Source: a virus (Duplodnaviria > Heunggongvirae > Uroviricota > Caudoviricetes). From it: 23,861 nt of DNA. Below the pieces are notes generated by a model that worked only from the letters and a program-made list of their open reading frames with translations, was not told where the DNA came from and made no database searches. Below, piece after piece: positions 1 through 23,861 of this stretch. Position 1 is the stretch's first letter. Every line of letters begins with the position of its first letter. The DNA lies in IMG/VR virus record IMGVR_UViG_2579778956_000004, positions 1 to 23,861 of that record; one strand, given 5' to 3'. Position numbers and translations under genes: made by a program.

Positions 1-1251
1 GTGCTTACCGATACAAAATTAAAAAACCTCAAGCCGCAGGACAAACTGTACAAGGTCTCCGATCGTGACGGGCTGTATGTAGCTGTGCTTACGTCAGGCA
101 CGGTCTCGTTTCGCTATGACTACCGTATCAACGGTCGCCGCGAAACACTGGTAATCGGGCAGTATGGGCGTGACGGTATCAGCCTGGCAGAAGCGCGAGA
201 AGAACTGATTGCTGCAAAGAAGCTGCTTAAAGCAGGTCAGTCGCCGGCTACGGCTAAACGTGACGGTATCAAAAAGATTCGTGGTGCCGAGACGTTTGCG
301 GTACATACCGACAGTTATATGAAACACGTCATCTTGGCTGACAGTACCCGCGCAATGAAGCAGGCGGTGATCGACCGTGACATACTTCCGGTTCTTGGCA
401 ACAAAATGATGGCTGAAATTACCACATCGATGGTTCGTGATTTGTGTGACCGGATTGTCGAACGCGGTGGTCGGGCAACAGCAGTACAGGCCAGGGAGAT
501 CATCAGCAGCGTATACCGTCACGCCAATGACCGTGGTCATGGTTTGTTTAATCCTGCGGCTGATATTAAGCCTTCATCTATCGCCATATTTAAACCACGA
601 GAGCGAACGCTGACACCAGAAGAAATTGGTCTTTTCTTCCGCACGCTGGATGCCATTGGTGCTATGGGCACTATGAAAATGGCTTTAAAACTGCTGCTTA
701 TCACTATGGTTCGTAAGGGCGAATTCACCAATGCAACGTGGGATGAAATAGATTTTAAAAAATGGACATGGACAATTCCTTCAGACCGCATGAAGGGAAG
801 CCGGGCGCATGTTATTTACCTGCCTAAACAGGCACAGGATATATTGGTCGGGTTGCAGATGTGCGCTGGTGGAAGTGAATATCTGGTTCCTGGTCGTTAC
901 AATTTCCGGAAGCCATTATCTAATGCCGCGCTGAACTCTCTGATCGACAGAACGGTGAAAATAATAAATGAAGATGGTGAGCATATTCAGGATTTTACCG
1001 TACACGATATGCGCCGTACAGCCAGTACGTTGTTGCATGAGGCTGGTTATCCTTCAGACTGGATTGAAAAGGCTCTGGCACATGAGCAGAAAGGTGTGCG
1101 CGCCGTATATAACAAAGCGGAATACGCCAGACAGCGCGCCTACATGTTGCAGCAGTGGGCCGATATGATTGATTCCTGGATTAACGGCGAGCATACGGAT
1201 CTGATTCCGTTCTCCCCGTCGAAGTTTGAGAAGTGGATGGCGGGGGAATAA
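1..1251 (+). CDS. int: Tyrosine recombinase / phage integrase, P4-like family
   Basis: 416-aa ORF starting GTG at position 1. N-terminus MLTDTKLKNLKPQDKLYKVSDRDGLYVAVLTSGTVSFRYDYRINGRRETLVIGQYG matches the arm-binding domain typical of P4-type integrases. C-terminal part has the HDMRRTASTLLHEAGY and RAVYNKAEY region, consistent with the catalytic His-x-x-Arg and Tyr. The true start may lie just outside the window. Confidence 0.88.
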   Translation: MLTDTKLKNLKPQDKLYKVSDRDGLYVAVLTSGTVSFRYDYRINGRRETLVIGQYGRDGISLAEAREELIAAKKLLKAGQSPATAKRDGIKKIRGAETFAVHTDSYMKHVILADSTRAMKQAVIDRDILPVLGNKMMAEITTSMVRDLCDRIVERGGRATAVQAREIISSVYRHANDRGHGLFNPAADIKPSSIAIFKPRERTLTPEEIGLFFRTLDAIGAMGTMKMALKLLLITMVRKGEFTNATWDEIDFKKWTWTIPSDRMKGSRAHVIYLPKQAQDILVGLQMCAGGSEYLVPGRYNFRKPLSNAALNSLIDRTVKIINEDGEHIQDFTVHDMRRTASTLLHEAGYPSDWIEKALAHEQKGVRAVYNKAEYARQRAYMLQQWADMIDSWINGEHTDLIPFSPSKFEKWMAGE

Positions 1252-1254
1252 CGT

Positions 1255-1449
1255 TTAATTATTCTGCTGATTTTCTTCCATCTCGGCTTCTGCTGCCAGT
1301 GATTCAATTTTGTCTGCGAATATTGCTGACAGCGTTGCAAATTCAGCATCAGTGACAGCGGGAATTGGAACAAACCTGATCCCGCTGTGTGCAAGCATGT
1401 TTGCAGTTTCAAGGCATTTCCTTAAATCTGCTGGTGATGCCCGGTTCAT
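1255..1449 (-). CDS. Small hypothetical protein (64 aa), translationally coupled to the methyltransferase
   Basis: ATG at 1449-1447 overlaps the methyltransferase stop in an ATGA arrangement (plus strand 1446-1449 = TCAT). Product MNRASPADLRKCLETANMLAHSGIRFVPIPAV... has an acidic C-terminus. Convergent with int, 3 nt from its stop. No family recognised. Confidence 0.35.
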   Translation of the reverse strand: MNRASPADLRKCLETANMLAHSGIRFVPIPAVTDAEFATLSAIFADKIESLAAEAEMEENQQNN

Positions 1450-2096
1450 GCTGCACGCTCCCGCCCCTGGTTGTCTGTTGGTGACAGCGGAGCATTGCTG
1501 AATGCATTTGTTAATCTGGCAATATCCAACGCGTATCCAGGGTGTAGTTGCACTGCCGGGTCTTCGCACTGATTACCCCAAACATCGAAGCCATGAGACG
1601 ACTGGCGGGCGAACAGTTCAATGCGAGAAACATCGCCTAACAATTGCACAAGTTTTTCACGAACGACATCTGGTTTTCTTGAATGCTCAAGCCGCGGTGC
1701 GGTAAATGACTGAACGATCCCTGCATTAATGCGCGGAGGTAGTTTTCCCTTTACTGCAAACAGGCAATCTTCACTATTGGCGCGAGTCATGTGACCCATA
1801 CCCATAACCAGTTTATCTGGTTGTCGACTACCACATTTTATCCACGTGAATCCCTTCATGGTCATCAGACGGAATCCCCAGGCTTCAACAACTTTTAGTG
1901 CTTCGAGTGGTTGTGTTGGCACCCACCACATGGCCAACAGACAGTTTTCATCGGCCAAATCCCACACAGGAAGGCGGCAGATATCCATCACACTCATAAC
2001 CGGATATTTAAAACCGGCACCGCGATTACCATCTGCGGCTTTGTCCCGGTATACCCAGGGTGGATCTGCATAGATTAGTGTGTATTTCTTAGTCAT
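1446..2096 (-). CDS. MT-A70-family N6-adenine DNA methyltransferase (orphan, phage-type)
   Basis: 216-aa product MTKKYTLIYADPPWVYRDKAADGNRGAGFKYPVMSV... carries the DPPW catalytic motif near the N-terminus, as in MT-A70/Dam-like phage methyltransferases. No adjacent restriction endonuclease gene. Confidence 0.85.
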   Translation of the reverse strand: MTKKYTLIYADPPWVYRDKAADGNRGAGFKYPVMSVMDICRLPVWDLADENCLLAMWWVPTQPLEALKVVEAWGFRLMTMKGFTWIKCGSRQPDKLVMGMGHMTRANSEDCLFAVKGKLPPRINAGIVQSFTAPRLEHSRKPDVVREKLVQLLGDVSRIELFARQSSHGFDVWGNQCEDPAVQLHPGYALDIARLTNAFSNAPLSPTDNQGRERAA

Positions 2097-2388
2097 AAAC
2101 CACCCCGCAACATCCTATACCGCTATAGTCGCCACGGCGAAGGCCGTTACTTTTTGTGATACATTGGTCCCTGCGAACCGCGATCCTTGCACGCTCAACA
2201 TCACCAGAAGCAACATCCATACACTGAAGCCAAAGGTGAGCGGCAATGCGGAACTGCCCTTTTTTCTCTCTTTCAATCGCGCGTTTTTCGATCTCTATCG
2301 CCGCAGGAGTAACGGCGACAATCTTTGACGGACTGCGCATTGAAACCTTGTTCATGTGATATTTTTCAAGTCGGCTTAACTTTCTCAC
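2089..2388 (-). CDS. Hypothetical protein (99 aa)
   Basis: ORF ends 2 nt before the methyltransferase ATG. GTG start at 2388 is preceded by GAGAGGG (SD-like). No family recognised; start uncertain (internal ATG codons exist). Confidence 0.4.
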   Translation of the reverse strand: MRKLSRLEKYHMNKVSMRSPSKIVAVTPAAIEIEKRAIEREKKGQFRIAAHLWLQCMDVASGDVERARIAVRRDQCITKSNGLRRGDYSGIGCCGVVYD

Positions 2389-2497
2389 TTAATCCAACCC
2401 TCTCTGAAAATTAATGCCAGCAGATAAAGCCATGCTGAAACAGAGGCCAGGAATAAGTACCATCCTGACCATTTGCTCCAGTGCCTTAGCAGCACAC

Positions 2498-2746
2498 TCA
2501 TGCTGCGTTGCTCACAGGACGATATACACGTTGCTGAACAGGAGGCTTTTTACCCTGGAACTCTGCCGGGCTTGCTGCCTGACGTTCATCAAGCCAACGC
2601 TCAACTTCATCACGGTTCCATGCGCAGCGTTTATCGGTGATATACCAGCGTTTAGGAAATTCCCCTGCGCGCTCCATACGGTCGATAGTGCTCCATGACA
2701 GTGGCACCACCGCCAGGAGTTCCTTCTTACCTAATGCACCTTTCAT
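2498..2746 (-). CDS. AlpA-family HTH regulator / excisionase-like protein
   Basis: 82-aa product with LLAVVPLSWSTIDRMERAGEFPKRWYITDKRCAWNRDEVERWLDE, the pattern of AlpA/Xis-like prophage DNA-binding proteins. SD GAGAGG precedes the ATG at 2746. Confidence 0.75.
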   Translation of the reverse strand: MKGALGKKELLAVVPLSWSTIDRMERAGEFPKRWYITDKRCAWNRDEVERWLDERQAASPAEFQGKKPPVQQRVYRPVSNAA

Positions 2747-2795
2747 AAATACCTCTCTTGGTTGCAGTGCGGCGCGCGTGGCGCCGCGGTGGTGG

Positions 2796-3239
2796 TTACA
2801 TAGATGTTTCGTTTAATTCTTCCCGACGAACGCTGTAAACGTCGGTGGCTTTTGCCAGCAGTTCGTCATCATCTGAAAGTTTTTGTGCAATGTATTTGTA
2901 AGCCTTATCCAGTTCGGAGACAGTGCTGTAATTCATCGCTGCGCTGGTATCCGCTACATCACGAAGAAATGCTTCTTCGTCAGCTTTACCTTGTTTCGTC
3001 CGACGATCGAACTTCGGTGAAACAATGAAGCGTTTGTCGAATTCTCCAGGCTCCAGAAGCAGACAGTGCAATGCGGTTCCAATATCCAGTGCAGACTTTT
3101 TCTCTTCGTCTTCTGGTGCTGCCTGGACCCATTTAAGAAGCGCCGGATTCTTGGCAACCATGTCCAGTTGCGACTTACTCACGCCGTCACCGGCGTGGTA
3201 GTCTTCGTTGCTGATGTCGAAATAAATTCCCGGTTTCAT
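2796..3239 (-). CDS. RecE-like / PD-(D/E)XK-family nuclease N-terminal domain protein, probably truncated
   Basis: N-terminus MKPGIYFDISNEDYHAGDGVSKSQLDMVAKNPALLKW...GTALHCLLLEPGEF resembles the N-terminal region of exodeoxyribonuclease-VIII-like prophage nucleases. Only 147 aa, whereas this family is usually about twice as long as I recall it. Confidence 0.45.
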   Translation of the reverse strand: MKPGIYFDISNEDYHAGDGVSKSQLDMVAKNPALLKWVQAAPEDEEKKSALDIGTALHCLLLEPGEFDKRFIVSPKFDRRTKQGKADEEAFLRDVADTSAAMNYSTVSELDKAYKYIAQKLSDDDELLAKATDVYSVRREELNETSM

Positions 3240-3535
3240 GCCGCGTCCCTCTGTCCATCAAGCTGATCCGCCAGATCCCAGCGGGCGATAATTGCCATTG
3301 CCTCTCGCCGATAGGCATCCATCAGTTCTTCGAACTCAGGGCTGTCTTTAGCAGCCTCCAGTACTTCCTGACGAACGCCTTTGCCTGTTACAACGTCAAA
3401 AGTTGAGGACAGTTGATGAAGTCGGATGCTCTCAATCAGTTCAACTTGTCGGTCATATAGCTGTTCTGACAGGCGGTAGTCCTTGTCGAATGCCAGCATG
3501 ATTTTTTGAAGATTTTTCTGCTGATTAACGTTCAT
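3236..3535 (-). CDS. Hypothetical early-operon protein (99 aa)
   Basis: ATG at 3535 (MNVNQQKNLQ...) is preceded by GGGAGGG. Its stop overlaps the start of the nuclease-like gene (ATGA at 3236-3239). No family recognised. Confidence 0.45.
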   Translation of the reverse strand: MNVNQQKNLQKIMLAFDKDYRLSEQLYDRQVELIESIRLHQLSSTFDVVTGKGVRQEVLEAAKDSPEFEELMDAYRREAMAIIARWDLADQLDGQRDAA

Positions 3536-3537
3536 TA

Positions 3538-3690
3538 TCAGCCCTCCCATATCTCGTTATCGTTGGCTACATCGCGAGCTTCTTTGCTGACGAAAGCCCA
3601 CTTAATGCCTTCCTGTAAGGTGCGGAACTTCCAGCTCATGAATCCGCATGCAGTAACGCAGTACCAACCGTTGATGATTTTCCACTGCAT
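3538..3690 (-). CDS. Small hypothetical protein (50 aa), first gene of the leftward early operon
   Basis: Not in the ORF track (under 60 aa). ATG at 3690 preceded by GAGG; product MQWKIINGWYCVTACGFMSWKFRTLQEGIKWAFVSKEARDVANDNEIWEG; stop TGA lies 2 nt before the next ATG. Position is analogous to kil/cIII-type small genes of lambdoid pL operons. Confidence 0.3.
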   Translation of the reverse strand: MQWKIINGWYCVTACGFMSWKFRTLQEGIKWAFVSKEARDVANDNEIWEG

Positions 3691-3709
3691 AACTTGTTAC
3701 CTCGGTCTG

Positions 3710-3786
3710 TTACCGTTGAGGTAATAATTATGCGTATCTGGTTTGATGTCAATAGATATGAGTTAAAAAAATTACCCGTTAGGTAA
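3710..3786 (-). promoter_or_regulatory. Putative early-left promoter/operator region (OL-like) with two TTACC-N5-GGTAA palindromes
   Basis: Perfect inverted repeats TTACCGTTGAGGTAA (3710-3724) and TTACCCGTTAGGTAA (3772-3786) lie between the repressor terminator and the first leftward gene. Confidence 0.5.
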
Positions 3787-3796
3787 TCGAATAGGC

Positions 3797-3823
3797 AATA
3801 AAAAAGCCGCCATAAGGCGGCTT
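3797..3823 (-). terminator. Rho-independent terminator downstream of the repressor gene
   Basis: Plus strand AATAAAAAAGCCGCC-ATAA-GGCGGCTT. On the minus strand this is a GCCGCC/GGCGGC stem with a 4-nt loop followed by a U-tract, directly after the repressor stop at 3844. Confidence 0.65.
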
Positions 3824-3843
3824 ACTTACTGAAAAATATGATT

Positions 3844-4428
3844 TTATTGTTTGTTTTTTTCGTTCTGGTTGATGACAAATTCAATGTAACTTTCGATCTT
3901 TGCCTTCTCTGTTTCAGGTAACAATGCGTAGCGCGAGCGGTCATAGTTGATAGTTGCAGGATCATGCGGATGAATCAGTAGTTCATATCCGTGACGCCCG
4001 AATGCAGATGCAACATTCTCCAGGGTGGAAATGGAAACGCTGACCTCATTGTTTAACAGGCGGCTTATTGTCACCTGGGCGACGCCGGATGCGCGGTGAA
4101 GTTTTCCCTGAGTTGAAAGGTCGCGGCTTTCACTCATCCAGCGTTCCAGGTTGTGAGCCGCCAGTTGACCAATGTCGCTTGGTCCGACAGGCTGAAAACC
4201 TTCCTGAGAAAGCGAGCGATCGATATCAAGCCAGTTACGGGGTTTATTGGCGGCAGCTTCAATTTTTCGCGCAACCTGGTCGCCGATAACCTTCTTGCCA
4301 AGAGCCCAGCGGTTTACCAGATTTGCCTGAGTTCCAAGTTTTTCAGCCATCCGCGTCTGAACACCATTGAATTCACGGTCGATCAAGTCGTTGAGATTTT
4401 GCCTGCGGACGTCCTGGATACTTTTCAT
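3844..4428 (-). CDS. Prophage repressor, tandem helix-turn-helix, no S24 peptidase domain
   Basis: 194-aa product with two XRE-like HTH segments (TRMAEKLGTQANLVNRWALGKKVIGDQVARKIE and GKLHRASGVAQVTISRLLNNEVSVSISTLENVASAFG). No Ala-Gly/Ser-Lys autocleavage module is recognisable. Divergent from a Cro-like gene across an operator-rich spacer. Confidence 0.7.
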   Translation of the reverse strand: MKSIQDVRRQNLNDLIDREFNGVQTRMAEKLGTQANLVNRWALGKKVIGDQVARKIEAAANKPRNWLDIDRSLSQEGFQPVGPSDIGQLAAHNLERWMSESRDLSTQGKLHRASGVAQVTISRLLNNEVSVSISTLENVASAFGRHGYELLIHPHDPATINYDRSRYALLPETEKAKIESYIEFVINQNEKNKQ

Positions 4429-4483
4429 TTTCTGGAAAATCGCCTCATATCTGAATCAGAAGATGATTCAATTTAAAGCAATA

Positions 4484-4550
4484 TTACCCAACAGGTAAAT
4501 GCACCTCATGGGTAACTATCCTTGATTTTTGTTACCTTATAGGTGAATAT
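4484..4550. promoter_or_regulatory. Divergent immunity promoter/operator region (OR-like) with three operator-like sites
   Basis: TTACCCAACAGGTAA (4484-4498, perfect), GCACCTCATGGGTAA (4501-4515, half-site degenerate), TTACCTTATAGGTGA (4532-4546, one mismatch). Candidate rightward sigma-70 promoter TTGATT (4522-4527), 17-nt spacer, GAATAT (4545-4550) overlaps the third site. Confidence 0.5.
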
Positions 4551-4582
4551 TTATTATCTGAAATAAATATCAGGCAATAGCT

Positions 4583-4813
4583 ATGAGCGATAACGGACAT
4601 TTCGATTTCAAAAAGCACTGGCTTGCACTTACTCCGGATGAGCGTGAAGCCTTCGCACAGGAAGCCGGAACGACGAGTCACTATATCCAGACTCACTTAA
4701 CAGGTAAGCGCAAAATGCCAGGTAAGGTATTGATGGATGGGCTTTTTAAAGCCTGTAAATCAAGACAATGGCTGCGCTCAAAAGCAGAACTGGCATACTT
4801 CTTCTACTCATGA
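4583..4813 (+). CDS. Cro-like small DNA-binding regulator
   Basis: 76-aa ORF transcribed divergently from the repressor, immediately downstream of the operator cluster. Product MSDNGHFDFKKHWLALTPDEREAFAQEAGTTSHYIQTHLTGKRK... is consistent with Cro/YdaS-like HTH proteins. Confidence 0.55.
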   Translation: MSDNGHFDFKKHWLALTPDEREAFAQEAGTTSHYIQTHLTGKRKMPGKVLMDGLFKACKSRQWLRSKAELAYFFYS

Positions 4814-4835
4814 TATCCAGCCACAACCCTCTGTA

Positions 4836-4858
4836 GACCGCCATCCGGCGGTCTTTTC
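4836..4858 (+). terminator. Rho-independent terminator after the Cro-like gene (tR1-like position)
   Basis: GACCGCC-ATCC-GGCGGTC stem-loop followed by TTTTCAT, 23 nt downstream of the Cro-like stop. Confidence 0.6.
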
Positions 4859-4868
4859 ATATCTATTC

Positions 4869-4883
4869 GTACCTCAAAGGTAA
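4869..4883. promoter_or_regulatory. Operator-like palindrome upstream of the replication operon
   Basis: GTACCTCAAAGGTAA, one mismatch from TTACC-N5-GGTAA. Lies between the terminator and the ATG at 4963 and is preceded by the 11-mer ATCTATTCGTA (4861-4871). Confidence 0.4.
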
Positions 4884-4962
4884 TAAAAACCAAATATGGT
4901 TGATCTTTTTTTTGTGTCAGCACAAAATAACCGTAATCCCAATACTAATAACAGGGCTTACC

Positions 4963-5163
4963 ATGGAAATCATTACACGTATTGATGCCGCAAAGCGCGG
5001 ACTTAAACGCTACTACACCGGAAAAACATGTAAGCACGGACATGACAGTGAACGCTGGGTTTACAACGGACACTGTGTTGAGTGCACCATGGAATCAAAC
5101 CGTCGTATCAGGGCAGAGATTAAGCAGATCATGATTAATTCCTCCCCACAACATTCAAGCTGA
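4963..5163 (+). CDS. Small Cys/His-rich protein (66 aa), possible zinc-ribbon regulator
   Basis: Start chosen at the internal ATG at 4963 (MEIITRIDAAKRGLKRYYTGKTCKHGHDSERWVYNGHCVECT...), preceded by AGGG. The upstream extension in the ORF track would run through the promoter region. Cys-x-His-Gly-His ... His-Cys-x-x-Cys spacing suggests metal binding. Confidence 0.45.
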   Translation: MEIITRIDAAKRGLKRYYTGKTCKHGHDSERWVYNGHCVECTMESNRRIRAEIKQIMINSSPQHSS

Positions 5164-5178
5164 TAGCGGAGATTAATC

Positions 5179-5994
5179 ATGAGCAGACATGCAACAGATT
5201 GGGCCTGGGAGACAGATCCAGGTAGCTCGTCATTAAAGCTCATACTGCTCTCGATGGCTGACAGAGCCGATGAATATAACCTCTGCTACCCCAGCATAGA
5301 ACGCCTCGTTAAAGACACTTGCCTGAATAAAAAAACCGTGCAGGCCGGACTTATATCGCTCATGAAAATGGGGCTTATTTCAGATACCGGGGAGAGAAAG
5401 GGAGCGACAAAAAGAGTGCGGGTTTTCTCTCTTAATATAACCAAAAACGGGAACATTAAAGGCAACCGAGAGGGGGGCAATGAACCCGAAAACGGTAATG
5501 TTACCGAAAACGGGAATATACCCAAAAACGGGATGTTGAATGATCCCAAAAACGGGATGTTGAATGATCCCAAAAACGGGATCCAGAACCAGTCATATAA
5601 CCAGTCATTTAACCAAGAGAGGGAGAGCAGGACAAAAAACGGGGATTCTGTGCATCATGACCCCGGCGCAAACAACGCCGTGATGAATAACTTTGTTCCT
5701 CCTGGTGGGTCAGGGCAATTAGGCAAATTTGTCATGCATGAACAATGGCAGCCATCAGATGACTTTCTTCGGAAAAGCTCATTGCAGGGGATCTACCTGG
5801 ACAGTCTGCCAACGGCACAGGAACTTGCAGAGTTCAGAATTTACTGGATGGCTGAGGGTAAGGCATACCATCAGGCACAGTGGGAGCAGAAGCTGGCAAG
5901 GCGGCTGCAGATTAGCAGACAGAAGCAATCAACATTACCTGATAACAACGTTCCGCACTGGAACAGCCCTGAAGCATGGGAGGATTTCTTGTGA
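5179..5994 (+). CDS. Replication initiator, lambda-O-like (N-terminal HTH, repeat-encoded linker, C-terminal domain)
   Basis: SD GGAG before the ATG at 5179. N-terminal LKLILLSMADRADEYNLCYPSIERLVKDTCLNKKTVQAGLISLMKMGLI is HTH-like. The central region is encoded by the iteron repeats. The stop overlaps the next gene start (GTGA at 5991-5994). Confidence 0.7.
   Translation: MSRHATDWAWETDPGSSSLKLILLSMADRADEYNLCYPSIERLVKDTCLNKKTVQAGLISLMKMGLISDTGERKGATKRVRVFSLNITKNGNIKGNREGGNEPENGNVTENGNIPKNGMLNDPKNGMLNDPKNGIQNQSYNQSFNQERESRTKNGDSVHHDPGANNAVMNNFVPPGGSGQLGKFVMHEQWQPSDDFLRKSSLQGIYLDSLPTAQELAEFRIYWMAEGKAYHQAQWEQKLARRLQISRQKQSTLPDNNVPHWNSPEAWEDFL
5441..5645 (+). repeat. Iteron-like direct repeats inside the initiator gene (candidate origin of replication)
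   Basis: Seven copies of an AAAACGG(G/T)A core at about 5443, 5489, 5506, 5524, 5548, 5572 and 5634, including two perfect tandem 24-bp units CCCAAAAACGGGATGTTGAATGAT (5521-5544, 5545-5568). Followed by AACCAGTCAT x2 (5587-5608) in an AT-richer stretch. Confidence 0.6.
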
Positions 5995-8510
5995 ACAACG
6001 TTTTTACCGCGATACAAAACCGTGACGGAGAAGCCCTTTCTCGCATGTCAGGTTATGAGCATCAGTACACCAACAATGACAACGTGGTGAACATGTCAGC
6101 AGAGAGGCTTGTTGATGCCCTTTTCAAACAGCTGAAACAACTGTTTCCGGCGGCAGTGGTAACCAACCTGAAGACGCCAGAGCAGGAAGTTGCTGCAAAA
6201 CAGCAGTGGATTGCTGCGTTTGCCGAAGGTGGGATCCGAACCCGTGAACAGGTTTCTGCTGGTATGCGCCACGCCCGCGCCAGTGAATCTCCGTTCTGGC
6301 CGTCGCCAGGGCAATTCATCAAGTGGTGCAAAGACAGCAAGATGGTTCTTGGCGTCACCATTGACGATGTGATGGCGGAGTTTCACCGGTACAGCAAGGA
6401 AAAAAGTTTATATCCTGGTGGTCCCGAAAGATTCCCGTGGCGGCATCCGGTTATGTACTGGGTCGTATGTGATACCCGCCGTGCAATGTATCAGCGCCAG
6501 CTTAGCGAGATTGAGGTTGAGAAACACGCGCGCAGGCTGCTCGATGATTGGGCGAAAAAGGTGGCTTCCGGACAGCAGATACCCGATCCGGTGATCAGCA
6601 TACAGGCAAAGCCAGAGCCCATGAGTACACCTCCGGACACAGGGAGAGACGTTTACCATCCACCAGGGCGAAGTTTCGGGTGCATGCCTAACGCCGCTAT
6701 TCGCCGTGCAGATAGTAACTACTATCGCGCCGTTACAGCAGGCAAAACAGGTACTTTGCGCCCTTCGCATACAGAAGGCACATCATGGGATGGCTGGGGC
6801 GGATCCGGTGATGATGACACTGGCATTGAGTGGGAATATCTGCACAGTGGTTTTGGCATTGCCCGTATCACTGCTGCAAATGGAACTACTGCAACTGCCG
6901 AGGTGATTTCCTATATCCCTTCGCAGGTAGTTGGCGAGGATAATGCCAGCTATAAATGGGCTAAATATGCCTGGAACAGTGTTAATGGTTATCCTGGCAC
7001 TGTTGTTTATTATCAACAACGTCTTTACTTCGCCGCATCGACTGCGTTCCCTCAGACTATCTGGGCCAGCCGTACTGGGGATTATAAGGATTTTGGCAAA
7101 AGCAATCCTACGCAGGATGACGACAGAATTATCTACACCTATGCCGGGCGTCAGGTTAATGAGATCCGTCACCTGATTGATGTTGGTTCGCTGGTGGCAC
7201 TGACTTCCGGAGGTGAGTACGTCATCACCGGCGACCAGAACAAAGTGTTAACCCCATCATCATTTGCATTCAGCTCTCAGGGATCAAATGGCTCAAGCAA
7301 CGTCCCGCCAATTGCCGTGGCGAATATTGCTTTGTTCGTCCAGGAGAAAGGCAGTGTTGTACGTGATCTGGCCTACTCATTCGATGTTGACGGCTATCAG
7401 GGGAACGACCTGACCATCCTTGCCAATCATCTTTTTCAGAAGCACAGCATTGTTGACTGGTGCTTCTCGATTGTCCCTTACTCCAGCGCCTTCTGCATTC
7501 GTGATGACGGTAAATTGCTGGTGATGACCTATTTGCGTGATCAGCAGGTTTTTGCATGGGCACCACAATCCAGTACCGGGAAATATGAAAGCACATGCAG
7601 TATCAGCGAAGGCAATGAAGATGCGGTGTATTTCGTCGTTAACCGAACCGTTAACGGGCAAACAGTGAGATACATAGAGCGACTGTCCAGCCGTTTATTT
7701 ACCAGCGATGAAGATGCTTTCTTTGTTGATTCTGGCCTTAGCTATGATGGAAGAAATACGTCTGACAGAACGATGACCATCACTGGTGGTTCTGGTGAAT
7801 GGGATTACCGCGCGGAATATACAATCAGTATTTCTGGTGGTGCGTACTTCACCAGTAGTGATGTCGGCGCGCAACTACAGTTCCCTTATGCCGGAACTGA
7901 TCCTGATACTGGCGATGAAGTGTCAAAAGAATTACGTTGCGACATTATTTCTGTAACCAGCAATACCGCTGTAGTGGTTCGTGCTAACAGGAACGTCCCG
8001 CCATCCCTCAGGAATGTGGCCACCACGAACTGGCAGATGGCGCGCCGGACATTTGGCGGCTTGTCTCATCTTGAAGGCCAGACCGTAAACATCCTCTCTG
8101 ATGCGAACGTGGAACCACAGAAAGTGGTTTCCGGAGGTGCCGTCACGCTGGAATCTCCGGGGGCTGTAGTGCACATCGGCCTGCCAATAACTGCTGAATT
8201 CGAAACACTGGATATCAACATTAACGGACAGGAAACGCTGCTGGACAAAAAACAGGTGATCCCGTCCGTTACTCTGGTTGTGAATGCCAGTCGCGGCATC
8301 TGGGCGACTACGCCCGGCGGTAAATGGTACGAATATCCACAGCGTGAATTCGAGTTCTACGATGATCCTGTTGATGACGCTACCGGAAAAGTAGAAGTAA
8401 AACTGGACAGTAACTGGGGCAAAAACGGACGTGTAAGAATCCGTCAGCTTGACCCGTTGCCGCTGTCTGTTCTTGCCGTTATTCCTCGTCTTACTGTTGG
8501 GGGATTCTGA
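5991..8510 (+). CDS. Chimeric ORF: lambda-P-like replication protein N-terminal region continuous with about 600 aa of structural-type (tail-tube-like?) sequence
   Basis: Start assigned to GTG 5991, with SD GGGAGGA 6 nt upstream and coupled to the O-like stop. The first ~215 aa include KQQWIAAFAEGGIRTREQVSAGMRHARASESPFWPSPGQFIKWC, which closely parallels lambda P as I recall it (RQWVLAFRENGITTMEQVNAGMRVARRQNRPFLPSPGQFVAWC). The remainder is a Gly/Ser/Thr-rich sequence with no intervening stop, and its stop overlaps the next gene start. Confidence 0.6.
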   Translation: MNNVFTAIQNRDGEALSRMSGYEHQYTNNDNVVNMSAERLVDALFKQLKQLFPAAVVTNLKTPEQEVAAKQQWIAAFAEGGIRTREQVSAGMRHARASESPFWPSPGQFIKWCKDSKMVLGVTIDDVMAEFHRYSKEKSLYPGGPERFPWRHPVMYWVVCDTRRAMYQRQLSEIEVEKHARRLLDDWAKKVASGQQIPDPVISIQAKPEPMSTPPDTGRDVYHPPGRSFGCMPNAAIRRADSNYYRAVTAGKTGTLRPSHTEGTSWDGWGGSGDDDTGIEWEYLHSGFGIARITAANGTTATAEVISYIPSQVVGEDNASYKWAKYAWNSVNGYPGTVVYYQQRLYFAASTAFPQTIWASRTGDYKDFGKSNPTQDDDRIIYTYAGRQVNEIRHLIDVGSLVALTSGGEYVITGDQNKVLTPSSFAFSSQGSNGSSNVPPIAVANIALFVQEKGSVVRDLAYSFDVDGYQGNDLTILANHLFQKHSIVDWCFSIVPYSSAFCIRDDGKLLVMTYLRDQQVFAWAPQSSTGKYESTCSISEGNEDAVYFVVNRTVNGQTVRYIERLSSRLFTSDEDAFFVDSGLSYDGRNTSDRTMTITGGSGEWDYRAEYTISISGGAYFTSSDVGAQLQFPYAGTDPDTGDEVSKELRCDIISVTSNTAVVVRANRNVPPSLRNVATTNWQMARRTFGGLSHLEGQTVNILSDANVEPQKVVSGGAVTLESPGAVVHIGLPITAEFETLDININGQETLLDKKQVIPSVTLVVNASRGIWATTPGGKWYEYPQREFEFYDDPVDDATGKVEVKLDSNWGKNGRVRIRQLDPLPLSVLAVIPRLTVGGF

Positions 8511-8974
8511 TGATCGATGTTCGAATTATTCCCGCTACCGAAGAGCATCTTCAGATGATTTTGCCGGATGTTCGTCAGGCTGATATTGACGAACTGTATG
8601 CGGTATCACTGATGACTACCGAAGATGCGCTGCGTGTTGGTCTGCGTACTGCGACTATGGCCTGGTCAGGATTTGCGAACGGAGAACTGGTAACCATGTT
8701 TGGCGTATCTCCGGCGTCAATGATCGGTGGCAATGGTACGCCCTGGCTGGTCGGAACCAGCCGTATTGAAAAATATCAGAAGACATTTCTTCGCCACTGC
8801 CGCCCTGTATTGCAGCAGATGCTGGCAGTTTATCCGCGCCTGGAAAACTATGTCGACGAGCGAAACCATGTTGCCAAAGCATGGCTGCACTGGCTTGGAT
8901 TCAGGCTTGAAGAAGCCGCGCCTTATGGTGCACTTGGTCTTAATTTCCACAGATTTCACATGGAGAGCAAATAA
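8510..8974 (+). CDS. Small virion-associated protein, T7 gp13-like by position and size (hypothetical)
   Basis: 154-aa ORF whose ATG overlaps the upstream stop (TGATG). Position and size match the gp13 slot of a T7-like gp12-gp17 series. No motif recognised. Confidence 0.45.
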   Translation: MIDVRIIPATEEHLQMILPDVRQADIDELYAVSLMTTEDALRVGLRTATMAWSGFANGELVTMFGVSPASMIGGNGTPWLVGTSRIEKYQKTFLRHCRPVLQQMLAVYPRLENYVDERNHVAKAWLHWLGFRLEEAAPYGALGLNFHRFHMESK

Positions 8975-9549
8975 TGTGCGATCCGGTTATTGCTGGTGGC
9001 GCAATGCTCGCCATGAGTGGCATTCAGGCATACACCCAGTACCAACAGGGAAAGTATGCCTCGAAGGTTGCAGAAGCGAACGCAGATATAGCCACAGCTC
9101 AGGCAAATGATGCAATAAACAGAGGTAACGCTGAAGCTGAGCAACGGCGCAGAGAGACCCGACAGCGGCTTGGTACACAGGCAGCGACAATGGGGGCTAC
9201 CGGCGCTGATTTATCTACAGGTAACGCGCTGGATATATTTGGTGACACTGCTCAGTTTGGCGCTCTTGATTCGCTAACGACGGTGAATAACGCGCAACGC
9301 GAGGCTTACGGTTATCAGGTTCAGGCTGCCAACTATAAAGCAGAAGCCAGTTCAGCCCGTAAACAGGGGAATGTGGGAGCAGCAACAACTTTACTCACTG
9401 CGCCTCTGAAGGCATACGGTGCGTACCAGATGTTTGGTGGGACGTGGAGTCCGTTCTCTAAAGGAAGTACATCTAGTGGTGGGACGCCAATGTTATCTAA
9501 CTCAGGTTTTATGAATTCTGACTCCCGATTCAAAATAGGAGGTTACTGA
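8974..9549 (+). CDS. Internal virion protein, T7 gp14-like
   Basis: 191 aa, begins MCDPVIAGGAMLAMSGIQAYTQYQQGKYASKVAEANADIATAQ. Ala/Gln-rich with an N-terminal Met-Cys, similar in size and composition to T7 gp14 as recalled. Start overlaps upstream stop (TAATG); SD GGAGAG. Confidence 0.5.
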   Translation: MCDPVIAGGAMLAMSGIQAYTQYQQGKYASKVAEANADIATAQANDAINRGNAEAEQRRRETRQRLGTQAATMGATGADLSTGNALDIFGDTAQFGALDSLTTVNNAQREAYGYQVQAANYKAEASSARKQGNVGAATTLLTAPLKAYGAYQMFGGTWSPFSKGSTSSGGTPMLSNSGFMNSDSRFKIGGY

Positions 9550-12062
9550 TGCCTGTTGTTCCTACTACATCCGGACGCCAGGTTGAGAGCCGTGGAGTTC
9601 AGTCAGCAGGCTTGCAGACGTTTTCTCAGCCAGGTATTGGTGATGCTTTTGTTCGGGCAGGGACAGAGGCAATTGATGTTTTGGGGCAGGCAAAACAGCG
9701 TGCCAATATCGCTCTGGCTCAGGAGGCATCTCTTAACCTCAGTCAGATAAGCAGTGATCTGCTGAATAACCCTGAAACAGGTTTGCTTAACCTGAAAGGG
9801 AAAAATGCTATTGGAAAAGGCCATGAGTATACGCAGCAGTTTGATGCTCAGGTCGAACAACTGGCTATGTCGCTGCCGGATGAACAGGCTCGTAATGCTT
9901 TCATGCAGCAGGCGCAGCAGCAGCGCATTCAGTTCACTACGCAGGCCGGGCGGCACGAGATAGGGCAAATTAATGCCTACGAAGAAGGTCAGTTTCAGGC
10001 GACGCTGCTGAACAATGGTAAAAATGCCGCAGCATTGTATGGCGACAATGCCGCATACGTATTGGCTAATAAGCAAACTTTCCAGCAAATTGAGGAGTAC
10101 GGTGCTGCACATGGCTGGAGCGACGAGCAAATACAGGCCAAGAAAATCGAGTTTAAAGAGAAGGTTGCTGATGCAGCATTGTCCCAGTGGTCGGCAAACA
10201 ATGCGACCGCATTCATCCAAAGTAATGGCGAGTTAAGTGATACTGCTGCTGGAGCTCGCCGTGCTGTAACAGATAGTGGCTCTTCCGAGCGTGTCCGTGG
10301 CATACGCAACAATAACCCCGGAAATCTCGAATATAGCAAAACTAATCCGTGGGTAGGCCAGACCGGTGATGATGGTAGATTTGCTAAATTCGAAACACCT
10401 GAACACGGGATTCGTGCATTAGGGCGGAACCTGATGTCGTATCAGCGGCAGGGTATTGATACCGTCAGCGAGATAATTAATCGCTGGGCACCGCCTACTG
10501 ATAAAAATGACACTATGTCGTATATCAAAGCAGTGTGCGAACAACTTGGCGTTTCTGCTGATGAGCCTCTCGATGCATCAAATCCTGATACCCTGAAGGC
10601 GCTTTGTGCAGCCATTATCCATCATGAGAACGGTAGCCAGCCATACAGTGATCAGCAGTTAACTGCTGGTGTCAGTGCAGCACTTGGTTTATCAACAATT
10701 CCAACCAACACCAAACGCTATACCGGTAATGCAGCATTCGATGCGGCATCTCCTGAGGCTCAGGCAAGTTTTATGCGGCAGGCGGATCAACTGCGTCGGC
10801 AGCAGCAGGCTGAATATAAAACGATGATTGACAGCCAGGTTCGCGATGCGACGGCTGCGTATATGCGTGGCGTTGAATTTCCTAACCCACCTGGTGAGGC
10901 TGATTTTATTGCAGCTTATGGAGTCAGAGAAGGAAACCTGCGATATACCGAGTTTAAGAATACGCAGATCGCCGGACAGTATATAGGCTCTTTCCGCAAC
11001 ATGCCGACAAGCAGCATTACAGCATATGTTGAGCAATTACGCCCGGATACTGGTGAAACAGGGGAGGGGTATGCGGCACGCGCAGCTCTTTATGACAACG
11101 TTGTTTCGGCTGCAAATCAGGTGATAAAGCAGCGGCAGTCGGATCCTGTGCAGTTCTCTCTTGCCTCCGGACAGACAAAGCCTATCGACATGAGCAATAA
11201 GGATAACTTTGGACAGAGCGTTGCCTTGCGTGCCGCTCAGGTCAGTGACCTTGCTAAGTCATATGGCACTCCACTGACGTTCTTTTCCAAAGACGAGGCC
11301 AATCAGATCGGTGTTTTCTTTCGTGATGCTCCAGTTTCCCAACAGGCAGCATATCTCGATACCATCAGGCAGAGCACTGGTGGTGGGCAGGTGTATATGT
11401 CAGCACTACAGCAGATCAGTGCCAACGCTCCATCTGCTGCCGTTGCCGGGATACTGATGGATAAGCCAGGTGGTATTTTGGCAGAAAAAAACTGGTTTAA
11501 TCCGGATGTTTCCGTGTCTCCTGAAACCGCTGCGCAGACAATTCTTGCTGGCGCGGCGGCTCGTAAAGGTACTGATGACGCGAAAGGTATTCCGATGCCT
11601 AAAGATGCTGATCTCCGCCTTGAGTTTTCTGACATGGTGAAGGATGCATTTGCTGGTGATGCTCAGGGGGCATCAATGGCATACGAGATCGCAAAGGACT
11701 ATTACGCTGGTGTGATGGCGAAAAAAGGCGTGGTATCAGGCGAAATTGACAATGATATCTGGAAACAGGCTGTTAACGTAGCTACAGGTGGCGTGCATGA
11801 CTATAACGGAATGGGGAATGTTCTTTTGCCGTGGGGAATGTCTGCAGAGCAATTCGATAAGCAGGTTAATCAGGCTTGGAATGAACAAGTTGTTGGCACA
11901 GGGATAAAAACACCGCCTGGTCAGTATGGTTTGCAAAGTTACGGCGATAGTCAGTACCTGGTGAAACTTGGTACTGGTTATCTGCTAAAAGATGATGGTT
12001 CTCCCGTTGTTCTTGATCTGACACAGAAGCGTCAGAGATTCTCCGGAGATATTCCGCAATGA
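9549..12062 (+). CDS. Large internal virion / ejection protein (T7 gp15/gp16-like) with a possible cell-wall-hydrolase-like segment
   Basis: 837 aa; SD AGGAGG; start overlaps upstream stop (TGATG). Residues ~250-350 contain RGIRNNNPGNLEYSKTNPWVGQTGDDGRFAKFETPEHGIRALGRNLMSY, which looks like a conserved enzymatic module, but I cannot assign the family without a search. Confidence 0.6.
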   Translation: MPVVPTTSGRQVESRGVQSAGLQTFSQPGIGDAFVRAGTEAIDVLGQAKQRANIALAQEASLNLSQISSDLLNNPETGLLNLKGKNAIGKGHEYTQQFDAQVEQLAMSLPDEQARNAFMQQAQQQRIQFTTQAGRHEIGQINAYEEGQFQATLLNNGKNAAALYGDNAAYVLANKQTFQQIEEYGAAHGWSDEQIQAKKIEFKEKVADAALSQWSANNATAFIQSNGELSDTAAGARRAVTDSGSSERVRGIRNNNPGNLEYSKTNPWVGQTGDDGRFAKFETPEHGIRALGRNLMSYQRQGIDTVSEIINRWAPPTDKNDTMSYIKAVCEQLGVSADEPLDASNPDTLKALCAAIIHHENGSQPYSDQQLTAGVSAALGLSTIPTNTKRYTGNAAFDAASPEAQASFMRQADQLRRQQQAEYKTMIDSQVRDATAAYMRGVEFPNPPGEADFIAAYGVREGNLRYTEFKNTQIAGQYIGSFRNMPTSSITAYVEQLRPDTGETGEGYAARAALYDNVVSAANQVIKQRQSDPVQFSLASGQTKPIDMSNKDNFGQSVALRAAQVSDLAKSYGTPLTFFSKDEANQIGVFFRDAPVSQQAAYLDTIRQSTGGGQVYMSALQQISANAPSAAVAGILMDKPGGILAEKNWFNPDVSVSPETAAQTILAGAAARKGTDDAKGIPMPKDADLRLEFSDMVKDAFAGDAQGASMAYEIAKDYYAGVMAKKGVVSGEIDNDIWKQAVNVATGGVHDYNGMGNVLLPWGMSAEQFDKQVNQAWNEQVVGTGIKTPPGQYGLQSYGDSQYLVKLGTGYLLKDDGSPVVLDLTQKRQRFSGDIPQ

Positions 12063-13861
12063 GTTACTTTGGCCTTAATCCAGTAAACCAGAATCAGCAG
12101 CTTGACGAAGCAGCATCAAATCCAGCTGGCTTTAACAGCGATGTTGGTTTTTTCGACAATGCTGTAGGAGCGGCATTGTCTGGTTTGTACTCCGGGCTGG
12201 TGGCAAAGCCAGATCAGTTGCTCTGGGCAGGGATGGATAAAATCGTATCCCCGATTGCTCAGTTTGTTAACGAAAACACCTCGCTCAATGACACTTCAGT
12301 TTCATACGTTGCCGAGCAGAGAAAACTAGCAGAGCAGCAGGTTAAGCGGCTGACGCCTGATGCCGCGACAACCGGAACCGCCGGGCAGGTTCTTTATGGG
12401 TTGTTCGATATGGGCGGGCAGGCTGTTGTCGGTACAACGCTCGGTGGTCCTGTCGGAGGTGCAGCGGCGGTAACTTCGCTACAGGGTTTTTCTGAGTTTG
12501 AACGGCTGACAGCACAGGGTGTTGATTTCAGGACGGCGCAGGAAGCGGGATTAGTGCAGGGCATTACTGCTGGTGCCGGAACACTGATCCCTATGAGCCT
12601 CGGGTTACGTGCTGGTGGTGCGCTGGCGGAAGGTGTGGCGGCTCAGCTTGCGCGGACGGGTGAGAGTTCAGTGCGACGCGCCGCAGCAACAGCAGTACGT
12701 GCAACGCCAGATATTGCCTATGCCGCAGGTACAAATATTGCGTTCGGTATGGCACAGCGTGGGCTTACTGCAAAAACACTTCGTGATGGTGGCTATAGCG
12801 AAATGGCTAACCAGTATGATGTGTTGGATCGACAGGCAATTGCTATTGATGCTGTTCTTGGGGTGGCGTTTGGTGGTGTCGGCAGATTTATTAACTCTCG
12901 CGGCGAGTCTACAAACGCACCAAATTTTTCACCAGTTGATATCGATGCTGCACTGGCGGCGAATGCCGCTCATCATGCTGAAATTGATATTGCGCCCGGC
13001 GTGCCGATCAACGTGCTTTCGCGCAATTCTCACATTCAGGCTCTGCGAAAAGCTATGTCTGATGTTAGCCAGGGGAGACCTGTAGACGTTGCCAGCATTG
13101 TTGAGTCTGCATCTTTCAGTGAAATTCCTGGGCGCAAGAGTCTGCTGTCTCAGGCAGTTAATGAGGCTCTGTCATCTGTAGATGATGGAGTAACGGCGCG
13201 CGCTATAGAAAATCGGTTGCTTGAAGAACAGGCCGCGCAGCTTTTGCCGCGTGGAGATAGACAGGTTTACCAGTCTGAAATCGCTAATAGCCAACGAATT
13301 ATTGAAAATCTCACTGAACAGCGTGCACAAATTCTTGCAGAAGAGCCAACCGGTAGCGGTAAAGCTTTGTCTCGTGCTCGATCAGATAAACAGGCCAGAC
13401 TTCGCGATATTGATCAACGAATCCGGCAGGCACAAGAACGCCTGGAATTTTCCCGTAACGCGTTGGCACCGCACGAGCCTGGCGGTCAGTTTTTTGAAGC
13501 TCGAGCAGAACTGGCTCGGAGACAGCAGGCAGAAAGTGAACTTAATGCTCAGGCTGTTTCATTCTATAAAACAGCAGAGGTCAGGACGCCAGACGAAGTA
13601 GCTCCTTTTGAGCCTGATAAAATATTGCAACAGGCAGAACAAAAAATGATGTCAGATCCGGCAGGAGATATTGATCTGCGCATAGCTGAAGACTCGCTGC
13701 TTGAATCACCTGACATGATAATCACCGTGCTGGATGATGATGGTAATCCACAATCGCGCAGTGCGCGTGAAGTACTGGATGAAGCGAACAGGGAAAGTGA
13801 GCAGGCAATACAGGATTCCAGCCTGTTTGATGTTGCTGTGGCGTGTTTCTTGAGAGGTTAA
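12059..13861 (+). CDS. Large internal virion / ejection protein (Gly/Ala-rich)
   Basis: 600 aa; start overlaps upstream stop (ATGA). The N-terminal half is Gly/Ala-rich and hydrophobic (GTTLGGPVGGAAAVTSLQG...), the C-terminal half charged and coiled-coil-like. Consistent with a core/ejection protein. Confidence 0.55.
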   Translation: MSYFGLNPVNQNQQLDEAASNPAGFNSDVGFFDNAVGAALSGLYSGLVAKPDQLLWAGMDKIVSPIAQFVNENTSLNDTSVSYVAEQRKLAEQQVKRLTPDAATTGTAGQVLYGLFDMGGQAVVGTTLGGPVGGAAAVTSLQGFSEFERLTAQGVDFRTAQEAGLVQGITAGAGTLIPMSLGLRAGGALAEGVAAQLARTGESSVRRAAATAVRATPDIAYAAGTNIAFGMAQRGLTAKTLRDGGYSEMANQYDVLDRQAIAIDAVLGVAFGGVGRFINSRGESTNAPNFSPVDIDAALAANAAHHAEIDIAPGVPINVLSRNSHIQALRKAMSDVSQGRPVDVASIVESASFSEIPGRKSLLSQAVNEALSSVDDGVTARAIENRLLEEQAAQLLPRGDRQVYQSEIANSQRIIENLTEQRAQILAEEPTGSGKALSRARSDKQARLRDIDQRIRQAQERLEFSRNALAPHEPGGQFFEARAELARRQQAESELNAQAVSFYKTAEVRTPDEVAPFEPDKILQQAEQKMMSDPAGDIDLRIAEDSLLESPDMIITVLDDDGNPQSRSAREVLDEANRESEQAIQDSSLFDVAVACFLRG

Positions 13862-13866
13862 ATTAA

Positions 13867-16341
13867 ATGAGACAGGAATGTATACAAGCGGTCCAGCAGG
13901 CGGCGCAGCGCACGTTAACGGAGCGAGAAATACAGAACATTGAAGACCGCATTTATCGAAATATGCGCTCCATTGCTCGTGATGACCCGATGTCGTGGAG
14001 ACAACTTTCCGAATCAGAGCGGCTATATCGAGCAGCACAATTGGCATCTGAAGAATTACAGCGAGAAGCGGCATTAAAGAAACGTCGTGTGGCCCTCACT
14101 ATAGCCGCACGTCAGAGATTGGATAAATTTATCAATAGCTATCAAGGGGCTGATGGGAAACTTGGCGCTCTTAACCGTACTATTGCTTTTAATGCAGACG
14201 GTAAATCGAATTTCCTCTCTGTTGAGTCCAGAACAAAAGCCACTCGTGATTATGCATTGAGTCAATTGCAGGAGGCATTTGAAGCAGTTGATCCTCGCTT
14301 TTTTGGCCTGTTTGAAGATGAAGCTGGCGTACGTGACCTGGTATATGAAATGCGAGGGCAAAATACTGGCAATGCTAAAGCAAGAAAAGGTGCTAAGGCG
14401 TGGAGAGAAGTGACAGATCTACTGCGCCGCCGGTTTAATGATGCTGGTGGGGACATTGGCTATCTCGAAAACTGGGGGATCCCTCAACATCATTCTATGG
14501 AAAAGGTTGGGGCGGTATCAAAGGATAAGTGGGTTAGCGATGTTATAGGTAAGCTGGATCGCAAATATTATATCCGAGCCGATGGACAACTGATGAACGA
14601 TGCCGAGTTGTCTGCATTTCTTGGAGAGGCTTATAACACGATCGCTACAGGTGGGCTGAATAAGCTTACTGATACCGGAATGCGAATTTCCGGCGCACGT
14701 GCTAACCGTGGTAATGCATCACGACAGATACATTTCAAAGATGCAGATTCCTATCTGCAATATCAGCAACTTTATGGCGATCGCTCTCTATGGGAAATCA
14801 TGGTCGGTCACCTTGAAGGTATCAGTAAAGATATTGCACTGGTGGAAACATATGGCCCAAACCCCGATCATGTTTTCCGCTCTCTTCTTGATCAGGTGAA
14901 GGCAGAAACGGCAACAGCTAACCCGAGTAAAACCGGTAAAGTCGAGCGGCTGGCGAACAACACAGAGAATCTGTACAACTTTATTTCCGGAAAGACACAG
15001 CCTGTAGCGAATCCGCACATCGCGCGATGGTCTGACAATATCCGCAACTGGTTGGTTGCCAGCAGACTCGGATCCGCGTTGCTGTCATCGTTCTCTGACC
15101 TTGGAACCATGTATCTGTCTGCGAAGGTTACCAACCTTCCAATGAACCAGTTATTCCGCAACCAGCTTGAAGCTATGGACCCAACGAACCGTACAGAACT
15201 TGCGCGGGCGCGCCGCGCTGGTCTGGCGATGGAATCTCTACTTGGCAGCGTTAACCGCTGGGCGATGGATAATATGGGGCCGTCTGTGTCTCGTTGGGCT
15301 GCAACGGCGGTAATGCGTGCCAGTGGGCTTACAGCATGGTCAGATGCGCACAAGCGCGCCTATGGCGTAACCATGATGGGAAGCCTGGGAGAAGTAGTGT
15401 CACGGACACCAGACCTTCGTAGCCTCGATGATTCTGATTTTCGTATCCTGAAAAGCAAAGGGATTACTGACACAGACTGGAGCGTATGGAAGCTGGCGCA
15501 ACAGGAGGACTGGGGGAACGGCAATAATACGATGCTGACACCGGAAAGCATTATGCGTATCCCTGATTCAGCAGTTAAACATCTTGGTGAGCCTGAACGC
15601 GTGAAATTTGAGGCAACGCGCAAACTGCTCGGTGCCGTAACTGAAGAAGTTGATATGGCTGTTATTACACCGGGAGCACGTGAGCAACTGATAACCGGTT
15701 CTGGTATTCAGCGTGGAACATGGAAAGGTGAATTAACGAGAAGTGTTTTCCTGTTTAAATCGTTCCCTATCTCGGTGGTTATGCGTCACTGGTCACGCGC
15801 TATGGGTATGCCGTCTGCTGGTGGGCGTGCGGCATATATTGCGACGTTTATTGCCAGTACGACCATTCTTGGCGCTTTGTCGCAGCAACTTAACGACCTT
15901 GCGTCTGGTCGTAATCCTCGCGAGATGACAGGAGAAGATGCTGCTAAATTTTGGCTTGGTGCTCTACTGAAAGGTGGTGGTCTTGGCCTTTACGGTGACT
16001 TTTTATTGTCAGATCACACTAGGTACGGAAGCGGCGCGCTGGCGTCGATGCTTGGCCCGGTAGCTGGTCTGGTTGATGACGTAGTGAAGATTGCTCAGGG
16101 CATACCGTTAAATGCTGTGGAAGGGAAGAGTGAGCAGACTGGTGGTGATCTGGTTAAGCTTGGGAAGGGGCTGATGCCAGGTGCAAATCTCTGGTACTTG
16201 AAGGCGGCTCTCGATCACATGATTTTTAACCAGATGCAGGAGTATTTTTCACCAGGCTATTTGCGTAAAATGGAGCAACGTTCGAAGAAAGAGTTTAACC
16301 AGACATACTGGTGGCGACCTCAGGATGTCACTCCGCAATAA
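13867..16341 (+). CDS. Large internal virion / ejection protein
   Basis: 824 aa; SD GAGAGG precedes the ATG at 13867. Last gene of the tightly coupled structural series. No specific motif recognised. Confidence 0.55.
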   Translation: MRQECIQAVQQAAQRTLTEREIQNIEDRIYRNMRSIARDDPMSWRQLSESERLYRAAQLASEELQREAALKKRRVALTIAARQRLDKFINSYQGADGKLGALNRTIAFNADGKSNFLSVESRTKATRDYALSQLQEAFEAVDPRFFGLFEDEAGVRDLVYEMRGQNTGNAKARKGAKAWREVTDLLRRRFNDAGGDIGYLENWGIPQHHSMEKVGAVSKDKWVSDVIGKLDRKYYIRADGQLMNDAELSAFLGEAYNTIATGGLNKLTDTGMRISGARANRGNASRQIHFKDADSYLQYQQLYGDRSLWEIMVGHLEGISKDIALVETYGPNPDHVFRSLLDQVKAETATANPSKTGKVERLANNTENLYNFISGKTQPVANPHIARWSDNIRNWLVASRLGSALLSSFSDLGTMYLSAKVTNLPMNQLFRNQLEAMDPTNRTELARARRAGLAMESLLGSVNRWAMDNMGPSVSRWAATAVMRASGLTAWSDAHKRAYGVTMMGSLGEVVSRTPDLRSLDDSDFRILKSKGITDTDWSVWKLAQQEDWGNGNNTMLTPESIMRIPDSAVKHLGEPERVKFEATRKLLGAVTEEVDMAVITPGAREQLITGSGIQRGTWKGELTRSVFLFKSFPISVVMRHWSRAMGMPSAGGRAAYIATFIASTTILGALSQQLNDLASGRNPREMTGEDAAKFWLGALLKGGGLGLYGDFLLSDHTRYGSGALASMLGPVAGLVDDVVKIAQGIPLNAVEGKSEQTGGDLVKLGKGLMPGANLWYLKAALDHMIFNQMQEYFSPGYLRKMEQRSKKEFNQTYWWRPQDVTPQ

Positions 16342-16350
16342 GGAAGTGTT

Positions 16351-16524
16351 GTGTTTTTAATTATTTTGAGTGTGATAATTTCTGTTGGGTTGTTATTTAT
16401 TGACCGCTACAAATATTTTCTTAACCCTCAGACTCAAGCTATTTGCTGGTTCATCTTTGTTGTGCAGGGAGTAGTTCTTGTTGCAAGCCTTATTGAGGGG
16501 AGGCCTCTTATTTTTACTGGGTAA
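16351..16524 (+). CDS. Small hydrophobic protein (57 aa), putative membrane protein
   Basis: Not in the ORF track. GTG 16351 with AGGAAG 4 nt upstream. Product VFLIILSVIISVGLLFIDRYKYFLNPQTQAICWFIFVVQGVVLVASLIEGRPLIFTG has two predicted hydrophobic helices. Confidence 0.3.
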   Translation: MFLIILSVIISVGLLFIDRYKYFLNPQTQAICWFIFVVQGVVLVASLIEGRPLIFTG

Positions 16525-16536
16525 ATAGGTGACTAC

Positions 16537-16833
16537 ATGCAAGCTATAGGATTCATTGTTTATATCGTCGTTGGTCTTTTTCAGTTGGCAGCAATTATGG
16601 CTGGGCTTGAATCATGGTGGGGATTGCACTGGATAATTGCAGCCCCCATTGCTTTCATCGTGAGCTATATTCCATTTGTTGGAGCGATTGTTGGTATGGT
16701 TGGCGCTGTGGATGTATGGCGGTGGGAGTGGTGGCAGGCTGGCCTTCTCTTCTTTGGTGGGATCATCTTTGCTATTGTCTGCGGTGGAATGTCATCATTT
16801 TTCGAATGGCTATCATTCAGAAAAGGGACGTGA
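16537..16833 (+). CDS. Small integral membrane protein (98 aa)
   Basis: Three hydrophobic segments (IGFIVYIVVGLFQLAAIMAGL; WIIAAPIAFIVSYIPFVGAIVGMVGAV; GLLFFGGIIFAIVCGG) with Trp-rich loops. Followed by a terminator. Confidence 0.5.
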   Translation: MQAIGFIVYIVVGLFQLAAIMAGLESWWGLHWIIAAPIAFIVSYIPFVGAIVGMVGAVDVWRWEWWQAGLLFFGGIIFAIVCGGMSSFFEWLSFRKGT

Positions 16834-16842
16834 CATGTCACA

Positions 16843-16866
16843 GGCCGCTTTCGCGGCCTTTTCTTT
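16843..16866 (+). terminator. Rho-independent terminator after the small membrane genes
   Basis: GGCCGC-TTTC-GCGGCC stem-loop followed by TTTTCTTT. It overlaps the stop codon of the convergent minus-strand gene. Confidence 0.5.
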
Positions 16867-17122
16867 ATGTGGTTTGTTTTCGTAATTGTTCGGCACAATA
16901 GTCTAGATGTGTTTGCAGATCCTGCATAGACATCTGTGAGCTGGTGACGTAGTTAATCAGTGCAGTCAGTTCGGCAAGTGGGCCATCGACATTAAATCCA
17001 TCTTTATCGAGATCCCGGAGTAATTTCATCAAGTGCGATCCATCCACCAGTGACCTGACGCCTCCCGGCGTGTGAATCCTTTCGGTAAATCCGTCTTCCA
17101 GTGGATAGTGATACTGCTGCAT
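16865..17122 (-). CDS. Small SOS-regulated protein (85 aa), candidate antirepressor
   Basis: Start assigned to ATG at 17122 (MQQYHYPLEDGFTERIHTPGGVRSLVDGSHLMKLLRDLDKDGF...) with GGAG 8 nt upstream. The longer 126-aa ORF in the track would read through the LexA box and operator. A near-consensus LexA box sits about 20 nt upstream of this ATG. Confidence 0.55.
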   Translation of the reverse strand: MQQYHYPLEDGFTERIHTPGGVRSLVDGSHLMKLLRDLDKDGFNVDGPLAELTALINYVTSSQMSMQDLQTHLDYCAEQLRKQTT

Positions 17123-17141
17123 CTTATCTTCTCCATGCAAT

Positions 17142-17161
17142 AACTGTATATTTATACAGTA
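17142..17161. promoter_or_regulatory. LexA (SOS) box
   Basis: AACTGTATATTTATACAGTA matches the E. coli LexA consensus TACTGTATATATATACAGTA at 18 of 20 positions, with the CTGT-N8-ACAG core perfect. On the minus strand a TATAAA -10-like hexamer lies inside the box. Confidence 0.75.
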
Positions 17162-17198
17162 GCAAATAATTTGTTTGCTATCCAGCACGTTTTGCAAA

Positions 17199-17213
17199 TT
17201 ACCTGAAAGGTAA
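17199..17213. promoter_or_regulatory. Operator-like palindrome TTACC-N5-GGTAA between the SOS gene and the tailspike gene
   Basis: TTACCTGAAAGGTAA, a perfect inverted repeat of the same type as at the immunity region, followed by the shared 11-mer ATCTATTCGTA (17215-17225). Confidence 0.45.
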
Positions 17214-17317
17214 TATCTATTCGTATTTACAGTCTTTCTATCCATATGTGGTTTTGCAGGTAATAGAATAACCAGATATGCGGCGCAACGGGTGCTGCGA
17301 CTATCTGGAGATTTAAC

Positions 17318-19480
17318 ATGACGGTCTCAACCGAAGTTGACCACAACGAATACACAGGTAACGGCGTTACGACATCGTTTCCGTATACTTTTCGAATTTT
17401 CAGAAAATCAGACCTGGTTGTTCAGGTGTCTGACCTGAACGGGAACATCACAGAGCTGATTCTTGATACTGATTATACAGTTACGGGTGCTGGTGGGTAT
17501 TCTGGTGGCAATGTAATACTGATGTCGGCACTTGCAAACGGATACCAAATTTCCATTTCGCGTGAGTTGCCGGTGACGCAGGAAACCGATCTCCGTAATC
17601 AGGGTAAGTTCTTCGCAGAAGTGCATGAGGATGCTTTTGATAAACTGACTATGCTGATTCAGCAGGTACGCAGCTGGTTAAGTCTGGCCCTCAGAAAGCC
17701 TTCGTTCGTGGCTAACTATTATGATGCTCTTAATAACTACATCAGAAACCTGCGAGATCCTTCACGCCCGCAGGATGCGGCAACTAAAAATTATGTTGAT
17801 AGCGTTGCAGATACAAACCTCAACAAAACACTAAGAACACCGGAAGCTATTCAATCTCTTCCTGATGCGATTTCCAGGGCAAACAAAATTGTTGCTTTTG
17901 ATAGCGCTGGTCAGCCATTTGCAACACTACCCCCATCAGGTAGCGCCACCGATGTGTTAATTGAGCTGGCAAAGCCTACTGGAGCGGGATTATCAGGGTT
18001 CGATAAGTCAGTTGATTACGCCGGTGGTACGGTTGGTAGTGAGCTAAAAAATGTTATATTCGTCAATCCTGATATGTATTCAACATTGCAGGAGGCGATT
18101 GATTATGCAGCATCTTTAACAGGGCTGGAACATTCTCCAAGTAGTGCAGCTGGGCATCCAGACTGGATACAACCAAATACTGTATGCAAAGTTGTCAGAT
18201 TAAATGGAAAGAAATACCCCATAAACACAACATTACATGTTTACGGTGATGTAAGCATAGATGCAGAATTTGGAGGGGTATATCTCACGGATGACTTCAT
18301 AGCAGATTCTTCTGGGTATGCTGTTAAATGCGATAAAGGAACAGGTAATCAATACGCTGGGCACATTAGCAATCTTTTAATTGACGCCCGCGCAAAGACT
18401 GTTAATGGATTTAAAATATCTGATGGTTATGCCAACAAGTTAGATGGCATTTACGTAGCCAACGTTGATGGTCATGGCATTCATATTGCTGGAGGCATGG
18501 GTGTGCACCTCATGAAATTCTATGCTATCAGCGTATTAAAACCTACGAATCCACTTAGTCAGGCACACATCATAGAAGGAAGCGATCACCATATTAGTAT
18601 GGGTGAAGGCAGATATTTCAGATTCGGAACGTGGGTTAGGAATGGTGGAAATAACAGGCTTAATAACGTACATAACTGGGGAATGTATGACGATACAGTG
18701 GCCGACCAAAACTCAAGAATGAAATGTTGCTTTGTTGTACAAAATTCTATAAACAACTCATTTAATCAATGTTTTGCAGATTCACCATCAAAATGGGATT
18801 ACACAAAAACAAATTTAGCTCCTGTTGATGGTTATATTAATGGTGGGATTGGTTTCTTCGTTGATAGTGGCGCTACCGGGAATATATTCTCTCAGTGTCA
18901 AACGTTCGTTAACATGAATGCTTATAATTCTGCCGGTCTCTCAAGTTATACTGCGGCGTTATATCCATTTCTTGTAGGTAGTGCGAATTGTGGATTTTCT
19001 TTATGTGAAAACTCAAACAGCCCAGCATGGGTTGGTAAATGTATAAATCATGTTTCTGGGGTGGCTCAAGAGTTCACAAATGCTGTGGGGACAAAAAATT
19101 TCGTTGGCATAGAAGACGACATGCATGCTAACAGGACTTTTTTCAGAAAAGGAGTTGGTGTTCCAATTATCTCGTATGTTATTAAAACAGAAACAGCAGG
19201 AAGCACTTATGTTGCTGATTTTTCATTGTCTTCTTATATTTCAATAACATGCAACTCTAACATTAGTATATCCGTTGCGACACTCAGTAACCCGCCAATA
19301 GGATATACTGAATGTACACTTTCAGTGTTTTCCGCATCATCAAAACTGATCACCTTTACAGGATCTGTTACGCTTGCGAAAAATACACCATCACTAAATG
19401 AATCCGGAACTCAGGTGTTCCGGATGTCAACTGCTGATGGCGGGGCTACTTGGTATGCGAGACTTGTAGCGAACTATTAA
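17318..19480 (+). CDS. Tailspike / tail fiber with T7-gp17-like N-terminal anchor domain and a distinct C-terminal receptor-binding region
   Basis: 720 aa; SD GGAG. N-terminus EYTGNGVTTSFPYTFRIFRKSDLVVQVSDLNGNITELILDTDYTV follows the conserved pattern of the T7 gp17 N-terminal domain shared by podovirus tailspikes. The C-terminal two-thirds are visibly more AT-rich and Asn/Gly/Ser-rich, consistent with a beta-helical receptor-binding domain. Confidence 0.8.
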   Translation: MTVSTEVDHNEYTGNGVTTSFPYTFRIFRKSDLVVQVSDLNGNITELILDTDYTVTGAGGYSGGNVILMSALANGYQISISRELPVTQETDLRNQGKFFAEVHEDAFDKLTMLIQQVRSWLSLALRKPSFVANYYDALNNYIRNLRDPSRPQDAATKNYVDSVADTNLNKTLRTPEAIQSLPDAISRANKIVAFDSAGQPFATLPPSGSATDVLIELAKPTGAGLSGFDKSVDYAGGTVGSELKNVIFVNPDMYSTLQEAIDYAASLTGLEHSPSSAAGHPDWIQPNTVCKVVRLNGKKYPINTTLHVYGDVSIDAEFGGVYLTDDFIADSSGYAVKCDKGTGNQYAGHISNLLIDARAKTVNGFKISDGYANKLDGIYVANVDGHGIHIAGGMGVHLMKFYAISVLKPTNPLSQAHIIEGSDHHISMGEGRYFRFGTWVRNGGNNRLNNVHNWGMYDDTVADQNSRMKCCFVVQNSINNSFNQCFADSPSKWDYTKTNLAPVDGYINGGIGFFVDSGATGNIFSQCQTFVNMNAYNSAGLSSYTAALYPFLVGSANCGFSLCENSNSPAWVGKCINHVSGVAQEFTNAVGTKNFVGIEDDMHANRTFFRKGVGVPIISYVIKTETAGSTYVADFSLSSYISITCNSNISISVATLSNPPIGYTECTLSVFSASSKLITFTGSVTLAKNTPSLNESGTQVFRMSTADGGATWYARLVANY

Positions 19481-20594
19481 CTTTTGAGTTGAATCTCAAC
19501 TCAATGTTTTTATAGGTTATTAGTGATATTATCACAGTAATCATAAATGTAATTATTGACATAATGAAGTAGGAAAGGATTCCTATTTCATATAGGTTAA
19601 ACCCAATTATTTTAAATACGTATAAAGATAGATATATAATAGCTTGGTGGCTAAGGTATATGCTATAGCTAATCATACCAATCAATACTATGTTGCTGGA
19701 TTGAAGAAACTTAGGCTTAATGTAGCAAATGCTGGAGAATAATATTGTTACTAAAATAAATCTATAAATCCCGTATCCGTCATCTTTTTGATAAATGCAG
19801 GTGAGCAATGTTAATATTGCTGTAATTGATATAATCAACTTCCAAGATTTTTTATCATGGTTTAGTGAATTATCGTAAACAACTTTACCAACCGCACCAC
19901 TAATGAAAAATAAAAACATATCTGTATTTAAATTAGACTTTTCTATAGTATAAATACCAATAATAAACAGTGTTATGGAAATATATTTTTCATTTTTATA
20001 AAAAAGAGATATAGCTACAATTGATATATAGAAAATCCATTCATACGGCAGAGTCCATGATACCACGCCAATACTGTGTATCCATGAGTCTTTGAAGAAA
20101 ATTCCACCGCCAAGAAACCCAAACGCTAATAGCTGAATAAGTGCTTTTCTGTAATCATCAAGACTAGCTCCATCAGACATAAATATTATAAACACTGCCA
20201 TGTTTATCAATGCAAAAAATAAAAACGCAGGTGCTAGTCGTTTTATTCTCTTCATCATAAAATCATCCGCGCTTTTTACATTTTTTATTCTTGATAAAAA
20301 AAGGAACCCGGTAATTGCGAAAAATATCTCCACCCCTAATGAGCCAAAATTATCATATATCGGCATTATTTTATATGGAATGTTTTGGTTTGTTATCCCT
20401 ATCGTAGGTAAGTAGTAAGCAAAATGATTGAAAAAAACCATAATACATGCCACACCCCTAAGACCTTCAAGCCACAAAATATTGTTTTGTGAATTGTTTA
20501 CTATCCCTGATTTCACAGGAATAAGAAATACAAAAAAAATAAAAATTAAGAATGCAATAAGCTGATATACGCTAAAATCATAGAAAAAACTCAT
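19446..20594 (-). CDS. Acyltransferase-3 family membrane protein, O-antigen acetyltransferase-like (lysogenic conversion candidate)
   Basis: 382-aa polytopic membrane protein with LWLEGLRGVACIMVFFNHFAY near the N-terminus, typical of Oac/OafA-type acyltransferases. Strongly AT-rich relative to flanks. SD AGGA precedes the ATG at 20594. The 3' end overlaps the tailspike 3' end by 35 nt. Confidence 0.8.
   Translation of the reverse strand: MSFFYDFSVYQLIAFLIFIFFVFLIPVKSGIVNNSQNNILWLEGLRGVACIMVFFNHFAYYLPTIGITNQNIPYKIMPIYDNFGSLGVEIFFAITGFLFLSRIKNVKSADDFMMKRIKRLAPAFLFFALINMAVFIIFMSDGASLDDYRKALIQLLAFGFLGGGIFFKDSWIHSIGVVSWTLPYEWIFYISIVAISLFYKNEKYISITLFIIGIYTIEKSNLNTDMFLFFISGAVGKVVYDNSLNHDKKSWKLIISITAILTLLTCIYQKDDGYGIYRFILVTILFSSICYIKPKFLQSSNIVLIGMISYSIYLSHQAIIYLSLYVFKIIGFNLYEIGILSYFIMSIITFMITVIISLITYKNIELRFNSKVNSSLQVSHTK
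19484..19511 (+). terminator. Putative rho-independent terminator after the tailspike gene
   Basis: TTGAGTTGA-ATC-TCAACTCAA hairpin (9-bp stem) followed by TGTTTTT, starting 4 nt after the tailspike stop. It lies inside the 3' end of the convergent acyltransferase ORF. Confidence 0.45.
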
Positions 20595-20772
20595 TACTCA
20601 ATCCTGTTTTATACGTAATTTATTTCATTTTAAATGCTAAACCATCCACAGTCACTCAGTTCTATGCCGCGTTTGTGTTTTTTGTGGCTAGACATCAGGT
20701 AATTTACTCCATATATGGTTTATTGTGTATGATGAACTCACCAACTAAGGGGGTTTTTATGCACAGTAAACG

Positions 20773-21186
20773 GTGGTCACTATGTCAGCCCAGCTAACCA
20801 GTGAGTCTTTAAATCAGTGGCTTAGTATGGGTTCTCTGGCTGCGGTAATCGCAGGTGTCCCTCCCGAGGTGGCTCTTGGTGCTTTATCCGGGGCGGTAAT
20901 ATTTATTACCTCTGCCGTTGAGTATCCAATACGCCGCCGGGTTCTCCTGTCGATGCTCAGCTTTCTCTGTGGGCTTCTCTTCTACAAACCAACTGCATCA
21001 ATTCTTATCGGCGTAGCCAGCCTGATCCCAACTATCACGCAGGATTCATTCGAGAAAGGGATCGTCTTCTCTGCTGGCGCGTTCGTGTCGGCAATCGTCG
21101 CAGTACGTATTGGTATCTGGCTCTATCACCGTTCGGACAATCCACGCGATTTAATCCCGGGGAGAAAAGACGATGACAACTCATGA
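20773..21186 (+). CDS. Putative holin
   Basis: 137-aa product with hydrophobic segments (LAAVIAGVPPEVALGALSGAVIFITSAV; ILIGVASLIPTI; IVFSAGAFVSAIVAVRIGIWLY) and a charged C-terminus, placed first in the lysis cassette. GTG 20773 and ATG 20782 are alternative starts. Confidence 0.5.
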   Translation: MVTMSAQLTSESLNQWLSMGSLAAVIAGVPPEVALGALSGAVIFITSAVEYPIRRRVLLSMLSFLCGLLFYKPTASILIGVASLIPTITQDSFEKGIVFSAGAFVSAIVAVRIGIWLYHRSDNPRDLIPGRKDDDNS

Positions 21187-21481
21187 GCTGCTTTTATTGA
21201 TAGCCAATGCGGTTATCTGTTCTGCGATAGCAATCCGCGTCGGAACCTTCCGGAGAAATGGATCGCAACACCGAAGGTTGGGAGGCTGGCTTGCTTATTT
21301 CCTGATTGTTGCTGCAGCTAGTATTCCTGTTCGTGTCGTCTATGCAATCTGGTTACGTACGCCAATGGCTGTGGATTTATCTGAGGTCATTATCAATGCT
21401 GTCATGCTTGCCGCGGTTATTAAAACACGCGGTAACGTTGTTCAGATTTTCAAAATATCGAGGTCTAAACATGGAGATTAA
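21173..21481 (+). CDS. Second small membrane protein of the lysis cassette (holin/antiholin-like)
   Basis: 102 aa with three hydrophobic segments and a basic C-terminus. Overlaps the previous gene by 14 nt and the endolysin start by 11 nt. Confidence 0.5.
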
Positions 21482-22100
21482 ACAATTCCAGCGAGCTGCT
21501 GGTATTAGCGAGGCGCTGGCCGCACGCTGGTTCTCGCATATAACTTCTGCGATGAAAGAGTTTGGTATCAGCAAACCAGAAGATCTGGCAATGTTTATTG
21601 CTCAGGTCGGGCATGAGTCTGGAGGCTTCACCCGGTTGCAGGAAAATTTCAACTACAGCGTCAGCGGACTGGCTAATTTCGTTCGGGCTGGGCGTCTCAC
21701 TCAGGGACAGGCCAACGCATTGGGGCGTCGTGCTGGTGAACCACCATTGCCACTTGAGCGCCAGAGAGCGATCGCCAATCTGGTGTACAGCAAACGCATG
21801 GGTAACAATGCCCCAGGCGATGGATGGAATTACCGTGGGCGCGGACTTATCCAGATTACCGGTTTGAATAACTATCGTGACTGCGGAAACGGCCTGAAAG
21901 TGGACCTGCTGGAGAGTCCTGAACTGCTGGCGCAGGACGAATACGCGGCTCGTAGCGCGGCGTGGTTTTTTGCCAGCAAAGGCTGCATGAAGTATACCGG
22001 CGATATTGCACGTGTAACTCTGATTATCAATGGTGGCCGGAACGGCATTGATGACCGGCGCGCGCGATACATCACTGCCAGTAAGGTGCTGGCGGTATGA
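21471..22100 (+). CDS. Endolysin, glycoside hydrolase family 19 (chitinase-like)
   Basis: Start taken at ATG 21471 ([11 protein letters not shown]...); the upstream extension in the ORF track overlaps the holin-like gene. Contains [10 protein letters not shown] and [16 protein letters not shown], characteristic of GH19-type phage endolysins. Confidence 0.85.
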
Positions 22101-22594
22101 TCTGGGCATTCGTAAAAGCATACTGGAAACAGTTGCTTATCGTGGCGGTGCTTGCTGTTCTGGTCATATCAGGAGTTGTTGCCTGGAATGTACACGGTAG
22201 CCGTCAGTACGACGCCGGGTATGCGCAGGCACAGGAAGATCAGAAGCAGGCTGATGATAAGGCCAGGTCACAACGTGATCAGGAGAAAACACAAATTGAA
22301 CGTGAAGCACAATCCCGTATCGATGTGGCGCGTGTTGATGCTGAGCATGCTAATGCCGCTGCTGACAGCCTGCGCGCCGAGCTTGACAAAACCAAGCGAC
22401 TCGCCGAACACTATACCGGATCTTTCCCCACTGGCACGCCAGCCAGCAAGGTCATCGGTGTGCTCGCCGACATGCTTGAAGAAAGCAATCGAGTTTACAA
22501 CGCAACAGCAGCTGAGGCTGAAAAGTATCGGATTGCAGGAGAATCCTGCGAACAGCAATACGATTCACTGAGGAAGCAAAAATCGTGGCACTGA
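22097..22594 (+). CDS. Inner-membrane spanin (Rz-like)
   Basis: ATG overlaps the endolysin stop (ATGA). N-terminal transmembrane helix [18 protein letters not shown] followed by a charged coiled-coil-like periplasmic domain. Confidence 0.7.
22323..22571 (+). CDS. Outer-membrane lipoprotein spanin (Rz1-like), embedded in the Rz-like gene in another frame
   Basis: [41 protein letters not shown]... has a signal peptide with an LLTAC lipobox and a Pro-rich mature part, nested wholly within 22097-22594. Start is uncertain (ATG at 22323, 22338, 22347 or 22353). Confidence 0.5.
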   Translation: MWRVLMLSMLMPLLTACAPSLTKPSDSPNTIPDLSPLARQPARSSVCSPTCLKKAIEFTTQQQLRLKSIGLQENPANSNTIH

Positions 22595-22721
22595 TTTCCG
22601 GTGACGGTATATAAAACGGTACGGTGAAAATCAGGTTGCAGAAAGTTGTTATCAGTCAATTGGTTATGGTATCCGTAAATAATTGAGTGGGAATGATTTT
22701 AATCCCTGCACTATGAATGAA

Positions 22722-22751
22722 CAAAACCCTCTGTTACTACAGAGGGTTTTT
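22722..22751. terminator. Bidirectional rho-independent terminator closing the lysis operon
   Basis: AAAA-CCCTCTG-TTACTA-CAGAGGG-TTTTTT: a 7-bp GC-rich stem flanked by an A-tract and a T-tract, between the convergent lysis operon and the minus-strand envelope genes. A second hairpin CTTCAAG-N9-CTTGAAG follows at 22754-22776. Confidence 0.7.
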
Positions 22752-22790
22752 TATCTTCAAGAATCATAGGCTTGAAGTTACTAACATCGA

Positions 22791-23330
22791 TTAATTAAAC
22801 CAGCTGTCCGATTTGTTCTCTTCTGCTTTGCCCACGCTTTTCATCAGATCGCGACCGCCTTCAGTCATATTTCTGTTGGCGTCAGCTTCAGATTGCACCA
22901 CATCGGTTTGCGCAGCTTTGTGCTTCAGTTCCTGATCGATAAATTCGTTTTCTCGCTTAACGCGGGCTTCTTCTTTTGCCAGCGCCAGTTTTTGTTTCTG
23001 AATCTCTAAGCTGCGTAGCTCATCTTCATAACTTTGATCGCGTTTTTTGTCCGCAGAGGCTTCGGCGTCCAGTTTATCCTGACGAGCTTTCTTATTTGCC
23101 GCTGCCGTTGCCGCTCTTTTGTTAGCGGCGGCCTGGGCATTTGCGCGACGTTGCTTCTCTTGCTGGATTTCCCTGTTGCGCTCCGCGACCCATTCGTCAT
23201 GCTGCCTTTGCTCTTCATTTTTACCTTGCTGTTCAGCTTCTGCTACAGCAGAGAGTTGATCCTGCAATGATGAGGCGATAGCCGGATAGCTTAAGGAGGC
23301 CAAGATGGCGCAAAGAAAAACTTTCTTCAT
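22791..23330 (-). CDS. Secreted coiled-coil protein (179 aa), function unknown
   Basis: N-terminal signal peptide MKKVFLCAILASLSYPAIASS, then a Lys/Glu/Gln/Ala-rich sequence with heptad-like character. Strong SD AGGAGGAG before the ATG at 23330. Second gene of a two-gene operon. Confidence 0.6.
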   Translation of the reverse strand: MKKVFLCAILASLSYPAIASSLQDQLSAVAEAEQQGKNEEQRQHDEWVAERNREIQQEKQRRANAQAAANKRAATAAANKKARQDKLDAEASADKKRDQSYEDELRSLEIQKQKLALAKEEARVKRENEFIDQELKHKAAQTDVVQSEADANRNMTEGGRDLMKSVGKAEENKSDSWFN

Positions 23331-23345
23331 GACTCCTCCTGATTA

Positions 23346-23861
23346 TTAGCTCTTTTCAGGACATTTAGTATTTGGCTGAATACGCGTTTCGTTATACGTT
23401 GTGGTAATAACAACGGCTAAACCTGTCGTAAACTGGCACTCTTTACCCACCTGGGTAGAGGTATACACTTTGGTGCCTTCCTTATATGTTAAAGAAACAC
23501 CTTCCACTAAGGTTTTATCATTCACCATAGAACCCACTGCCGCGCCTACAGCTCCGCCGCCAACTGCCCCTGCCGTCGTTCCGGAATTGCTGCCAGAACC
23601 GACGTTGTGGCCGATAACACCGCCAGCGACTGCGCCAATAAGCGCGCCGAAGGCTTGTGCGTTCCGTTTATTTTGGGAGTTGTCTACGGCAACTTTTGCG
23701 GGAAGAATGGAAATAATATTAACGGTTTTAGTTTCTTGTTTGGTATTCAGTTGATCGGTTTGATAAACATCGGCGGCATGATCGTCAGCATTTGACTGGC
23801 ATCCTGCCAGAGTGAATGACGCTAACATTGCCACAGGCAGAAGACATTTTTTAAATTTCAT
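23346..23861 (-). CDS. SlyB/Pcp-like outer-membrane lipoprotein (glycine-zipper family)
   Basis: 171 aa; lipoprotein signal MKFKKCLLPVAMLASFTLAGC (lipobox LAGC); a Gly-rich zipper region GALIGAVAGGVIGHNVGSGSNSGTTAGAVGGGAVGAAVG; overall architecture like SlyB. ATG is at the last bases of the window. Confidence 0.65.
   Translation of the reverse strand: MKFKKCLLPVAMLASFTLAGCQSNADDHAADVYQTDQLNTKQETKTVNIISILPAKVAVDNSQNKRNAQAFGALIGAVAGGVIGHNVGSGSNSGTTAGAVGGGAVGAAVGSMVNDKTLVEGVSLTYKEGTKVYTSTQVGKECQFTTGLAVVITTTYNETRIQPNTKCPEKS

What the first reader, a model, noticed from the sequence alone, without database searches (positions are those of the whole stretch)
19446..20594. AT-rich acyltransferase-3 gene convergent with and overlapping the tailspike: candidate O-antigen-modifying conversion gene
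A 382-aa polytopic acyltransferase-3 protein is encoded on the opposite strand directly after the tailspike and overlaps its 3' end by 35 nt. Temperate podoviruses often carry O-antigen acetyltransferases next to the tailspike, where they modify the receptor and block superinfection. The strong AT bias suggests horizontal acquisition.
Basis: partly seen in the sequence, partly recalled or inferred. Interest (0 to 1): 0.58.

Follow-up and report, generated by a model that had tools for sequence, protein, structure and literature searches.

The report
Prophage O-antigen acyltransferase paired with tailspike
An E. coli prophage carries an intact membrane acyltransferase gene tail-to-tail with its tailspike gene, most likely to acetylate the host's O-antigen so that phages using that receptor cannot infect; this is a new example of a well-known trick, not a new mechanism.

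Summary
A 382-aa ORF (19446-20594, minus strand) is a full-length acyltransferase-3 (AT3) protein. It is convergent with the 720-aa tailspike gene (17318-19480), overlaps it by 35 nt, and has 30% GC against 47% for the window.

The window is a phiV10/epsilon15-like prophage of E. coli 2017.15.01CC, inserted between guaA and yfgI. The AT3 keeps the family's essential motifs and is under purifying selection (dN/dS 0.10-0.16).

It travels with the receptor-binding part of the tailspike as one cassette (17962-20616). That cassette recurs at 94% identity in an unrelated tape-measure prophage and at 69% in a Proteus prophage.

All five complete E. coli genomes carrying the gene have the same O-antigen genotype (O19-type wzy, present in 80 of 5,426 genomes). 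Related tailspike domains in other strains of that genotype are followed by gtrABC instead.

The layout matches Sf6 oac and phiV10 oac, both shown experimentally to acetylate O-antigen and block reinfection.

Verdict: a very likely O-antigen O-acetyltransferase for lysogenic conversion. It is a new member of a known kind, and its biochemistry is untested. The AT bias is normal for this gene class; the mosaic boundaries are the evidence for horizontal exchange.

The parts
19446..20594 (-). AT3-only acyltransferase gene (382 aa), candidate O-antigen O-acetyltransferase
   Evidence: ORF; Pfam PF01757 E=2.8e-29; PHROG 3333; invariant R46-x10-H57, V88/F91/F92 (VEIFFAITGF), R116-x-x-R119 and Y313-L314-x-H316; dN/dS 0.16 and 0.10; AF2 model with pTM 0.77 and about 11 TM helices
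17318..19480 (+). Tailspike gene (720 aa): N-terminal particle-binding part (to about 17961) shared with phiV10/epsilon15-like phages, plus an exchangeable receptor-binding part (17962-19480)
   Evidence: PHROG 1640 and others; PDB Dpo31 tailspike N-terminus; backbone homology ends at 17800-17988; receptor-binding part is 73-75% identical to tail spike proteins of lytic phages; weak beta-helix fold matches
17962..20616 (.). Mobile cassette: tailspike receptor-binding part plus the AT3 gene with its ribosome-binding site
   Evidence: 94% nucleotide identity to L009, a tape-measure prophage beside thrS; 69% to a Proteus mirabilis prophage (18084-20486). Homology to phiV10, PAS61, 90-3040 and O26 prophages stops at 17800-17988 and resumes at 20695-20709
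19446..19480 (.). 35-nt overlap of the two convergent 3' ends; it encodes the non-conserved AT3 tail VNSSLQVSHTK and the tailspike end ATWYARLVANY
   Evidence: The same 35-nt overlap occurs in L009 and L031-33, 14 nt in Proteus, 27 nt in L019; other relatives have gaps of 12-44 nt
19484..19504 (+). 9-bp stem hairpin followed by TGTTTTTATA, terminator-like for the tailspike transcript, lying inside the last AT3 codons (NIELRFNSK)
   Evidence: Consensus scan; RNAfold. An equivalent hairpin directly follows the tailspike stop in every relative examined, and is intergenic where the genes do not overlap; annotated as a terminator in Sf6. Function not shown.
20602..20605 (-). Shine-Dalgarno-like AGGA, 7 nt upstream of the AT3 start codon
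   Evidence: Read from the sequence; lies within the part of the cassette shared with L009
20627..20655 (-). Sigma-70-like promoter candidate GTGACT-17-TAAAAT upstream of the AT3 gene (weak, 9 of 12 matches)
   Evidence: Consensus scan only; the number of such sites in the region is not above the shuffled expectation (11 against 9.0 +/- 2.7). It lies outside the segment shared with L009. Inferred, not shown.

Best explanation
The gene encodes a stand-alone acyltransferase-3 inner-membrane enzyme. The lysogen is proposed to use it to O-acetylate its own O-antigen, the polysaccharide that the prophage's tailspike recognises. By analogy with other AT3 enzymes, acetyl-CoA binds on the cytoplasmic side (RxxR and R-x10-H motifs), the acetyl group passes through the membrane domain, and it is transferred to a sugar hydroxyl of the O-unit on the periplasmic face. 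The modified O-antigen would no longer be bound or cleaved by tailspikes with this receptor-binding domain. The lysogen would then be protected against reinfection by the same phage and against the other temperate and lytic phages that carry this domain. The gene and the receptor-binding domain travel together as one exchangeable cassette. Shown here: family membership, intact motifs, purifying selection, cassette co-mobility, restriction to one O-antigen genotype, and the same layout as proven systems. Inferred: the substrate, the acyl group, expression in the lysogen and the exclusion phenotype.
For: (1) Full-length AT3 domain. The essential motifs named in the AT3 review (PMC9558356) are invariant in the subfamily: R46-x10-H57, R116-x-x-R119 and VxxFFxI(T)GF. 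(2) dN/dS is 0.16 against the 94% E. coli homologue and 0.10 against the Proteus homologue. (3) Same slot and convergent orientation as phiV10 oac, which modifies O157 antigen and confers immunity to phiV10 (PMC11854483), and as Sf6 oac. Sf6 Oac is the nearest characterised relative (62 bits against the subfamily profile; 23% identity over 352 aa). (4) Cassette 17962-20616 is shared with an unrelated E. coli prophage backbone and a Proteus prophage. The AT3 and the receptor-binding domain diverge in step: 94% with 98%, and 62% with 72%. (5) Of 10 AT3 subfamily clusters examined, 8 are convergent with a confirmed tailspike or tail fibre, on epsilon15-like, P22-like and Tail_spike_N backbones. 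One of these, and one further cluster, lie beside gtr O-antigen glucosylation genes. (6) The gene occurs in 5 of 5,426 complete E. coli genomes. All four checked directly carry the wzy shared with O19-serotyped strains; the fifth, YJR, was not checked. That wzy is in 80 of 5,426 genomes. (7) A 70-74% identical receptor-binding domain occurs in four more genomes. Three have that same wzy genotype, and the two loci examined have a convergent gtrC-gtrB-gtrA in place of the AT3. The fourth genome has lost its whole O-antigen cluster. (8) The AT3 ORF is intact and identical in two independently degraded copies of the prophage.
Against: No biochemical or phenotypic data exist for this protein or any close homologue. 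Identity to every characterised O-antigen acetyltransferase is low (23% or less), and AT3 enzymes act on many glycans (PMC9558356). The conserved serine of the VxxFFxxSG motif is a threonine here. The promoter is only a weak consensus match, not above chance. [quoted passage not shown] The serogroup label is also uncertain: a review lists O19 among L-Rha-containing O-units, yet this cluster has no rml genes, and one strain sharing the wzy is named CE-O153H30. The five carriers are not phylogenetically independent, and their AT3 genes are 100% identical. That weakens both the genotype association and the 'retained in decayed prophages' argument.
Confidence: 0.75

Rival explanations
1. The AT3 acylates a different envelope glycan (enterobacterial common antigen, a capsule or K antigen, colanic acid, LPS core, periplasmic glucans or peptidoglycan) instead of the O-antigen repeat unit.
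For: AT3 proteins have all these substrates (PMC9558356). Sequence identity to any O-antigen enzyme is 23% or less. Tailspikes with beta-helix folds can also target capsules.
Against: The subfamily profile matches WecH only over its N-terminal 64 residues and does not match OpgC. There is no SGNH domain as in the peptidoglycan enzyme OatA (382 aa). The gene and its receptor-binding domain track one O-antigen wzy genotype. gtrABC, which is O-antigen-specific, replaces or accompanies it in the same slot.
Confidence: 0.1
2. It does modify the O-antigen, but the selected benefit is not exclusion of phages with the cognate tailspike. Instead the benefit is antigenic change, serum or immune evasion, or gut competitiveness. 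The cognate tailspike may tolerate the modification.
For: O-antigen acetylation alters immunogenicity in Salmonella and Shigella (PMC9558356). The AT3 is retained in prophages that can no longer make virions.
Against: In every tested analogue (Sf6, phiV10, BTP1) the modification blocks the cognate phage. The tight co-inheritance and co-divergence with the receptor-binding domain is what a matched receptor/modifier pair predicts.
Confidence: 0.1
3. The enzyme transfers an acyl group other than acetyl (for example succinyl or propionyl).
For: Some AT3 enzymes are succinyl or longer-chain acyl transferases (PMC9558356 abstract and sections).
Against: The nearest characterised relatives (Sf6 Oac, and the AT3 domain of a phage AT3-SGNH protein annotated as O-antigen acetylase) are acetyl enzymes, and the succinyltransferase OpgC does not match.
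Confidence: 0.04
4. The gene is a silent or decaying passenger with no current function.
For: AT-rich genes in E. coli are often silenced (general knowledge, not tested here). The promoter evidence is weak.
Against: The ORF is intact, with all essential motifs, in every copy. dN/dS is 0.10-0.16. A Shine-Dalgarno sequence is present. The ORF survives in degraded prophages.
Confidence: 0.03

Closest known systems
Oac (OacA) of Shigella phage Sf6
   Same: A stand-alone AT3 of similar size, encoded convergently just downstream of the tailspike gene with a terminator hairpin between them. It acetylates the O-antigen and blocks the phage's own tailspike (PMC9558356). It is the best-scoring characterised relative of this subfamily, with a full-length match of 62 bits.
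   Different: Only 23% identity. Sf6 Oac lacks the extra N-terminal helix (residues 9-24 here). Sf6 is P22-like, with oac between the tailspike and int and a 33-nt gap instead of an overlap. The host O-antigens differ.
Oac of Escherichia phage phiV10 (Uetakevirus)
   Same: Same phage backbone (about 93% identity in the flanks), same slot between tailspike and holin, same convergent orientation, same low GC (0.309) and AT3-only architecture. Shown experimentally to modify the O157 antigen and give immunity to phiV10.
   Different: Not orthologous. phiV10 Oac scores -2.7 bits against this subfamily's profile and is closer to WecH. The tailspike receptor-binding parts are unrelated. There is a 12-nt gap instead of an overlap.
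gtrABC O-antigen glucosylation cassettes of temperate phages (P22, SfV and others)
   Same: They occupy the same convergent position after a tailspike with a related (70-74% identical) receptor-binding domain in E. coli of the same O-genotype. A distant homologue of this AT3 sits directly beside gtrABC. The presumed purpose is the same: receptor modification by the lysogen.
   Different: A different chemistry and three proteins (glucosylation through undecaprenyl-phosphate-glucose) instead of a single acetyl-CoA-dependent membrane enzyme.
OafA / OafB (GtrC family II, prophage BTP1) of Salmonella
   Same: AT3-family O-antigen acetyltransferases. OafB is prophage-encoded and protects against the BTP1 tailspike. 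They share the R/K-x10-H and RxxR motifs.
   Different: They are AT3-SGNH fusions. This protein has no SGNH domain (382 aa, domain covering 40-357).
Human HGSNAT (lysosomal acetyl-CoA:alpha-glucosaminide N-acetyltransferase)
   Same: The only solved structures with a meaningful fold match to the AF2 model (8jkv, 8vli; probability 0.98-1.0, TM about 0.4). It is a transmembrane acetyl-CoA-dependent acetyl transferase, which supports the trans-membrane transfer mechanism.
   Different: The match is very distant (11-13% identity, E about 0.02). HGSNAT is eukaryotic, an N-acetyltransferase, and has extra domains.

Membership tests
Acyltransferase-3 (Pfam PF01757) | Full-length match to the family model above the curated threshold | tested here: met
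   102.6 bits against a cut-off of 31; residues 40-357 cover model positions 2-325 of 326
Acyltransferase-3 (Pfam PF01757) | R/K-x10-H motif in the first core helix (essential residues; PMC9558356) | tested here: met
   R46 and H57 are invariant in alignments A1 and A2
Acyltransferase-3 (Pfam PF01757) | RxxR motif (essential; PMC9558356) | tested here: met
   R116-I-K-R119 is invariant
Acyltransferase-3 (Pfam PF01757) | V-x-x-F-F-x-(I/V/L)-S-G-(F/W/Y) motif | tested here: inconclusive
   V88-E-I-F-F-A-I-T95-G-F is present, but the serine is a threonine throughout this subfamily (T95 invariant in A2). The effect of Ser to Thr is unknown; Ser to Leu inactivates Lag-1.
Acyltransferase-3 (Pfam PF01757) | Polytopic membrane protein with about 10 TM helices | tested here: met
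   The AF2 model (pLDDT 74, pTM 0.77) has 10 core helices plus one extra N-terminal helix at 9-24; weak fold match to HGSNAT
Phage-encoded O-antigen O-acetyltransferase for lysogenic conversion (Sf6 Oac type) | Stand-alone AT3 encoded on a temperate phage next to, and convergent with, the tailspike gene | tested here: met
   Complete prophage of about 36 kb from int to Rz; same layout as Sf6 and phiV10
Phage-encoded O-antigen O-acetyltransferase for lysogenic conversion (Sf6 Oac type) | Detectable homology to a characterised member | tested here: met
   Sf6 Oac scores 61.8 bits against the subfamily profile over its whole length; blastp gives 23% identity over 352 aa. This is weak and shows relatedness, not orthology.
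Phage-encoded O-antigen O-acetyltransferase for lysogenic conversion (Sf6 Oac type) | Specific association with one host O-antigen type | tested here: met
   The gene is in 5 genomes only. The four checked directly carry the O19-type wzy, which is in 80 of 5,426 genomes. The carriers are partly related, so this is not a formal probability.
Phage-encoded O-antigen O-acetyltransferase for lysogenic conversion (Sf6 Oac type) | O-acetylation of the O-antigen demonstrated chemically | not testable with these tools
   Needs NMR or MS of LPS with and without the gene
Phage-encoded O-antigen O-acetyltransferase for lysogenic conversion (Sf6 Oac type) | Confers resistance to the cognate phage or tailspike | not testable with these tools
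   Needs adsorption, plaque and tailspike cleavage assays
Orthologue of phiV10 Oac | Significant full-length sequence similarity to phiV10 Oac | tested here: not met
   Profile score -2.7 bits; blastp 21.5% over 274 aa, E=0.097; no hit by tblastn against phages at 1e-5
AT3-SGNH O-acetyltransferases (OafA, OafB, OatA) | C-terminal periplasmic SGNH domain | tested here: not met
   The protein ends 25 residues after the AT3 domain, and no second Pfam domain is found
E. coli housekeeping AT3 enzymes WecH (ECA) and OpgC (periplasmic glucans) | Orthology or full-length similarity, and core-genome distribution | tested here: not met
   WecH matches only over its first 64 residues (38.8 bits); OpgC scores -11 bits. 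The gene is present in only 5 of 5,426 genomes, always in a prophage.

The most novel reading that the evidence does not exclude
The tailspike receptor-binding domain and its O-antigen modifier form a self-contained, portable 'key plus lock-changer' cassette. It moves between unrelated phage architectures (epsilon15-like, P22-like and tape-measure prophages) and between genera (Escherichia, Proteus). In this reading, the interlocked 3' ends have a function: the AT3 ORF reads through the tailspike's terminator hairpin into the tailspike ORF. That keeps the two genes inseparable by recombination. It also lets late read-through transcription run antisense to the modifier gene, switching off receptor modification during lytic growth.
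Probability: 0.15. Interest if true: 0.5.

Novelty: new member of a known kind. Interest (0 to 1): 0.3.

Why it matters
If confirmed, this gene would define an acetylated variant of one E. coli O-antigen type (shared with O19-serotyped strains, including the ETEC challenge strain TW11681). That matters for serotyping, O-antigen vaccines and qPCR or serology-based tracking. It also matters for phage therapy or biocontrol, because the same receptor-binding domain occurs in large lytic phages that such lysogens might resist. More generally, the locus is a clean natural example of a receptor-binding domain and a receptor-modifying gene exchanged as one unit, with acetylation and glucosylation as alternative partners for related domains. 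The mechanism itself has been textbook knowledge since Sf6 and phiV10, so the finding adds a case and not a concept.

Tried and rejected
(1) tblastn of the AT3 against 50,697 phage records found only a Halomonas phage oatA at 25% identity, so no isolated phage carries a close relative.

(2) NCBIfam gave no named family, and a PDB sequence search gave nothing.

(3) The idea that the lysogens have a broken O-antigen flippase (RefSeq 'partial wzx' plus IS1) was rejected. The same annotation is present in the O19-serotyped strain SMS-3-5, and the region reads as one continuous ORF of about 400 aa.

(4) The AT bias as evidence of foreign origin was rejected as a stand-alone argument.

(5) The tailspike receptor-binding domain structure prediction was poor (pLDDT 56). 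Its fold matches are only weakly indicative of a beta-helix depolymerase, so its enzymatic activity remains undetermined. No esterase or SGNH signal was seen.

(6) The O19 O-antigen structure could not be retrieved. The review has no supplements held, PMID 22015401 is not held, and a glycotyping preprint does not mention O19.

(7) No Rfam family occurs in the window, and no meaningful repeats flank the cassette.

(8) My first guess at the TST3 O-antigen locus was on the wrong side of the chromosome; the second attempt found it.
Full report
OBSERVATION. The window holds a 382-codon ORF at 19446-20594 on the minus strand and a 720-codon ORF at 17318-19480 on the plus strand. The two are convergent and share 35 nt, 19446-19480 (codons). 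With the local base composition, the chance of 382 codons without a stop is 3.6e-14, and 1,000 shuffles never exceeded 167 codons. The minus-strand product matches Pfam Acyl_transf_3 end to end (E=2.8e-29, 102.6 bits against a cut-off of 31) and PHROG 3333 'O-acetyltransferase' (E=3e-45). The plus-strand product is a tailspike. It matches PHROG 1640 and many tail-fibre or tail-spike PHROGs through its N-terminal 220 residues. Its N-terminus resembles the solved tailspike Dpo31. Its C-terminal 505 residues are 73-75% identical to annotated tail spike proteins of large lytic phages. GC is 0.301 for the acyltransferase gene, 0.403 for the C-terminal tailspike part, and 0.46-0.54 for the surrounding phage genes.

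WHERE IT IS. The window is 100% identical to the chromosome of E. coli 2017.15.01CC (NZ_AP021890.1), a human faecal ST201 isolate from Viet Nam. The element is a prophage of about 36 kb between guaA and yfgI. It has an integrase, regulators, replication genes, terminase, portal, capsid and internal virion proteins, followed by the tailspike, the acyltransferase, two holins, a GH19 endolysin and an Rz spanin. Its backbone is that of the genus Uetakevirus (phiV10, epsilon15, PAS61), with 80-95% nucleotide identity in the flanks.

THE PROTEIN. An alignment with its homologues shows invariant R46 and H57 (the R/K-x10-H motif) and R116 and R119 (RxxR). It also shows V88, F91 and F92 within VEIFFAITGF, and a C-terminal Y313-L314-x-H316. 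The first two motifs are the residues the AT3 review singles out as essential and probably acyl-CoA-binding. The third is the motif whose serine is needed in Legionella Lag-1 (PMC9558356). Here that serine is a threonine throughout the subfamily, a conservative change of unknown effect. There is no SGNH domain, so this is an 'AT3-only' enzyme like Sf6 Oac. An AlphaFold model (pLDDT 74, pTM 0.77) has ten core helices plus an extra N-terminal helix at residues 9-24. A profile search shows that this N-terminal extension is covered by most of the top subfamily hits. The only structurally meaningful PDB neighbours are cryo-EM structures of human HGSNAT, a transmembrane acetyl-CoA-dependent acetyltransferase (probability 0.98-1.0, TM about 0.4, E about 0.02). 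That match is weak, but it fits the accepted AT3 mechanism. The gene is under purifying selection: dN/dS is 0.16 against a 94% identical E. coli homologue and 0.10 against a 62% identical Proteus homologue.

RELATIVES AND THEIR CONTEXTS. The word-indexed search found only 12 clusters: E. coli at 92-94%, Proteus mirabilis at 62%, and metagenomic proteins at 29-36%. The exhaustive profile search shows the subfamily is larger, with 712 representatives at E<=1e-30 within about 100,000 AT3 proteins. I examined ten clusters in their genomic context.
- The 92% allele lies in the same kind of prophage at the same site, with the same 35-nt overlap.
- The 94% allele lies in a different prophage that has a tape-measure protein and a Tail_spike_N tailspike. 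It sits at the prophage end beside thrS, again with a 35-nt overlap.
- The Proteus homologue lies in an epsilon15-like prophage and overlaps a 716-aa tailspike by 14 nt.
- The homologues at 29-36% identity (P0006, P0008, P0009, P0011) lie convergent with tailspikes of P22-like, epsilon15-like and Tail_spike_N types, with a 27-nt overlap or gaps of 29-44 nt.
- One of these (P0006) is immediately beside gtrA-gtrB-gtrC.
- Another (P0012) has gtrA-gtrB and bor nearby, but no tailspike is visible on its short contig.
- Two further members found by the profile search are convergent with a tailspike (L041) or with a large truncated ORF that I could not identify (L039).
In total, eight of ten are tail-to-tail with a confirmed tailspike or tail fibre.

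THE CASSETTE. Pairwise blastn shows that window 17962-20616 is 94% identical to the thrS-side prophage. This segment runs from about codon 215 of the tailspike through the acyltransferase to 22 nt upstream of its start. Window 18084-20486 is 69% identical to the Proteus prophage. Homology to phiV10, PAS61 and two other E. coli Uetakevirus-like prophages stops at 17800-17988 and resumes at 20695-20709. The receptor-binding part of the tailspike and the acyltransferase gene are therefore exchanged as one unit, and they diverge in step. The AT3 at 94% goes with a last-400-residue tailspike identity of 98%. The AT3 at 62% goes with 72%. AT3 homologues at 36% or below sit beside unrelated receptor-binding domains. 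In 558 E. coli genomes with related flanks, this slot holds various cargo. Examples are another acyltransferase, gtrA plus a glycosyltransferase remnant (O26 strains), BRO-N and DUF4760 genes, an SGNH hydrolase and a YafO toxin.

LINK TO THE O-ANTIGEN. The acyltransferase gene occurs in only five of 5,426 complete E. coli genomes. I located the galF-gnd O-antigen cluster of 2017.15.01CC. Its wzy is present at 99% identity or more in 80 genomes. These include SMS-3-5 (O19:H34; PMC4237132) and TW11681 (O19:H45; PMC6192177). The published O19-wzy qPCR primers and probe match it. FG31-1 is in that list, and F1005 and XPFI_3_2 have the same cluster with identical protein accessions. YJR, a near-duplicate of XPFI_3_2, was not checked. 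F1005 has different his alleles from the others, so at least two lineages are involved.

A diverged copy of the receptor-binding region (about 80% nucleotide identity, 70-74% amino-acid identity) occurs in four more genomes. Three of them carry the same wzy (H47, H48, H63). In the two loci I examined, the tailspike is followed by a convergent gtrC-gtrB-gtrA operon where the acyltransferase sits here: MLI106K1, on a P22-like backbone, and TST3, on a tape-measure backbone. TST3, the fourth genome, has lost its entire O-antigen cluster (wcaM-IS1-gnd). So phages that use this receptor-binding domain family live in one O-antigen genotype, and behind the tailspike they carry either an acetyl- or a glucosyl-modifying system. 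This is the strongest contextual evidence that the substrate is the O-antigen.

Two caveats apply to the name. [quoted passage not shown] One strain sharing the wzy is called CE-O153H30. The association does not depend on the label, but the acceptor sugar cannot be named.

COMPARISON WITH PROVEN SYSTEMS. phiV10 has its oac in the same slot and orientation. Expression of that gene modifies the O157 antigen and prevents phiV10 infection (Perry et al. 2009, as summarised in PMC11854483). Sf6 has tailspike, terminator, convergent oac, promoter and then int. Sf6 Oac acetylates rhamnose and blocks the Sf6 endorhamnosidase. I scored a small panel against the subfamily profile:
- Sf6 Oac: 62 bits over its full length; 23% identity by blastp.
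- AT3 domain of the PAS61 AT3-SGNH 'O-antigen acetylase': 64 bits.
- WecH: 39 bits, over its N-terminal 64 residues only.
- phiV10 Oac: -2.7 bits.
- OpgC: -11 bits.
The gene is therefore a distant Sf6-Oac-like paralogue that occupies the phiV10 oac slot. It is not an orthologue of phiV10 oac.

THE OVERLAP AND EXPRESSION SIGNALS. A 9-bp-stem hairpin followed by a T-run lies at 19484-19504, four bases after the tailspike stop and inside the last codons of the acyltransferase. Every relative has a comparable hairpin directly after the tailspike stop. Where the two genes are separated (Sf6, phiV10, L016, L022, L026), it is intergenic. Where they overlap (this window, L009, L019), the acyltransferase ORF reads through it. 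The eleven residues encoded by the overlap (VNSSLQVSHTK) are not conserved in the family. The overlap therefore looks like a by-product of compaction, not a functional element, although a regulatory role cannot be excluded. Upstream of the gene there is an AGGA 7 nt before the ATG, and a weak -35/-10 match at 20655-20627. Promoter-like sites are no more frequent here than in shuffled sequence, so expression in the lysogen is inferred from analogy only.

AT BIAS. The 30% GC equals that of phiV10 oac (0.309), of another prophage acyltransferase (0.333), and of the host's own wzy and O-antigen cluster (0.311 and 0.321). Low GC is a class property of O-antigen genes, so by itself it says little about recent transfer. 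The mosaic boundaries, and the presence of the cassette in Proteus, are the real evidence of horizontal movement.

DEGRADED COPIES. In FG31-1, a deletion of about 17 kb joins the small terminase gene to a 5'-truncated tailspike. In XPFI_3_2, several structural genes are truncated, the tailspike lacks its start and an IS3 interrupts the endolysin. In both, the acyltransferase ORF is intact and identical. This fits a host-beneficial gene. However, all five copies are 100% identical, so there has been little time for decay and the argument is weak.

VERDICT. The gene is a genuine, intact, selected AT3-only acyltransferase. It forms a mobile cassette with the receptor-binding domain of the prophage tailspike and is confined to one O-antigen genotype. 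The best explanation (confidence about 0.75) is lysogenic conversion by O-acetylation of the O-antigen, which excludes phages carrying this receptor-binding domain. It is a new member of a well-known kind. The substrate, the acyl group, expression and the phenotype all remain to be shown experimentally.

Noticed in passing
window 17800-20709 and the equivalent slot in L002, L003, L004, L005: The segment between the conserved tailspike N-terminus and the first holin is a hypervariable cargo slot in 558 E. coli genomes. It holds other acyltransferases, gtrA plus a glycosyltransferase remnant (O26 strains), BRO-N and DUF4760 genes, an SGNH/GDSL hydrolase or a YafO toxin.
   Followed up: partly
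L034 4616-9214 (MLI106K1) and L035 4568-9214 (TST3): A receptor-binding domain 70-74% identical to the one in the window is followed by a convergent gtrC-gtrB-gtrA instead of an AT3, on a P22-like and a tape-measure backbone. Acetylation and glucosylation are therefore alternative partners for related tailspike domains.
   Followed up: yes
L038 22791-26612 (E. coli TST3): The whole O-antigen cluster, including galF and gne, is missing: wcaM is followed by an IS1 and then gnd. This strain still carries a prophage with the related tailspike and gtrABC.
   Followed up: partly
L012 37963-39141 (also L013, L014, L015): RefSeq annotates the wzx of this O-antigen cluster as a partial flippase pseudogene plus a separate hypothetical protein. 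The region translates as one uninterrupted ORF of about 400 aa, so this is probably an annotation artefact. An IS1A sits between wzx and gnd in every copy seen.
   Followed up: partly
L012 37963-46000: A naming discrepancy. The wzy is identical to that of the O19-serotyped strains SMS-3-5 and TW11681. However, the cluster has no rml genes although a review lists O19 among O-units containing L-Rha, and one strain sharing the wzy is named CE-O153H30. O19 strains are also reported to cross-react with Klebsiella O1 D-galactan II through wbbY/wbbZ.
   Followed up: partly
window 22323-22571 (+), inside the Rz gene 22097-22594: An embedded +1-frame ORF with a lipoprotein signal ([17 protein letters not shown], lipobox LLTAC) is the expected Rz1 o-spanin, as annotated in phiV10 (PhiV10p30a). 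It is not annotated in the RefSeq record of this strain.
   Followed up: partly
L036 4863-6521 (phage BME3); also YX22, vB_CECAV_050, vB_SalM-ps4: The same receptor-binding domain (73-75% amino-acid identity) is one of several tail spikes of large lytic phages of about 150 kb (Justusliebigvirus and relatives). Lysogens carrying the AT3 might also resist these phages.
   Followed up: no
L043 11313-13857 (FG31-1) and L044 3975-14087, 16113-18003 (XPFI_3_2): Two independently degraded copies of the prophage keep the AT3 gene intact. One has a deletion from the small terminase gene into the tailspike. The other has multiple truncations and an IS3 in the endolysin. In these strains the truncated tailspike is not annotated at all.
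   Followed up: yes
window 19446-20594, residues 1-39 of the protein: The protein has an extra hydrophobic N-terminal helix (residues 9-24) ahead of the AT3 core. Sf6 Oac, phiV10 Oac and WecH lack it, but it is covered by most of the top profile hits of the subfamily. It would place the N-terminus on the opposite side of the membrane from classical 10-TM Oac proteins.
   Followed up: partly
window 16351-17245: Between the last internal virion protein gene and the tailspike lie two small membrane-protein ORFs (16351-16524 and 16537-16833; the latter matches PHROG 3075). There is also a minus-strand ORF (16865-17245; PHROG 450, with weak similarity to an anti-repressor C-terminus) that RefSeq calls shorter (16865-17122).
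   Followed up: no
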